From Candidatus Woesearchaeota archaeon (GTDB taxonomy: Archaea > Nanobdellota > Nanobdellia > Pacearchaeales > GW2011-AR1): 57,410 bases of DNA. Where the stretch lies: assembly GCA_964490795.1 (NCBI GenBank), contig CAZBDY010000004.1:1-57410 (forward strand). Reading direction: 5' to 3'. Under the pieces are notes generated by a model. The model was not told the origin of the DNA, did not search any database, and saw only the letters and a program-made list of their open reading frames with translations. This document shows positions 1-57,410 of the stretch, piece by piece. Position 1 is the stretch's first letter. Each line of letters starts with the position of its first letter. A program made the translations under genes and the position numbers.

Positions 1-95
1 TTCTTTAGAATAACTAATTTTCGGTTTTGAAAAATCTATTCCGGACAAAGCCTTTCAATCAAAAACCTTATTAACTTATTTTTTCTTTTATAATT

Positions 96-1307
96 ATGAT
101 AAGAGATGAAAAAATAAGAGGTTATGCCTTGAAAAATGCTATCCAGTATGATGGAAAAGCCAAAGTAGAATCAGTTTTATCTGGATTGTTTCATGAAGGT
201 TTGAAAAAATCAGAAGTTGGAAAAGTTATTGATGATGTGAAAATGGTTGTTTCTGAAGTAAATAAATTATCTAGAGAGGAGCAGAAAAAACAATATGAAT
301 TATATAAAGTTCAGGTAGATGAGAGAGATGAGAGAGAAGGATTGCCAGAATTACCTTTAACAAAAGAGCAGAAAAAAAAGGGAGTAAGAATGAGATTTGC
401 ACCTTCTGCTTCAGGTCCTCTTCATATAGGACATGTAATAACAGCTATGCCTTCTTCTTTATATGTAAGAAAATATAAAGGAAAATTTTATATTAGGATT
501 GAAGATACTAATCCAGAAAATATTTTACCTGAGGCATATGATTTAATAAAACAAGATTGTGATTGGCTTTTTGATAAATTTGTTTTTCAAATTCAGTCAG
601 ACAGAATGAAATATTATTATCAGTATGCTGAAAAATTAATAAAAAAAGATAAAGCATATGTTTGTGTTTGTAGTCAAAAGAAAATTCAAAAATTAAGAAA
701 AAAAGGTATTGAATGTTCTTGTCGTCAGTTTCCAGTAAAAGAACATTTAGAAAGATGGAAAAAGATGTTAGGGCATAAAAATCTTAAAAAAAGAGGATAT
801 AAACAAGGAAAAGCATTATTAAGATTTAAAGGAGATATGCAAGATAAAAATCCTGCCTTAAGAGATTTTCCTTTAGCAAGAATAAAAGAAACAGAGCATC
901 CAAGGCAAGGAAAAAAGTATAGGGTATGGCCTTTAATGGATTTAGCTGTTTCAGTTGATGATATAAAAGAAAAAATGACTCATATTATTAGAGGAAAAGA
1001 CCATAGAGATAATGCAAAAAGACAGGAAATGATTTTTCAGGTTTTCAAAAAAAAATATCCTTATACAAGATTTATTGGAAGATTACATTTTAAAGATTTA
1101 GAATTATCAACAAGCAAGATGAGAGAGGGAATTAAAAAAAAGAAATATAAGGGGTGGGATGATGAAAAATTATTAACAGTAAGAAGTTTAAAAAAACAAG
1201 GATATTCTCCTAAAGTTTTTGAATCTTTAGTTGAGCAAAGAGGTTTATCAGAAGTGGATAAAGTTATGAATAAAAAAGATTTTTTTCAGTTATTAAAAAA
1301 TATTTAA
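96..1307 (+). CDS. gltX: Glutamyl-tRNA synthetase, archaeal type; catalytic core only, no anticodon-binding domain
   Basis: Class I HIGH motif in 'RFAPSASGPLHIGH' and KMSKS-like 'LSTSKM'. N-terminal 'YALKNAIQYDGKA' and 'RIEDTNPEN' blocks resemble archaeal GluRS as I remember it. Only 403 aa versus about 550 expected. Confidence 0.8.
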   Translation: MIRDEKIRGYALKNAIQYDGKAKVESVLSGLFHEGLKKSEVGKVIDDVKMVVSEVNKLSREEQKKQYELYKVQVDERDEREGLPELPLTKEQKKKGVRMRFAPSASGPLHIGHVITAMPSSLYVRKYKGKFYIRIEDTNPENILPEAYDLIKQDCDWLFDKFVFQIQSDRMKYYYQYAEKLIKKDKAYVCVCSQKKIQKLRKKGIECSCRQFPVKEHLERWKKMLGHKNLKKRGYKQGKALLRFKGDMQDKNPALRDFPLARIKETEHPRQGKKYRVWPLMDLAVSVDDIKEKMTHIIRGKDHRDNAKRQEMIFQVFKKKYPYTRFIGRLHFKDLELSTSKMREGIKKKKYKGWDDEKLLTVRSLKKQGYSPKVFESLVEQRGLSEVDKVMNKKDFFQLLKNI

Positions 1308-1360
1308 TAGTTAAATTTATATAACTCTTATCTTTAGTATAATTAAGAAAAGGAGGTAAA

Positions 1361-1762
1361 ATGTATAGTAAAAAAGGTATTTCAGCTGTTGTAGTAACAA
1401 TAATGATTGTGTTAGTTGCAATTGTTGCAGTAGCTATTTTCTGGGCAGCTTTAAGAGGACAGGTAGAAGGTGGAAGTGAAAGTATAGATATACAGGGACA
1501 GTGTATAAGTCTGGATTTACAAATTTCAGAAATTGATTCTAATGCAAATACAGTAACTGTTGAAAGAAAACCAGGAAAAGCAGATGGTTTTTCTGGAATA
1601 AAAGTTGTTGTTGATGGAACTTCAGAAGATTGTGAAGAAACTCCAGGAGAGTTAGAAAATGTTGATTGCAGTGTTGAAGTTGAAGAAGATAATGAAGTAG
1701 AAATTTATGGAGTTATTGGAGATACAATTTGTAGTTCACCAGCTGATTCAAAAATAGCATAA
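1361..1762 (+). CDS. Archaeal type IV pilin-like protein (class III signal peptide)
   Basis: N-terminus 'MYSKKG|ISAVVVTIMIVLVAIVAVAIF' is a short basic leader, Gly, then a hydrophobic helix. Strong SD 'aaggaggtaaaATG'. Confidence 0.6.
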   Translation: MYSKKGISAVVVTIMIVLVAIVAVAIFWAALRGQVEGGSESIDIQGQCISLDLQISEIDSNANTVTVERKPGKADGFSGIKVVVDGTSEDCEETPGELENVDCSVEVEEDNEVEIYGVIGDTICSSPADSKIA

Positions 1763-1784
1763 ATTTATTTTTCTTTTTTTTATT

Positions 1785-3221
1785 TTATTTCAAATATTTA
1801 CACATATAGTTTTTTTCTAGTTGATAACCTAATTTTCTATAATATTCTCTTACACCAACCCCAGAAATTACAGCTATTTTTTCAAGATTATATTTCTTTT
1901 TTTGTTTTTTAATAATTTTTTCAGCTTCTTTCATTAACCATTTTCCTAAACCTGTATGTTGTAAACTTGTTTTTGATTTTTTACCTATATCTAAAGATTT
2001 TCCATAAATATGTAGTTCTCTGATTATGGCAGAATTTTTCAATTCAGAAATAAATATTTGTTTTTGATTAGGAAATCTTAACCTTAATAACCCAAATAAA
2101 ATATCTTGCTTGTTTGTTATTTGTAAAAATATTTCTTTTCCTTTTCCTGCCTTATATTCTGTTTTTTTTATTTTTAATTCTGTATTTATTTTTTCTTTAG
2201 TTTTTGTTGTTTTTATTCTGTTTAAATTAAATCCAATTTCTCTAAATCTTATCTCTTTTATCTTATTTTTCCCTTTTCTTAACTGTTTTTCTACTTCTGC
2301 TCTTAAATCAATTCTTTTAATTCCTGAAGTTAGATATGGGGGGGGGATTTCTCTCATAATTCTCATAACTCTACAATACTCAGGAACTTTTTTCATTATT
2401 TTAATTAAAAGAGATTTAGTTTGTTTTGTAGAATATGGTTTAAATTTTCCTTTTTGGTATACTTTTTCTAATTCAGAGTTTTTTAATACCTGGCAAGGAT
2501 AAACTTTTAATTGGTCTGGTTTAAAATCTTGAGATGAAAATATTTTATCTATCATTTGTAAATCTTTTTTTTGATTGCTTCCTGGTAAACCAGGCATAAT
2601 ATGATACCCAATTTTAAATCCAGAATTTCTTAATAATTCAGTTGATTCAATTACATCTTTTACATTATGTCCTCTGTTAATTTTTTTGTAAATTTTATTA
2701 TCTATAGCCTGAACTCCTAACTCGACTCTTGTTGCTCCAAATTTTAATATTCTTTTAATCTCTTTTTTTCCACATTTATCTGGACGGGTCTCTATACATA
2801 AAGCAACACATCTGTTTTTAGATTTTTCATTTAATCTTTTTGATTCTTCTAAATTTTTGCTTTTTTTGTTATTTAAAGCATCATAACATTGTTTAATAAA
2901 CCAGGATTGATATTTTTTTGGATATTCTAAAAATGTTCCCCCCATAATAATTAATTCTATTTTATCAGTTGGGTGATTCATTAATTTATATGCTTTAAGT
3001 CGAGCCTTAACTTGTTTTAATGGAGAATAATTTAACATTTTAGCTCTTATTACTGGAGGAGATAAAGGAGTATAAGATTGAGGAACATTTAGTTGAGGAC
3101 AGTAAATGCATGTTCCATGTTCACATTTTTTTGGTTTTAACATTACAGCTAGAGGTGTTACCCCAGCCAGTGTTTTACTTGGTTTTCTAATTTCTCCTAA
3201 CTTGATATTTGGAAGTTTCAT
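1785..3221 (-). CDS. elp3: Elp3-family radical SAM/GNAT tRNA uridine-34 modification enzyme
   Basis: Radical-SAM-type Cys cluster 'CEHGTCIYCP', TIM-barrel-like core, and a C-terminal GNAT-like segment 'ISGVGVREYYRKLGY'. Length is typical for archaeal Elp3. Confidence 0.8.
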   Translation of the reverse strand: MKLPNIKLGEIRKPSKTLAGVTPLAVMLKPKKCEHGTCIYCPQLNVPQSYTPLSPPVIRAKMLNYSPLKQVKARLKAYKLMNHPTDKIELIIMGGTFLEYPKKYQSWFIKQCYDALNNKKSKNLEESKRLNEKSKNRCVALCIETRPDKCGKKEIKRILKFGATRVELGVQAIDNKIYKKINRGHNVKDVIESTELLRNSGFKIGYHIMPGLPGSNQKKDLQMIDKIFSSQDFKPDQLKVYPCQVLKNSELEKVYQKGKFKPYSTKQTKSLLIKIMKKVPEYCRVMRIMREIPPPYLTSGIKRIDLRAEVEKQLRKGKNKIKEIRFREIGFNLNRIKTTKTKEKINTELKIKKTEYKAGKGKEIFLQITNKQDILFGLLRLRFPNQKQIFISELKNSAIIRELHIYGKSLDIGKKSKTSLQHTGLGKWLMKEAEKIIKKQKKKYNLEKIAVISGVGVREYYRKLGYQLEKNYMCKYLK

Positions 3222-3292
3222 ATTTTCTTATGATTTTTTATTATATATTACAGGAAAATAATACTTTTAAATGTGTTTTGTTTTTTTAAGTT

Positions 3293-3541
3293 ATGAATTC
3301 AGTTGAAATATTAAATGTTCCAAGAGGAATGTATAGGGTTTTTGGAAGAGATAATTTTGATAAATCTTTTTTTATAGTTGATGATTATGAAAATCTTCCA
3401 TCAGCAATTGCAGTTGCAAGAGCTCAATTAAAACATGAGAGGAAAATTCATGCTGGTTTAAATGAGGTAACTGCTAGTTTTTATGTTGCAGATGATAAAA
3501 AAAGAATAAAATTCCCCGAAATCAGAGATATTTTAAAATGA
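3293..3541 (+). CDS. Hypothetical protein (82 aa)
   Basis: Intact ORF whose stop overlaps the next start (ATGA), so it is probably co-transcribed. No motif recognised. Confidence 0.4.
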   Translation: MNSVEILNVPRGMYRVFGRDNFDKSFFIVDDYENLPSAIAVARAQLKHERKIHAGLNEVTASFYVADDKKRIKFPEIRDILK

Positions 3542-4833
3542 AAAGCAAAATAGGAATAATAGGGGGAAGTGGATTAGATAATCCAGATTTATTACAAGAT
3601 TATAAAGAGGTGGAAATAGAAACACCATTTGGGAAGCCATCAGATAAAATAACAACAGGCAAAATTAATGATGTAGAGGTTTTTATTTTAGCAAGACATG
3701 GAAAAAAACATCAGTATAGTCCTTCTGGAATTAATTATAAAGCAAATATCTATGCTTTAGCAAAATTAGGATGCAAATACATAATCGCAACTTCAGCAGT
3801 AGGAAGTTTAAGAGAGGATATAAAACCAGGAGATTTTGTGATTCCTAATCAATTGATTGATTTTACTAAACAAAGAAAAAATACTTTTTATGATTCATTT
3901 GAAAAAGAGATAAAACATGAAAGTTTAGCTGAACCTTTTTCTTCTGAATTAAGAGAAAAGTTAATTGAAAATTGTCTTGAACTAAATTTTGGGGTTCATA
4001 AAAAAGCCACATTAATTACAATACAAGGACCAAGATTTTCAACAAAAGCTGAATCTAATTTATTTAGGCAGTGGAATTGCGATATTATTGGCATGACAAC
4101 AGCAACAGAGGCCTCGCTTGCCAGAGAAGCTGGTTTAGAATATGCTTGTGTTTCGATGTCAACTGATTATGATTGCTGGAAGCAGGGAGAAGAAGATGTT
4201 AGTATGGAGATGGTATTAAAAACAATGGAACAAAATGCAGAAAAAGTTAAGAAATTAATTTTAAAAACAATTGAAAAATTTTCATTAAAAGAAAAGGTTC
4301 AAAAAGATATTTTAGAGATTAAAGAGAGTATAAGAACAATTCCTGATTTTCCAAAACCAGGAATACAGTTTAGAGATATTACTACTTTAATGAAAGATCC
4401 ACAAGCATTTAAAAAAACAGTTGAAATTTTATATAATAGATATAAAGAAAGAGAGATAGATGTTGTGGCCGGGATAGAGTCAAGAGGGTTTATATTTGGA
4501 GCAATACTAGCTGAAAAATTAAATTCAAGATTTATTCCTGTAAGAAAACCTGGGAAACTTCCTAGTGAGATAGAAAGACAGGAGTATGAATTAGAATATG
4601 GAAGTGATGCTGTTGAAATTCATAAAGATGCTATTCAAAAAGGAGATAAAGTTTTGATTATAGATGATTTAATTGCTACAGGAGGAACAGCAAGAGCAAC
4701 ATGTGATTTAATTGAAAAATTAGGTGGCAAAATTGAAGAGTGTGGTTTTGTTATTGAATTGCCTGAATTAAAGGGCAGAGAAAAATTAAACAAGTGGAAT
4801 GTTTTTTCTATAGTTAAGTTTGAAGGAGAATAA
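3538..4833 (+). CDS. Fusion protein: S-methyl-5'-thioadenosine phosphorylase (N-terminal) + adenine phosphoribosyltransferase (C-terminal)
   Basis: N-terminal 'IGIIGGSGL', 'ARHG', 'GPRFSTKAES' and 'IIGMTTATEA' indicate MTAP/PNP. C-terminal 'IPDFPKPGIQFRDIT', 'GIESRGF' and PRPP loop 'VLIIDDLIATGGTA' indicate APRT. Junction near nt 4285. Confidence 0.85.
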   Translation: MKSKIGIIGGSGLDNPDLLQDYKEVEIETPFGKPSDKITTGKINDVEVFILARHGKKHQYSPSGINYKANIYALAKLGCKYIIATSAVGSLREDIKPGDFVIPNQLIDFTKQRKNTFYDSFEKEIKHESLAEPFSSELREKLIENCLELNFGVHKKATLITIQGPRFSTKAESNLFRQWNCDIIGMTTATEASLAREAGLEYACVSMSTDYDCWKQGEEDVSMEMVLKTMEQNAEKVKKLILKTIEKFSLKEKVQKDILEIKESIRTIPDFPKPGIQFRDITTLMKDPQAFKKTVEILYNRYKEREIDVVAGIESRGFIFGAILAEKLNSRFIPVRKPGKLPSEIERQEYELEYGSDAVEIHKDAIQKGDKVLIIDDLIATGGTARATCDLIEKLGGKIEECGFVIELPELKGREKLNKWNVFSIVKFEGE

Positions 4834-5775
4834 TTAAATAAGTTTCATAATTTCTCTTGCTGTTTTTTCTAAATCATGTCTGGCTATTTTTTTGTTATCT
4901 GAAGAATATTCAGTTAATAAATCTGATTTTATAACTCTTTTATCATCTAAATCAGGAACAACAAAATAACTTTCTTCTTGTTTATATTTATCAACTATTT
5001 TTTTAGTTGGTTGTTTATTATTTAAAATAATATAATCAATTTTTTTCTGGCAGTATTTTTCAATTTCTTTTACAAAATCAGATGCTTTAAAATTGTGGCT
5101 TCCTTGTTTTGTTACTAAATTGCATACATAAGCTATTTTTCCTTTTGATTGTTTTAGTGCTTCCTTAACTCCTTTTACAAGAAAATTAGGAATAACACTT
5201 CCATATAAATCTCCAGGACATATTATAATTAAGTCTGCATTTCTAATTTGTTCAGCTGCTTGTTTATAAATATAAGACTCTGGATTTAACCAGATATTTT
5301 TTATTTCATCTTGTTTATCTGGATAACTAACTTCTATCTGCCCATTTAAAATTTTTCCAGAGTCTGTTTTTGCGATTAATTCAGAGGAGTTTAGAGTAAC
5401 AGGGAGGATTTTGCCTTTAATATTAAGGATTTTAGATGCTGCTTTAACTGCTTTTGCTGAATCTCCTTCAATACTAGTTAGAGCAGTTAAAATTAAATTT
5501 CCTAAACTATGTTTTGATAAGTTAGAATTTATTTCAGGAAACCTATATTCAAATAGATTTTTTAGTTCTTTTATTTCAGATTCGTCTGATAATGCAATTA
5601 AACAGTTTCTTAAATCTCCTGGTGCAAGTATTCCAAATTCAACTCTTAATCTTCCTGTACTACCCCCGTTATCAAACATAGAAACTATTGCTGTTAAATC
5701 AATATCATAATTTTTTAGTCCTCTTAAAAGAGTATATTGTCCTGTTCCTCCTCCAATAGTTACTATTTTTTTCAT
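4834..5775 (-). CDS. YvcK/CofD-like family protein (UPF0052)
   Basis: N-terminal 'IVTIGGGTGQYTLLRGLK' and 'NGGSTGRLR' signatures of the YvcK/CofD fold. Confidence 0.7.
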   Translation of the reverse strand: MKKIVTIGGGTGQYTLLRGLKNYDIDLTAIVSMFDNGGSTGRLRVEFGILAPGDLRNCLIALSDESEIKELKNLFEYRFPEINSNLSKHSLGNLILTALTSIEGDSAKAVKAASKILNIKGKILPVTLNSSELIAKTDSGKILNGQIEVSYPDKQDEIKNIWLNPESYIYKQAAEQIRNADLIIICPGDLYGSVIPNFLVKGVKEALKQSKGKIAYVCNLVTKQGSHNFKASDFVKEIEKYCQKKIDYIILNNKQPTKKIVDKYKQEESYFVVPDLDDKRVIKSDLLTEYSSDNKKIARHDLEKTAREIMKLI

Positions 5776-5825
5776 TATTTTAGATAAATAGAAGCATATA
5801 AAAATTTAATTATATTAGAAAGGAT

Positions 5826-6425
5826 ATGAAAGTTGTTAATCAAAAAAGAGCTTGGGATAATGTGGCAGAAGAGTGGTTTAAATTTAAAAATAAACCAAAA
5901 AAAGAAGTTATAGATTTTTTAAATAAACAAAAAGGAAGAGTTTTAGATTTAGGTTGTGGAAGTGGAAGAAATTTAATTAAAAACAAGGATATTGAATTTT
6001 ATTTAGTTGATTTTTCTAAAGAAATGGTGAATTTTGCTAAAAAAAATATTAAAAAACAAAAAGTCAATGTTAATACTTTTATTTGTGAAGCAGACAATCT
6101 TCCATTTAAAGATAATTTTTTTAATGCAGTTATTTGTATCTCTGTATTACATTGTATTTCTGGAAAAAAATCCAGAGAGAGAGTATTAAGAGAAATTTAT
6201 AGAGTTTTAAAACCAGGAAAAAAGATGTTTATTAGTGTGTGGAATAAAGATACTAAGAGATTTAAAAATTCCCCAAAACAGAGATATGTTAGATGGAGAG
6301 ATAAAGGAAAAAGATATTATTATCTTTATAATGAATCAGAATTAATTAAGTTATTAGAAGAAACTGGTTTTAAGATTATAAAAGTTAAATCAGGAGCAAA
6401 TATCAATATTATAGTTAAAAAATAA
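5826..6425 (+). CDS. Class I SAM-dependent methyltransferase
   Basis: Motif I 'VLDLGCGSGRN', plus 'LKPGKKMFISVW'. Confidence 0.8.
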   Translation: MKVVNQKRAWDNVAEEWFKFKNKPKKEVIDFLNKQKGRVLDLGCGSGRNLIKNKDIEFYLVDFSKEMVNFAKKNIKKQKVNVNTFICEADNLPFKDNFFNAVICISVLHCISGKKSRERVLREIYRVLKPGKKMFISVWNKDTKRFKNSPKQRYVRWRDKGKRYYYLYNESELIKLLEETGFKIIKVKSGANINIIVKK

Positions 6426-6938
6426 TTATTTTTTTCTTATTATGTCTCTTAATGAAAATTTTTCAAATTTTAAGACTGACTTATCTGAATCATCTATATG
6501 AATATTAATGATTTCCATTCCAGATAAAATTGCCTGGATATTCCATATTAAATCATTATTTAGCATTTGTAAGACAATAATCATTTTTTTAATATTTCCT
6601 GTTATCATCTTGTTTTTCATTTCATCTTCAACTATTTCTTTTAAAGCTTCTAAATCAGTTTTAGCTGTTTCTTTAATTTCCTTAATCTTGCTTTTTTTTA
6701 TTGCCTTTTCTGAAATTTTTTTAATTATTTTTTCCTGATTATTTTCATCTGTTGCAATATCAAAAGTAGCTATTTCTCCATCTTTAATAGAATAATCTAC
6801 TGCTTGTTTTTTATTATCTTTTGTTTCATAATCAAAAACAAAAAAGCCAGCACATAAATATGAATCTGGATTTTCTTGTTTAAACTTTTTAAACTCTTCT
6901 GATGATTCTACTTTTTGTTTATATTCTGAAAATTTCAT
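6426..6938 (-). CDS. Hypothetical acidic protein (170 aa)
   Basis: Intact ORF filling the gap between neighbours. No motif recognised. Confidence 0.45.
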   Translation of the reverse strand: MKFSEYKQKVESSEEFKKFKQENPDSYLCAGFFVFDYETKDNKKQAVDYSIKDGEIATFDIATDENNQEKIIKKISEKAIKKSKIKEIKETAKTDLEALKEIVEDEMKNKMITGNIKKMIIVLQMLNNDLIWNIQAILSGMEIINIHIDDSDKSVLKFEKFSLRDIIRKK

Positions 6939-7037
6939 TCTAATATTTGGGAAAATAAGTTTTTAAGGTTGTTGATTTTATTTTTTAATAAAATAGGGTA
7001 TAATAAGATTTATAAATAATAAGAAACTATTATAATT

Positions 7038-7205
7038 ATGAGAACAAAAAAATCACAGGTAGATCTACTAAATATTATTTTTGGGATTGTTGTGATTTCG
7101 GGAGGGATTGTGATAATGTTTAATAGAGTTAATTTGGGAAGTCTATTAGCTAGCATGGGTTTGGTTTTTGAATTAATTAAACTTGTTGTTCAAAAAGGAG
7201 CATAA
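7038..7205 (+). CDS. Small membrane protein (55 aa); not in the supplied ORF track
   Basis: Hand translation: MRTKKSQVDLLNIIFGIVVISGGIVIMFNRVNLGSLLASMGLVFELIKLVVQKGA. Two hydrophobic helices. TATA-like 'tttataaa' starts 29 nt upstream of the ATG. Confidence 0.4.
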   Translation: MRTKKSQVDLLNIIFGIVVISGGIVIMFNRVNLGSLLASMGLVFELIKLVVQKGA

Positions 7206-7207
7206 AA

Positions 7208-7348
7208 ATGAATGAAAATATCGTTGTTGGAGCTACAATAGTTGTAATAAATTTATTGCCAATTTTATTTAGAAAATATAAATTATTGATAGTTAGTGGA
7301 GCGATTTCTGTTTTATTAGGATTGTTATTAATGTCAGGTATAGTTTAA
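7208..7348 (+). CDS. Small membrane protein (46 aa); not in the supplied ORF track
   Basis: Hand translation: MNENIVVGATIVVINLLPILFRKYKLLIVSGAISVLLGLLLMSGIV. Starts 2 nt after the previous stop. Confidence 0.4.
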   Translation: MNENIVVGATIVVINLLPILFRKYKLLIVSGAISVLLGLLLMSGIV

Positions 7349-7350
7349 TT

Positions 7351-9063
7351 TTATTGTCTATTCTTAATTTCTTTCTTTAATTCAAAAATAAAATCTTCTT
7401 CTCTTTCTTGTTGAATTTTTTTACTATTTCTTTTTCTTACTGCTATTTTTCCTGATTTTTCTTCTTTATCCCCAATTACAATAATGTAAGGAATGTGTTG
7501 AATTTCAGATTCTCTTACCTTGTTATTTACAGTTTCATTTCTGAAATCTGCATCTAACCTTAACTCAGGAAAAGATTCTCCTGCTTTTTTAATAAATCTT
7601 TCACAAGCTTTTTTGTTCCTATCTGTAAAATTAATTACTCTAACTTGTATTGGAGAAAGCCAGGTAGGAAGATTTCCATTTGTAGATTCTAGTAAAACTC
7701 CTAAAAATCTCTCTATACTTCCGTATATTACTCTATGTAACATTACTGGTTGTCTTTTTTTATTTTTTTCATCAGTATATTCTAACTCAAATCTTTGTGG
7801 AGTTGCAAAATCCAGCTGAATAGTTGAAAGTTGCCATGTTCTTTTTTGAGAATCAATAGCATGAAAATCTATTTTAGGACCATAAAATGCACCATCTCCT
7901 TTATTAATTTTGTATTTTATTTTTCTTTTTTTCAAAACATTTTCTAAGGCTTTTTCTGCCTTGTCCCATTGTTTATTTGTTCCAATTCTTTTTTCTGGTC
8001 TTGTACTTAGTTCAACATGATGAAAATCCAGTTTAAAGGTTTTATAAAAATCATTTATCATATTAATTATAAAACTAATTTCAGATTCTAACTGAGATTC
8101 TGTACAAAAAATATGTGCATCATCTTGTGTGAATTGAACTACTCTAAACAACCCTCCTAAAACTCCTGATAACTCTTGCCTATGAACAATTCCAAGTTCA
8201 CCAACTCTTAATGGCAACTCTTTATATGATTTTGGCGTTTCCTTAAAAACTAACATCCCTCCTGGACAATTCATTGGTTTAACTAAAAATTTCCTAGACT
8301 CATATTCAGTTACAAAATTATATTCTGAAAATTTATCCCAGTGCCCTGAAACCTGCCAAAGTTTTTTATCCATTATTTGGGGTGTTAAAATTTCTTTATA
8401 GCCGGCCTTTTTATGTTTTTGTCTCCAAAAATCAATTAACTGGTTTCTTATTATTAAACCATTATTATGCCAGAAAACCATTCCAGGAGCTACATCTGAA
8501 AAAGAAAACAAATCCATTTTTTTTCCTAAAATTCGGTGATCATTCTCTTTTAATTTTCTTGTATCAAGATGAGTTTTTGAAATTTCTTTTAATAACTTTT
8601 TCCTTTCATTTTCTTTCAAAATTTCATTTTCTCCTTTTTCTTTTTTTTCAGAAGAAAGTTCTCTAGATAATTCAGATAAAGGATGACCCTTACATTTTAA
8701 TTCAAATGATTTGTAATAACCAAAAGGAGCTTTTGTAACTTTATACTTTGTTTTTAATTTTTTTTCAGATTCTGATAAAACATATTCAGCTAAATCAGGG
8801 CTTCCCAAGTTAGATGAAAGGTGAGCATAGGGATATAACACAATATTTTTTATATTTAGCTGAGAAGCTATTTCTTTAATACTTTTTACATATTCAGAAA
8901 CTATAAATTTAGAATCTGATTTTTCAACAGCAGTTAAGATTACTAAAACTTCTTTAATCTCTTTTTCTTTTTTCTCACTTTCTTTTAAATCTGAGATTGA
9001 TTTTAATGCTTTTTTCCCAGGTTTAAATTTTATATAATCGCAATGCAAACTTAAAATTTTCAT
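7351..9063 (-). CDS. thrS: Threonyl-tRNA synthetase, archaeal type with N-terminal editing domain
   Basis: Archaeal editing-domain start 'MKILSLHCDYIKFKP'. Class II core 'HRQELSG', 'FTQDDAHIF' and 'GAFYGPKIDF'. C-terminal anticodon-binding region. Confidence 0.9.
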   Translation of the reverse strand: MKILSLHCDYIKFKPGKKALKSISDLKESEKKEKEIKEVLVILTAVEKSDSKFIVSEYVKSIKEIASQLNIKNIVLYPYAHLSSNLGSPDLAEYVLSESEKKLKTKYKVTKAPFGYYKSFELKCKGHPLSELSRELSSEKKEKGENEILKENERKKLLKEISKTHLDTRKLKENDHRILGKKMDLFSFSDVAPGMVFWHNNGLIIRNQLIDFWRQKHKKAGYKEILTPQIMDKKLWQVSGHWDKFSEYNFVTEYESRKFLVKPMNCPGGMLVFKETPKSYKELPLRVGELGIVHRQELSGVLGGLFRVVQFTQDDAHIFCTESQLESEISFIINMINDFYKTFKLDFHHVELSTRPEKRIGTNKQWDKAEKALENVLKKRKIKYKINKGDGAFYGPKIDFHAIDSQKRTWQLSTIQLDFATPQRFELEYTDEKNKKRQPVMLHRVIYGSIERFLGVLLESTNGNLPTWLSPIQVRVINFTDRNKKACERFIKKAGESFPELRLDADFRNETVNNKVRESEIQHIPYIIVIGDKEEKSGKIAVRKRNSKKIQQEREEDFIFELKKEIKNRQ

Positions 9064-9097
9064 AATTAAAATAGAAAAATATGATTTATAAAATTAT

Positions 9098-9283
9098 TCA
9101 TTCAACTATTTTTTCAAGTCCCAAAACCTTACTTAAATGTTCTAGTATTTCTCTTCCTAATTTTCTGTAAGTTGTTGCAGGAAGTTTTTTTAAATGTCTA
9201 AATATCTCTACATAATCATTTTCATCAACCATATGCACTTCTTGATTATAACAAAAATAGATTTTCATTTCTAAATAAAACAA
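9098..9283 (-). CDS. Hypothetical small protein; real start may be the internal Met (MVDEND...)
   Basis: ORF only. No motif recognised. Confidence 0.25.
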   Translation of the reverse strand: MFYLEMKIYFCYNQEVHMVDENDYVEIFRHLKKLPATTYRKLGREILEHLSKVLGLEKIVE

Positions 9284-9320
9284 TTAAATAAATAAAAAAG
9301 AATAAAAATAATAAATAAAT

Positions 9321-9746
9321 TTAAGCAACTTGTCCTTTTACAGTTCCAGTAGCTTTTTGGTTTACAGAACTGCCTGTGGTATTATAAGTTATTGTTAAGT
9401 CACCATTAAAATTATTTCCAGATGTTAAACTACAAGTTACAAAGAGAACTTGTGTTGAACCGTCAGCTATTTCTAAAACAGTTGAGTTTGAACCACAACT
9501 TGTAACATTAACATTAGAAACGGCAATTGATTCTCCGGCACCATTAATAACTTCCATGGTTACACCTTCTGTATCAATAGCAAGAGCATTTTGAACAAAA
9601 GGTGGAGTAACAGTCAGTCTATTTCCAATTAAATTGCTAGGGTCTCCAATAAGGTACCATAAAACACCTATAACAATTACTGCAGCTAAGATAGCCCATC
9701 CGTAAGTCATAAGGAACTCCATTGCTGCCTGTCCTTTTTTCCTCAT
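9321..9746 (-). CDS. Archaeal type IV pilin (class III signal peptide); candidate major pilin
   Basis: 'MRKKGQAA|MEFLMTYGWAILAAVIVIGVLWYL' is a typical archaeal prepilin N-terminus. Ser/Thr/Asn-rich beta-type C-terminus. Strong SD 'aaggaggtaaaATG'. Confidence 0.75.
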   Translation of the reverse strand: MRKKGQAAMEFLMTYGWAILAAVIVIGVLWYLIGDPSNLIGNRLTVTPPFVQNALAIDTEGVTMEVINGAGESIAVSNVNVTSCGSNSTVLEIADGSTQVLFVTCSLTSGNNFNGDLTITYNTTGSSVNQKATGTVKGQVA

Positions 9747-9809
9747 TTTACCTCCTTTTTTATTTAACTTAAATATATTAAATAATCAGCTTATTTAAAT
9801 CTAACGACA

Positions 9810-10169
9810 TTATAATATTTTGCAATAACAACTTCTTCCTTCATTAACACATTTACCTGTGGGACAAGTACCACCACAGACATTGTATTCCTCAAAATAA
9901 TATCCACATTCTTGGTTATAAAAATCTTCAGGAAGTTCTTGAGAAGAATTATCAAGTTTAATTGAATTATTCTCAGAATTGTCTTTATTATTTTTTTGAT
10001 AATTTGTTTCAGAAGGATAATTACCTGAATCATTATCTTGCTTATTTATTGAGTTATTATTTTCATTACCTTGATTTAAATTATTGTTAGTAGGAGTAAC
10101 CAAGAAAAAAATAATTCCAGCTATTAAAATGACTGAAATTAGTATTATTGCTATTATGTTTTTATTCAT
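9810..10169 (-). CDS. Membrane-anchored protein with Asn-rich linker and C-terminal 6-Cys module
   Basis: N-terminal TM 'IIAIILISVILIAGIIFFLV', then an N/Q/S-rich low-complexity linker. C-terminus is 'CGYYFEEYNVCGGTCPTGKCVNEGRSCYC'. Confidence 0.5.
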   Translation of the reverse strand: MNKNIIAIILISVILIAGIIFFLVTPTNNNLNQGNENNNSINKQDNDSGNYPSETNYQKNNKDNSENNSIKLDNSSQELPEDFYNQECGYYFEEYNVCGGTCPTGKCVNEGRSCYCKIL

Positions 10170-10201
10170 TGTTTTTATTCATGAAAGGTTATTTTTTAAT
10201 T

Positions 10202-11119
10202 TTATGGTATTTGATATTTATCTTCATGTTCTGAATCAATTCTAAACCATTCAGGTAATCCAGAAACAAGAGAAGAGTCTGGATTTGATGAAGAAAAATA
10301 AATATAATCTATAACACTTTTTTCTTGTGTAGGAATATCCTGAGAAGAGAGTTCAGGAATATAAACAAAACTTTCTATCCCGTTTTCATTAGGACTAATA
10401 ATCCCCTGTAATCTATATAAAAATGAAGGGGCAAGAGGATTTGCTGCATAATTCTTGTTTTCAAGATGTAAGGAGAGATTGCTAACATCAGAATCAGAAA
10501 CATAATTTCCTTTATAAATAGTTTTGTTGATTTTTCTTGTTATCTTTCCATTTGTATTAACAATATAAAAAGGATCTTCAAAATTTTCTATGCTTATTTT
10601 TGAAACAATAAATTCATTTTTATTCCAGGATGCAAGATTTGATTTGTCAGTTAAGTTTAAGGTGGCATTTAAAATAATAGAAATATGCCAGGGGTCAAGT
10701 TGTCTTGCTTTAATACTGATATTTGAAAGGTTAAGGAGGAGATTTATTTTATCAGCTTTTTCCTGAATATCTTGTTTAATTTCAGAGATGGTTATTCCAG
10801 CAAGAATAGTGGATTTATTTCCTTTATAAGTTCCATTATAAACTGCTTCTTGAAATGTTTGTGAAAAATTAGAAATATATTCTCCTGTTTTTGCAACTTC
10901 ATTTTCAGCTAAAAAGATTGTTCTAAACCCAGAGATATATAACTGTCTTTCTAAATTCTCCTCAATTGAAAAAAGAAAAGAATCCATTGTTTTTACTCTT
11001 GTTTTTATTGCTTTTCTTTCATTTAGTGTTGAATAAATCTCATATGAAACTAAAAATAAGAAAAGAAGAGCTATAGCTATTAAGGTAAATAGTTGCCCTT
11101 TTTTGTTTTTCATTTCCAT
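10202..11119 (-). CDS. Pilin-like (class III signal peptide) minor pilus component
   Basis: 'MEMKNKKGQ|LFTLIAIALLFLFLV'. Many N-x-S/T sequons. Overlaps the upstream gene by 10 nt. Confidence 0.55.
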   Translation of the reverse strand: MEMKNKKGQLFTLIAIALLFLFLVSYEIYSTLNERKAIKTRVKTMDSFLFSIEENLERQLYISGFRTIFLAENEVAKTGEYISNFSQTFQEAVYNGTYKGNKSTILAGITISEIKQDIQEKADKINLLLNLSNISIKARQLDPWHISIILNATLNLTDKSNLASWNKNEFIVSKISIENFEDPFYIVNTNGKITRKINKTIYKGNYVSDSDVSNLSLHLENKNYAANPLAPSFLYRLQGIISPNENGIESFVYIPELSSQDIPTQEKSVIDYIYFSSSNPDSSLVSGLPEWFRIDSEHEDKYQIP

Positions 11120-13638
11120 ATTCTGACTTGAACCTCACTTGAATAAGTATAAGGAATTCCTGAAATTTCACTTGATGAAATTTCAAAACTATCTTCTGAA
11201 AATTTAGTATCTATTTTGCCATCAGAATTTAAATCAAGATTAGACAATAATTCATGAATAGAATATTCAATTGCATCATTTTCATTATAAGCAATTGTTT
11301 CAGAGGTATAATGGCAATTAGATGTTCCAGAGTAATTTTTTGGAACTGTAAATGATAGAGTAGAAGAGTCATAAAATTCAACTGTCCAGTTACAGCCAGA
11401 AGCAGAGGCTAAAATAGGAGAATAAGATAAGGCTTGCTTTAATATTTGATAAATAACCTTGTTTGAAGAGGAACCCCCTGAGATATTGGAAGGATTTAAG
11501 GCAGTAGTTATTTTAACTTTATTTTCTCCAACAGAAATATTTTGTGTGGGAATATTAATTGAATAAGGGTCTCCTAATTTAATATATTTAGAACCATATC
11601 TAGAAAGATTAAAAATATTTTTCCAAGAACCATTATTTAAAATTTTAACATTTTGGGTCCATTTAGAACCAGAATATGATATTGCTTTAGCATTTAAGGG
11701 TGTAGAATTTTCTGGAATAGAAAAATTTCCTTCTGAAATATCATTTCCAAAAATGTTTGTTTCAGATGTGGCTATTAAACCATATGGGACACTTGTTTTA
11801 TTATAATCAAATATAATATAAGAGTCAGGATATAATTTTGTATTTAGGTTTGCTTGAATTTCGATTGTTTGTTCACTATAAGAAGCTTCAATTATGTCCT
11901 TTGATATTTCATTATACAAATCAGTTATATTTTCTATATCACTATAATAATAATCTCCATTTCCACAATCAGCTATTGATTGAAGTGTTGATTCATCAGC
12001 TCCTTCTCCAAAACCAACTGCATGAACAGTTATATCATAATCTTCATATGCTTCACATGCTTTATTAATTGCTGCTTGTTTTGCTGAACTTGCCCCATAA
12101 TCTCCTTCACAATCGTAATTTGCTTCTCCATCTGACATAACTACCATTACTTTAATTTTATCATCAGAAGATTGTTCTGTTAAATCTAAAATTGCTCTTT
12201 CAATTCCACAGCAAATACATGTCCCCCCATTAGCAGTCCAGTCATCAATTTTTAAAATTAAAGATTCATTATCACTTGATAAATCATGGCATTTAGGATC
12301 ACTTATACTCCCTCTATAAGCTGTTAGTCCTACCCTGTTTCCAGATAAATTTAAAATAGAATTAACAAATTCTTTATTTGCTTGTTTAGCTAGTGTTAGT
12401 TTTTCTTCCCATGTCCCTCCACAATCTAAACATCCTTGTTCATTACCACAACCAAATATAAAACAACATATTCCTCCCCCTCCATAACAACCATCTTCCA
12501 TGCTTCCTGACAAGTCAGTGACAGAGAAAACATCAACATAATTTGATAGATTAGTCATATATGTAACATTTTCCATTCCCAATCTTAAGGGAATTGTTTT
12601 TTCAGTTAAAGAGTCATAATCAAGTAAAGAAGATAGTTCTGAATTAGAAATTGTTTCTTGAGTTTCTACAGGAGAGGAGGAATTAAAAACTGTGGTATTT
12701 CCTATAATTAGAAAAACACTTTTATTAGAATAATAATGTAAAAATATTTCCATACCAGATAAATTTTGAGGAATATAAAATCCATCATATAAATTTATTA
12801 ATCCTTCAATTCCTGGAAAAGAATATTTTTCTGATTCATTTACAAATAAAGAGGAATTATAAGTTATTTTGAGATAACCTCCAGAAACATAAAGATTTTC
12901 TCCTGAACTATTTTTAGTTATTTTTAGCATATTTTCTCCAGAATTAAATCTTGACAAGTATGAATCAAGAGAGTATTTTGCAGGATGTAAGTCAGAAGTA
13001 GAATTTTCATAATGTCCTGAAAAAACATTATTAATATAAACATCAAAATCATTATTAATAGCAATTTCTAATTCTGCATCTTTTATTGTTCCAGTATAAT
13101 TTACAAGTAAGGAAATGTTTCCATCTCCTACATAACCCCCAAAATAAAAGTATTTTGTTCTGTCACTTTTAGTTAAAAAAGCCCTTGATGAAAAAGCAGT
13201 TGTATCGTTCCCTTTTTGAATTCCAGAAACTAACTGGCGAGAAGTCCAAACTTCGGTTGAATTTTGTAAGCTAGAAGAATTTTTACTTGCTATTAATTCA
13301 TTATTAAACCATATTCCCATATTTGTTTTTGTATTTAAACTATTTAGGATATTTTCAGAAAATTCTTTTGCTTCTGGAAGTGATTTTGCATGTAATTCTA
13401 CGATTTGTTCTAAAATTGTGTTGTTTTCAGATGCTTTTTCTTCGCTAATTAATTGTTTTGCATAGTCATTATCAATCTCATACATTTGTAAAGAAGATAA
13501 AGATGAAATTAAATCTTCTTGAACTGCTTCTTGAATTTCAATTTCTTCTTTAAATGGTTTTACTATCATTAAGACTGACAAGATTATGATTAAAGCTATG
13601 AAAGCATCTAAAGTAAAATAATAGGCTTTTTTGTTCAT
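11110..13638 (-). CDS. Large pilin-like adhesin with von Willebrand factor A domain (TadG/PilY1-like logic)
   Basis: Prepilin-like 'MNKKA|YYFTLDAFIALIIILSVLMIV'. vWA MIDAS 'DLSGSM' (D375) and 'VMVVMSDGEAN'. Dense N-x-S/T sequons. Confidence 0.75.
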   Translation of the reverse strand: MNKKAYYFTLDAFIALIIILSVLMIVKPFKEEIEIQEAVQEDLISSLSSLQMYEIDNDYAKQLISEEKASENNTILEQIVELHAKSLPEAKEFSENILNSLNTKTNMGIWFNNELIASKNSSSLQNSTEVWTSRQLVSGIQKGNDTTAFSSRAFLTKSDRTKYFYFGGYVGDGNISLLVNYTGTIKDAELEIAINNDFDVYINNVFSGHYENSTSDLHPAKYSLDSYLSRFNSGENMLKITKNSSGENLYVSGGYLKITYNSSLFVNESEKYSFPGIEGLINLYDGFYIPQNLSGMEIFLHYYSNKSVFLIIGNTTVFNSSSPVETQETISNSELSSLLDYDSLTEKTIPLRLGMENVTYMTNLSNYVDVFSVTDLSGSMEDGCYGGGGICCFIFGCGNEQGCLDCGGTWEEKLTLAKQANKEFVNSILNLSGNRVGLTAYRGSISDPKCHDLSSDNESLILKIDDWTANGGTCICCGIERAILDLTEQSSDDKIKVMVVMSDGEANYDCEGDYGASSAKQAAINKACEAYEDYDITVHAVGFGEGADESTLQSIADCGNGDYYYSDIENITDLYNEISKDIIEASYSEQTIEIQANLNTKLYPDSYIIFDYNKTSVPYGLIATSETNIFGNDISEGNFSIPENSTPLNAKAISYSGSKWTQNVKILNNGSWKNIFNLSRYGSKYIKLGDPYSINIPTQNISVGENKVKITTALNPSNISGGSSSNKVIYQILKQALSYSPILASASGCNWTVEFYDSSTLSFTVPKNYSGTSNCHYTSETIAYNENDAIEYSIHELLSNLDLNSDGKIDTKFSEDSFEISSSEISGIPYTYSSEVQVRIWK

Positions 13639-14591
13639 TTTTCAAATAAAGATAGAAATTCATTTAATTTTAATTTGTTGAATTGATGATATTTGTTAAT
13701 TAATTCTTTAATATTGTATGTTAATGCTTTTTTGTGTCGGGAATTTTTTTGTTTTTTCCTATGTTCCCAAGACCAAGACATAGCCCCAATAATTCTTCTT
13801 TTGATAAAATAATATAGGGCTATTTTTTCCTCCTTGTTTAAGTGAAGATATTTGTCAAGTTCATTTAAGAATAATTTTATTTTTATTTTTTCTATCCTTT
13901 TTTCTTTAATAAAAGAGTGAGTTATAAAAACTGCAACATCTTGGATAATAAAATCTTCATGCATATTATCCCAGTCAATAATTGCCTTAATTTTATTTTT
14001 TTTAATTAATAAATTTACAGAATGAAAATCTCCATGAATTAATGATTTTTTCATTCTCTTTTTATTAACTTTTTTTAACCCATTTACAATCTCTTTAATT
14101 TCTTTATCCACATCAAAATTTTCAATTCTTGTAACTTCCCACCATAATTTGCTAAATTGAAAATCTTTTTTCCAGTTAAATTTGTTTTTAATGCCTAATT
14201 TTTTTAATTCAATAAATAATTTAGCTAAAATCTTGCCACATTCTTTAATTTCTTTTTTATTCAAATTTTTAGGATGTCTTCCTTTGATAAATTCTTGAAT
14301 AATCATGGGTTTTTTATTATAAATCAAGATTTCATTTTTATCTTTAGATTTAATAATTTTAGCAACAGGAATTTTTTTACTATAAATATAATCCATAATC
14401 TTAACTTGGTATTTGACAAATCTCTTATCACTATCAAATATTTTTAAAATATATTTACTTTTACTTGTCACAATAATATAAACATAATTAGAAAATGCCC
14501 ACCAAACATGTTTGCTTTTTTTATACTTGCCAATATTATAATTTTCTAAGATTTCTTCAAAGTTTTTTTTCTTTAAATCATTTAACATCAT
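13635..14591 (-). CDS. APH / choline-kinase / homoserine-kinase-II family phosphotransferase
   Basis: Catalytic loop 'LIHGDFHSVNLLI' followed by 'IDWDNM'. I start it at ATG 14591 (MMLNDLKK...), 1 nt after the upstream stop. The track ORF runs to 14654 and would overlap. Confidence 0.7.
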   Translation of the reverse strand: MMLNDLKKKNFEEILENYNIGKYKKSKHVWWAFSNYVYIIVTSKSKYILKIFDSDKRFVKYQVKIMDYIYSKKIPVAKIIKSKDKNEILIYNKKPMIIQEFIKGRHPKNLNKKEIKECGKILAKLFIELKKLGIKNKFNWKKDFQFSKLWWEVTRIENFDVDKEIKEIVNGLKKVNKKRMKKSLIHGDFHSVNLLIKKNKIKAIIDWDNMHEDFIIQDVAVFITHSFIKEKRIEKIKIKLFLNELDKYLHLNKEEKIALYYFIKRRIIGAMSWSWEHRKKQKNSRHKKALTYNIKELINKYHQFNKLKLNEFLSLFEK

Positions 14592-14592
14592 T

Positions 14593-15111
14593 TTAATTCC
14601 ACATATAAATTGAAAATTTAGTTGGTTTATTTTTGTAAATAGTAATTCTTTCAACTTTCACAAGATTTTCAGGGTTATCAGGAATTTTTCCTATACCTGA
14701 AATAGGATTTCCATGAGTTTCCATATTTGTAAAATTAAAATAAAAATCATAACTAGAAACTAAAATTCTCTTTATATTCTTATATTCTGAATTATTGTTA
14801 GTTATGTTATAAAATAAGTTCAATTTTGTTTGGTTAATTTTATTATTAGACAATATTCCCGGGATTTCCATATTTTCATCAGTCCAGTTTTCAGGACTTC
14901 CTTCAGATAAAATTAAAGAAGAAACTAAATTTCCCTGATAAAACATTTCTTCTAAAATATTTTCAGAAGTGTTTGAAAAATTTATTGCATAAATATAAAT
15001 TGCTATAATTCCAACTATCATGATGATTGATGCCATCATCAAATCTAGTCCCCACACCTGTCCCTTATTATTCTTCCTGGTTAAGATAGATTGTTCCTTG
15101 TTCATTTTCAA
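14593..15111 (-). CDS. Pilin-like protein (class III signal peptide)
   Basis: 'NNKGQ|VWGLDLMMASIIMIVGIIAIYIYAI'. Sequon-rich C-terminus. Confidence 0.55.
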   Translation of the reverse strand: MKMNKEQSILTRKNNKGQVWGLDLMMASIIMIVGIIAIYIYAINFSNTSENILEEMFYQGNLVSSLILSEGSPENWTDENMEIPGILSNNKINQTKLNLFYNITNNNSEYKNIKRILVSSYDFYFNFTNMETHGNPISGIGKIPDNPENLVKVERITIYKNKPTKFSIYMWN

Positions 15112-15463
15112 TAATATTCTCCTCTTTTTTTATTTGTCCTTCTACCTGTTTTACCTTTAGTGAGAGAGCATTTGAATCAGTCTGAATATAAATAAAATTA
15201 TTTTCAGTTATTTCAATTTCATACTGGTTTCCTAATAATAATTTTGGAAGAAAAAATTTCCTTCTATATCCGTAACTTGTTTTTGATGCTAAATCTATCT
15301 CATCTTTAACTGAAATTGCAAGATTTTTCATTAATAATCTCTCTTTTTCACCTTGTTTTTCAGCAGTATTTACATTTATTGCTACAAAAAAAGAGGTAAA
15401 CAAAAACAAAGCTAATCCCATTACTATTAAAAATTCTATTCCTCCTTGTGCTTTTTTATCCAT
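15068..15463 (-). CDS. Pilin-like protein (class III signal peptide)
   Basis: 'MDKKAQGG|IEFLIVMGLALFLFTSFFVAI'. Confidence 0.65.
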   Translation of the reverse strand: MDKKAQGGIEFLIVMGLALFLFTSFFVAINVNTAEKQGEKERLLMKNLAISVKDEIDLASKTSYGYRRKFFLPKLLLGNQYEIEITENNFIYIQTDSNALSLKVKQVEGQIKKEENIIENEQGTIYLNQEE

Positions 15464-15477
15464 TTTAGATTTATAAT

Positions 15478-15876
15478 TTAATTAATACTGACATAAGAAG
15501 AGTGTGCTTTAATTATGACTTTTTTTGTTCCCTCGGTTGTAGGAATGGTTCCTTGAATAGGAACATTTGATTTGAAAACCCTTATTATCTCTCCTGATGA
15601 AGTTGAAGCTGTTATCTTTATCTCACTACCTGAGATAGTTAACTCATTTATTCCTTTAGGAATATAGATAGTTAGGGTTGTTTTTGAAGGTTCGCCTGCA
15701 TAAAATATGGCTTCTGATGAAGATATTATTTTGTTAGACAAGACTTCTATCTGATTAATTTTTATTTTATCTTTTGATGCATCCATATAAAAATAAACAG
15801 AAATTAGTATTGAAGTAATAGCTAGGGTAACAAAACCAATAACAACCATATATTCGATTCCGGATTGAGCTTTCAT
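15478..15876 (-). CDS. Pilin-like protein (class III signal peptide)
   Basis: 'MKAQSG|IEYMVVIGFVTLAITSILISVYF'. First gene of the minus-strand pilin operon. Confidence 0.65.
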   Translation of the reverse strand: MKAQSGIEYMVVIGFVTLAITSILISVYFYMDASKDKIKINQIEVLSNKIISSSEAIFYAGEPSKTTLTIYIPKGINELTISGSEIKITASTSSGEIIRVFKSNVPIQGTIPTTEGTKKVIIKAHSSYVSIN

Positions 15877-15976
15877 CTGCCTCTTTTAGTAAGATTTATA
15901 ATACCTTTCCTCTTTAATTTATTGTAAAAACAAAGAATAATTTATAAACATTTGTAATTCATAAAAAAGAGGGATA

Positions 15977-16534
15977 ATGAAGAATAAAAATTTGATTATT
16001 GTTTTAACTATATTAGTAATACTTGCAGGGGGGAACATGTATCTTTATTTTCAAAAACAAGATACCTCTTTATCTGGGTTTTCTATATCTGATTTTTCTA
16101 GCAAAATAAAACAAGCTGATTTTGATACAATATTTTTTATTACTCAGTGGTTTTTTATTTTATTAATTATAATATTTTTTTACATTAAGTTTTTGAGACA
16201 TAAGAGAAAAGAAAAAGAACAAGAAAAAGAAGTTTTTACTCCAAAAAGGAAAACAAAAGGAGCTGAAACTGATTTAGATGTTTTTTATGAGATGCTAAAA
16301 AATAAAAAAAATATGAAACTATCCTTAATATCAGAAAGTTTTAAAATAAATAGTGAAACAGCATTAGAGTGGGGCAAAATTTTAGAAAATAGCAATCTTG
16401 CTAAAATCGATTATCCAGCTTTTTCAGAGCCTGTTATTAAAATAATTTCAACAGAAAAAGAAGAGAAAGAAGAAAAAGAAAAACATGAAAAAGAGGTAGA
16501 AAAAAGAGATGAAAAAGAAAATAAAGAAAAATAA
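15977..16534 (+). CDS. Membrane protein with E/K-rich tail; first gene of the pilus assembly operon
   Basis: Two hydrophobic segments, a soluble segment 'LSLISESFKINSETALEWGKILE', and an E/K low-complexity tail. Confidence 0.45.
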   Translation: MKNKNLIIVLTILVILAGGNMYLYFQKQDTSLSGFSISDFSSKIKQADFDTIFFITQWFFILLIIIFFYIKFLRHKRKEKEQEKEVFTPKRKTKGAETDLDVFYEMLKNKKNMKLSLISESFKINSETALEWGKILENSNLAKIDYPAFSEPVIKIISTEKEEKEEKEKHEKEVEKRDEKENKEK

Positions 16535-18128
16535 AAAAGAGAAAGAAAAGAAAGAAGAAAAAAAAGCAAAAGCTCTTCCCAAGTCAGATGAGAAAGAACT
16601 GAACAAAGAAATTAAAGAAAGTATTAAGAAAGAAAATGTTGAAAAAAAAGGAGTTTTAGATAGCTATAAATTGAATGTAGATAATGCTGTAGTTGAAATT
16701 AAAATAGAAGAAGGAGATAAAGGAAGAGTCTATAATGTTTATATGGATGGGATAGGCACTGGAACCCATGCTTTATTAGAAGAGATTAGGAAAGAACTTA
16801 TTTCTACAAGCACTGTGGGTGTTGGAGAGATGACAGATAATAAGGCAATAAACAAAATCAAGAAAAAATTTATGAAACAGACATCAAGATTACTTAAAGA
16901 AAAAGTTCCTAGCATGAATTTTCATACAGAAAAATTTTTATCAGGGATATTAATGCAAGAGATGCTTGGGTTGGGAAAATTAGAGTTTTTAATTAATGAT
17001 CCTCGTTTAGAGGAGATAGTTGTAGTTTCAAGTAAAGAGCCAGTAAGAGTTTATCATAAAAAATTTGGGTGGCTTTCCACTAATATAACTGTTGAAAGAG
17101 AGGAAGAGATAAATAATTACTCTAATATTATCGCAAGGAGAGTAGGAAGACAAATTAATGTTCTTTCTCCTTTATTAGATGCTCATGTGGTTACAGGAGA
17201 TAGAGCTAATGCAGTTTTATATCCTATTGCTACAAAAGGAAATACCTTAACAATAAGGAAATTTGCAAGAGACCCTTATACTATAATTGATTTAATTAAA
17301 AATAAGACAGTTAATTTGAATGTAGCTGCTTTATTATGGCTTGCAATAGAGTATGAGATGAATGTTCTTATATCTGGAGGAACAGCTTCAGGAAAAACTG
17401 TTTTTTTAAATGCATGTATGCCTTTTATTCCTCCTAATCAGAGGTTAATCAGTATTGAAGATACAAGGGAATTGATGTTGCCTAATTTCTTATATTGGTG
17501 CCCTTTAGTAACTAGAACAGCGAATCCAGAAGGAAAAGGAGAGGTTTCTATGTTGGATTTATTAATTAATAGTTTGAGAATGAGGCCAGACAGAATTGTT
17601 TTAGGAGAGATGAGAAGACAGAGAGAGGCAGAAGTTTTGTTTGAAGCTATGCATACAGGACATTCAGTTTATGCTACACTACATGCAGATACTGCTGCTG
17701 AAACTATATCAAGATTAACTAATCCTCCTTTAAATGTTCCTCCTAACTTGTTAAAAGCAGTTAATTTGAATGTAGTTATGTTTAGAGACAGAAGGAAGGG
17801 AATAAGAAGAGTTTATCAGGTTGCTGAATTTTTAGCTGGACAGGAGAGAGTGAGTTCAAATATTCTTTATAGATGGATTCCTGAAAAAGACGGAATAGTT
17901 AAGCATAATGAGAGTTTGTCGTTTGTAGAAGAACTAAGCAGACATACTGCTCGTTCACAAAAAGAAATTAAAGAAGATTTAGATAAAAAGAAAAAAATTC
18001 TTAAATGGATGATTAGAAAAAATTTGAGGAAGTTAGAGAGCATAGGAAAAATAATGAATTTATACTACACTAATAGAGAAGAGTTATATAAAATAATTAG
18101 AAGTGGAAAATTAGATAAAATAAGATGA
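16509..18128 (+). CDS. Type II/IV secretion family ATPase (archaeal FlaI/ArlI / PilB-like)
   Basis: Walker A 'GGTASGKT', Walker B region 'RPDRIVLGEMR', His box 'TGHSVYATLHA'. Confidence 0.85.
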   Translation: MKKKIKKNKKEKEKKEEKKAKALPKSDEKELNKEIKESIKKENVEKKGVLDSYKLNVDNAVVEIKIEEGDKGRVYNVYMDGIGTGTHALLEEIRKELISTSTVGVGEMTDNKAINKIKKKFMKQTSRLLKEKVPSMNFHTEKFLSGILMQEMLGLGKLEFLINDPRLEEIVVVSSKEPVRVYHKKFGWLSTNITVEREEEINNYSNIIARRVGRQINVLSPLLDAHVVTGDRANAVLYPIATKGNTLTIRKFARDPYTIIDLIKNKTVNLNVAALLWLAIEYEMNVLISGGTASGKTVFLNACMPFIPPNQRLISIEDTRELMLPNFLYWCPLVTRTANPEGKGEVSMLDLLINSLRMRPDRIVLGEMRRQREAEVLFEAMHTGHSVYATLHADTAAETISRLTNPPLNVPPNLLKAVNLNVVMFRDRRKGIRRVYQVAEFLAGQERVSSNILYRWIPEKDGIVKHNESLSFVEELSRHTARSQKEIKEDLDKKKKILKWMIRKNLRKLESIGKIMNLYYTNREELYKIIRSGKLDKIR

Positions 18129-19006
18129 AGTTTAAAATCCCTTTTACTTTTTCAAGCACAGATATTTTAAAAAAAAGATCTGAAAAATTTATTAATTTTT
18201 TTAGAAGTAAAAAGAAAGGAAAGATAGAGAAGTATTTGAAAAATACAGATATACAGATTTCTGGAGCAGAATATTTAGGAATCTGCTTAAGATCTTTTTT
18301 AATTATCTTTCTGATTTTGATAGTTATTTTTTCTTCTATTCTTTATTTTTTAAATATTGATAATTTTTATTTATATGGGTTTCTTATTTCTATTCTTTTT
18401 TCTGGTTTTAGTTTTTTTAGCCAGGTAAATTATCCTAGAATTTATGCTTCTAAAAAAGAGAGAGATATTGAGAAAAATTTAGTTTCCTCTTTACAAGATA
18501 TGCTTGTCCAGTTAGAATCTGGTGTTCCTATTTATGAAATTATAGGTAATATTGCCCGTTCAAATTATGGATATGTTACTGAAGAATTTAAAAAAGCATT
18601 AAAAGAGATTAATTCAGGAGGATCACAAGTTGATGCATTAGAAGATTTGATTAAAAGAAATAATTCTGTTTATTTTAAAAGAGTCTTATGGCAAATTTCA
18701 AATGGGTTAAGAAGTGGAAGTGATATGAGTATTGTTATTAAAGATAGTATTGATAATTTAACTAAAGAACAGACCATACAAATTCAGACTTATGGAAGCA
18801 AATTAAATCCCTTAATTATGTTTTATATGTTAATTGCTGTTATTCTGCCTTCATTAGGAATTACTTTTTTAATTATTATATCTTCTATGGTTGGTATTTC
18901 AGGAGCAATTGTTAAACTTTCTTTAGTAGGAATTTCTATTTTTATTATCTTGCTCCAGATAATGTTTCTTGGATTAATTAAAACAAGGAGGCCTAGTTTA
19001 ATATGA
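18125..19006 (+). CDS. T2SS-F / FlaJ / TadB-like polytopic platform protein (half 1)
   Basis: Cytoplasmic helical domain flanked by TM helices. 4-nt overlap with the ATPase gene. Confidence 0.7.
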   Translation: MKFKIPFTFSSTDILKKRSEKFINFFRSKKKGKIEKYLKNTDIQISGAEYLGICLRSFLIIFLILIVIFSSILYFLNIDNFYLYGFLISILFSGFSFFSQVNYPRIYASKKERDIEKNLVSSLQDMLVQLESGVPIYEIIGNIARSNYGYVTEEFKKALKEINSGGSQVDALEDLIKRNNSVYFKRVLWQISNGLRSGSDMSIVIKDSIDNLTKEQTIQIQTYGSKLNPLIMFYMLIAVILPSLGITFLIIISSMVGISGAIVKLSLVGISIFIILLQIMFLGLIKTRRPSLI

Positions 19007-19971
19007 ATCTTTTAAAATTTCTTCCTAAAAAATTAAGAGAAAATTATGTTGATAATCTTAGAAATGCAGGTATAAAGACAAATGCAAATAAGTTTGTTTC
19101 AAAGTCTCTAATTATTGGGGCAGTTCTTGCAGTAGTTGTAAGCAGTATTTTATATTTTTTTAAAATCACTCCTCTTTTATCTCTTATTTTTGTTTTTTTT
19201 ATTAGCATAATAGGGATTTATTTTTGGGTGTCCCTAAAAGCTATGAAAAGAATAAAAAAAATGGAAGATGTTTTTCCTGATTTTATTCAGTTGATGTCTT
19301 CAAATTTAAGAGCTGGAATGACTGTTGATAAGGCATTTTTATCTTCAGCACGTCCTGAATTATCTCCTTTAGATGAAGAAATTTTAAAAACAGGGAGAGA
19401 GATTGCTACTGGGCAGGACATAGGTAGTGCTTTTAAAAATCTGTCTGATAGAATTAATTCTGAAAAAATAACAAAAGTGATTACTTTAATTATTTCTGGA
19501 TTAAAAGCAGGAGGAAATATTTCTATTTTATTAGAAACAACAGCTTCAAATATGAGGGAAAGAGAGTTTTTAGAAAAAAGAGCAGCTTCAAATATTTTGA
19601 TGTATGTTATATTCATTTTTATTGCAGTTGGTTTTGGTGCACCGATTTTATTTGGATTGTCATCTATTTTAGTTGAAATTATCATAAAATTAGTTGGGAA
19701 TCTTCCAGTAGTTGAATCTGCAAAAATGGAACTCCCATTTACTTTTTCAGCAATAGACATAACTCCAAGATTTATCATTTATTTTTCATTGATATTCTTA
19801 CTTATTACTGATTTTATCTCAAGTTTGGTTATTGGATTGGTAAATAAAGGTGATGAGAAATATGGTTTTAGGTATGTTGTTCCTTTAATTGCTATATCTT
19901 ATACAACTTTCTTTTTAATAAGAATATTTTTATCTGGATTTATTTTTGAGGCTTTTTCTAGTATTAGTTAG
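19003..19971 (+). CDS. T2SS-F / FlaJ / TadC-like polytopic platform protein (half 2)
   Basis: Same architecture as the previous gene ('FPDFIQLMSSNLRAGMT' type T2SS-F helix). 4-nt overlap. Confidence 0.7.
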   Translation: MNLLKFLPKKLRENYVDNLRNAGIKTNANKFVSKSLIIGAVLAVVVSSILYFFKITPLLSLIFVFFISIIGIYFWVSLKAMKRIKKMEDVFPDFIQLMSSNLRAGMTVDKAFLSSARPELSPLDEEILKTGREIATGQDIGSAFKNLSDRINSEKITKVITLIISGLKAGGNISILLETTASNMREREFLEKRAASNILMYVIFIFIAVGFGAPILFGLSSILVEIIIKLVGNLPVVESAKMELPFTFSAIDITPRFIIYFSLIFLLITDFISSLVIGLVNKGDEKYGFRYVVPLIAISYTTFFLIRIFLSGFIFEAFSSIS

Positions 19972-20000
19972 ATTTAATTTCTATAGTTCAGTTAGTAAGA

Positions 20001-20008
20001 TTTATAAG
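20001..20008 (+). promoter_or_regulatory. BRE/TATA-like promoter element (aagaTTTATAAG), 29 nt upstream of the KaiC-like ATG
   Basis: Same extended motif upstream of other genes: 7009-7016, 15941-15948, 31766-31773, 35437-35444, 42595-42602, 56864-56871. Confidence 0.45.
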
Positions 20009-20029
20009 CTAGAATTAATTTAAAAAAAT

Positions 20030-20746
20030 ATGACTCAAGATTCAGAAAAAAAAGAAAAAGCAGTTAAAAAAGAAGATACAGAAAAAAGATTAGGAACAGG
20101 AATTAATGGTTTTGACAAGTTGATTGAAGGAGGTTTTGAAACTAGTTCTGTAAATATGATTGTAGGAGATTCTGGAAGTGGGAAAACCATTTTCACTTTA
20201 CAATTTTTATTAGAAGGACTAAAAAAAGGTGAAAAATGTTTATTTATTACTTTTGAAGAAAAGAAAAAAGAATTTTATAAAAATATGAAAGAGTTTGGGT
20301 GGGATTTAAAAAAATATGAAAAACAAGGATTATTTTATTTTTTAGAATATAGTCCTGAAAAAGTGAGGAGTATGATTGAAGAAGGGGGTGGAGAAATTGA
20401 GAGTTTAGTTATTAGAAATAAGATTACTAGAATGGTAATTGATTCATTTACATCTTTTGCATTGTTATTTGAAGATGAACTTGAAAAAAGAGAAGCTGCC
20501 TTGTCTTTATTTGATATTATTAGAAGATGGAATATGACTTCATTATTAACCTTACAAGAAAATCCTGGAAAAAGAGGGGAAAGTTCTACTTTAGAATTTG
20601 AAGTTGACTCTATTGTTTTATTATACTTTATTAGAAAGAAAAATAAAAGACAAAGGCAGATTGAGGTTTTGAAAATGAGGGGCACTAATCATTCTACTGA
20701 ACTTCATGATTTAGAATTTACTAATTCTGGTTTAAAAGTTAGTTAA
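20030..20746 (+). CDS. Single-domain KaiC/RecA-superfamily ATPase (FlaH/ArlH-like)
   Basis: 'GINGFDKLIEGG', Walker A 'GDSGSGKT', Walker B 'RMVIDS', 'LKMRGTNH'. Confidence 0.75.
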   Translation: MTQDSEKKEKAVKKEDTEKRLGTGINGFDKLIEGGFETSSVNMIVGDSGSGKTIFTLQFLLEGLKKGEKCLFITFEEKKKEFYKNMKEFGWDLKKYEKQGLFYFLEYSPEKVRSMIEEGGGEIESLVIRNKITRMVIDSFTSFALLFEDELEKREAALSLFDIIRRWNMTSLLTLQENPGKRGESSTLEFEVDSIVLLYFIRKKNKRQRQIEVLKMRGTNHSTELHDLEFTNSGLKVS

Positions 20747-21658
20747 TTAAAAAGGTATGTCAGATAAGTCATTTTCAAATAAAACTTTTTCATGTGATAA
20801 ATCCAATCTTCCAACTTTGTCTTCTAAAACCTCTTTTGCTTTTTCAATTTCTTCATTTTCATTTTCTCTGAAAAACTCTGTCCAAACAGCATGATTTTTA
20901 TGAACAACTAATAAGATAGGAAAGGGTTTTATTTCCTTATTATTAATTCTCATTCCTTTTGGCAGTTGTCTTTTATGTATGAGATAATCTTCTGGATTTA
21001 CAGAAAAATACTCTAAAGTATTTTCTGGCTCTGACATAAATTGAAAAATTTGTTTAGGTCTTAATCTTGACATTGGATCTTGTTCTATAATTTCTCCTTG
21101 TTCTCTTCTTACCCATGTCGAGGTATAATCTTTTTTTCTGTAAATTGCCAGAATTACACTAAATGGAAGAGATAATAAGCAATCAGTATTTTGTGATAAT
21201 TCTGAAAATATTAATTTATGTTTTCCACCTGTTCTTTTTGAAATCCCCTTATTATTATGAAGAAATATAGAATATCTTATTCTTGGAGATTTATATAACC
21301 CATTTCCATTTTGTAATAAGAGATATTTTGATGTTTGGTATTCTGAAAGTTTACAATCACCATTCCTACAAACTGCCTTTGATTCAAAATGAATTCTTTC
21401 ATCATGTTTTGTTGTATCTGGTTCACAAACAAGAAAAGCCCCTTCTTCAAATTGTTCTCTTGAATGATGTTCTCCTCCAAAAATCGCTGTATTAAGATGT
21501 TCATAAAAATCTCCTATAATATATCTTGTCCTTCTATCTTTTTTATCCTCTCCAAATAACCTTTGCTGTACTGGAAAAACTATCTGAGCATTTGCTATTG
21601 GTGCTGGAATTTTATAGCCCTGTAAAGAAGAAAAATCATATCTGGTTTTTTTAGACAT
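20747..21658 (-). CDS. Hypothetical protein with N-terminal RecB-like PD-(D/E)xK nuclease motifs
   Basis: 'LVCEPD' followed 12 aa later by 'FESKAV', then 'YQTSKY' (QxxxY). I start it at Met35 (ATG 21658), which has a TATA-like 'tttttatataaata' about 35 nt upstream. The track ORF extends to 21760. Confidence 0.5.
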   Translation of the reverse strand: MSKKTRYDFSSLQGYKIPAPIANAQIVFPVQQRLFGEDKKDRRTRYIIGDFYEHLNTAIFGGEHHSREQFEEGAFLVCEPDTTKHDERIHFESKAVCRNGDCKLSEYQTSKYLLLQNGNGLYKSPRIRYSIFLHNNKGISKRTGGKHKLIFSELSQNTDCLLSLPFSVILAIYRKKDYTSTWVRREQGEIIEQDPMSRLRPKQIFQFMSEPENTLEYFSVNPEDYLIHKRQLPKGMRINNKEIKPFPILLVVHKNHAVWTEFFRENENEEIEKAKEVLEDKVGRLDLSHEKVLFENDLSDIPF

Positions 21659-21735
21659 TTTAGGAAATCTTGATGATTGTTTATTAATATTTATATAAAA
21701 AACTATATAGAAAACTTTATAAATAGTACTTATTA

Positions 21736-21957
21736 ATGAGTAGTTACAAAATAAAGACAAGAAAAATGCAGTTTATAAATGTGATAGATGAACAAGGAAG
21801 GTTTGTCAAGTTAAAAACATATCCTGAATATAAATCAGAACAAGTAGATAGCTATACTTATAGTTATGTTTTTGCAAGAGAACAATTTAGAGAAGATGGA
21901 GAGAAAATGGGTTTAGAAAAAGAAATAGAGAGAAAAGAAAATGAGAGAAAAATATAA
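21736..21957 (+). CDS. Hypothetical small protein upstream of and overlapping the lysozyme gene
   Basis: ORF only; overlaps the next start by 17 nt. Confidence 0.35.
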   Translation: MSSYKIKTRKMQFINVIDEQGRFVKLKTYPEYKSEQVDSYTYSYVFAREQFREDGEKMGLEKEIERKENERKI

Positions 21958-22582
21958 AAATAGTTGGTTAAGAAGTGCAGTTTATGCTACTGATATAGCT
22001 TTAGCTGGAATATTAGGATTAATGGCTATAGATAATAATTCTGGTTTAGAAAATAAAGTGGCTGATAATTTATCTCCTAAAACAAAACAAGTTAGAAGAT
22101 TAAAAGTTGAAGATGAAATTCCTGAATTAAAAGAAGCAAAAGAAGATGAAAATTATGAGATATCTAATCAAGGTTTAGAATTAATTAAACAAAATGAAGG
22201 ATTTTCATCTGAGATTTATCTTTGTCCTGCTGGAAAATCAACTATTGGATATGGGCATGTTGTTCATTCTGGAGAAAATTATGAAAATATAACCAAACAA
22301 GAAGCAGAGAATTTATTAAAAAAAGATTTATTTTCAAGAGAGAAAACTGTTAGACAAAATGTAAATGTCGATTTAACTCAAAACCAGTATGATGCTTTAT
22401 GTAGTTTTGTTTATAATATTGGTGAAGAGGCATTTAGAAATAGCACTTTACTTGAAAAGTTAAATTCTGGAGATTATAAAAGTGCTTCAGATGAATTTGA
22501 CAGATGGGTTTATGGGGATGGTAAAAAATTAAGAGGTTTAGAAAACAGAAGACAGGCAGAATCAGAGTTATTTAATAAATAA
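21941..22582 (+). CDS. Membrane-anchored GH24 (phage T4/P21-type) lysozyme
   Basis: 'NEGFSSEIYLCPAGKSTIGYGH' gives the E-x8-C-x5-T catalytic pattern. Also 'NQYDALCSFVYNIG' and 'RWVYGDGKKLRGLENRRQAESELF'. N-terminal Ala/Gly-rich TM 'AVYATDIALAGILGLMAI'. Confidence 0.85.
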   Translation: MREKYKNSWLRSAVYATDIALAGILGLMAIDNNSGLENKVADNLSPKTKQVRRLKVEDEIPELKEAKEDENYEISNQGLELIKQNEGFSSEIYLCPAGKSTIGYGHVVHSGENYENITKQEAENLLKKDLFSREKTVRQNVNVDLTQNQYDALCSFVYNIGEEAFRNSTLLEKLNSGDYKSASDEFDRWVYGDGKKLRGLENRRQAESELFNK

Positions 22583-23687
22583 ACTTATCAACTAATTTCC
22601 TAGCTTTTTTTCTATTTTCCTGATGCTCTTTCAAGAACTTGTTGATTTTTTCAATTAAAATTTCTTTTAATTCTCCTGTAGATAATTTTCCTGATTTATA
22701 ATCATCATGAATTTTTTTTAACTTAGAATCATTAGGTTCAAAAAACATTTTCAAATACTGGTATGAAACATCTATATCTGGGTTGCCTCCTAATTTCCTA
22801 TGTTTTTCAATTGTATCTTGTCCTCCTGAAAATGCATATTTTTTTATTTTTTCTGAAACTTGTTTAGGTGTGTCTGTTGTTAATATTGCTTTTTTAGATT
22901 CAGAAGAAGACATTTTTCCTTCTGGACCTGTTAGAGAAGGAAGAAAAACGCCATGAATAATTGAAGGTTTATAATAACCCAATTTTGGGTAAACATCTCT
23001 TGCAACTCTAAAGTGTGGATCTTGGTCAACAGCGAGAGGAATTAAACAAGGAATATTTTTTCCTTTTAATACTGAAGGAATAACAGCTGGAGCAGCCTGC
23101 ATAGAAGTATAAAATATCTCTCCTATATTCCTATTATTATCAAATCCAAATGCAGCTTTAACTGTTGAAAATGTAATTTTTTTAGCAAATTTTATTGCTT
23201 CAGGATATAATAAAGAAGCATGTTTAGTATCAATTAAAAATTTTGTTTTTTTAGGATTAAATCCAAGAGCAATAATATCTAACATATTTTCTTTAGTCCA
23301 GTTTTGAATTTCTTCATAAGATTTATTTTTAAATAAAAACTTCTCATCATCAGTAAATTGAAACCATAAATCTACATTAAATTTATCTTGTAGCCATTTT
23401 GTAAAAGTCCATGTTCCTAAATGTCCCAAGTGAATAGGGCCAGAAGGTCCGCATCCAGTATAAAGAAAAAATTTATTTCCTTTTTCATATTCATCTAATA
23501 ACCAGTTTAAATCTCTATGAGCAAAAAAAACCTCTCTTCTTAACATAGGATGCAACTTTTTAGTATGTTTTTTTATTTTGTTAAGAAGTTTTGAATCAAT
23601 TTTAGAAACACCAAATTCAGTTATAAGACTATCATAATCTACTTTTCCAGAAACTTCCCATGGAGTAACTTTAAACTCTTTTTTCAT
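22572..23687 (-). CDS. trpS: Tryptophanyl-tRNA synthetase (archaeal/eukaryotic type)
   Basis: 'YTGCGPSGPIHLGHL' and 'FTKWLQDKFNV...QFTDDEKFLF', as in eukaryote/archaeal TrpRS. KMSKS variant 'KMSSS'. Confidence 0.85.
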   Translation of the reverse strand: MKKEFKVTPWEVSGKVDYDSLITEFGVSKIDSKLLNKIKKHTKKLHPMLRREVFFAHRDLNWLLDEYEKGNKFFLYTGCGPSGPIHLGHLGTWTFTKWLQDKFNVDLWFQFTDDEKFLFKNKSYEEIQNWTKENMLDIIALGFNPKKTKFLIDTKHASLLYPEAIKFAKKITFSTVKAAFGFDNNRNIGEIFYTSMQAAPAVIPSVLKGKNIPCLIPLAVDQDPHFRVARDVYPKLGYYKPSIIHGVFLPSLTGPEGKMSSSESKKAILTTDTPKQVSEKIKKYAFSGGQDTIEKHRKLGGNPDIDVSYQYLKMFFEPNDSKLKKIHDDYKSGKLSTGELKEILIEKINKFLKEHQENRKKARKLVDKFIY

Positions 23688-23807
23688 ACCAAATTTAGCT
23701 TTTTGAGATTTATAAAAGTTATGAATTAAAAAACAAGAGGAGTGAAAATCAGAGAAAACATTTAAAAATAGTAGTTGCTTTGAAAATATAATAAAAGATT
23801 AATAAAA

Positions 23808-25880
23808 ATGAGGGCAAAAATATTATCTAAGCTGATTTTAGGAATAGTTTTAGTATCTTTGGTTTCTTCACTAGTATTAGGAGAAATAATTTTGACTCCC
23901 CAGCCAGAAGCAGTTTATAATTTAGGAGATAGAATTTCTATTAATGTAAATGTGACAAGTGAAAATGAAGGAAGTTTAAAATTATATCTGGTTTGTGAAG
24001 ATGCAGAAGTTAATTTATTAAATTATCCTGGAAAACAAATTAGTATTGATTTTGATATTCAAGAAAGAGCATTTGAGGAGGAAGATTATTTAACAGGAAA
24101 TTTTTCTGATTTAAAGGGATTATGTGAAATTAAAGGAAGTTATGCAGGTGAAAATGAAACAACCCAGGAATTTGAGATTACTGATAAAATATTTTTAACT
24201 ATTAATGCTAATAAAATTAAAGCTGAGGTAGGAGAAGATATTTTAATAAAAGGAGAAGCAATTAAGAAAAATAGTGAAAAAGCAGAAGGTTATCTTGAAA
24301 TAAGTTCAGAGAGTAAGAAAATAAAAATTCCAAAAGTTGTTGTTGAAAATGGAACTTTTGAAACAATCTTTTCTTTTCCTGAGAATATAGAATCAGGAGA
24401 GTATTATTTTAATGCTACAGTTTACGAGAAAGAAGAAGAGGTTTTAGGGAGAATAACTAACAAAGGAAAAGGCAATTTCAGTATTTTTGTAAAACAAACA
24501 CCAACTAGCATAGGCATATTAGCTGATAAAGTCAACATAACTCCTGGAGCTAATTTTTCATTTTCGCCAGTTATTTATGATCAGGCAGAAAATAAAATAG
24601 AAGGAAAAATAGCCTTAACTATTTATGATATTAACAATAATAAGATTTATGAAAAAATTTCTGGTTCTGAGGAAGAAGAAACTTTTTATGTTCCTAAAAA
24701 TACAACACCAGGATATTGGAATATAAGGGCAGAAGCTTTAGGGCTAAGTAAAGAAAAAATAATTCAAATTGAAGAGTTAGAACAGGTAGATTTTGAAATT
24801 ATTAATGAGACATTAATCATGCTTAATACAGGAAATGTTGTTTACAGAAAGCCTATTCAAATTTTTATTGGAAATCATACTGAAATTAAGAGTGTAGATT
24901 TAGGGGTAGGAGAAGAAATTTCTTTACAATTATCTGCCCCACAAGGAGAGTATAATGTTAGTGTTAGTGATGGAGAAAATGAGTTAACAAGAGAGAATGT
25001 TGTTTTAACTGGAAAATCTATTGGGGTTGGAAGTGGAGGAGGATTTTCTTTATTTTCAAGATATCCCATAATGTGGCTGTTTTTAATTGCAGTATTTGGA
25101 GTTTTTATTATGGTGATGGTTCAGAGAATTAAAAAGAAAAAGCAGTATTCTTTTCCTGTTAAAGAAAAAAATATAAAAACAAAAAATAAGGAAAAACCAA
25201 TTAAAGAACAGGCAAGACAAGATGAAGAAAAACAAGACAATAAAGATAGCAATAAAGGAGTAGAAGTAGTAGGTAAAAAAAGAATTCCTGAAAAAGCAGA
25301 ACACTCTGTTGTTTCTCAGGGAAGAAAAGAAGATGTAGGAATACTTTCTATTAAAATATCTGATTTAGGAAAATTAGAAAAAAATCCTACTATAAGAAAA
25401 TTAGAAGAGATGATCATAGATAATAAAGGAGCAGTATATAAAACACCAGAATATGTTTTTGGTTTATTTTCTTCAGTTACAACTAAGACATTTAAGAATG
25501 ATATGAATGCAATTAAGACTGGAAGAGAAATTCAAAGACTATTAGATGAACATAACCAAAAGTTTAGTGATAAAATTGGTTATGGAATTGGTGTGAATTC
25601 TGGAGCAGTTATACTGAAAAAAGAGCCAGATGTATTAAAGTTCACTGGGTTAGGAAATTCCTTAGGGATAAGTAAAAAAATTGCCAGGTTAGCTAATAAT
25701 GAGTTGCTGTTATCTGGGAACATTCATAAAAAAGTTATTTCAGAAGTTAAAACAGAAAAACAGGAAAGAGAAGGAACAGAGATTCATCAAATTAAGAGGA
25801 TTGCGGAGCGAGATAAATATAAGGGATTTATACAGGGATTTTTGAATAGACAGAGGCAAGAAAAGCAGAATAAAAAATAA
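23808..25880 (+). CDS. Single-pass membrane protein: extracellular Ig-like repeats + cytoplasmic degenerate class III nucleotidyl-cyclase-like domain
   Basis: Signal/TM at the N-terminus, sequon-rich ectodomain, TM 'IMWLFLIAVFGVFIMVMV'. The C-terminus follows the cyclase-homology layout ('ILSIKISDLGKL', 'YVFGLF', 'IGYGIGVNSGAVIL', 'FTGLGNSLGISKKIARLA'). Confidence 0.5.
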   Translation: MRAKILSKLILGIVLVSLVSSLVLGEIILTPQPEAVYNLGDRISINVNVTSENEGSLKLYLVCEDAEVNLLNYPGKQISIDFDIQERAFEEEDYLTGNFSDLKGLCEIKGSYAGENETTQEFEITDKIFLTINANKIKAEVGEDILIKGEAIKKNSEKAEGYLEISSESKKIKIPKVVVENGTFETIFSFPENIESGEYYFNATVYEKEEEVLGRITNKGKGNFSIFVKQTPTSIGILADKVNITPGANFSFSPVIYDQAENKIEGKIALTIYDINNNKIYEKISGSEEEETFYVPKNTTPGYWNIRAEALGLSKEKIIQIEELEQVDFEIINETLIMLNTGNVVYRKPIQIFIGNHTEIKSVDLGVGEEISLQLSAPQGEYNVSVSDGENELTRENVVLTGKSIGVGSGGGFSLFSRYPIMWLFLIAVFGVFIMVMVQRIKKKKQYSFPVKEKNIKTKNKEKPIKEQARQDEEKQDNKDSNKGVEVVGKKRIPEKAEHSVVSQGRKEDVGILSIKISDLGKLEKNPTIRKLEEMIIDNKGAVYKTPEYVFGLFSSVTTKTFKNDMNAIKTGREIQRLLDEHNQKFSDKIGYGIGVNSGAVILKKEPDVLKFTGLGNSLGISKKIARLANNELLLSGNIHKKVISEVKTEKQEREGTEIHQIKRIAERDKYKGFIQGFLNRQRQEKQNKK

Positions 25881-25991
25881 ATCTGCTAGGCATAGTAAAA
25901 TTCTAATAAAAGTTGTATAAATTAATTAAAATTTTTAAATTAAAACAGAATTTAACGTAATATTTAATAACACTCTTTATATCTTGTAACT

Positions 25992-26645
25992 ATGAAAAAT
26001 ACCAGAAAAAATAAAATAAAAGAGGGAAATCCAAAACTAGTTATTTTTGATTTTGATGGGACAATAGTAGATTCTAAAACTATTTATTATAACTCAATTA
26101 ATGAAAACTTGAAAAAGTTCGGGATTTCTAAAAAAGAAGTTGATAAGATTATTGATATGGGATTAAGTTTAAGAAAAATTTTAGGCAAACTTGGATTTTC
26201 TTATATTTCAAGGTGGATTATAAAAAAAAGGATTTTAAAACAGGCTTTAAAACATTGTGATGAAATTAAAAAATGTAAGGATGTTTCTGAGATTAGCAAT
26301 ATTTCAGGAAAAAAAATTCTGGTTTCTAATTCATTAAAGGAATTTATTCTTCCTGTTGTAAAACATTTAAAATTAAGGAAATATTTTAAAGAAATTCATG
26401 GGGCTAATGAATTTGATGATAAATATGAATTTATTTGCGAGTATTTAAAGAAAAATAAAATTAATAATAAAGATTGTTATTATATTGGGGACAGAGTTTC
26501 TGATATTGAAGTAGCAAGAGAAGTTAAATGCAAGAGTATTATTGTTTCTGGAAGATGTTCCTGGGATTCAAGAAAGGAAATTTTATCTTCTTCACCTGAT
26601 TATGTTGTTTCTAATTTATCTGATGTTTCTAAGATTATTAATTAA
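25992..26645 (+). CDS. HAD-superfamily hydrolase
   Basis: Motif I 'VIFDFDGTIVDS'; motif IV-like 'YIGDRVSDI'. Confidence 0.75.
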   Translation: MKNTRKNKIKEGNPKLVIFDFDGTIVDSKTIYYNSINENLKKFGISKKEVDKIIDMGLSLRKILGKLGFSYISRWIIKKRILKQALKHCDEIKKCKDVSEISNISGKKILVSNSLKEFILPVVKHLKLRKYFKEIHGANEFDDKYEFICEYLKKNKINNKDCYYIGDRVSDIEVAREVKCKSIIVSGRCSWDSRKEILSSSPDYVVSNLSDVSKIIN

Positions 26646-27570
26646 TCTTAAAATCTTTAATTTTTCTTTTGCTATGTTCCTGAATCAATTTTTTTGCTTT
26701 TGAAATATGCTGTTTTGATTTAATTAAAGCAGTTGGGCCAGGTTGTTGAGGGATTATTAATAAATTATTTTTCCTTTTTCCTTTTTCCAGAATTTTGTTT
26801 TCTTTTTCATCTCTTCCTAAAATAATCTCTGAATTATAAAAATGTCTTCCTATTGATAATAACTGAATATCTCTATATGTGAGATTTGGTTTTTTTAATA
26901 TTTTGGAAAGTTTTTTACAATATCCCTTTTCACATAATAAACAGCCTCCTGCTGGATGAGGGAAATCTATATTGAATTCTTTAGCTAACTTAATTTGTTT
27001 TTTTCTCTGTCTTCCCTGTATTCCAAGCAAGTTATTTCTGTTAATTACCCCTTTTTTTTCATAATCTGTTTTATCAAGTTTTAATGCTGATAAAGGTCTT
27101 AATATCTTGTTTTCTAAACCTGATTGTTTTTCCACTATTTTTAGTGCTTTTTTATGTTGGCTTAATGGTCTTTCTCCTAAAACCTCTCCTGTTACAATTA
27201 TGTATTTTCCTTTTTCCTTTTTTTCCAGTCTTTTTACAAGCTGATTGGCTTTTTTTAATATAAAAATATGACAGTCAATACAAGGATTTAATGCTTTTCC
27301 TGTTTTATGGTTCGGATTTTTAATTATTTTAAGATACTCTTTAAAGTTTTTTCCTTTAGTACAATCAAGGATATTTAATTTAATGCCCTGTTTTTGGCAA
27401 AACCTGAAAACACAATATTTATCTGAACAACATCCTCCTGAAAATGGCAAAACTGCTAGAAATGCTTCTACATTTTTCTTTCCTAATTGTTTTTCCATTA
27501 ATTTTACAGCTAATCTGGAATCTAATCCTCCAGATAATAAAACAAGCGATTTAACTTTTTGTTTTTCCAT
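26638..27570 (-). CDS. PP-loop ATP pyrophosphatase family protein (tRNA thiolation enzyme-like, MnmA/ThiI-related)
   Basis: PP-loop 'VLLSGGLDS', 'NPCIDCH', and later 'GGCLLCE' Cys motifs. Confidence 0.55.
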   Translation of the reverse strand: MEKQKVKSLVLLSGGLDSRLAVKLMEKQLGKKNVEAFLAVLPFSGGCCSDKYCVFRFCQKQGIKLNILDCTKGKNFKEYLKIIKNPNHKTGKALNPCIDCHIFILKKANQLVKRLEKKEKGKYIIVTGEVLGERPLSQHKKALKIVEKQSGLENKILRPLSALKLDKTDYEKKGVINRNNLLGIQGRQRKKQIKLAKEFNIDFPHPAGGCLLCEKGYCKKLSKILKKPNLTYRDIQLLSIGRHFYNSEIILGRDEKENKILEKGKRKNNLLIIPQQPGPTALIKSKQHISKAKKLIQEHSKRKIKDFKIN

Positions 27571-27603
27571 AAAATTTAGAAAAAAAGATTATTTAAAAAC
27601 TTA

Positions 27604-27894
27604 TCAGAAACAAAATGATTTTATAAATTCTTTTTTTGTTTTCTCTTGAACATTAAAATCTTCTAAAACAGCCAGTACTCTTTGAGGGATATCTACCGCA
27701 ATAGACTCGTGATTACATACAAGACATTTTCCTTGATGTAATCTAGCTCCTCCTAACTCTTCTCTTATTTTTTTTGTAACTTTATAATTTAATTTTTCTA
27801 AATTTTCATTTATCCATGAGTTAATTTCATGAAGCATACATTTTGAACATAAAGGAACAGCTTGAAATTTATTTATTATCTTTTGTTTTCTCAT
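27604..27894 (-). CDS. Hypothetical CxxC...CxxC zinc-ribbon-like protein
   Basis: 'CSKC' and 'CLVC' pairs about 45 aa apart. Confidence 0.4.
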   Translation of the reverse strand: MRKQKIINKFQAVPLCSKCMLHEINSWINENLEKLNYKVTKKIREELGGARLHQGKCLVCNHESIAVDIPQRVLAVLEDFNVQEKTKKEFIKSFCF

Positions 27895-28034
27895 TTTATT
27901 TGGATTTTTTTCTTTAATTAAATTTTTCTTTTTCAGCTATAAATTTAGGTAAAAGTTTAGATAATGGGAAATATAATTATTAAAATCAATTCCTTGGAAA
28001 AATAAAATATCTCTGTTAACCATTTTAATTTAAG

Positions 28035-28072
28035 TTCCTGTTAAGCTGTGAATTAAGAGGGCTTAACAGGAA
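28035..28072. repeat. Perfect 12-bp inverted repeat (ttcctgttaagc / gcttaacaggaa) with a 14-nt loop
   Basis: Read directly from the sequence. A third direct copy of 'ctgttaac' lies at 28013-28020. Confidence 0.9.
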
Positions 28073-28267
28073 ATATATAAGAATTTAATTCCTGCCACAC
28101 ACATATATGTAGAATTAACTTTTGATAAGCTCCACTTTTTCTTACTTATATGTGTTTTCATAAAAAAATAAGCAAAAGATTATTTAAAAACATTTGGTAT
28201 ATAAAATATATACTTCTTAGAAAAAATAAACTAAAGTTTTAAAAATTAAAAATTTTTAGTACAAGGT

Positions 28268-29221
28268 ATGGAAGAAAAAAATCAAGAGCATTTCCATGTT
28301 TTTAGTAAGGATATTGAAGATGAAGAGGTAGAACATTATGATGTTTGCATACTTGGAGGAGGGCCAGCAGGTTTAACTTCAGCTATATATGCTGCAAGAT
28401 ATGGATTACATACAGCTTTAATTAGTAAAGATGTAGGGGGCATGGCAAATCTTGCTTCAATAATTGAAAATTATCCTGGTTATAAGGGTTCAGGAATGAA
28501 ATTAATGCAAAGTTTTTATAATCAAGCAAAAAATGCTGGAACAGAATTTTTAAATTCAGAAGCAATTGATATTCATAAAGACAAAACAGGATTTATTATT
28601 GAGTTACATGATAAAAAAGTAGTCCATTCTAAAACATTAGTTATTGCTTTAGGAACAGAAAAAAGAAAATTAAATATTGAAAATGAAGATAAATATATTG
28701 GAAAAGGAATAAGTTACTGTGTTGCCTGTGATGCTCCTTTATTTAAACAAAAAGATGTGGCTGTAATTGGGGGAAGAAATTCTGCAGCCAAGGCAGCCTT
28801 AACTTTGTCAAGTATAGCTGAAAAAGTTTATATTATTTATAGACAAGGAAAGTTAAATTGTGATAAAATAGATGAAGAGAAAATTCAGAAAAAAGCAAAT
28901 ATTGAGTTAAAATTAAATTCTGTTCCAAAAAAAGTTATTGGAAAAGATTTTGTTACTGGTTTAGATATTAAAAATGAAACATTAGATGTTGAAGGAATTT
29001 TTATTGAAATTGGAAGCATGCCTGTGAAGGATATAACTACTAAATTAGGGATTAATACAGATGAAAGCGGATACATTAAAGTTAATGCAGAAATGGCAAC
29101 TAATGTAAAAGGAATATTTGCTGCTGGAGATACTATAAAGAGCAAATTAAAACAAATAGTAATATCAGCTGGACAAGGGGCTATAGCTTCTCACTCTGTT
29201 AAAGAATATTTAGAAAGATAA
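28268..29221 (+). CDS. trxB: Thioredoxin-disulfide reductase
   Basis: FAD site 'ILGGGPAGLTSAIYAAR', redox 'CVACDA', NAD(P)H site 'VIGGRNSAAKAA', C-terminal 'GIFAAGD'. Confidence 0.85.
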   Translation: MEEKNQEHFHVFSKDIEDEEVEHYDVCILGGGPAGLTSAIYAARYGLHTALISKDVGGMANLASIIENYPGYKGSGMKLMQSFYNQAKNAGTEFLNSEAIDIHKDKTGFIIELHDKKVVHSKTLVIALGTEKRKLNIENEDKYIGKGISYCVACDAPLFKQKDVAVIGGRNSAAKAALTLSSIAEKVYIIYRQGKLNCDKIDEEKIQKKANIELKLNSVPKKVIGKDFVTGLDIKNETLDVEGIFIEIGSMPVKDITTKLGINTDESGYIKVNAEMATNVKGIFAAGDTIKSKLKQIVISAGQGAIASHSVKEYLER

Positions 29222-29225
29222 GAAA

Positions 29226-30047
29226 ATGGTAAGAAATCAAATTAAAACTTTTTTATTACTGATTGTTTTAACTGGAATTTTTTTACTAGTAGGAAGTATG
29301 TGGGGAAAATCAGGACTATTGCTTGCTTTTTTATTCTCTATATTTATGAATATGGGGGCTTATTTTTATTCTGACAAGATGGTTTTGAGAATGTACAATG
29401 CCCAACAAGTTGATAAGGATACAAAAATATTTAATTTAGTTAAACAAATAGCAAAAAAAGCTAAAATTTCTACACCTAAGGTTTATATCATAAAAACTCA
29501 CACACCTAATGCCTTTGCTACCGGAAGAAACCCTGAGAATTCTTCTATTGCCTTAACTTCGGGAATAATAAATTTATTATCTGAACAAGAGTTAAAGGGG
29601 GTGATTTCACACGAAATAAGCCATATTAAAAATAGAGATACTTTAATTCAAGTAATTGCAGCCACTATTGTTTCTACTATTATGTATCTTGCTTTTATGG
29701 CAAGATTTATGGTAATATTTGGAGGAGATGAAGATTCTAATATTTTAGAATTACTTATGCTTGCCTTTATTATACCAATAGGAGCAACTTTAATCCAGTT
29801 ATGTATATCTAGAAATAGAGAATACCTGGCAGATGAATCTGGAGCAAAATTAAGTAGTGGAAAATATTTGGCTGATGCTTTACAAAAATTAGAAAGAGGA
29901 AATAAAGTTAATCCATTAAAAAAAGGAAATAAAGCCACTTCTTCTTTATTTATAGTTAACCCTTTTTCTTACTCTGGTTTTTTAACTTTGCTTTCTACTC
30001 ATCCTAAAGTGGGAGATAGAATTAAGAGGTTGAGAGAGATAAATTAA
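29226..30047 (+). CDS. htpX: HtpX-family M48 zinc metalloprotease
   Basis: TM helices plus 'HEISHIKNRD' (HExxH) and 'EYLADESGA'. Confidence 0.85.
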   Translation: MVRNQIKTFLLLIVLTGIFLLVGSMWGKSGLLLAFLFSIFMNMGAYFYSDKMVLRMYNAQQVDKDTKIFNLVKQIAKKAKISTPKVYIIKTHTPNAFATGRNPENSSIALTSGIINLLSEQELKGVISHEISHIKNRDTLIQVIAATIVSTIMYLAFMARFMVIFGGDEDSNILELLMLAFIIPIGATLIQLCISRNREYLADESGAKLSSGKYLADALQKLERGNKVNPLKKGNKATSSLFIVNPFSYSGFLTLLSTHPKVGDRIKRLREIN

Positions 30048-30048
30048 T

Positions 30049-31080
30049 ATGAATCTTCCATATATAACTAAAGAAAAAGGGATTGGAGGAAAAATAAAAG
30101 AAAAATTAGAATATTTTAAAGTTGATGAAGTTATGTTATATCCTTGTTCTGGAAATGGAGAACATTTGTTTATTAATATCACCAAAAAAAATTTAACAAG
30201 CAAGCAAATTCAAAAAATTTTATCTGAAAAGTTTAATTTACAATTAAGAGATATAGGCCTGGCAGGATTAAAAGACAAGCATTCTATTTCTTCTCAGGTT
30301 TTTAGTTTGAATTTAAAAGGAAAGAAAATAGATGAAAAAGAAGTTAAAGAAAAAACAGAAGAAAAAAATATTAAATTTAACTGGATGAAATACCATAATA
30401 ATAAACTAAAACCAGGACATTTGTTAGGAAATAATTTTGAAGTTATTATTTCTGACTTAAAATTAGATGAAAATAACAAAAATAATTTTAAAAAAGTTAT
30501 TTCTGAAATTAAAGAGAAGGGAATCCCTAATTATTATGGAAAACAAAGATTTGGGATAAATCAAGATAATTGGAAAAAAGGAAAACAAATAATAAAAGAT
30601 AATTTTAATATTAGAGAAAAATGGTTAAGGAAATTTTTAATTTCTTCATACCAGAGTTATTTATTTAATAACTATTTATCTGAAAGAATAAATAAAAGAT
30701 TATTTGGCAAAATTTTGGTAGGAGATATTGTTAAAAAACATGATACTGGAGGGGTATTTATTGTTGAAGAAAAAAATTATGAACAAGAAAAAAAGAGATT
30801 TGATAATAAAGAGATTTCTTTTACCTGCCCTATATACGGGAAAAAGATGAAAAAAGCAGAAAGACTGGCAGAAAAATTAGAACAAGAGATATTAGAAAAA
30901 GAAAAATTAACTGAAAAAGATTTACAAAAATTAGGAAGAGGTTCAAGAAGAATAGGAAGAATTTTTCCTGGAAAATTAAAATTTAAGTTATTGGGAAAAG
31001 GAAAAATAAAATTATCTTTCTTTTTACAAAAAGGAAGTTTTGCTACTGTTTTATTAAGAGAGATAATGAAAAATAATTAA
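30049..31080 (+). CDS. truD: tRNA pseudouridine(13) synthase TruD/Pus7 family
   Basis: 'GLAGLKDKHSISSQ' (catalytic Asp region), 'GIPNYYGKQRFG', 'GSFATVLLREIM'. Confidence 0.8.
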   Translation: MNLPYITKEKGIGGKIKEKLEYFKVDEVMLYPCSGNGEHLFINITKKNLTSKQIQKILSEKFNLQLRDIGLAGLKDKHSISSQVFSLNLKGKKIDEKEVKEKTEEKNIKFNWMKYHNNKLKPGHLLGNNFEVIISDLKLDENNKNNFKKVISEIKEKGIPNYYGKQRFGINQDNWKKGKQIIKDNFNIREKWLRKFLISSYQSYLFNNYLSERINKRLFGKILVGDIVKKHDTGGVFIVEEKNYEQEKKRFDNKEISFTCPIYGKKMKKAERLAEKLEQEILEKEKLTEKDLQKLGRGSRRIGRIFPGKLKFKLLGKGKIKLSFFLQKGSFATVLLREIMKNN

Positions 31081-31113
31081 GTTTAAAAATATTAAATTAT
31101 TTTAATAATAAAA

Positions 31114-31281
31114 ATGGTGAAAATAAACAAAGATACTTGTATTGGATGTGGTGCTTGTGAATCTGTTTGTCCTGAAGTTTTTGAAATGAAAGATGGGAAA
31201 GCAAGAGTTAAAAAACAAAGTAAAGAGAAATGTGTAAAAGAAGCAGAAGATTCTTGCCCTGTTGATGCTATAAGTATTTAG
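31114..31281 (+). CDS. Small single-cluster ferredoxin (55 aa); not in the supplied ORF track
   Basis: Hand translation: MVKINKDTCIGCGACESVCPEVFEMKDGKARVKKQSKEKCVKEAEDSCPVDAISI. Contains CxxCxxC...CP. Confidence 0.7.
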   Translation: MVKINKDTCIGCGACESVCPEVFEMKDGKARVKKQSKEKCVKEAEDSCPVDAISI

Positions 31282-31337
31282 GTTAAGTAGTAAAAAAACA
31301 GAGGAAAGTTTAAATATTTCTGTTTATTTTTAGAATC

Positions 31338-31742
31338 ATGAAAAACAAAATACTAATCCTGCTTAGTATATCTTTAATATTAAATCTATTTCTAGTTAGT
31401 GCTGATTTTGAGTATAGTGAAGAGTTTGATGTTTATTCAAGACAATATGATACTTGGATTTATAATATGGATATTGATGATGAAGATGTGAAAGTAGTTG
31501 TCAGTCATAGATGGAGTTCTCCTAAATATGAGTATGAGTATGAAACTGAAAGTGATTTTGCTTTTCATTATGGAGATAAAATTACCTGGAATAGATACGG
31601 ATTTTCTGATGAATTTTATAAACCTTCAAGAGAGTCTTATGATATTGGCAGAAAATTAGTTGATTTATTTGATGATAATAGATATAGAAGATATTCTGGA
31701 TATTCTTATTCTAGAGGTGTTTATTATAGAAATTACTGGTAG
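31338..31742 (+). CDS. Secreted Tyr/Asp/Glu-rich hypothetical protein
   Basis: Signal-peptide-like 'MKNKILILLSISLILNLFLVSA'. Confidence 0.4.
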   Translation: MKNKILILLSISLILNLFLVSADFEYSEEFDVYSRQYDTWIYNMDIDDEDVKVVVSHRWSSPKYEYEYETESDFAFHYGDKITWNRYGFSDEFYKPSRESYDIGRKLVDLFDDNRYRRYSGYSYSRGVYYRNYW

Positions 31743-31809
31743 TGTTTTTAGTAAAATTAGAAAGATTTATAAGTGTAGTTAACTATTGTTAACAATAAAA
31801 GGAGAAAAA

Positions 31810-32181
31810 ATGTATTTATTACCACAAGAAATAGAAGTTTGGTATATAATTCCTGCTATAAGAAGAGAGTTATCTAAAATTTTCACTAAAAAATATGGGT
31901 GGAGTTATGAAAAAGCAGGAAATATTTTGGGGGTTAGTAAGGCAGCTGTTTCTCAATATTTGAAAAATAAGAGGGCCAAATCAGTTAAATTTCCATTAAA
32001 AATAAAAAAACAAATTGAGAAGTCTGCAGAAAAAATAAGGAAAAATGAAAGAGTTGTTGTAAAAGAGATAATGAGGTTGATAGATGAGATGAAAAAAACA
32101 AGATGTTCTTGCAAGGTATGTGAAAAATATAATAAAGGAATATTAAAAATTTGTAAACAACACCCAATCAAAAGAAAATGA
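31810..32181 (+). CDS. HTH transcriptional regulator with C-terminal Cys cluster
   Basis: HTH 'AGNILGVSKAAVSQYLKNKR'. C-terminal 'CSCKVCEKYNKGILKICKQH'. Started at the ATG preceded by 'aaaggagaaaaaATG'; the track start 31786 is a TTG. Confidence 0.6.
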   Translation: MYLLPQEIEVWYIIPAIRRELSKIFTKKYGWSYEKAGNILGVSKAAVSQYLKNKRAKSVKFPLKIKKQIEKSAEKIRKNERVVVKEIMRLIDEMKKTRCSCKVCEKYNKGILKICKQHPIKRK

Positions 32182-32528
32182 GAGCTGAAATTTATAACAA
32201 TGGAGAGATGATTTTTTTAGAAGGTAATTTAAAATTAGAAGTAAAAAAACCAAGTCCGGTTGATAATATTGAAGTTAGATTAAGTGAAAGCCATGAAAAT
32301 AAAGAAGTTTCATGTGCTCTTGGATGGTTTGAATCAGAAGATACAGCAAGGGACTATGCTAAATTGTGGGAAAGAGTATTAAATAAAGAGTATGAAGATG
32401 TAAGAAGTTTAGTTCAGATATCAGATAATGGAGAAACACAATACAGAGTTATTTATAGAGATGGAAGACAAGAAAAATTAAAGGATTTTGCAGGTTTAAA
32501 AGCCAGACTTGAGGGAGATAAAAAATGA
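32178..32528 (+). CDS. Hypothetical protein (116 aa)
   Basis: ORF overlapping both neighbours by 4 nt. No motif recognised. Confidence 0.4.
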   Translation: MRAEIYNNGEMIFLEGNLKLEVKKPSPVDNIEVRLSESHENKEVSCALGWFESEDTARDYAKLWERVLNKEYEDVRSLVQISDNGETQYRVIYRDGRQEKLKDFAGLKARLEGDKK

Positions 32529-33700
32529 AAAGAATTTATCTAGATAATGCAGCTACAACAAAAGTAGATGAGAATGTTATTGATTTGATGAATAAATTTC
32601 ATAGTGAGAAGTATGGGAATGCTTCATCTATGCATCAAAAAGGGCAGGAGGCATATATGGAATTAGAACAGGCAAGAGAGGTAATAGCTAAATCAATTAA
32701 TTCAAGATCAGATGAAATTATTTTTACTTCAGGAGGAACTGAATCAAATAATTTCGCAATTAAAGGTGTTGCTTTTAAAAATTTAGAGATAACAGATAAA
32801 AAAGGACATATTATAACTACTAAAATAGAACATGATTGTGTTTTAAATTCCTGTAAGTGGTTAGAAAAACAGGGATGGAAAGTAACATATTTAGATGTTG
32901 ATAAAGAAGGATTTATTAATATTAATGATTTAAAAAATAAAATTAAAGAAGATACTTTTTTAGTTTCAATTATACATGGAAACAATGAAATAGGAACTAT
33001 TCAGGATTTAGAAAAAATTGGTAAAATTTGTAGTGAGAAAAAAATTTATTTTCATACAGATGCTTGTCAATCATTTACAAAAGTAGAGATAGATGTAAAA
33101 AAACAAAATTTAGATTTAGTAACTTTAAATAGCCATAAAATTCACGGACCAAAAGGAGTTGGAGCTTTATACATTAAAAATGGAGTTAAGATTTATGAAT
33201 GGCAAAATGGAGGAGGACAGGAGAAGAATATGAGAAGTGGGACATATAATGTTCCTGGAATTGTTGGTTTTGCAAGAGCTGTAAAAAATGTGAATAAAAG
33301 AGATGTAAAAAAAATGGAAAAATTAAGAATCTTACTAATTTCAGGACTAAGAAAAATTCCAGGAAGCAAGTTAAATGGGCCAAAAGAAAAGAGATTATGC
33401 AATAATATCAATTTTTCATTTGAAAATGTGGAAGGAGAGGCATTAGGAGGATATTTAGATGCTGAAGGGATTTCAAGTTCAACTGGAAGTGCCTGTTCAT
33501 CAAAGTCATTAGAACCAAGCCATGTTTTAACTGCTATTGGTCTAAAACCAGAGTTAAGTCATGGTTCAGTAAGAATATCATTAAGTAAATATAATTCTCA
33601 AGAGGAAATAGAAAAAGTTTTATATGTAATCCCAAAAGTAGTAGAAAAATTAAGAAAAATATCTCCTTTTGAAAAAATAGTAAATAAATTAGTAAAATAG
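32525..33700 (+). CDS. Cysteine desulfurase (NifS/IscS type)
   Basis: 'NASSMHQKGQEA', PLP-Lys 'LNSHKIHGPKGVGALY', active-site loop 'SSSTGSACSS'. Confidence 0.9.
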   Translation: MKRIYLDNAATTKVDENVIDLMNKFHSEKYGNASSMHQKGQEAYMELEQAREVIAKSINSRSDEIIFTSGGTESNNFAIKGVAFKNLEITDKKGHIITTKIEHDCVLNSCKWLEKQGWKVTYLDVDKEGFININDLKNKIKEDTFLVSIIHGNNEIGTIQDLEKIGKICSEKKIYFHTDACQSFTKVEIDVKKQNLDLVTLNSHKIHGPKGVGALYIKNGVKIYEWQNGGGQEKNMRSGTYNVPGIVGFARAVKNVNKRDVKKMEKLRILLISGLRKIPGSKLNGPKEKRLCNNINFSFENVEGEALGGYLDAEGISSSTGSACSSKSLEPSHVLTAIGLKPELSHGSVRISLSKYNSQEEIEKVLYVIPKVVEKLRKISPFEKIVNKLVK

Positions 33701-33709
33701 GAGGAAAAA

Positions 33710-33760
33710 ATGAGAAAAAATTGCAAATGCAAGGTGTGTAAATGTAACCCATGTAAATGA
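33710..33760 (+). CDS. 16-aa Cys-rich micro-ORF (MRKNCKCKVCKCNPCK)
   Basis: Hand translation. SD 'taggaggaaaaaATG' spaced as in clearly expressed genes of this window. 6 Cys in 16 residues. Confidence 0.35.
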   Translation: MRKNCKCKVCKCNPCK

Positions 33761-33764
33761 TAAA

Positions 33765-34070
33765 ATGAGAATGTGGAATCTAAATCCAAGAAAGATGTGT
33801 AATCAACATCTATTAGGAGAGCATGTAGAACTTCATATGTTTGTAGGATGTATAAATAAAAAAATAAAATTAAAGGGATATGTTAATAAGGGGTTAGTGG
33901 AAATTCATAATATTAAAAAAAGACATTTTCAGATAGCTAAAGAAATGATAAGAAGAGAATTTAATCATAACTCAGAACTTCCAAAATTTAAGGTATTTAA
34001 GGCTGGCAAAATAAATACAATATTAAATAAAAAAGAATTAAACAAAAGATGTAAGAAGTGTTTTAAATGA
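33765..34070 (+). CDS. Short T4 endonuclease V (DenV)/pyrimidine-dimer glycosylase-like protein
   Basis: 'NLNPRKMCNQHLLGEHVELHMFVG' parallels T4 endoV '[25 protein letters not shown]', including the catalytic Glu position. Later 'KEMIRREFNHN' parallels 'AECLKRGFNIK'. 101 aa versus 138. Confidence 0.5.
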   Translation: MRMWNLNPRKMCNQHLLGEHVELHMFVGCINKKIKLKGYVNKGLVEIHNIKKRHFQIAKEMIRREFNHNSELPKFKVFKAGKINTILNKKELNKRCKKCFK

Positions 34071-34285
34071 AAAAAATAAAAAAAGACATGAGTTTTTCAG
34101 AGGTATTAGATAAGTATCCTGAAGCTGGAGAAATTTTATTAAAAAAAGGGTTAGGTTGTATTGGTTGTCCTATGGCTATGATGGAGACAATAGAAGAGGG
34201 CTGCATAGCCCATGGATTAAATCCAGATAAAATTGTTGATGAGTTAAATAAAAAAATTAAGAAAAATGAAACAAGAAATGAATAA
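34067..34285 (+). CDS. DUF1858 / hybrid-cluster-associated redox disulfide domain protein
   Basis: 'MSFSEVLDKYPEAGEILLKKGLGCIGCPMAMMETIEEGCIAHG' is the family signature. Confidence 0.7.
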   Translation: MKKIKKDMSFSEVLDKYPEAGEILLKKGLGCIGCPMAMMETIEEGCIAHGLNPDKIVDELNKKIKKNETRNE

Positions 34286-34676
34286 ATTCGGAGCATATAC
34301 AAAAAAAGTTATGGAACATTTTATGAATCCAAAAAATGTTGGGGAATTGAAGAATCCAGATGGAGTCGGAAAAGTAGGAAATAAAATTTGCGGGGATGTT
34401 ATGTATGTTTATATTAAGGTTGGAGTAAAAAAAAATAAGAAAAAATATATAAAAGATATTAGCTTTAAAACACTGGGATGTGCTGCAGCTATTGCAACAT
34501 CTTCAATGATAACTGAGTTAGCTAAGGGAAAAACACTAGAAAAAGCAAAAAAACTAACAAGAGATGAGGTTGCTGATGCTTTAGGAAAGCTTCCTCCTAT
34601 AAAAATGCATTGTTCTAATCTTGCTGCAGAGGCCTTACATAAAGCAATTGAAAATTATGAGAAAAATTCAAAATGA
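34266..34676 (+). CDS. iscU: Fe-S cluster scaffold IscU/NifU N-terminal type
   Basis: 'NPKNVGEL', 'CGDVMYVYIKV', 'TLGCAAAIATSS', 'MHCSNLAAEAL' (three cluster Cys). Confidence 0.85.
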   Translation: MKQEMNKFGAYTKKVMEHFMNPKNVGELKNPDGVGKVGNKICGDVMYVYIKVGVKKNKKKYIKDISFKTLGCAAAIATSSMITELAKGKTLEKAKKLTRDEVADALGKLPPIKMHCSNLAAEALHKAIENYEKNSK

Positions 34677-34770
34677 AAAATAAAAATCTATGAAACTATG
34701 ATTAAAAAAAGAACTATAAGAAAATTTAAGAACATTGTATATATAAATAAATTTTAATTTAGGAGGCAAA

Positions 34771-35082
34771 ATGGAAGAACAATATAAAAAAATCTGGAAA
34801 AAAAAGGATGAATCTGATGTAAAGGAGAAACATGTTCCTGTTGTTAATGTAGAAGAAGGAGAAGAGATAAAAATTGAGGTTAAGATTGGAGATACAGAAC
34901 ATCCAATGGAAAAAGAACATTTTATCCAGTGGATAGAAGTTTTAGATGGAGAAAGAAGTATTGAGAAAATATATCTCTCTCCTTTATCAAAACCAAAAGT
35001 TACTTTTTATTTAAAACAAAAACCTGAAAATTTAAAAGTTAGAGAGTTTTGCAATCTTCATGGGTTTTGGCAATATGAATAA
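34771..35082 (+). CDS. Superoxide reductase (1Fe-SOR / neelaredoxin type)
   Basis: 'EKHVPVV', 'HPMEKEHFIQWIEV' and 'CNLHGFW' match the P. furiosus SOR ligand pattern. Strong SD. Confidence 0.8.
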   Translation: MEEQYKKIWKKKDESDVKEKHVPVVNVEEGEEIKIEVKIGDTEHPMEKEHFIQWIEVLDGERSIEKIYLSPLSKPKVTFYLKQKPENLKVREFCNLHGFWQYE

Positions 35083-35108
35083 AACTAAATTTTAAATTAG
35101 GAGGTAAA

Positions 35109-35342
35109 ATGGCAAATATAAAAATTTATTCAACACCTACATGCCCTTATTGTGACATGGCTAAAAATTATTTAAAAGAAAAAAATATAGAATTTGAAGA
35201 CATTAATGTAGCTGAAAATTCAGAAAAAGCAAGAGAGATGATGGAAAAAACAAGGCAAATGGGAGTTCCAGTTATAGCTATTGATGGCGAGATGATAGTT
35301 GGTTTTAATAAGAATAAGATTGATGAGTTGTTGAATTTATGA
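35109..35342 (+). CDS. Glutaredoxin/NrdH-like small redoxin
   Basis: 'IKIYSTPTCPYCDMAK', cis-Pro 'GVPVIAIDG'. Strong SD. Confidence 0.8.
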   Translation: MANIKIYSTPTCPYCDMAKNYLKEKNIEFEDINVAENSEKAREMMEKTRQMGVPVIAIDGEMIVGFNKNKIDELLNL

Positions 35343-35472
35343 AAATAATTTGAGGGTTGTAAAAATAAAGATAATGTTCTTTATATTTTAACAGAACAAG
35401 AGGAATTTTCTGAAAAAGAAATATAAAAACATAAGATTTATAAGAATTAATTTTGTTTTAATAATAAGGAAA

Positions 35473-35934
35473 ATGTCAGAAATAAAACTTAGTATTAATA
35501 ATTCTCGAAAAGCATATCATTTAATTTATCTTATGATATTTATCCTTATAGCAGGGATGATTTTTTTTAGAATAAAAAATATTGAGATAAACAAAAGTGC
35601 CCAAATAGGAGTAATGATATTCTCATTAGGAGGGATTATTATAACTGAACTTCATAGATTAAGAGATACCTATCAAATAACTACTAATTTTGTTATTCAT
35701 TTACATGGTTTTTACAGAAAAGAAATAAAAAGAATTTCTTTAGAATCTATTAGTGATGTTGACTTAAATGTAAATTTTATACAAAGAACACTTTCTTATG
35801 GCAATGTTTATATTTATAGATATGGGGAAAAATTTGTCATGGAAATTAAAAACATTAATAAACCTCAAATGTTTATAGATTGTTTAGAGAAAATGACAAG
35901 TGAGAAAGTGAAAAGAGGGCTGGGAAATGGTTGA
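35473..35934 (+). CDS. Membrane protein with bacterial PH-like (bPH_2/DUF304-like) domain
   Basis: Two TM helices followed by 'YQITTNFVIHLHGFYRKEIKRISLESISDVDLNVNFIQRTLSYGNVYI'. Confidence 0.55.
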   Translation: MSEIKLSINNSRKAYHLIYLMIFILIAGMIFFRIKNIEINKSAQIGVMIFSLGGIIITELHRLRDTYQITTNFVIHLHGFYRKEIKRISLESISDVDLNVNFIQRTLSYGNVYIYRYGEKFVMEIKNINKPQMFIDCLEKMTSEKVKRGLGNG

Positions 35935-36610
35935 ATACTATAATACAAACAAAAAGAAAGGGTTTTTATCTAGACATAAGAAAAACATATTGATATTTTT
36001 AATATTCTTAGTTTTGTTCTTGCTTATTTTTTATCCTGCTTTATTTCCTACAAATACTACTGGAGGGGTAATTAGAGATTTAAATGAAAAAGGAATCATT
36101 ATTAATGCTAAAGTAAATCCTCCAGAATTAAACTTAGATGATTCATTTGAAAAAATTAGTATTTTGACTGCTCAAAATATATCTCTTGGTATGAAGGACC
36201 AAAAAATTAATATTCCAGAAAATTCTGAAATAATATTTGAAAACTTTAATGGAGAAATTAGTTTTGATAAGAGTAGTATAATAAAATTAAAGGGAAAATC
36301 TAAGAAAATTTCTGTAAATTCTATGCCTATTGAAAGTAATGTTGGTGCAAAATTAGATGTTTTTATTGATTCTAAATTTGATTTTGATATTTTAAATATG
36401 GAAAATATCTTTATTCCTGTTCTAAATTATCAAACCTCGGGATTAGTAAATCTGAATAATGACAGGACTGTTGTTAATGTGAAAAATGAGAGTGTATTAA
36501 TTGAAAATTATAGAGGAGACTTAAAAATTCAGAAAGAAAAACTTAACTTAGATGGAAAGCTTTCTAAAATTGATATTGCAGGAGAATCTAAGATAACTGC
36601 TTCAATATAG
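35927..36610 (+). CDS. Membrane-anchored hypothetical protein
   Basis: N-terminal TM 'ILIFLIFLVLFLLIFYPALF'. 8-nt overlap with the previous gene. Confidence 0.4.
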   Translation: MVEYYNTNKKKGFLSRHKKNILIFLIFLVLFLLIFYPALFPTNTTGGVIRDLNEKGIIINAKVNPPELNLDDSFEKISILTAQNISLGMKDQKINIPENSEIIFENFNGEISFDKSSIIKLKGKSKKISVNSMPIESNVGAKLDVFIDSKFDFDILNMENIFIPVLNYQTSGLVNLNNDRTVVNVKNESVLIENYRGDLKIQKEKLNLDGKLSKIDIAGESKITASI

Positions 36611-36812
36611 GAACATTTAAATATAAGTTCTTCTTAAGATATGTAAGTTAATCATAATAATTAACTTGAATCGAGGTGACACAAAATATTTTTTTAATTC
36701 TGGAATGTTTTCACGAGATGTTTCTATATTTATCAGATGAAAGGAGGTTGTAAATAAAATGGCAAAGAAAAAGTCTAAAAAGAAAAAGAAGAAATAATTT
36801 TTATAATGCTTT

Positions 36813-37046
36813 TTATTTTTTTCTCTTTTTCTTACTTGTTTTAGAAAAAATAAATATGTAAAGAAGAGGCAATATTCCTAAAGTATTTAAAACTAAGAGA
36901 ACAATAAACCATGCAAGATTTTTATTAATTGCTGATTTCCATAAAGCTATTCCTTTCCATACTAAACTCCATATTCCTAATATGATTATTAGAAAAACGA
37001 ATACTGGTTGGATGTTCATTGTTGCTATATTTAATATTAAACTCAT
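36813..37046 (-). CDS. Small 3-TM membrane protein with poly-Lys tail
   Basis: Hydrophobicity pattern only. Confidence 0.45.
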   Translation of the reverse strand: MSLILNIATMNIQPVFVFLIIILGIWSLVWKGIALWKSAINKNLAWFIVLLVLNTLGILPLLYIFIFSKTSKKKRKK

Positions 37047-37096
37047 ATTTATATAGGTAATAAAAGGTTTTTAAATATATATCTCTTTTCTTATAT

Positions 37097-37699
37097 ATGA
37101 AATTTTCAAAAAGAGAGATTAAAGATTTAGTTAAAGCTTGGTTTTTTATTTCTCTCGCTTTTTCTATATTATTTTCTGGGGGAATTAACTTGTTTCAAAA
37201 TCTGGAAATACATTTTTTTATTATTTTTGTAATATCAGGGTTAACAGTGGGTATATCTTTTCTTATTCACGAAATTTTACATAAATATATGGCTTTAAGA
37301 TATGGGTATAAAGCTGAATTTCGTTCATTTGATAAAATGTTGTATTTATCTTTAGTTATGAGTTTATTTGGATTTATTATTGCCGCTCCTGGCGCTGTTA
37401 TGATTAAGGCAGTCAAAATCTCAAGAGAAAAAAATGGAAAAATATCTTTATCTGGACCTTTATCTAATTTAGTTTTAGCGTTATTATTTTTAATTCCTTT
37501 TCTATTATTTTCTGGAGGATTGTTAGGGACATTTTTTAGAATAGGCTTTTTGATTAACTCCTTATTAGCTGCGTTTAATTTACTACCTATTCCTGGATTT
37601 GATGGAAAAAAAGTTTATGACTGGAATAAGTCAGTTTATAGCATAGTTATAAGTTTAGCAGGCATATTGTTTTTTACAAGTATGGTGGTTGGTTTTTAA
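37097..37699 (+). CDS. M50 (site-2 protease) family metalloprotease
   Basis: 'HEILHKYMA' (HExxH) in a TM helix and 'AAFNLLPIPGFDGKKV' (NxxPxxxxDG). Confidence 0.7.
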   Translation: MKFSKREIKDLVKAWFFISLAFSILFSGGINLFQNLEIHFFIIFVISGLTVGISFLIHEILHKYMALRYGYKAEFRSFDKMLYLSLVMSLFGFIIAAPGAVMIKAVKISREKNGKISLSGPLSNLVLALLFLIPFLLFSGGLLGTFFRIGFLINSLLAAFNLLPIPGFDGKKVYDWNKSVYSIVISLAGILFFTSMVVGF

Positions 37700-37796
37700 T
37701 TGAATTTTAAAACATATATTGTGATATATATTTTGTAAAATAATGTTCTCTTTAACAAAAATATTTATAAAGAGCACTTTACTAAAATATAGACAT

Positions 37797-37812
37797 CCAC
37801 AATTTATTGTGG
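37797..37812 (+). promoter_or_regulatory. Candidate NrdR box 1 (CCACAATTTATTGTGG)
   Basis: 16-bp palindrome (7-bp arms). Matches about 13/16 positions of the remembered bacterial NrdR-box consensus acaCwAtATaTwGtgt. Confidence 0.6.
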
Positions 37813-37827
37813 TTTTCAGTGGTTTTA

Positions 37828-37843
37828 ATACAACATATTGTAT
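37828..37843 (+). promoter_or_regulatory. Candidate NrdR box 2 (ATACAACATATTGTAT)
   Basis: 16-bp palindrome. Centre is 31 bp from box 1. Abuts the TATA-like 'ttaaataaaaa' (about 37850), which is 21-28 nt upstream of the nrdR ATG. Confidence 0.6.
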
Positions 37844-37877
37844 TAACTCTTAAATAAAAACAAAAAAGGTAAAATAG

Positions 37878-38318
37878 ATGAAATGTCCTTTTTGCAATCA
37901 TGAAGAGACAAAAGTTACTGATAAAAGAGATGATAGTTCAGAAGGGACAACACGAAGAAGGAGAGAGTGTTTAAAATGTGGCAATCGATTCACCACATAT
38001 GAAAGGCCAGAAATTTTATTGACCATAGTAAAAAAAGATAATTCAAGAGAAGATTATTCAAGAGACAAACTAAAGCAAGGAATAGTAAAGGCTTGTGAAA
38101 AACGTCCTGTTTCAAGAGAGAAAATAGAAAAAATTATTGGACTCATTGAGAGAAAATTAAGAAAAAAAGGAAATGAAGTTCAAAGTAAAATAATAGGAAA
38201 AGAGGTTATGAAAATGTTGAAAAAAACAGATAAAATTGCATATATAAGATTTGCCTCTGTTTATAAAGATTTTAAGGATATCAAGGATTTTAAAAAAACT
38301 TTAAAAGAGTTAAAATAA
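37878..38318 (+). CDS. nrdR: Transcriptional repressor NrdR (Zn ribbon + ATP-cone)
   Basis: 'MKCPFCNHEETKVTDKR...RRRRECLKCGNRFTTYER', then an ATP-cone ('VKKDNSREDYSRDKL'). Confidence 0.9.
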   Translation: MKCPFCNHEETKVTDKRDDSSEGTTRRRRECLKCGNRFTTYERPEILLTIVKKDNSREDYSRDKLKQGIVKACEKRPVSREKIEKIIGLIERKLRKKGNEVQSKIIGKEVMKMLKKTDKIAYIRFASVYKDFKDIKDFKKTLKELK

Positions 38319-38319
38319 A

Positions 38320-41300
38320 ATGGTTAAATTTATTAAAAAAAGAGATGGGAAAATAGATAGGTTTGATAATGATAGAATTGAAAAAGCAATTTCAAAAGCT
38401 GCTTCTTCTGTTGGATATAGTGAAGAAAAAACAAAAAAAATTATTGATTTAGTAACTGATAAAGTTAATAAAAAATATGTAAAAGATATTCCTTCAATTG
38501 AAGATATTGAAAGCATTATTTTAAGAACATTAGAAGAAAAAGGATATAATACTATTTTAAAATCTTATAAAGATTATAGAGATAAAAGAAGAGAGGCAAG
38601 AAGAGTTTTAGCTATTGCTACTAAAGATAAACAAAAAAACACAACAGATAAGGCATTATTAATTGAGTCAGATTCAAAAGAAATTATTGGAGGATGGGAT
38701 AGAAAAAGAGTAGAAAATAATCTTGTTGAAGAAGCTGATTTAACAAGAGATCTTGCAAGAGATATAGCAAAACTTGTTGAAAATATTGTTATTGATATGT
38801 ATTTAAGAGGAGTAAGAAGAATTTCAACAACTGATATAAGAGCAATTGTTGATTTGGTTTTAAGACAAGAAGGATTAGAAAGTCAGAGAAGAAAACAGGC
38901 TCTTCTTGGATTTCCTTCATCTGATTTTGATAATATTCTTATTTCAAGAAGTTTAGAAAATAGTAATGTATCTTCAAACAATCCTGAAGCAGTAAATCTT
39001 GAAACAGCAGAGAGAATACAAAAGCAGTATTCTTTAGAAAGGGTTTTTTCTTCAGAAGTTTCTGAAGCCCATTTAAAAGGAGATATTCATATTCATGATT
39101 TAGGTTATCCTGCCAGAGTCTATTGTTCTTCTCACTCTCTTGAATATATTAAAAAATATGGATTAAATAAAGTTTTAGCAAATTTAGAATCAAAATCAAA
39201 TCCTCCTAATTCTGCTGCTGTATTAAATCAACATGTTCAGACATTTCTTGCTTCAATGCAGGCTCATTATGCTGGGGCACTTGGTTTTGGTTTTTTAAAT
39301 ATATTATATTCCCCTTTAATTAATCGTCCTGTTGAAGTTTGGGAAATTGAATTAAATTCAAAAAAAATGGAGTTTGAAAAAAGAGATTTAGAAAAATTAA
39401 TTGAACAAAGAGTAATTAAAAGTGAAGACATTAAAATAATATCAAAGTCATTTAAATTAAAAGAAATCTCAAAAAGGGAAATGCTTCAGATAGCCCAAAA
39501 TCTAATATTTGCTGCCTCTCAAAATGCGTTTTCAAGAGGAGGGCAGACATTATTTATTGATTTTAATATTCATGCTGGTGTTCCAAAATATATGAAAAAT
39601 GTTCCTGCAATAGGACCAAAAGGGAAATATATGGTTATGAAAAAAGATAAAACAGTTTGTTTAGTTGATGAAGTTCCAAGATACTATAATCCTAAAAATA
39701 AAGATGATCCTAAAAATGGTGATGCGGCCTCTTTTTTACTAAAAGAGGATTTAAAAAATGGAAATATAATTACTTATGGAGATTTAGAAGAAACTAGTCA
39801 AAAATTTGCAATGGCTTTATTAGAGGTTTGGAGAAGAGGAGATAAAAATGGAAGGCCTTTTCATTTTCCTAAATGTGACTTGCATGTTGATGAAGATTCT
39901 TTTTCAGATAAAAAGCAAAGAGAGGTTCTTGATTTTGCTTTTGAAGTAACAAAGGAAAATGGTGCTGTTTACTTTATGTTTGACCGAGGGAATGATGCTG
40001 TTCTTGCACAATGTTGCAGATTAAAAGAAAAAATAGAAGATTCTTCAATGTTAAAATATCCTGAAAAATTAAGATTTTGCGGTTTTCAAAATGTCTCAAT
40101 TAACCTCACTCATGCAGCTTTTAAAGGAGGAGATATAACAGGATTAAAAGAAAATATTGAGAAAGCAATGAATTTCGCATTAAAAGCCCATCTTCAAAAA
40201 TCAAAATTTATGAAAAAACTTTTAGAGACAGATGGAAGTCCAATGAGAGGGTTAGGTAAGGAAAGCGATGATGGGAATCCTTATATTGATTTAAAAAAAG
40301 CCACATATATTATTGGAACTATTGGCTTAAATGAAGCTGTTCAAGTTTTATGTGACGAACAATTGCATGAGTCAGAAGCAGCTTATAGACTGGGGTTAGA
40401 AATAATTTCTTTTGTTTATAAAAAAATAAAAGAATTTGCAAAAAAAACAGGATTAAAATTTACGATTGAAGAAACACCTGCTGAATCTGCAACAAGAAGA
40501 CTTGCAAAAGTTGATTTATCTGGATTTGAACAAGCAGAAAATATAATCAAAGGAACAAAAGAAAATCCTTATTATACAAACTCAATTCATTTTTCTCCTG
40601 ATGCTCCTGTTGGTTTAATTGACAGAATTGTTGGGCAGAGTAATTTTCATGAACTAATTGAGTCAGGAGCAATAATTCATGCTTATCTTGGAGAGAAACG
40701 TCCTAATAAAGATTCTATAAGTCATATAGTTGAAAAAACACTAAAAGACACAAGATGTGCACAGCTTGTATTTTCTCCTACTTATACTGAGTGTGATGTT
40801 TGTGGAAATACTATGAATGGAGACAAAAAACTATGCGATAATTTAGATTGTCCTAATTCAAAACAAGAAACAGTTGATGTAAAAACATTATTTGCAGTTA
40901 CAAGAGTTGTAGGATATTATTCAAGAGTAAGTCACTGGAATGGTTCTCAAAAACAAATATTTGAAGACAGAAAAAATGCAGAAGAGTATTATGCTGGATT
41001 AAAAACAGGGGAAATGTCCTGGCTTCACAACCCAAAAGGAAATGGTAAATTAATAATAAGAGAATTTGCAAAAACAGATTGTCCCAACTGCAGATTATTA
41101 GAAAAACAAATAAAAGAAAAAATAAATTCTCTTGGATTAAATGAAAAAGTTGATTTAAAAATAATCCATTTAGATGACTCTGATGAAAAATCACTTTCAG
41201 AAGCAGCACTATATGGAGTTCCTTTTGATTCTGTTCCAAGCTTAGTTATTGCTGGAAAAAAACAACATTGGAAAAAAACAACTGAATATGGGGCTGATGA

Positions 41301-41415
41301 AAAATGTGAAAAGGGCGTTTGTTCTGTTAATCCTGTTTTAAATGAAAAAACAGAATTAATTAGTCCTGAAGAAGTTGAACTAAAAATAAAGGATTTATAT
41401 TCTGAATTTGAATAA
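38320..41415 (+). CDS. nrdD: Anaerobic (class III) ribonucleoside-triphosphate reductase with N-terminal ATP-cone and extra C-terminal thioredoxin-fold domain
   Basis: ATP-cone 'FIKKRDGKIDRFDNDRI'. Zn site 'CDVCGN...CDNLDCPN'. Glycyl-radical motif 'TRVVGYYSRV' (Gly865, nt 40912-40914). The C-terminal ~135 aa carry 'CPNC' and 'SVPSLVI'. Confidence 0.9.
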   Translation: MVKFIKKRDGKIDRFDNDRIEKAISKAASSVGYSEEKTKKIIDLVTDKVNKKYVKDIPSIEDIESIILRTLEEKGYNTILKSYKDYRDKRREARRVLAIATKDKQKNTTDKALLIESDSKEIIGGWDRKRVENNLVEEADLTRDLARDIAKLVENIVIDMYLRGVRRISTTDIRAIVDLVLRQEGLESQRRKQALLGFPSSDFDNILISRSLENSNVSSNNPEAVNLETAERIQKQYSLERVFSSEVSEAHLKGDIHIHDLGYPARVYCSSHSLEYIKKYGLNKVLANLESKSNPPNSAAVLNQHVQTFLASMQAHYAGALGFGFLNILYSPLINRPVEVWEIELNSKKMEFEKRDLEKLIEQRVIKSEDIKIISKSFKLKEISKREMLQIAQNLIFAASQNAFSRGGQTLFIDFNIHAGVPKYMKNVPAIGPKGKYMVMKKDKTVCLVDEVPRYYNPKNKDDPKNGDAASFLLKEDLKNGNIITYGDLEETSQKFAMALLEVWRRGDKNGRPFHFPKCDLHVDEDSFSDKKQREVLDFAFEVTKENGAVYFMFDRGNDAVLAQCCRLKEKIEDSSMLKYPEKLRFCGFQNVSINLTHAAFKGGDITGLKENIEKAMNFALKAHLQKSKFMKKLLETDGSPMRGLGKESDDGNPYIDLKKATYIIGTIGLNEAVQVLCDEQLHESEAAYRLGLEIISFVYKKIKEFAKKTGLKFTIEETPAESATRRLAKVDLSGFEQAENIIKGTKENPYYTNSIHFSPDAPVGLIDRIVGQSNFHELIESGAIIHAYLGEKRPNKDSISHIVEKTLKDTRCAQLVFSPTYTECDVCGNTMNGDKKLCDNLDCPNSKQETVDVKTLFAVTRVVGYYSRVSHWNGSQKQIFEDRKNAEEYYAGLKTGEMSWLHNPKGNGKLIIREFAKTDCPNCRLLEKQIKEKINSLGLNEKVDLKIIHLDDSDEKSLSEAALYGVPFDSVPSLVIAGKKQHWKKTTEYGADEKCEKGVCSVNPVLNEKTELISPEEVELKIKDLYSEFE

Positions 41416-42163
41416 AATGATTATTAAAAAAATAATACCTGAAAGTAGTATTGACTATAAAGGAGAGTATGGACCTGTAATGTTTTTACAAGGATGTAAC
41501 TTTAGATGTGGTTTTTGTCATAATGCAGACTTAACTGAAAATCAAGGAAATTTAAGTTTAAAAGAAATTGAAAATCTTGATATAAAAGATATGAAGATAA
41601 AATCTAAAAATAAGTGGTATACTGGAATTACTATAACTGGGGGAGAACCACTTATACATAAAAATATTGTTTTTTTATTAAAAAAATTAAAATTAACAGG
41701 ATTAAAAATAAAACTAGATACAAACGGAAGTAATCCTGGCTTATTAAAAAAAGTAATTGATATGAATTTAGTAAATTATGTTGCTCTTGATATTAAATGT
41801 CCAAAAAAAATGTATAAGGAAGTTGCTGGAGTTAATATTGATTTAACTAATATAGAAAAAACAATTAAAATTTTATGTTCATCTAATGTTGATTTTGAGT
41901 TTAGGACAACTTTAATTCCTGTTGTTAAAGAAAAGAGATGGTTAAATGAAAAAGAAATCAAAGATATGGTTAAATGGGTTTATTCTCTATGTAAAAAAGG
42001 AAATTGGTGTTTGCAAGAATTTGTTTCAAGAAGTAAAAATGAAATTTTAAGTGAAGATTATTCTGAGGAATTACTTCCAGGTAAATTAAAACAAACACCA
42101 GAAGATTTATTAATACAAACAAAAAATATAATTAAAGAGAAATTTAATTGTGAGATTGTGTAA
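41408..42163 (+). CDS. nrdG: Anaerobic RNR activating radical SAM enzyme
   Basis: 'GCNFRCGFCHN' (CxxxCxxC), 'GITITGGEPL'. Confidence 0.85.
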   Translation: MNKMIIKKIIPESSIDYKGEYGPVMFLQGCNFRCGFCHNADLTENQGNLSLKEIENLDIKDMKIKSKNKWYTGITITGGEPLIHKNIVFLLKKLKLTGLKIKLDTNGSNPGLLKKVIDMNLVNYVALDIKCPKKMYKEVAGVNIDLTNIEKTIKILCSSNVDFEFRTTLIPVVKEKRWLNEKEIKDMVKWVYSLCKKGNWCLQEFVSRSKNEILSEDYSEELLPGKLKQTPEDLLIQTKNIIKEKFNCEIV

Positions 42164-42585
42164 TGAAAATAAAAATTAAAAAAATCCATCAAGATGCAAT
42201 AATTCCTAAGTACTCTCATAAAGGGGATGCTGGAATGGATATTTATTCTATAGAAGATATAATTTTAGAATCAGGACAAAGAAAAATGATTAAGACAGGG
42301 ATAAGTATGGAGATTCCAGAAGGATATGTTGCTCTTGTATGGGACAAATCTGGATTAGCTGGAAAAAAAGGAATAAAAACAATGGCAGGGGTTATAGATT
42401 GTCATTACAGAGGAGAATATACTATTGTTTTGCTAAACACAAGTAAAGAAAAATATGAAATTAAAAAAGGAGATAAAATATGCCAGATATTAATTCAAAA
42501 GGTTGAATCTCCTGAAATTGAACAAGTTAGTGAATTATCTGAAACAAAAAGAGGAGAAGGAGGATTTGGTTCAACAGGTAGATAA
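42163..42585 (+). CDS. dut: Trimeric dUTP diphosphatase
   Basis: 'GDAGMDIY', 'GVIDCHYRGE', C-terminal 'RGEGGFGSTG'. Confidence 0.9.
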   Translation: MKIKIKKIHQDAIIPKYSHKGDAGMDIYSIEDIILESGQRKMIKTGISMEIPEGYVALVWDKSGLAGKKGIKTMAGVIDCHYRGEYTIVLLNTSKEKYEIKKGDKICQILIQKVESPEIEQVSELSETKRGEGGFGSTGR

Positions 42586-42643
42586 AACAAAAAGTTTATA
42601 AGTGCTTAATTCTGGAAAAAATAATGGTGATAAGGGCTAAAAA

Positions 42644-44329
42644 ATGTCAGTTAAAAATGGAGTTGAGGAGATTTCAGAAAAAAAGTTTAATGAAATTATT
42701 TCTAAAGATTTAGTTGTTGTTGATTTTTTTGCAGAATGGTGTTTAGAGCCAAATACAAAAGTTATATTCAATCCAGGTTCTGATAATATTAAAAAAGCAA
42801 GACAGGGATTGAAAGTTTTATCTTTTGATAAAAATTTTAGAGAATCTTATGCCAATATTAAATCCTCCCATAACATTATACATAATAAAAAAATCAAAAT
42901 AACCACAAAACGTGGAAGAGAAATAATATGCACTCCAGAACATTTAATACACACTAAAAAAGGTTTTTTAAAAGCCGGGGATATAACTGGGGGGGATTTA
43001 TTATCAGTTTACTTATTCTCAACATATCCTCTTATTAATAACGACAAGAGATTGTTTTTAAGTGAACCTGATATCAAAAAAACTGCAGAAAAGTTAAAAC
43101 TTAATAAAAAAAGATTTATAGAAGAATTAAAATCAAAAAATCTTTTAAATCTTAGGTATAATAATGAAAAGTCTTATGTATTGGCAAACTTGCTTGGGCT
43201 TCTGCTATCTGATGGCTCATTATCTAGATGTAAGAACAATGAAAGAATGGTAGAATTTTTTGTAGACAAAGAATCTGGAAAAGAAGTAATAAAAGATTTA
43301 AAATTTTTAGGATTTGATAGTAGTCTAAGGGAACAGGAAATTGAAGGAAAAATTGGAGAGAGAGTTTTTACTCAAAAAATTACAAGGGTTAGAGTATCTA
43401 AAACATCTCTTTTTATTTTATTTGCTTCTCTTGGAGCAATTATAGGGAAAAAATTTGAATCAGGTTTGGATATCCCTAATTGGATTTTAAATGGTCCAAA
43501 AGGAATAAAAAAGGCATTTTTACAGGGTTTTCTGGGAGGTGATGGACCAAAAATAACAATAGACACAATTAAAAGAAAAAAATGGAAATCATATGATAAA
43601 CAGAATATAAATCCCTTAGAACTTCATTTTTCTAAAAATGCAAAATATAAACCTAGAAATTTTGCTGAAAAATTTTCCAAAGTTATAAATGAATTTGGGG
43701 TAAATATAAGAAAAATAGAAATTAAAAAAGAAAATAGGTATATTAGAAAAGATAAAAAAATTTCTATATTATTGAAAATTTACTTTAATACGGATATTAA
43801 ATCTTCACATGCTTATGCATCTATTGGTTTTAAATATTGTAGTAAAAAGAAAAAAAGTTCTGGATTGGCCAGGGAATTTTTAAAAGAAAAGATAGAAAAT
43901 CTGAAAAAAAACCCTGTAAGTAGTTTTATTCCATATAAAGAATGGCTGAAAAATTATGCTGACAAAAATAACAAAATTATATTTGATAAAGTGGAAAAAA
44001 TTAATAGGGAGAAAAATAGAAATTCTTCTTTTATTTCTTTATCTTTAGATAATGATACAAAAATGTTTGTTGCAAATGATATCATTCAGCATAATTGCAT
44101 GCCTTGTATTATGATGTCTCCTGTTATAGAAGAAATGGCTGAAAAATTTAAAGGTAAAATAGAATTTGCCAAAGTTAATATTGATGATAATCCAGAGTTA
44201 GCTAAAAAGTTTAATGTTATGTCGATCCCTACTTTAGTGATATTTAAAAAAGGTAAAGAAAATAAGAGAATTAATGGGGCAGTTCAGCAAGAACAATTAG
44301 AAGAAAAATTATCTAATCTTGTTAAGTAA
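42644..44329 (+). CDS. trxA: Thioredoxin precursor interrupted by an intein at the CxxC active site
   Basis: Exteins 'VVVDFFAEW' + 'CMPCIMMSPVIEEM...MSIPTLVIFKKGK' join to a 109-aa Trx with WCMPC and a cis-Pro. Confidence 0.85.
   Translation: MSVKNGVEEISEKKFNEIISKDLVVVDFFAEWCLEPNTKVIFNPGSDNIKKARQGLKVLSFDKNFRESYANIKSSHNIIHNKKIKITTKRGREIICTPEHLIHTKKGFLKAGDITGGDLLSVYLFSTYPLINNDKRLFLSEPDIKKTAEKLKLNKKRFIEELKSKNLLNLRYNNEKSYVLANLLGLLLSDGSLSRCKNNERMVEFFVDKESGKEVIKDLKFLGFDSSLREQEIEGKIGERVFTQKITRVRVSKTSLFILFASLGAIIGKKFESGLDIPNWILNGPKGIKKAFLQGFLGGDGPKITIDTIKRKKWKSYDKQNINPLELHFSKNAKYKPRNFAEKFSKVINEFGVNIRKIEIKKENRYIRKDKKISILLKIYFNTDIKSSHAYASIGFKYCSKKKKSSGLAREFLKEKIENLKKNPVSSFIPYKEWLKNYADKNNKIIFDKVEKINREKNRNSSFISLSLDNDTKMFVANDIIQHNCMPCIMMSPVIEEMAEKFKGKIEFAKVNIDDNPELAKKFNVMSIPTLVIFKKGKENKRINGAVQQEQLEEKLSNLVK
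42740..44095 (+). mobile_element. Intein (452 aa) with LAGLIDADG homing-endonuclease domain
   Basis: Cys1 'CLEPNTKVIF', block B 'ICTPEH' (TxxH), LAGLIDADG motifs 'LANLLGLLLSDGSL' and 'FLQGFLGGDGPK', and C-terminal 'VANDIIQHN' followed by +1 Cys. Confidence 0.8.
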
Positions 44330-44382
44330 AAGAGTTATTAGATAACAATAATTATTAAAAAGTTTATTAAAAAACTAATTTT

Positions 44383-44712
44383 ATGAAAAGAACAAGACAG
44401 GTTGCAGAAGCTTATTTATTTTTAATTGCTAATAGTGTTAAGTCTATGGCTGGAGAAGATAAAAGAGATTTTATTTCTGGATTAGTTGATATATTACAAA
44501 AACAGAGATTTGTTAGAAGAAGTAAAGATGATTCTTTACATCCAAATGATTTAAGAGTTAAAGATATTGAAGATATACCTCAAGATTCTGATAATCCAAA
44601 AGAGAGTGCAAGAGCAATTATAACTATGTTACATCCTTATTATAATGCAGATACTCAAAATCGGGTCCTCAAATATGTTATTAAGGGATTAAAAGAAAAT
44701 TACCTAAACTAA
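44383..44712 (+). CDS. Hypothetical protein (109 aa)
   Basis: ORF only. Confidence 0.4.
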   Translation: MKRTRQVAEAYLFLIANSVKSMAGEDKRDFISGLVDILQKQRFVRRSKDDSLHPNDLRVKDIEDIPQDSDNPKESARAIITMLHPYYNADTQNRVLKYVIKGLKENYLN

Positions 44713-44772
44713 AAAACTTTAAAAACTAAATTTTTTTAATTACTTTGTTCTAAATTTATTAGTTTAGAATTA

Positions 44773-44877
44773 GGACCTGTAGCTCAGTCGGTTAGAGCAC
44801 TGGCCTTTTACAAAAATGACTTCAAAATAAATTTTGAAGATAGCCAGGTGTCGGGGGTTCAAGTCCCTCCAGGTCCA
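44773..44877 (+). tRNA. tRNA-Lys (anticodon UUU) with a 31-nt canonical-position intron
   Basis: Hand fold: acceptor GGACCTG/CAGGTCC, D arm GCTC-AGTCGGTTA-GAGC, anticodon stem CTGGC/GCCAG, loop C-U-UUU-A|intron|A. T arm GGGGG-TTCAAGT-CCCTC, discriminator A. Confidence 0.8.
44811..44841 (+). other. tRNA intron between positions 37/38
   Basis: Contains the hairpin CTTCAAAAT-aaa-TTTTGAAG. It must be removed to restore a 7-nt anticodon loop. Confidence 0.7.
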
Positions 44878-45255
44878 TCCTTGAACCTAGGACATAATCA
44901 CTCTTGAAGCTAAATCAATAGGAAGGTTAAGCCGAGCAATTTTGCGAGAAAAATAAAAATTAAAATATCGAGCGAGATTGGGAGTATAGGAAACCTTGGT
45001 GTCCTCGCAGTTCAAGTCACTTCAACTTTCTATTTGAAGTTGAAGTTCCCAAGAATCTTTGATTGTTGTGGACCACCGAATCCATTTATGTTGCCAGCTA
45101 AAATTTGACAAGAATTAGAGAAAACAAAACATTTAAAAACCTGAAATTGTCAATTTTTAGTATTGGTTAGTTGTTAATGGTAATTATGCTAAAAAATAAC
45201 CAAAATTACTAATCCCAGTTTGTTCAACTAAATAAATAAAAATAAGGAAAAAAAT

Positions 45256-45462
45256 ATGCATGTTCTTCAGCCAAAACACACAAAATTGAAAGAAGAGGAA
45301 GTTAAGAAACTTATTGAAGAACTTAAAATTTCTATATCACAATTACCAAAAATTAAATCTGAAGATCCAGCCTTGCCTGATAACTGTATTCCTGGAAATG
45401 TAATTAAAATCCAAAGAAAAAGTGAAGATAAGGTAACAGTTTATTATAGGGTTGTTGTTTAA
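45256..45462 (+). CDS. rpoH: DNA-directed RNA polymerase subunit H (Rpo5)
   Basis: 'HVLQPKHTKLKEEEVKKLIEEL...LPKI...DP' and C-terminal 'VYYRVVV'. Sits directly upstream of rpoB. Confidence 0.85.
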   Translation: MHVLQPKHTKLKEEEVKKLIEELKISISQLPKIKSEDPALPDNCIPGNVIKIQRKSEDKVTVYYRVVV

Positions 45463-45464
45463 AT

Positions 45465-48400
45465 ATGTCTGAATCAAAACATCTTATAGTTGAAAAATAT
45501 CTGAAAGCACACTCACTTGTAGAGTCAAATATTCTTTCTTTTAATAATTTTATGGAAGAAAGAATGCAGGAAATTGTTGATGAGTTAAATGAAAATCTTC
45601 CTTCAGAAGAATTTGAAATTAAGTTGGGAAAAATAAGAATTGACAGGCCAAATGTTATTGAAGCTGATGGTTCTATGTCTTTGATAACCCCGACAGAAGC
45701 AAGGTTAAGAAAACTAACCTATTCTGCTCCTGTTTTTCTGGAAATCAATGTTAAAAGAGGAGACCAGACAGAAAGTGAGGAAGTTGAGATAGGAAGGATT
45801 CCGGTAATGGTTGGAAGCAAAATTTGTAATACTTATGAAATGTCTCCAGCTGATAAAGAGGAAAATTTTATTGATTCAAAAGACACAGGAGGGTATTTTA
45901 TTATTAATGGCAATGAAAGAGTCATGGTTTTAATGGAAGACTTGGCTGCAAATCAACCTTTTATCGAAGAGACAAAAGGAAAATTAAGATTAAGATTATT
46001 CTCGCAAAGAGGAGCTTATAGAATTCCTATTAATATAGAAGAGACAAAAGAAGGGATTTTAGAAACTTCTTTTTCTAGATTTAAAAATATTCCTGTTGTT
46101 GTTTTATTAAAAGCTTTGGGAATGGTAAAAGAGGCAGACATTTCAAAATATATAGGGAAAAATACTGATAGTGTCATAGTTAATTTATATGAATTTACTG
46201 AACTTGGGAATAGTGAAGAGGCAATGATGTGGATGGCTGAAAAAGCAAATTTACAAGGTACAAAAAAAGAGATTATGGATAGAGTTAAACAGAGAATTGA
46301 TAATTATTTTATGCCCCATATTGGAACTGAATATACTAATAGAAGTGAAAAGGCAATAACTTTATGTAAATTTGTCAAACAATTTTTAATTGCTAAGGAA
46401 AATTCTAAGGTTTACACTGATAAAGACCATTATGCTAACAAAAGAGTGAAATTATCAGGAGAGCTATTATCTGAATTATTTAGGGTTAATCTGAATATTT
46501 TAGTCAGAGATATCCAGTATTCTTTATCTAAAAATGTTAAGAGAAGGAAATTTTACAGTTTAAGAACTATTGCTAAATCAACTTTATTTTCACATAGGGT
46601 TGAAAGTTCAATTGCTACTGGAAATTGGATTGGACAGAGAACAGGGGTTACTCAAAATATGGATAAAACAAATTATCTTTCTGTTTTATCCCAGTTACAG
46701 AGAGTTACATCTGTACTGCCTGGAGAGATTGCCAACTTTTTAGCAAGAACCTTACATCCTACCCATTATGGAAGATTTTGTCCTATTGAAACTCCAGAAG
46801 GAACTGAAATTGGGTTAAGAAAAAATTTAGCTTTACTTGCCAGAATTTCTACAAGAGTTTTTATTGATGAAAATGAATTTTTAAAAATTTTAGAAAGTTC
46901 AGGAATGGAAAAACATACTGCTGAACAAAACCAGTTTGATATTTTCTTTAATGGAAGATTTATTGGAAGTGTTGATGAAGGAAATGATTTTGTTAAAAAA
47001 GTAAGAGAAAAAAGAAGAGATAATGGATTGCCCTTGGAAATGAGTATTAGGATTGATAAATTTACTGATACTATTCATATCTCAACTGAGGTTGGAAGAG
47101 TATTAAGGCCCTTAATTGTAATTGAAAATGGAAAAACTAAATTAACTGAAGAAGTATTAAAAGAGTTAAAAGAAAATAAACTAGTCTGGGATGATTTGCT
47201 TCAAAAGGGAATGATTGAGTATTTGGATGCAAGTGAGGAAGAAAATTCTTTAGTTGCCTTAAAACAGGATGATATTTCTGATAAACATACTCATCTGGAA
47301 ATTGATGCTGTTGCTTCTTTAGGAACAATTACAAGTTTGGTTTCATATGCTAATCATGATCATCCTCCAAGACTATTAAGAGGAAGTAAAACATTAAAAC
47401 AAGGCTTGGGAATTTATTCTGGTAATTTTCCAGTAAGAGTTGATACCAATGTCTCATTATTACACTATCCTCAAAAACCAATTGTAAGAAGTTTTGTTTA
47501 TGATACCTTAAATATGCATCCAGCAGGACAAAACATGATTGTAGCTATAATGACTTATGAAGGATATAATTTAGAAGATGCAATAGTCTTAAATAAAGGA
47601 AGTGTTGACAGGGGTTTGGCTCGTTCAACATATTTCAGGCCTTATTCAACAATTGAATTAAATTATGCCGGAAGTTTAAAGGATGAAATTAGTATTCCTG
47701 AAAAAGATGTTTCTGGTTATAAGACAGAAGAATCATATAGATATTTGGAAGATGATGGAATTGTATTTCCTGAAGCAAATTTAAATGAGGGAGAGGTAGT
47801 TATTGGAAAAACATCTCCTCCAAAATTCTTGTCAGAAGCAAGAAATATTGCTATTAGAACAAGAAAAGAGACAAGTGAGGCAATAAGACAGGAAGAAAAA
47901 GGAATTGTAGATGCTGTTTTTGTAACCTCAGACAGTGAGGGAAATAAAGTTGTCCACACAAGAACAAGAGACCCAAGAAACCCTGAGCTAGGAGATAAAT
48001 TTTCTGCACCTCACGGGCAAAAAGGGGTTATTGGTGCAATAGTGCCAGAACAAGATATTCCATTTACTTCCAGAGGAATTAAACCAGATTTAATTTTTAA
48101 TCCTCACTCTATTCCATCAAGAATGTCTATGGGATATATGGTTGAATTATTAGCTGGGAAAGTAGGAAGTGTTGTTGGAAGAAATGTAGATGGAACAGCA
48201 TTTGCAGGAGAAAAAGCAGAGGATTTAGAAAAAGAATTAAAGAAAAGAGGATTTAGATATGATGGAAAAGAGACAATGTATGACCCTATAACCGGGAAGA
48301 AAATGAAATCTAAGATATTCATAGGAAATATGTATTATCTAAAATTAAAATATATGATTAGTAATTTAATGCATGCAAGAGCTTCTGGAAAAGTCCAGCT

Positions 48401-48725
48401 ATTAACAAGGCAACCAATTGAAGGAAGAGCAAAAGGAGGAGCCTTAAGATTAGGAGAGATGGAACAGCAAGCTTTAGTTGCTCATGGCGCATCTTTATTA
48501 TTAAAAGAAAGATATGATTCAGACAAGGTAGTAATTGATATTTGTGAAGATTGCGGGGGGATAGGAGTTAATGACAGAATTAGAAACAATGTAAGATGTC
48601 CTTTATGTGGGGGAAGCAAAACTGAACCAGTAGAAGTTTCATATGCTTTTAAATTATTATTAGAAGAATTACAAGGGTTACATATATATTCTAAATTTAA
48701 ATTAAAAAACAAGTATGAGGAATAA
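45465..48725 (+). CDS. rpoB: DNA-directed RNA polymerase subunit B (unsplit)
   Basis: 'GDKFSAPHGQKGVIG', 'GEMEQQALVAHGAS', C-terminal Zn ribbon 'CEDCGG...CPLCGG'. Confidence 0.95.
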   Translation: MSESKHLIVEKYLKAHSLVESNILSFNNFMEERMQEIVDELNENLPSEEFEIKLGKIRIDRPNVIEADGSMSLITPTEARLRKLTYSAPVFLEINVKRGDQTESEEVEIGRIPVMVGSKICNTYEMSPADKEENFIDSKDTGGYFIINGNERVMVLMEDLAANQPFIEETKGKLRLRLFSQRGAYRIPINIEETKEGILETSFSRFKNIPVVVLLKALGMVKEADISKYIGKNTDSVIVNLYEFTELGNSEEAMMWMAEKANLQGTKKEIMDRVKQRIDNYFMPHIGTEYTNRSEKAITLCKFVKQFLIAKENSKVYTDKDHYANKRVKLSGELLSELFRVNLNILVRDIQYSLSKNVKRRKFYSLRTIAKSTLFSHRVESSIATGNWIGQRTGVTQNMDKTNYLSVLSQLQRVTSVLPGEIANFLARTLHPTHYGRFCPIETPEGTEIGLRKNLALLARISTRVFIDENEFLKILESSGMEKHTAEQNQFDIFFNGRFIGSVDEGNDFVKKVREKRRDNGLPLEMSIRIDKFTDTIHISTEVGRVLRPLIVIENGKTKLTEEVLKELKENKLVWDDLLQKGMIEYLDASEEENSLVALKQDDISDKHTHLEIDAVASLGTITSLVSYANHDHPPRLLRGSKTLKQGLGIYSGNFPVRVDTNVSLLHYPQKPIVRSFVYDTLNMHPAGQNMIVAIMTYEGYNLEDAIVLNKGSVDRGLARSTYFRPYSTIELNYAGSLKDEISIPEKDVSGYKTEESYRYLEDDGIVFPEANLNEGEVVIGKTSPPKFLSEARNIAIRTRKETSEAIRQEEKGIVDAVFVTSDSEGNKVVHTRTRDPRNPELGDKFSAPHGQKGVIGAIVPEQDIPFTSRGIKPDLIFNPHSIPSRMSMGYMVELLAGKVGSVVGRNVDGTAFAGEKAEDLEKELKKRGFRYDGKETMYDPITGKKMKSKIFIGNMYYLKLKYMISNLMHARASGKVQLLTRQPIEGRAKGGALRLGEMEQQALVAHGASLLLKERYDSDKVVIDICEDCGGIGVNDRIRNNVRCPLCGGSKTEPVEVSYAFKLLLEELQGLHIYSKFKLKNKYEE

Positions 48726-51700
48726 AATGGGAAAATACATAAGAAAACAAGTTAAAGCATTATCTTTTGCATTGCTGTCTCCAGAAAAAATAAAAAATTT
48801 ATCTTCAGCTAAAATAATTACTCCTGAATTATATGATGTAGATGGTTATCCTGTTGATGCTGGGTTAATGGATTTAAGAATGGGAGTTATAGAACCTGGT
48901 ATGAGGTGTAGAACCTGTGGAGGAACATTAAAAGAATGTATAGGGCATCCTGGAAGTATTGAGTTGGCTCGTTCAGTTCTGCATGTTAAATACACTAATT
49001 TAATAAAAATGTCTTTAAGAGTATTTTGTGAATCTTGTGGAAAAATATTATTAGATGAAGATACAATTGAAAAATATAAAAAGAAAGGGACGAAAAAACT
49101 GATTAAAAAAGCAAGGGATTTGAAAAAATGTCCTTATTGTAATGCTGAACAAGAAAAAATAAAATTAGAAAAACCTTCAACTTTTAAGGTGGGTAAAAAA
49201 AGATTATTTCCAACTGAAATTAGGGAGAGATTAGAGAAAATTCCTGATGAAGATTTAAGATTGGTTGGTGTTAATCCTGATTTTTGTCGTCCTGAATGGG
49301 CTGTTTTAACTTTATTAATAGTTCCTCCTGTTACTGTTCGTCCCTCTATAACTTTAGAATCAGGAGAAAGAAGTGAAGATGACTTAACTCATAAATTAGG
49401 AGATATTATAAGAGCTAATCAGAGACTATGGGAAAATTTAAATGCTGGTGCTCCAGAAGTTATTGTTGAAGATTTGTGGGATTTATTACAATATCATGTT
49501 ACAACCTTTTTTGATAACACTATTTCAAGAATCCCTCCTGCAAGACACAGAAGCGGACAGCCATTAAAAACAATTACAGAGAGAATTAAAGGAAAAGAAG
49601 GAAGAATAAGACACAATCTTACAGGAAAAAGAGTTAATTTTTCATCTAGGAGTGTAATCTCTCCAGACCCTTATCTTCAGATTAATGAAGTTGGAGTTCC
49701 TCTGGAAATTGCAAAAGTAATAACTGTTGCTGAAAAAGTTACTTCTATGAATATTAATTATTTAAAAAATTTAATTAAAATTCCAGATTATCCTGGAGCT
49801 AACTACATAATAAGGCCAGATGGAAAAAGAAAGAAAATTACTCCTGATTTAAAAGAAGAAATTTTAGAAGAACTTTCTCCTGGATATATAGTTGAGAGAC
49901 ATTTAAGAGACGGAGATATAGTTCTTTTTAATAGACATCCTTCATTACACAAACAAAGTTTAATGGCTCACTATGTAAAAATACTTCCACATAAGTCATT
50001 TAGATTACATCCTGCTGTCTGTCACCCTTATAATGCTGATTTTGATGGTGATGAGATGAATATTCATGGTCCTCAAACTGAGGAGGCAAGAAGTGAAGCG
50101 GATAGTTTATTAAATGTTAATAATAATTTGATGAGTTCAAAGAATAATACTAACTTATTAGGATGTATTCAGGATGCGATTACAGGAAATTACTTATTAA
50201 GTAAGGACAAGATTTTAGGAAGTGAAGCTTCCCAACTCTTATATCAGGCAGGCATAGAATCTAGCTTTAAAAAAGAGATTGAAGGAAAAGATATTTTTTC
50301 TGAAATTCTTCCTAAGGTAAATTATTCTTCACCAAATAATAAATTAAAAATTAAGGCTGGAAAAATTGAAAAAGGAGTTATTGATGAAAACTCTTTTGGA
50401 ACTGAATCAGGAGAATTAATTAAAGAGTTAGATAAAACAGCTGGAAGAGAAAAAGCTATTGATGTGTTAAAAAAAGTTTTTTCAGTTGGAACTTCTGCCC
50501 TATCTAGAATAGGATTTTCATTTTCTTTGTCTGATTTAAGAGTTAATCAAAAAACAATTGATGAAACTGAAAAATTAATTAAAAAAGCTGAACAAAAGAC
50601 AGAAGAGATTATTGAAGATTATAAATCAGGAAAATTAGAGTTAATTCCAGGAAGAGATAAAGAAGAGAGTAGAGAAATCAAGATATTAAAAGCCTTAAAT
50701 GAAATAAGGACTAAGATAGGCACTGTTGTTAAACAGGAATTTCCAATAGATAATCCTGTAAATACTATGATTTTATCTGGAGCAAGAGGAAACATATTAA
50801 ATGTAACTCAAATAGCTTGTAATGTAGGACAGCAGGCATTATGGTCTAGAAGAATTAGTTTGGGATATACTAATAGAACCTTATCTTTTTTCAAGGAACA
50901 TGATTTATCTCCTAAAGCAAGAGGATTTATTAGAAATTCTTATTTAAAGGGATTAGAACCATATGAGTTCTTTTTTGGAAGCATGACTGGAAGAGATTCA
51001 TTAATGGATACAGCTTTAAGAACTCCAAAATCAGGATACTTGTATAGAAGATTAGCAAATGCTTTGCAAGATTTAAAGGTAGGTTATGATGAAACAATAA
51101 GAGATGCGTCTTCTAATATTGTTCAGTTTAAATATGGAGAAGATGGACTGGATGTTTCTAAAATACATCTTGGAGAAAAAATTTCATCTGGAGAAGCTGC
51201 AGGAATTATTACTTCTCAAAGTTTTGGAGAACCTTCAACTCAGATGGCTTTAAATGTTTTCCATTTTGCTGGAGTTCAGGAAATGTCTATTACACAGGGA
51301 TTGCCAAGATTAATTGAAATCTTTGACGCAAGAAAAGTTCCATCCACTCCATTAATGGAGGTTTATTTAGATTCTAAAAATAATAATAAGAAAAATGCAA
51401 AAGAGATTGCTGAGAAAATTAAAGAAGTTAAATTAAAAGACATAGTTTCAGAAATTAAAATTAATTTTTCAGATAAAAGAATTGAGGCAGAAATTGATTC
51501 AGAATCATTGAGAGCAACTCATACTACCTTGAAAAAAATTGTTGAAAAAATAAATGAGAAAAAGGGATTTGAAGTTAAAGAAGGGAGAAGTTCTATATAT
51601 TCATCTAATTCTAAGTTGGATTTTAAAGAGTTATATCAGTTAAAAGAAAAGTTAAAAGAAACAATAGTATCTGGTGTTAAAGGGATTGATCAGGTATTGG

Positions 51701-52200
51701 TTGTAAAGAGAGAAAAGGATTATGTGGTACTAACCTCTGGAAGCAATTTAAAAGAGGTTTTTAAAATAAAGGGAGTAAATAAAGACAAGACATTTACAAA
51801 TGATTTATATGAGATTGCTGAAGTCTTGGGAATTGAAGCTGCAAGACAAGCAATAATTAATGAAGTTAATAAAGTCTTAAATCAGCAGGGATTAGATATT
51901 GATCAAAGACATATAAAACTTGTTTCAGATGCCATGACTTATAAAGGAAATGTAAAAGGAATTACAAGAATGGGAATTATATCTGAAAAATCAAGTGTTT
52001 TGGCAAGAGCAAGTTTTGAAACACCTATTAATCAGTTTGTTGATTCAAGTATTAATGGTAAGAAAGATGAGTTAGCTTCAGTAATTGAAAATATCATATT
52101 AAATCAGCCAGTTCCTGTAGGAACAGGGCTTCCTGGATTAATGGTTGAAGTCACAGGACCTTTAGTAAAAAAACAGAAAAAGAAAAGTAAGGAAAAATAA
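48715..52200 (+). CDS. rpoA: DNA-directed RNA polymerase subunit A, with A' and A'' portions in one ORF
   Basis: A' motifs: 'CRTCGG', 'RHPSLHKQS', 'YNADFDGDEMNIH'. A'' motifs: 'GEAAGIITSQSFGEPSTQMALNVFHFAG', 'GLPRLIEIFDARK'. No stop between them. Confidence 0.9.
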   Translation: MRNKMGKYIRKQVKALSFALLSPEKIKNLSSAKIITPELYDVDGYPVDAGLMDLRMGVIEPGMRCRTCGGTLKECIGHPGSIELARSVLHVKYTNLIKMSLRVFCESCGKILLDEDTIEKYKKKGTKKLIKKARDLKKCPYCNAEQEKIKLEKPSTFKVGKKRLFPTEIRERLEKIPDEDLRLVGVNPDFCRPEWAVLTLLIVPPVTVRPSITLESGERSEDDLTHKLGDIIRANQRLWENLNAGAPEVIVEDLWDLLQYHVTTFFDNTISRIPPARHRSGQPLKTITERIKGKEGRIRHNLTGKRVNFSSRSVISPDPYLQINEVGVPLEIAKVITVAEKVTSMNINYLKNLIKIPDYPGANYIIRPDGKRKKITPDLKEEILEELSPGYIVERHLRDGDIVLFNRHPSLHKQSLMAHYVKILPHKSFRLHPAVCHPYNADFDGDEMNIHGPQTEEARSEADSLLNVNNNLMSSKNNTNLLGCIQDAITGNYLLSKDKILGSEASQLLYQAGIESSFKKEIEGKDIFSEILPKVNYSSPNNKLKIKAGKIEKGVIDENSFGTESGELIKELDKTAGREKAIDVLKKVFSVGTSALSRIGFSFSLSDLRVNQKTIDETEKLIKKAEQKTEEIIEDYKSGKLELIPGRDKEESREIKILKALNEIRTKIGTVVKQEFPIDNPVNTMILSGARGNILNVTQIACNVGQQALWSRRISLGYTNRTLSFFKEHDLSPKARGFIRNSYLKGLEPYEFFFGSMTGRDSLMDTALRTPKSGYLYRRLANALQDLKVGYDETIRDASSNIVQFKYGEDGLDVSKIHLGEKISSGEAAGIITSQSFGEPSTQMALNVFHFAGVQEMSITQGLPRLIEIFDARKVPSTPLMEVYLDSKNNNKKNAKEIAEKIKEVKLKDIVSEIKINFSDKRIEAEIDSESLRATHTTLKKIVEKINEKKGFEVKEGRSSIYSSNSKLDFKELYQLKEKLKETIVSGVKGIDQVLVVKREKDYVVLTSGSNLKEVFKIKGVNKDKTFTNDLYEIAEVLGIEAARQAIINEVNKVLNQQGLDIDQRHIKLVSDAMTYKGNVKGITRMGIISEKSSVLARASFETPINQFVDSSINGKKDELASVIENIILNQPVPVGTGLPGLMVEVTGPLVKKQKKKSKEK

Positions 52201-52201
52201 G

Positions 52202-52636
52202 ATGAAACAAACAATTGATATGAATAGAATGAGGTATCTTAATCTTTTGGAAAAAATTTCTAAGGTTAGAAGCAGTAGCTGTTTTTTTTATAACAACTGC
52301 TTGATATTTGCTGTTCCTAAGAAAATGGTTTCAAAAGCTATTGGAGAAGGTGGAAAAAATATAAAAAAATTATCAAGTATATTGGGAAAAAGAGTTAAAA
52401 TTGTGGGTTTTCAAAAATCAAATTCAAAAAATTCAGAAAAAGAAAAAATTGAAAAATTTATTTCAGAGCTTGTTAAACCAGTTACCTTTAAGGATATTAA
52501 GATTGAGGATGATAAAATCCTGATTTCTGGAACAAGGCAAAATAAAGCTTCTTTAATTGGAAGAGGGAGAATTAGAGAAAAAGAATTAGGAAAAATTACT
52601 TTAGAGTTTTTTGACAAAAAAGTAGAGATTATTTAA
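52202..52636 (+). CDS. nusA: Archaeal NusA-like KH-domain transcription factor
   Basis: KH GxxG 'AIGEGGKNIKKL' and second KH 'LIGRGRIREKEL'. Conserved position after rpoA. Confidence 0.75.
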   Translation: MKQTIDMNRMRYLNLLEKISKVRSSSCFFYNNCLIFAVPKKMVSKAIGEGGKNIKKLSSILGKRVKIVGFQKSNSKNSEKEKIEKFISELVKPVTFKDIKIEDDKILISGTRQNKASLIGRGRIREKELGKITLEFFDKKVEII

Positions 52637-52696
52637 ATTTAATAGTTAAATTTAAAAATAGGTTTTTATGTTTAATTATACTATTTTTACTTAAAA

Positions 52697-53119
52697 ATGG
52701 GATTAATGAATGCAAAAAAATTGAAGAAGAGAAGGAAAAAGTTTAGATGGCACAATAAAAAATATCGGGCTAAAGCTATGAACTTGAAAGAAAAATCAGA
52801 CCCTTTAAAAGCTAAACATCAAGCTAAGGGATTAGTTATTGAAAAAGTTCAAAGAGAAGCAAAACAGCCAAATTCAGCTATGAGAAAATGTGCAAGAGTT
52901 CAGTTAATTAAAAATGGAAAGATGGTGACTGCATTTATTCCTGGAAACTTGGGACAAAAATTTATTAATGAACATGATGAAGTTATTATTGAAAGAATAG
53001 GGGGCAAACAGGGAGGAAGTAAGGGAGATATTCCTGGAATTAAGTTTAAAGTTATTAAAGTAAATGATCAGCCTTTAGACAGATTAGTTAGGGGTAAGAT
53101 TGAAAAAGGTAGAAGATAA
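52697..53119 (+). CDS. rps12: 30S ribosomal protein S12 (uS12)
   Basis: '[20 protein letters not shown]', '[13 protein letters not shown]'. Confidence 0.9.
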
Positions 53120-53709
53120 TGAAAGCATTTGATAAATATGATTTAAAAGAAGTGAAAGTTGAAGATGAAGGATTAAAAAATGTTGTATTTTTAGATGATA
53201 AACTTGTAATTAAAAGTCATGGAAGATTAAATACTGATAAATTTGGAAGGATTAAAGTTAATATTATTGAAAGGTTTGTTAACTTGATTAGTGTTCCTGG
53301 ACATAGAGGGAAAAAACAAAAAATTCAGACAAAACATGCAACTGGAAAATATTATAAAAATATGAAAATGGCTTTATCTTGTTTTGAGATTATACAAGAT
53401 AAGACAGGGAAAAATCCTATTCAAATATTTATTAAAGCAATAGAAAATGCTGCTCCTCGTGAAGAAGTTACAACTATTGAATATGGTGGGGCAAGATATC
53501 CTCAGGCAGTTGATACCTCACCTTTAAGAAGAATTAATGTTGCTTTAAGAAATTTAGTTCATGCTGGTTATGATAAATCATTTAATAAAAAAATCAAGAT
53601 TCAGCAAGGGTTGGCTAGTGAAATTATTGCTGCAAGTGAAAATTCTGGAGAAAGTGCAGCTATAAAGAAAAAGAATGAGTTAGAAAAACAAGCTGATTCT
53701 GCCAGGTAA
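53119..53709 (+). CDS. rps7: 30S ribosomal protein S7 (uS7)
   Basis: 'IERFVNLI...', 'AIENAAPREEVTTIEYGGARYPQAVDTSPLRR'. Confidence 0.9.
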   Translation: MKAFDKYDLKEVKVEDEGLKNVVFLDDKLVIKSHGRLNTDKFGRIKVNIIERFVNLISVPGHRGKKQKIQTKHATGKYYKNMKMALSCFEIIQDKTGKNPIQIFIKAIENAAPREEVTTIEYGGARYPQAVDTSPLRRINVALRNLVHAGYDKSFNKKIKIQQGLASEIIAASENSGESAAIKKKNELEKQADSAR

Positions 53710-53907
53710 TTATCTAGAGTATTTTCCAGTTAATTCAACTTTTTCTAATATGTGGTTTTGAATTGCTTGTTCAACTTGTTTTTTTGATGAACTTTCTTGT
53801 AAATCTAAATTTATATTAAGGGTATACAATTTAAACTTGTAGTTATTCACAAACTCTGCCTTTAGGTGGAGATAACAAAAGAATTTTTTGATTTTGAAAA
53901 ACTGATT

Positions 53908-54132
53908 TTATTTTTTATTATTATTTTTAACAGGAATAAAATTAATGAACCATACAATCCAAACTAACCATAAATAATTAACATAATACTCTTCTTTAAT
54001 CCCGAGAATAGCTAAAAAAGATAAAAATCCCAAAAATCCTAAAGGCCAGTTTTTTCTTAATTTCATTTTATTAAAAAGTGATAATTTTTTATAAATGTTA
54101 TGAAAAAAAATTAAGAAAAAAAGTAGAAACAT
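53908..54132 (-). CDS. Small hypothetical membrane protein, antisense to the surrounding operon
   Basis: Hydrophobic ORF only. Confidence 0.35.
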   Translation of the reverse strand: MFLLFFLIFFHNIYKKLSLFNKMKLRKNWPLGFLGFLSFLAILGIKEEYYVNYLWLVWIVWFINFIPVKNNNKK

Positions 54133-54181
54133 TTAAAAAATAAGAGTTTCAGTTTATAATATTAAATCAATAGATAAAAAA

Positions 54182-56350
54182 ATGGCAGACAAATCAACAA
54201 AAAAAGTTAAAGAGTTAATGCATAACTTAGAACATATTAGGAATATAGCCATAGCAGCACATATAGATCATGGAAAAACAACTTTTTCTGATAACTTATT
54301 AGCTGGAGCAGGAATGATGTCAGAAGAGTTAGCTGGAAAACAACTGGCTTTGGATTTTCATGAAGATGAACAAACAAGAGGGATTACTATAGATGCTGCA
54401 AATGTTTCTATGGTTCATGATTTTGAAGGAGATAATTTTTTAATTAATTTAATTGATACTCCTGGACATGTTGACTTTGGAGGAGATGTAACAAGAGCTA
54501 TGAGAGCTGTAGATGGATGTATCATCTTAGTTTGTGCATCAGAAGGGGTAATGCCTCAGACAGAGACAGTTGTAAGGCAGGCATTAAGAGAGAGAGTTAA
54601 ACCTGTTTTGTTTATTAATAAAGTTGATAGATTAATCAGAGAGGTTAAATTAACTCCAGAAGAAATGCAAAAAAGATTTGTTAAGATTATTAATCATGTT
54701 AATGATTTAATTCACAAAATTGCTCCACAAGAGTATAAGGAAAAATGGATGGTTGGAGTTAATGATGGAAGTGTGGCTTTTGGTTCAGCAGTTCATAACT
54801 GGGCGGTATCAGTTCCATATATGAAAAAAAATAATATCAGTTTTAAAGATATTATAGATACTTATAATTCTGGTGGAGAGAAATACAAAGAATTAATAAA
54901 AAAAGCCCCTTTACATAGAGTTATATTAAACATGGTTATAAGACATCATCCAAACCCTGTTCAGGCACAAGAATATAGAATTCCAAAAATATGGCATGGA
55001 GATTTAGATTCTGAACAAGGGAAATCATTAACTCAATGTGATGAAAAAGGAAAACCTGCTTTTGTGTGTACTAAAATAGTTGTAGATAAACATGCTGGAG
55101 AGATAGCAGCAGGAAGATTATTTTCAGGGACATTAAAAGGAGGAGATGAAGTTTATCTTAATCTAGCTAAAAGACAAGGAAAAGTTCAGCAGGTTTTTGT
55201 TTATAAAGGGGCACAAAAAATACAGATGGAAGAAGTTATAGCTGGAAATATTGTTGGTTTATCTGGATTAAGAGATATTCAGGCAGGTGAAACTGTCTCT
55301 TTTGAACAAATTACTCCTTTTGAAGAAATTAAGCATATTTTTGACCCAGTTGTAACAAAAAGTTTTGAAGCAAAATCTCCAGCAGACTTACCAAAACTAA
55401 TTGACATTTTAAGAACAGTAAATAAAGAAGATCCTTCTGTTCATATTGAGATTAATGAAGAGACAGGAGAAAACCTTGTTTCTGGAATGGGAGAATTACA
55501 TTTGGAAGTTATTGAAAATAGAATCAGAACTGAAAAAGGTTTGGATGTAAAAACTTCAAGTCCGATTGTTGTTTATAATGAGACAGTTCAAAAAGAATCA
55601 AAAGAAGCTGAAGGAAGGTCTCCAAACAAACATAATGTTTTTGTTTTAAAAGTAGAACCTTTAGAAGATGAGATTTATAATGCAATTAAAGAAGGGGAGA
55701 TAGCTGGAGGAAGAATAAAGAAAAAAGACCAGCAATTATTTGATACTTTAAGAGAAAAAGGAGTTGATAGAGATGAGGTAAGACAATATAGAGATATTTA
55801 CAAGGGAAATGTTTTTCTTGATACAGTAAGAGGAGAGGTGGCTATGGGAGAAGTAATTGAGTTAATATTAGATGCTTTTGAACAAATTGTTGATCAAGGG
55901 CCATTAGCAAGAGAGCCAGTTATGAAAATGAAAGTTTCACTTGTTGATGTTAAGTTGCATGAAGATGCTATTCATAGAGGGCCAGCACAAGTTTACCCTG
56001 CTATTAGAGAAGCCTTACATTTGGCAATGAGGAATGGAAAAGCTTGTCTATATGAACCAGTTCAGATTCATAGAATTGAAGCTCCAATAGAATATATGTC
56101 AGCTTTAACTAGTTTAATTTCAAGCAAGAGAGGACAGTTATTAGATGTTGAACAAGAAGTTACAGCTGTTATTAAAGCGAAAATTCCTGTTTCAGAAATG
56201 ATTGGATGGAGTAATGAATTAAGGTCAACATCAGAGGGAAGAGGGGTTTCTTCACTAATGGACCAGCATTTTGAAAAAATGCCTTCTGATTTACAAGACG
56301 ATGTTATTAAGAAAATAAGAGATAGAAAAGGTTTAGCTGAAAATCAGTAA
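54182..56350 (+). CDS. fusA: Translation elongation factor aEF-2
   Basis: 'AHIDHGKTT', 'DTPGHVDF', 'NKVDR', diphthamide-site 'HEDAIHRGPAQ'. Confidence 0.95.
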   Translation: MADKSTKKVKELMHNLEHIRNIAIAAHIDHGKTTFSDNLLAGAGMMSEELAGKQLALDFHEDEQTRGITIDAANVSMVHDFEGDNFLINLIDTPGHVDFGGDVTRAMRAVDGCIILVCASEGVMPQTETVVRQALRERVKPVLFINKVDRLIREVKLTPEEMQKRFVKIINHVNDLIHKIAPQEYKEKWMVGVNDGSVAFGSAVHNWAVSVPYMKKNNISFKDIIDTYNSGGEKYKELIKKAPLHRVILNMVIRHHPNPVQAQEYRIPKIWHGDLDSEQGKSLTQCDEKGKPAFVCTKIVVDKHAGEIAAGRLFSGTLKGGDEVYLNLAKRQGKVQQVFVYKGAQKIQMEEVIAGNIVGLSGLRDIQAGETVSFEQITPFEEIKHIFDPVVTKSFEAKSPADLPKLIDILRTVNKEDPSVHIEINEETGENLVSGMGELHLEVIENRIRTEKGLDVKTSSPIVVYNETVQKESKEAEGRSPNKHNVFVLKVEPLEDEIYNAIKEGEIAGGRIKKKDQQLFDTLREKGVDRDEVRQYRDIYKGNVFLDTVRGEVAMGEVIELILDAFEQIVDQGPLAREPVMKMKVSLVDVKLHEDAIHRGPAQVYPAIREALHLAMRNGKACLYEPVQIHRIEAPIEYMSALTSLISSKRGQLLDVEQEVTAVIKAKIPVSEMIGWSNELRSTSEGRGVSSLMDQHFEKMPSDLQDDVIKKIRDRKGLAENQ

Positions 56351-56411
56351 AAGAAATATTTAAAAATAAATAAATCTTGTTTTTTTAATAAATTAATAAA
56401 AAAGAAAAGAG

Positions 56412-56708
56412 ATGAAGTTAAAAATAAAGTTTAAACATTTGAGAAGGTTTTTAGAGTTTTTTATTATAGGTATTGTTTTTGGAATTACTGAAGACATGAT
56501 TGCTATATTGGTTGCAACTGATGCTAAATTTTCTTGGGATATCTTATGGATTGTTACTTTAGTTGCAATACCTTTTGCTATTTTTTCTGAATTAATTGTT
56601 GATAAAATAAAATTTGATAAAGTTGCTAAATGGTGGAATAAACAAGTTATGGGTATAGAAGAAGAAGTTCGAGGAGATGTTGAAAAAGTGGGGAAAAATT
56701 TTAAGTAA
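56412..56708 (+). CDS. Small 2-TM membrane protein
   Basis: Hydrophobicity only. Confidence 0.4.
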   Translation: MKLKIKFKHLRRFLEFFIIGIVFGITEDMIAILVATDAKFSWDILWIVTLVAIPFAIFSELIVDKIKFDKVAKWWNKQVMGIEEEVRGDVEKVGKNFK

Positions 56709-56893
56709 TCAAGAAAATCTCATAATCTAAAGACATGATATATTTTAAAACTTAAATTTTGAATAAATGAAATTATATTTTTATGAAGAGTTTTTTTTGC
56801 TTCTTTTTTTCTTAAAAAAAGAAAATTTCATTACTTGTCTTCGGTGAATTTTTTTGCGAAGAATTTATAAAGTTTAAGTTAATTCCTAATTGT

Positions 56894-57410
56894 ATGACTT
56901 ATGAAAAACAAATTGCTTCAGCAGGATTAAACATTAATGCAATTAAGCTAAGACCTGACAATCCATTTACATGGGCTTCTGGCTTTAGGATGCCAATTTA
57001 TAATGACAACAGAATGTTTTTGTTTCATCCAGAGCATAGAGATTTATTGGCCAGGGGTTTTGGAGAAATTTTACAATCTGAAGATATTTCTTATGATGTA
57101 ATCGCAGGAACTTCTACCGCAGGAATTCCTCCTGCAACAACATTGGCAGACTATTTGGGAAAACCAATGATATATGTAAGAGATAAACTAAAAGACCATG
57201 GATTACAAAATCAAATTGAAGGAATTGATGCAGAATCTGATTTACAAGGAAGAAAGGTTGTTTTAGTTGAAGATTTAATCTCAACTGGTGGAAGTTCTGC
57301 AAGAGCTGTGCAAGCAATAAGGGATGCGAATGGAGAATGTAATTATTGCATTTCAATATTTAACTATGGATTAGATAAAGCAGTTCAGGCATTTCAGGAT
57401 TTAGAACCTC
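56894..57410 (+). CDS. pyrE: Orotate phosphoribosyltransferase (3' end runs off the window)
   Basis: Hand translation: MTYEKQIASAGLNINAIKLRPDNPFTWASGFRMPIYNDNR... PRPP loop 'VVLVEDLISTGGSS'. TATA-like 'tttataaa' starts 30 nt upstream. Confidence 0.8.
   Translation, partial: MTYEKQIASAGLNINAIKLRPDNPFTWASGFRMPIYNDNRMFLFHPEHRDLLARGFGEILQSEDISYDVIAGTSTAGIPPATTLADYLGKPMIYVRDKLKDHGLQNQIEGIDAESDLQGRKVVLVEDLISTGGSSARAVQAIRDANGECNYCISIFNYGLDKAVQAFQDLEP

Follow-up and report, generated by a model that had tools for sequence, protein, structure and literature searches.

A thioredoxin (Trx) gene of the 57,410-nucleotide stretch of DPANN archaeal DNA that we analyzed (the window) is linked to a ribonucleotide reductase (RNR) operon and interrupted by an insert that is very probably a class-1, cysteine-dependent intein with a monomeric, two-motif LAGLIDADG homing endonuclease (HEN), i.e. 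a selfish homing element. As claimed in an earlier interpretation of this DNA (the sequence-only reading), the insert lies between Trp32 and the first cysteine of the CxxC active site. The translation agreed exactly with the one quoted there, residue 33 being the cysteine at nucleotide 42740 and residue 484 the asparagine ending at nucleotide 44095 (Table 1).

Table 1. Position of the intein-bearing thioredoxin gene, of its parts and of associated genes in the window
Feature	Position	Strand	Residues and details	Evidence
Thioredoxin-reductase-like flavoprotein	28268..29221	+		TIGR01292 and phmmer
NrdR	37878-38318	+		Pfam
NrdD	38320-41415	+		Pfam and motif search
NrdG	41408-42163	+		Pfam
dUTPase	42163-42585	+		Pfam
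Trx precursor gene with predicted intein	42644..44329	+	561 aa and stop	ORF list and translation; Pfam Thioredoxin and Intein_splicing
N-extein	42644..42739	+	1-32; Trx beta1-alpha1-beta2, ending ...DFFAEW	Joined exteins match TIGR01068 over 11-106
Putative homing site, 5' half	42719..42739	+	GTTGATTTTTTTGCAGAATGG	Flanks the intein in occupied alleles
Predicted intein	42740..44095	+	33-484 (452 aa); Cys1 = C33; block B T97-P-E-H100; terminal H483-N484	PF14890 and TIGR01445 above cut-offs
Predicted LAGLIDADG HEN domain	43064..43828	+	About 141-395	Foldseek to I-DmoI, prob 1.0, E 2e-6
Linker	43829..43963	+	About 396-440	Without the HTH_23 module that most relatives carry (alignment columns about 464-505)
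Putative homing site, 3' half	44096..44106	+	TGCATGCCTTG	Flanks the intein in occupied alleles
C-extein	44096..44329	+	485-561; Cys+1 = C485 (nucleophilic Cys of CMPC); resolving Cys C488; cis-Pro P529	Foldseek

The Hint signature (Cys1, TPEH, His-Asn and Cys+1) is present, and the insert scored above the cut-offs of two intein profiles, Pfam Intein_splicing (PF14890; 50.2 bits, cut-off 35.8) and NCBIfam intein_Nterm (TIGR01445; 29.3 bits, cut-off 24.5). In the family alignment, Cys1, His100, His483, Asn484 and Cys+1 are invariant (C33 and C485 in all relatives, His100 in 30/30, the HN pair in 31/31), and Thr97 shows one exception (29/30). Visual inspection gave no confident assignment of a block-F Asp. 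A phmmer search of PDB sequences with the intein gave no match, and a 10-sequence intein profile retrieved only weak matches to Hint domains and PI-PkoII (best E 3e-4); it was the structural search with Foldseek that identified the relatives of the intein. The AF2 model of the 561-residue precursor (pLDDT 89.7, pTM 0.86) has endonuclease-bearing inteins as its top intein matches, and the solved examples TliVMA/PhoVMA (7qss/7qst; E 3e-17 for TliVMA 7qss), PI-PkoII (2cw7), PI-PfuI (1dq3) and PI-SceI (1lws) all matched the window intein at prob 1.0. At the sequence level, the NCBIfam RtcB_rel_intein model matched it with an E-value of 1e-47, and relatives with 27-34% identity were found in RpoB, RtcB, HerA, S12, RpoA' and MCM.

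The sequence-only reading had also stated that removal of residues 33-484 leaves a normal thioredoxin of 109 residues. This was confirmed by the match of the joined exteins with the NCBIfam thioredoxin equivalog TIGR01068 (122 bits, cut-off 96.8) and with Pfam Thioredoxin (PF00085; E 6.6e-31), and by their AF2 model, which has a thioredoxin fold (pLDDT 87.8). Compared by Foldseek, this model resembled solved thioredoxins with TM scores of 0.90-0.92 (0.92 with an rmsd of 1.3 Å for E. coli Trx, 2trx), the closest solved structure being A. fulgidus Trx3 (4xhm). The N-extein was predicted to provide E7-9, H12-19 and E23-29, and the C-extein could be superimposed on solved thioredoxins with an rmsd of 1.9 Å over 74-77 residues. 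As in other members of the thioredoxin family, HMM and structure match over the full length of the spliced product, which has a WCxPC active site (here WCMPC) and a cis-Pro loop (SIPT). The residues C485, P487, C488 and P529 are invariant across the intein-bearing family. Unlike the CGPC of canonical thioredoxins, its active site reads CMPC, as is common in intein-free orthologues of Pacearchaeota and Nanoarchaeota. We rejected the idea that CMPC is an active-site change driven by the intein; the motif is native to this Trx clade, AEWCMPC being found in 108 of the 120 intein-free orthologues that were the best of 529 extein matches. No second thioredoxin was found in the 57-kb window.

The search of public proteins for further inteins at this site, which the sequence-only reading had suggested, was successful. 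At least 31 further clusters (90% protein identity) have the identical insertion site, and a second, divergent clade (clade B) is represented by 9 full and at least 6 partial clusters (50% identity) in which the same site of WCGPC or WCPPC thioredoxins is occupied. The hosts of the W/C…HN/CxPC site are Pacearchaeota, Woesearchaeota, Nanoarchaeota and one Omnitrophota bacterium. Judged from these sequences, the window intein is one copy of an unnamed family and not a one-off. Chance is excluded by the very low E-values and by more than 40 independent homologues with the same architecture. We also considered that the gene might be a Trx pseudogene with a non-splicing insertion, or an assembly artefact. 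This is barely credible, and the comparative data effectively refute it. More than 40 independent contigs, drawn from a variety of samples and sources, show this architecture; the exteins have kept all thioredoxin functional residues and are 70% identical to intein-free orthologues; and the reading frame is unbroken, with all of the splicing residues in place.

Intein-free orthologues are far commoner than intein-bearing ones; the best 120 of the 529 extein matches are all intein-free and about 108 residues long. An empty site with identical target DNA was found in syntenic position in L014, where the gene order is NrdR-NrdD-NrdG-dUTPase-dCMP deaminase-Trx-RpoH-RpoB. In L014 and in a further empty allele, L015, the two halves of the putative homing site adjoin each other and have the same DNA as in occupied alleles, the intein-less trx site being GTTGATTTTTTTGCAGAATGG directly followed by TGCATGCCTTGT. 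The endonuclease would target the highly conserved site formed by GATTTTTTTGCAGAATGG and TGCATGCCTTG in intein-free trx alleles. A target so well defined, in one of biology's most conserved DNA motifs, could be of use in work on LAGLIDADG specificity.

Intein identity was higher than extein identity in 318 of 351 pairs, and the inteins were still 52-55% identical where the exteins were only 32-43% identical, including a pair with a bacterial and an archaeal host. This greater conservation of the inteins, together with the fact that the HEN is the most conserved domain of the family (mean pairwise identity 60.1%), points to homing. The family's patchy occurrence, and its presence in two domains of life, would likewise be expected from homing and support it indirectly. 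Since extein and intein identities are correlated (r 0.71), much of the spread within DPANN may have been vertical rather than by homing. The window exteins have their nearest relatives among intein-free thioredoxins (71% identity), no intein-bearing one exceeding 64%. A compositional argument for recent acquisition was rejected, because the GC content of the intein (25.9%) differs little from the average of the window (27.9%) and gives no sign of a recent foreign origin. Domain-wise amino-acid conservation was used instead of dN/dS, as the DNA pairs were only 50-60% identical at the protein level, with saturated synonymous sites. A scan of IMG/VR for a viral vector of this allele returned no Trx-intein, only a 43-residue partial Hint match.

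Both LAGLIDADG motifs pointed out in the sequence-only reading are present, as LLGLLLSDGSL (D190) and FLQGFLGGDGPK (D300), with acidic residues that vary hardly, if at all, among the 32 relatives (D190 in 30/31, D300 in 32/32). The HEN domain was modeled with a pLDDT above 90 throughout residues 141-395; its core has the alpha-beta-beta-alpha-beta-beta-alpha fold twice, and it matched I-DmoI, bI3 maturase and I-WcaI at prob 1.0 in Foldseek. Pfam LAGLIDADG profiles stayed below threshold on the window copy, the sole match being LAGLIDADG_WhiA (19.3 bits, cut-off 23.2), and PF14528, for which some relatives have a precomputed match, did not match it.

Most members of both clades carry, in addition, an HTH_23 DNA-binding module of about 37-40 residues (27.9 bits for the segment of the relative P0004, cut-off 24.6). 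It is absent from the window copy and from five others, three full-length (P0002, P0003 and P0017) and two fragments (P0025 and P0032). Being present in both clades, the module is probably ancestral. Its loss makes the window copy's own homing activity uncertain; the endonuclease may have little affinity for DNA or no activity. It is possible, and we suggest it tentatively, that the window copy is a decaying or domesticated intein late in the homing cycle, one that still splices but has been fixed and immobile since loss of the HTH module inactivated its endonuclease. The absence of a probably ancestral segment in these six copies and the partial co-variation of extein and intein divergence would fit with this. 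Yet neither the two LAGLIDADG aspartates nor the motifs around them show any damage, no region is more conserved than the HEN taken as a whole, and there are no frameshifts or stops. Furthermore, the copies without the module occur in several sublineages and have kept about 60% HEN identity, which indicates continued purifying selection. Within the homing-element reading that we favor, the earlier suggestion that the element could still be active holds for the family, but is weakened for the window copy by the loss of HTH_23.

The sequence-only reading had placed the gene directly after nrdD, nrdG and dut, and the genes found upstream are indeed NrdR, NrdD, NrdG and dUTPase. Motif and Pfam searches of NrdD showed an ATP-cone, an AQCCR finger loop, the glycyl-radical motif RVVGY and, at the C-terminus, a thioredoxin-like domain with CPNC. 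For subtyping, its matches among PDB sequences were not close enough, and the finger-loop motif was used: in class III RNRs, a double-Cys loop devoid of Met is associated with thioredoxin-dependent reduction (PMC9669993). Because the adjacent NrdD has such a QCCR loop, Trx probably feeds dNTP synthesis through it. The synteny of the dNTP genes is kept in the intein-free L014 and in the intein-bearing L003, L005 and L006, and the linkage of Trx to RNR recurs among relatives with class III or class II enzymes. The AQCCR loop and this recurring synteny suggest a stronger link with dNTP synthesis than had been proposed from the sequence alone. The reductant of the spliced thioredoxin is probably the thioredoxin-reductase-like flavoprotein, which matched the full-length TIGR01292 profile with 307 bits, below the cut-off of 343, and which resembles (phmmer E 8e-62) the TrxR-like neighbor of a clade-B Trx-intein in L017. 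Reduced Trx would then most likely pass electrons to the adjacent double-cysteine class III RNR. Location in an RNR operon distinguishes this gene from thioredoxins generally.

Inteins are best known in enzymes of replication, repair and nucleotide metabolism. Of note, a Trx encoded in an RNR operon is no exception to this preference of inteins for the dNTP and replication module.

By the canonical class-1 pathway, the 561-residue precursor would be inactive as a thioredoxin, since an insert of 452 residues stands between beta2 and the active-site helix. At the W32-C33 bond, Cys33 would undergo an N-S acyl shift, and the thioester would be transferred to Cys485, the future catalytic thiol of Trx. 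Cyclization of Asn484, followed by an S-N shift, would then remake the W-C peptide bond, giving a 109-residue thioredoxin and a free intein of 452 residues. As all the nucleophiles of splicing are thiols and Cys+1 belongs to the CxxC pair, oxidation should reversibly stall this process.

Redox-gated splicing, as envisaged in the sequence-only reading, would be chemically plausible. In natural precedents, a disulfide links an extein Cys to Cys1 in the MoaA intein of Pyrococcus abyssi, whose host is an O2-labile enzyme (PMC10663303), or Cys1 to Cys+1 in the PolII intein of the same organism (PMC5874633), and DnaBi1 of M. smegmatis is also redox-sensitive (PMC6195587). These systems have a catalytic Cys near a potential disulfide partner, as the window intein may have judging by its sequence, and they share with it an anaerobic host with an O2-sensitive dependent pathway. 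They differ from it in that their disulfide and the reversible inhibition of splicing are experimental findings, whereas the window intein is known from its sequence. Moreover, the candidate partner here, Cys+4, is no extra cysteine but part of the host's own catalytic CxxC, so that its conservation is uninformative on gating. Engineered 'redox trap' inteins with a thioredoxin-like CxxC (CPGC) at the splice junction were reportedly made by Callahan et al. (2011 and 2013, as cited in PMC10663303 and PMC7765530) to control splicing by redox state, and are said to link a Cys of the N-extein to Cys1. The window CxxC, in contrast, is natural, lies at +1/+4 of the C-extein and is the active site of the host enzyme.

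We weighed the possibility that a precursor disulfide, Cys+1-Cys+4 or Cys1-Cys+1, gates splicing in vivo as an adaptation, so that Trx, and with it the electrons for the O2-sensitive class III RNR, would mature only under reducing conditions, and Trx itself may reduce the trapped precursor in a positive feedback. We consider this unlikely. It is true that the family has no variation at Cys1, Cys+1 and Cys+4 and that NrdD/NrdG indicate a strictly anaerobic context with a finger loop of the thioredoxin type. The chemistry is also established: oxidized thioredoxin has its CxxC pair in a disulfide, and trans-thioesterification requires Cys1 and Cys+1 to come close to each other. By sequence, Cys+4 is one helical turn away from Cys+1 (CMPC), and the splicing mechanism draws Cys1 and Cys+1 together. 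The three precedents cited above point the same way. Yet Cys+1 and Cys+4 are both required by thioredoxin itself, and their presence is thus no evidence of selection for gating. Furthermore, most orthologues have no intein, which argues against an essential regulation; the sole additional conserved intein cysteine, C96, is replaced by Ser in 6 of the 30 clade-A relatives and absent from clade B; and the signatures of a selfish element account for persistence without a benefit for the host. The stronger proposal of a self-reinforcing switch, in which oxidation locks the precursor by a disulfide and Trx reduced via TrxR releases it, so that Trx maturation and dNTP synthesis by the O2-labile, thioredoxin-dependent class III RNR follow the redox state of the cytoplasm, seems improbable to us; if true, it would be the first case of a splice-junction nucleophile that is also the redox-active center of the matured protein. 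We regard the expected redox stall as a by-product of the chemistry of the selfish element that we favor, which may, but need not, have been recruited for regulation.

The element shares the Hint domain, the double LAGLIDADG motif and the residues Cys1, TxxH, HN and Cys+1 with archaeal class-1 inteins of RtcB, RpoB, RpoA', MCM and HerA and, like inteins generally, it is inserted at the most conserved active-site motif of its host. Unlike these inteins, which reside in large ATPases and polymerases, it occupies a redox carrier of 109 residues, four times smaller than itself, and the redox-active Cys of a CxxC would serve as its +1 nucleophile. These comparisons suggest an element of the ordinary selfish kind in a host protein and at a site for which no report was found in the searchable literature. 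They would add thioredoxin, a small and universal redox carrier, to the hosts of inteins, through a recurrent, cross-domain family that extends over DPANN archaea, other archaea and an Omnitrophota bacterium. With Cys+1 inside CxxC, a 109-residue host and easy activity assays, it could offer a compact natural system for tests of redox-controlled splicing and possibly a scaffold for redox-responsive splicing tools. The novelty of a thioredoxin active-site allele stands in part: no published natural thioredoxin intein was found in the searchable literature, and no curated profile at the NCBIfam/Pfam level, but dozens of unrecognized copies are already in public databases, where members of the family are annotated as 'thioredoxin domain-containing protein', 'intein/homing endonuclease' or even 'RtcB'.

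Translation of the thioredoxin ORF gave the precursor as the sequence-only reading had quoted it: an N-extein (residues 1-32) ending in VVVDFFAEW, an insert running from the cysteine at residue 33 (nt 42740) to His-Asn at residues 483-484 (last nt 44095), and then CMPC. Alone, the insert exceeded the curated cut-offs of Pfam Intein_splicing (50.2 bits versus 35.8) and NCBIfam intein_Nterm (29.3 versus 24.5), and was strongly similar to the intein part of the NCBI RtcB_rel_intein model (E 8.5e-47); Pfam LAGLIDADG profiles scored below threshold on it. The joined exteins (109 aa) passed the cut-off of the TIGR01068 thioredoxin equivalog (122 versus 96.8 bits) and matched Pfam Thioredoxin (E 6.6e-31). 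The AF2 model of the spliced thioredoxin (pLDDT 87.8) superposed on solved thioredoxins with TM 0.90-0.92 (2trx: rmsd 1.3 Å, 108 columns). The whole precursor was also modelled confidently (pLDDT 89.7, pTM 0.86). Its best PDB matches were endonuclease-bearing inteins (TliVMA 7qss, E 3e-17; PhoVMA, PI-PkoII, PI-PfuI, PI-SceI), with the middle domain resembling I-DmoI-type LAGLIDADG enzymes and the C-extein thioredoxins. Both domain assignments were thus borne out, and no outcome of the checks on that reading that can be run in silico refuted a thioredoxin intein.

Other inteins at the W-CxxC site, for which a search had been proposed, do exist. The window precursor retrieved 31 further 90%-identity clusters, 46-62% identical over their full length (clade A). 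The junctions W-C...HN-C(M/A/T/P)PC (hyphens marking the splice points) were identical in the 26 full-length clusters and present in the partial ones wherever covered. Their source names were 'thioredoxin domain-containing protein [Nanoarchaeota / Pacearchaeota archaeon]', 'thioredoxin' or 'intein/homing endonuclease'. An exhaustive intein-only HMMER search yielded 517 relatives. They include a second clade (B), 29-37% identical, whose hosts are thioredoxins with a canonical WCGPC or WCPPC motif interrupted at the same position; it has 9 full-length 50%-identity clusters and at least 6 partial ones. One clade-B copy shares an archaeal contig with genes for SecY, a histone, L37ae and the exosome, and another has a TrxR-like gene and a ferredoxin directly downstream. 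The next-nearest inteins (27-34% identity) had RpoB, RtcB, HerA, ribosomal protein S12, RpoA' and MCM as hosts. A clade-B member (P0159, L016 6001-7806) bears the JGI name 'tRNA-splicing ligase RtcB', which looks like an annotation error arising from similarity to RtcB inteins.

Full-text literature searches on inteins and redox-trapped inteins yielded no description of a natural thioredoxin intein, and thioredoxin is not mentioned as a host in two reviews or in the main text of the 2016 intein census. Dedicated 'intein-containing' NCBIfam models exist for RtcB and GyrA; the NCBIfam profile search returned none for thioredoxin. InBase is not known to list a Trx allele. The element is of a standard kind, in a host and at a site that appear new. 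New intein alleles in DPANN genomes would hardly astonish a specialist; even so, a splice junction within CxxC allows a direct test of conditional splicing, and the host protein is small and easy to assay.

As judged from the searches, the distribution of the intein is patchy. The allele occurred in 5 of 185,579 species-representative genomes (1 Nanoarchaeota, 2 Pacearchaeota, 1 Woesearchaeota and 1 Candidatus Omnitrophota bacterium). The joined exteins gave 529 matches, of which the best 120 were all thioredoxins too short for an intein (roughly 103-138 aa, one of 162 aa), with identities up to 70-76%. AEW-CMPC was present in 108 of these best 120, which marks CMPC as native to this thioredoxin clade. 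The window exteins were 71% identical to intein-free thioredoxins versus at most 64% to other intein-bearing exteins. Inteins were more conserved than their exteins in 318 of 351 pairs (means 57.8% versus 46.6%), and in the most divergent hosts (extein identity 32-43%, the bacterial one included) they were still 52-55% identical. Mean pairwise identity was 60.1% for the endonuclease, 57.1% for Hint-N, 60.6% for Hint-C and 46-47% for the exteins. Cys1, His100, Asp300, His483, Asn484, Cys+1 and Cys+4 were invariant in the family; Thr97 and Asp190 had one exception each. The related locus L014 has the gene order of the window (NrdR-NrdD-NrdG-dUTPase-dCMP deaminase-Trx-RpoH-RpoB-RpoA'), but its trx (107 aa) is uninterrupted, and the sequences flanking the window intein, GATTTTTTTGCAGAATGG and TGCATGCCTTG, are contiguous there. 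Rare occupancy, patchiness, preferential conservation of intein over extein, an endonuclease that ranks among the best-conserved parts and an empty site are together the classic signatures of a homing element. The correlation between extein and intein identities (r 0.71) indicates substantial vertical co-inheritance as well, and the GC content of the intein (25.9%), close to the window average (27.9%), argues against a recent origin in a donor of different base composition.

The sequence-only reading had proposed that the element could still be active in homing, which held only in part. The LAGLIDADG core is intact, but the window copy has no counterpart of an additional segment (about 37-40 aa) found in the majority of either clade between the endonuclease and block F, which scores as a homeodomain-like HTH (HTH_23, 27.9 bits versus a cut-off of 24.6). 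DNA binding, and hence homing, by this copy is uncertain. The segment is also fully absent from the full-length sequences P0002, P0003 and P0017 and the fragments P0025 and P0032. Since it is found in both clades, the module is probably ancestral and its absence from the window copy a loss.

We consider it very likely that the precursor follows canonical class 1 splicing. Cys33 and Cys485 would act with Asn484 cyclisation and an S-N acyl shift to give the thioredoxin (109 aa) and release the intein (452 aa), whose endonuclease could invade intein-less trx alleles; the thioredoxin would be non-functional before splicing. The proposed redox gating is chemically reasonable, since splicing would rely on two thiol nucleophiles, one of which, Cys+1, is paired with a vicinal cysteine at +4, and some oxidant sensitivity in vitro is almost certain. 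Redox-sensitive splicing has natural precedents in Pab MoaA, Pab PolII and Msm DnaBi1. That such gating is adaptive seems improbable to us, because Cys+1 and Cys+4 are kept for the thioredoxin's own function, no further intein cysteine is kept family-wide (Ser replaces C96 in 6 of 30 clade-A members, and clade B lacks it), and most orthologues lack the intein.

The AT-rich window also encodes ThrRS with the archaeal editing domain, RpoH and EF-2, and the taxonomy of the family assigns its source to the DPANN archaea (Pacearchaeota/Woesearchaeota-like). The reported proximity of trx to nrdD-nrdG-dut was correct, NrdR, NrdD, NrdG and dUTPase lying upstream. In NrdD the glycyl-radical motif is RVVGY and the finger loop AQCCR (residue 565); behind the glycyl-radical domain, a thioredoxin-like domain with CPNC at residue 921 is fused to the C-terminus (residues about 906-981). 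All three are present in the intein-free L014 NrdD, and the loop and CPNC domain also in that of the related locus L003. Class III RNR finger loops are of two types: single-Cys MGCR uses formate chemistry via Met, and the other is double-Cys, the disulfide of the Met-less SCCR of N. bacilliformis being reduced by thioredoxin (PMC9669993). Since the window QCCR is double-Cys and Met-less, we infer by analogy that this RNR needs a thiol reductant, with the adjacent thioredoxin as donor. The CPNC domain and double-Cys loop suggest a built-in redoxin relay from free thioredoxin to the active site. Linkage of Trx to RNR recurs in relatives, with class III in L003, L006, L014 and L015 and class II on the P0003 contig; the allele thus keeps to 'dNTP supply and replication', the usual niche of inteins. 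The TrxR-like flavoprotein of the window resembles the TrxR-like gene adjoining a clade-B intein in L017 (E 8e-62). No second thioredoxin or second intein was found in the window.

Positions of features in the window
Feature	Position	Strand	Remark
Nucleoside phosphorylase fusion	3538-4833	+	431 aa; PNP_UDP_1 and phosphoribosyltransferase domains
ORF	11110-13638	-	842 aa; no Pfam match at E <= 1e-5
TrxR-like flavoprotein	28268-29221	+	TIGR01292 307 bits, full-length profile, below 343 cut-off
NrdD	38320-41415	+	class III RNR
Thioredoxin precursor	42644-44329	+	
HTH_23 gap in intein	43829-43963	+	versus columns about 464-505 of the alignment (A1) of precursor and relatives
ORF between trx and rpoH	44383-44712	+	109 aa; no Pfam/NCBIfam match

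Between trx and rpoH, the relatives L005 and L014 have different or no genes. Related LAGLIDADG inteins (P0180, P0181) lie within ribosomal protein S12/S23, an unusual host. The Trx-intein precursor P0029 (L007 6001-8088; L008 1058-3145) is extended at its C-terminus by a ferredoxin-thioredoxin-reductase catalytic domain (PF02943), and a small ferredoxin gene lies directly upstream; its flanking genes in L008 (L28, S12, S7, EF-G) look bacterial. Finally, 17 of 32 intein-bearing thioredoxins have a cysteine right after the cis-Pro (SIPC; alignment column 611), a third extein cysteine near the active site, where the window copy has Thr530 (SIPT).
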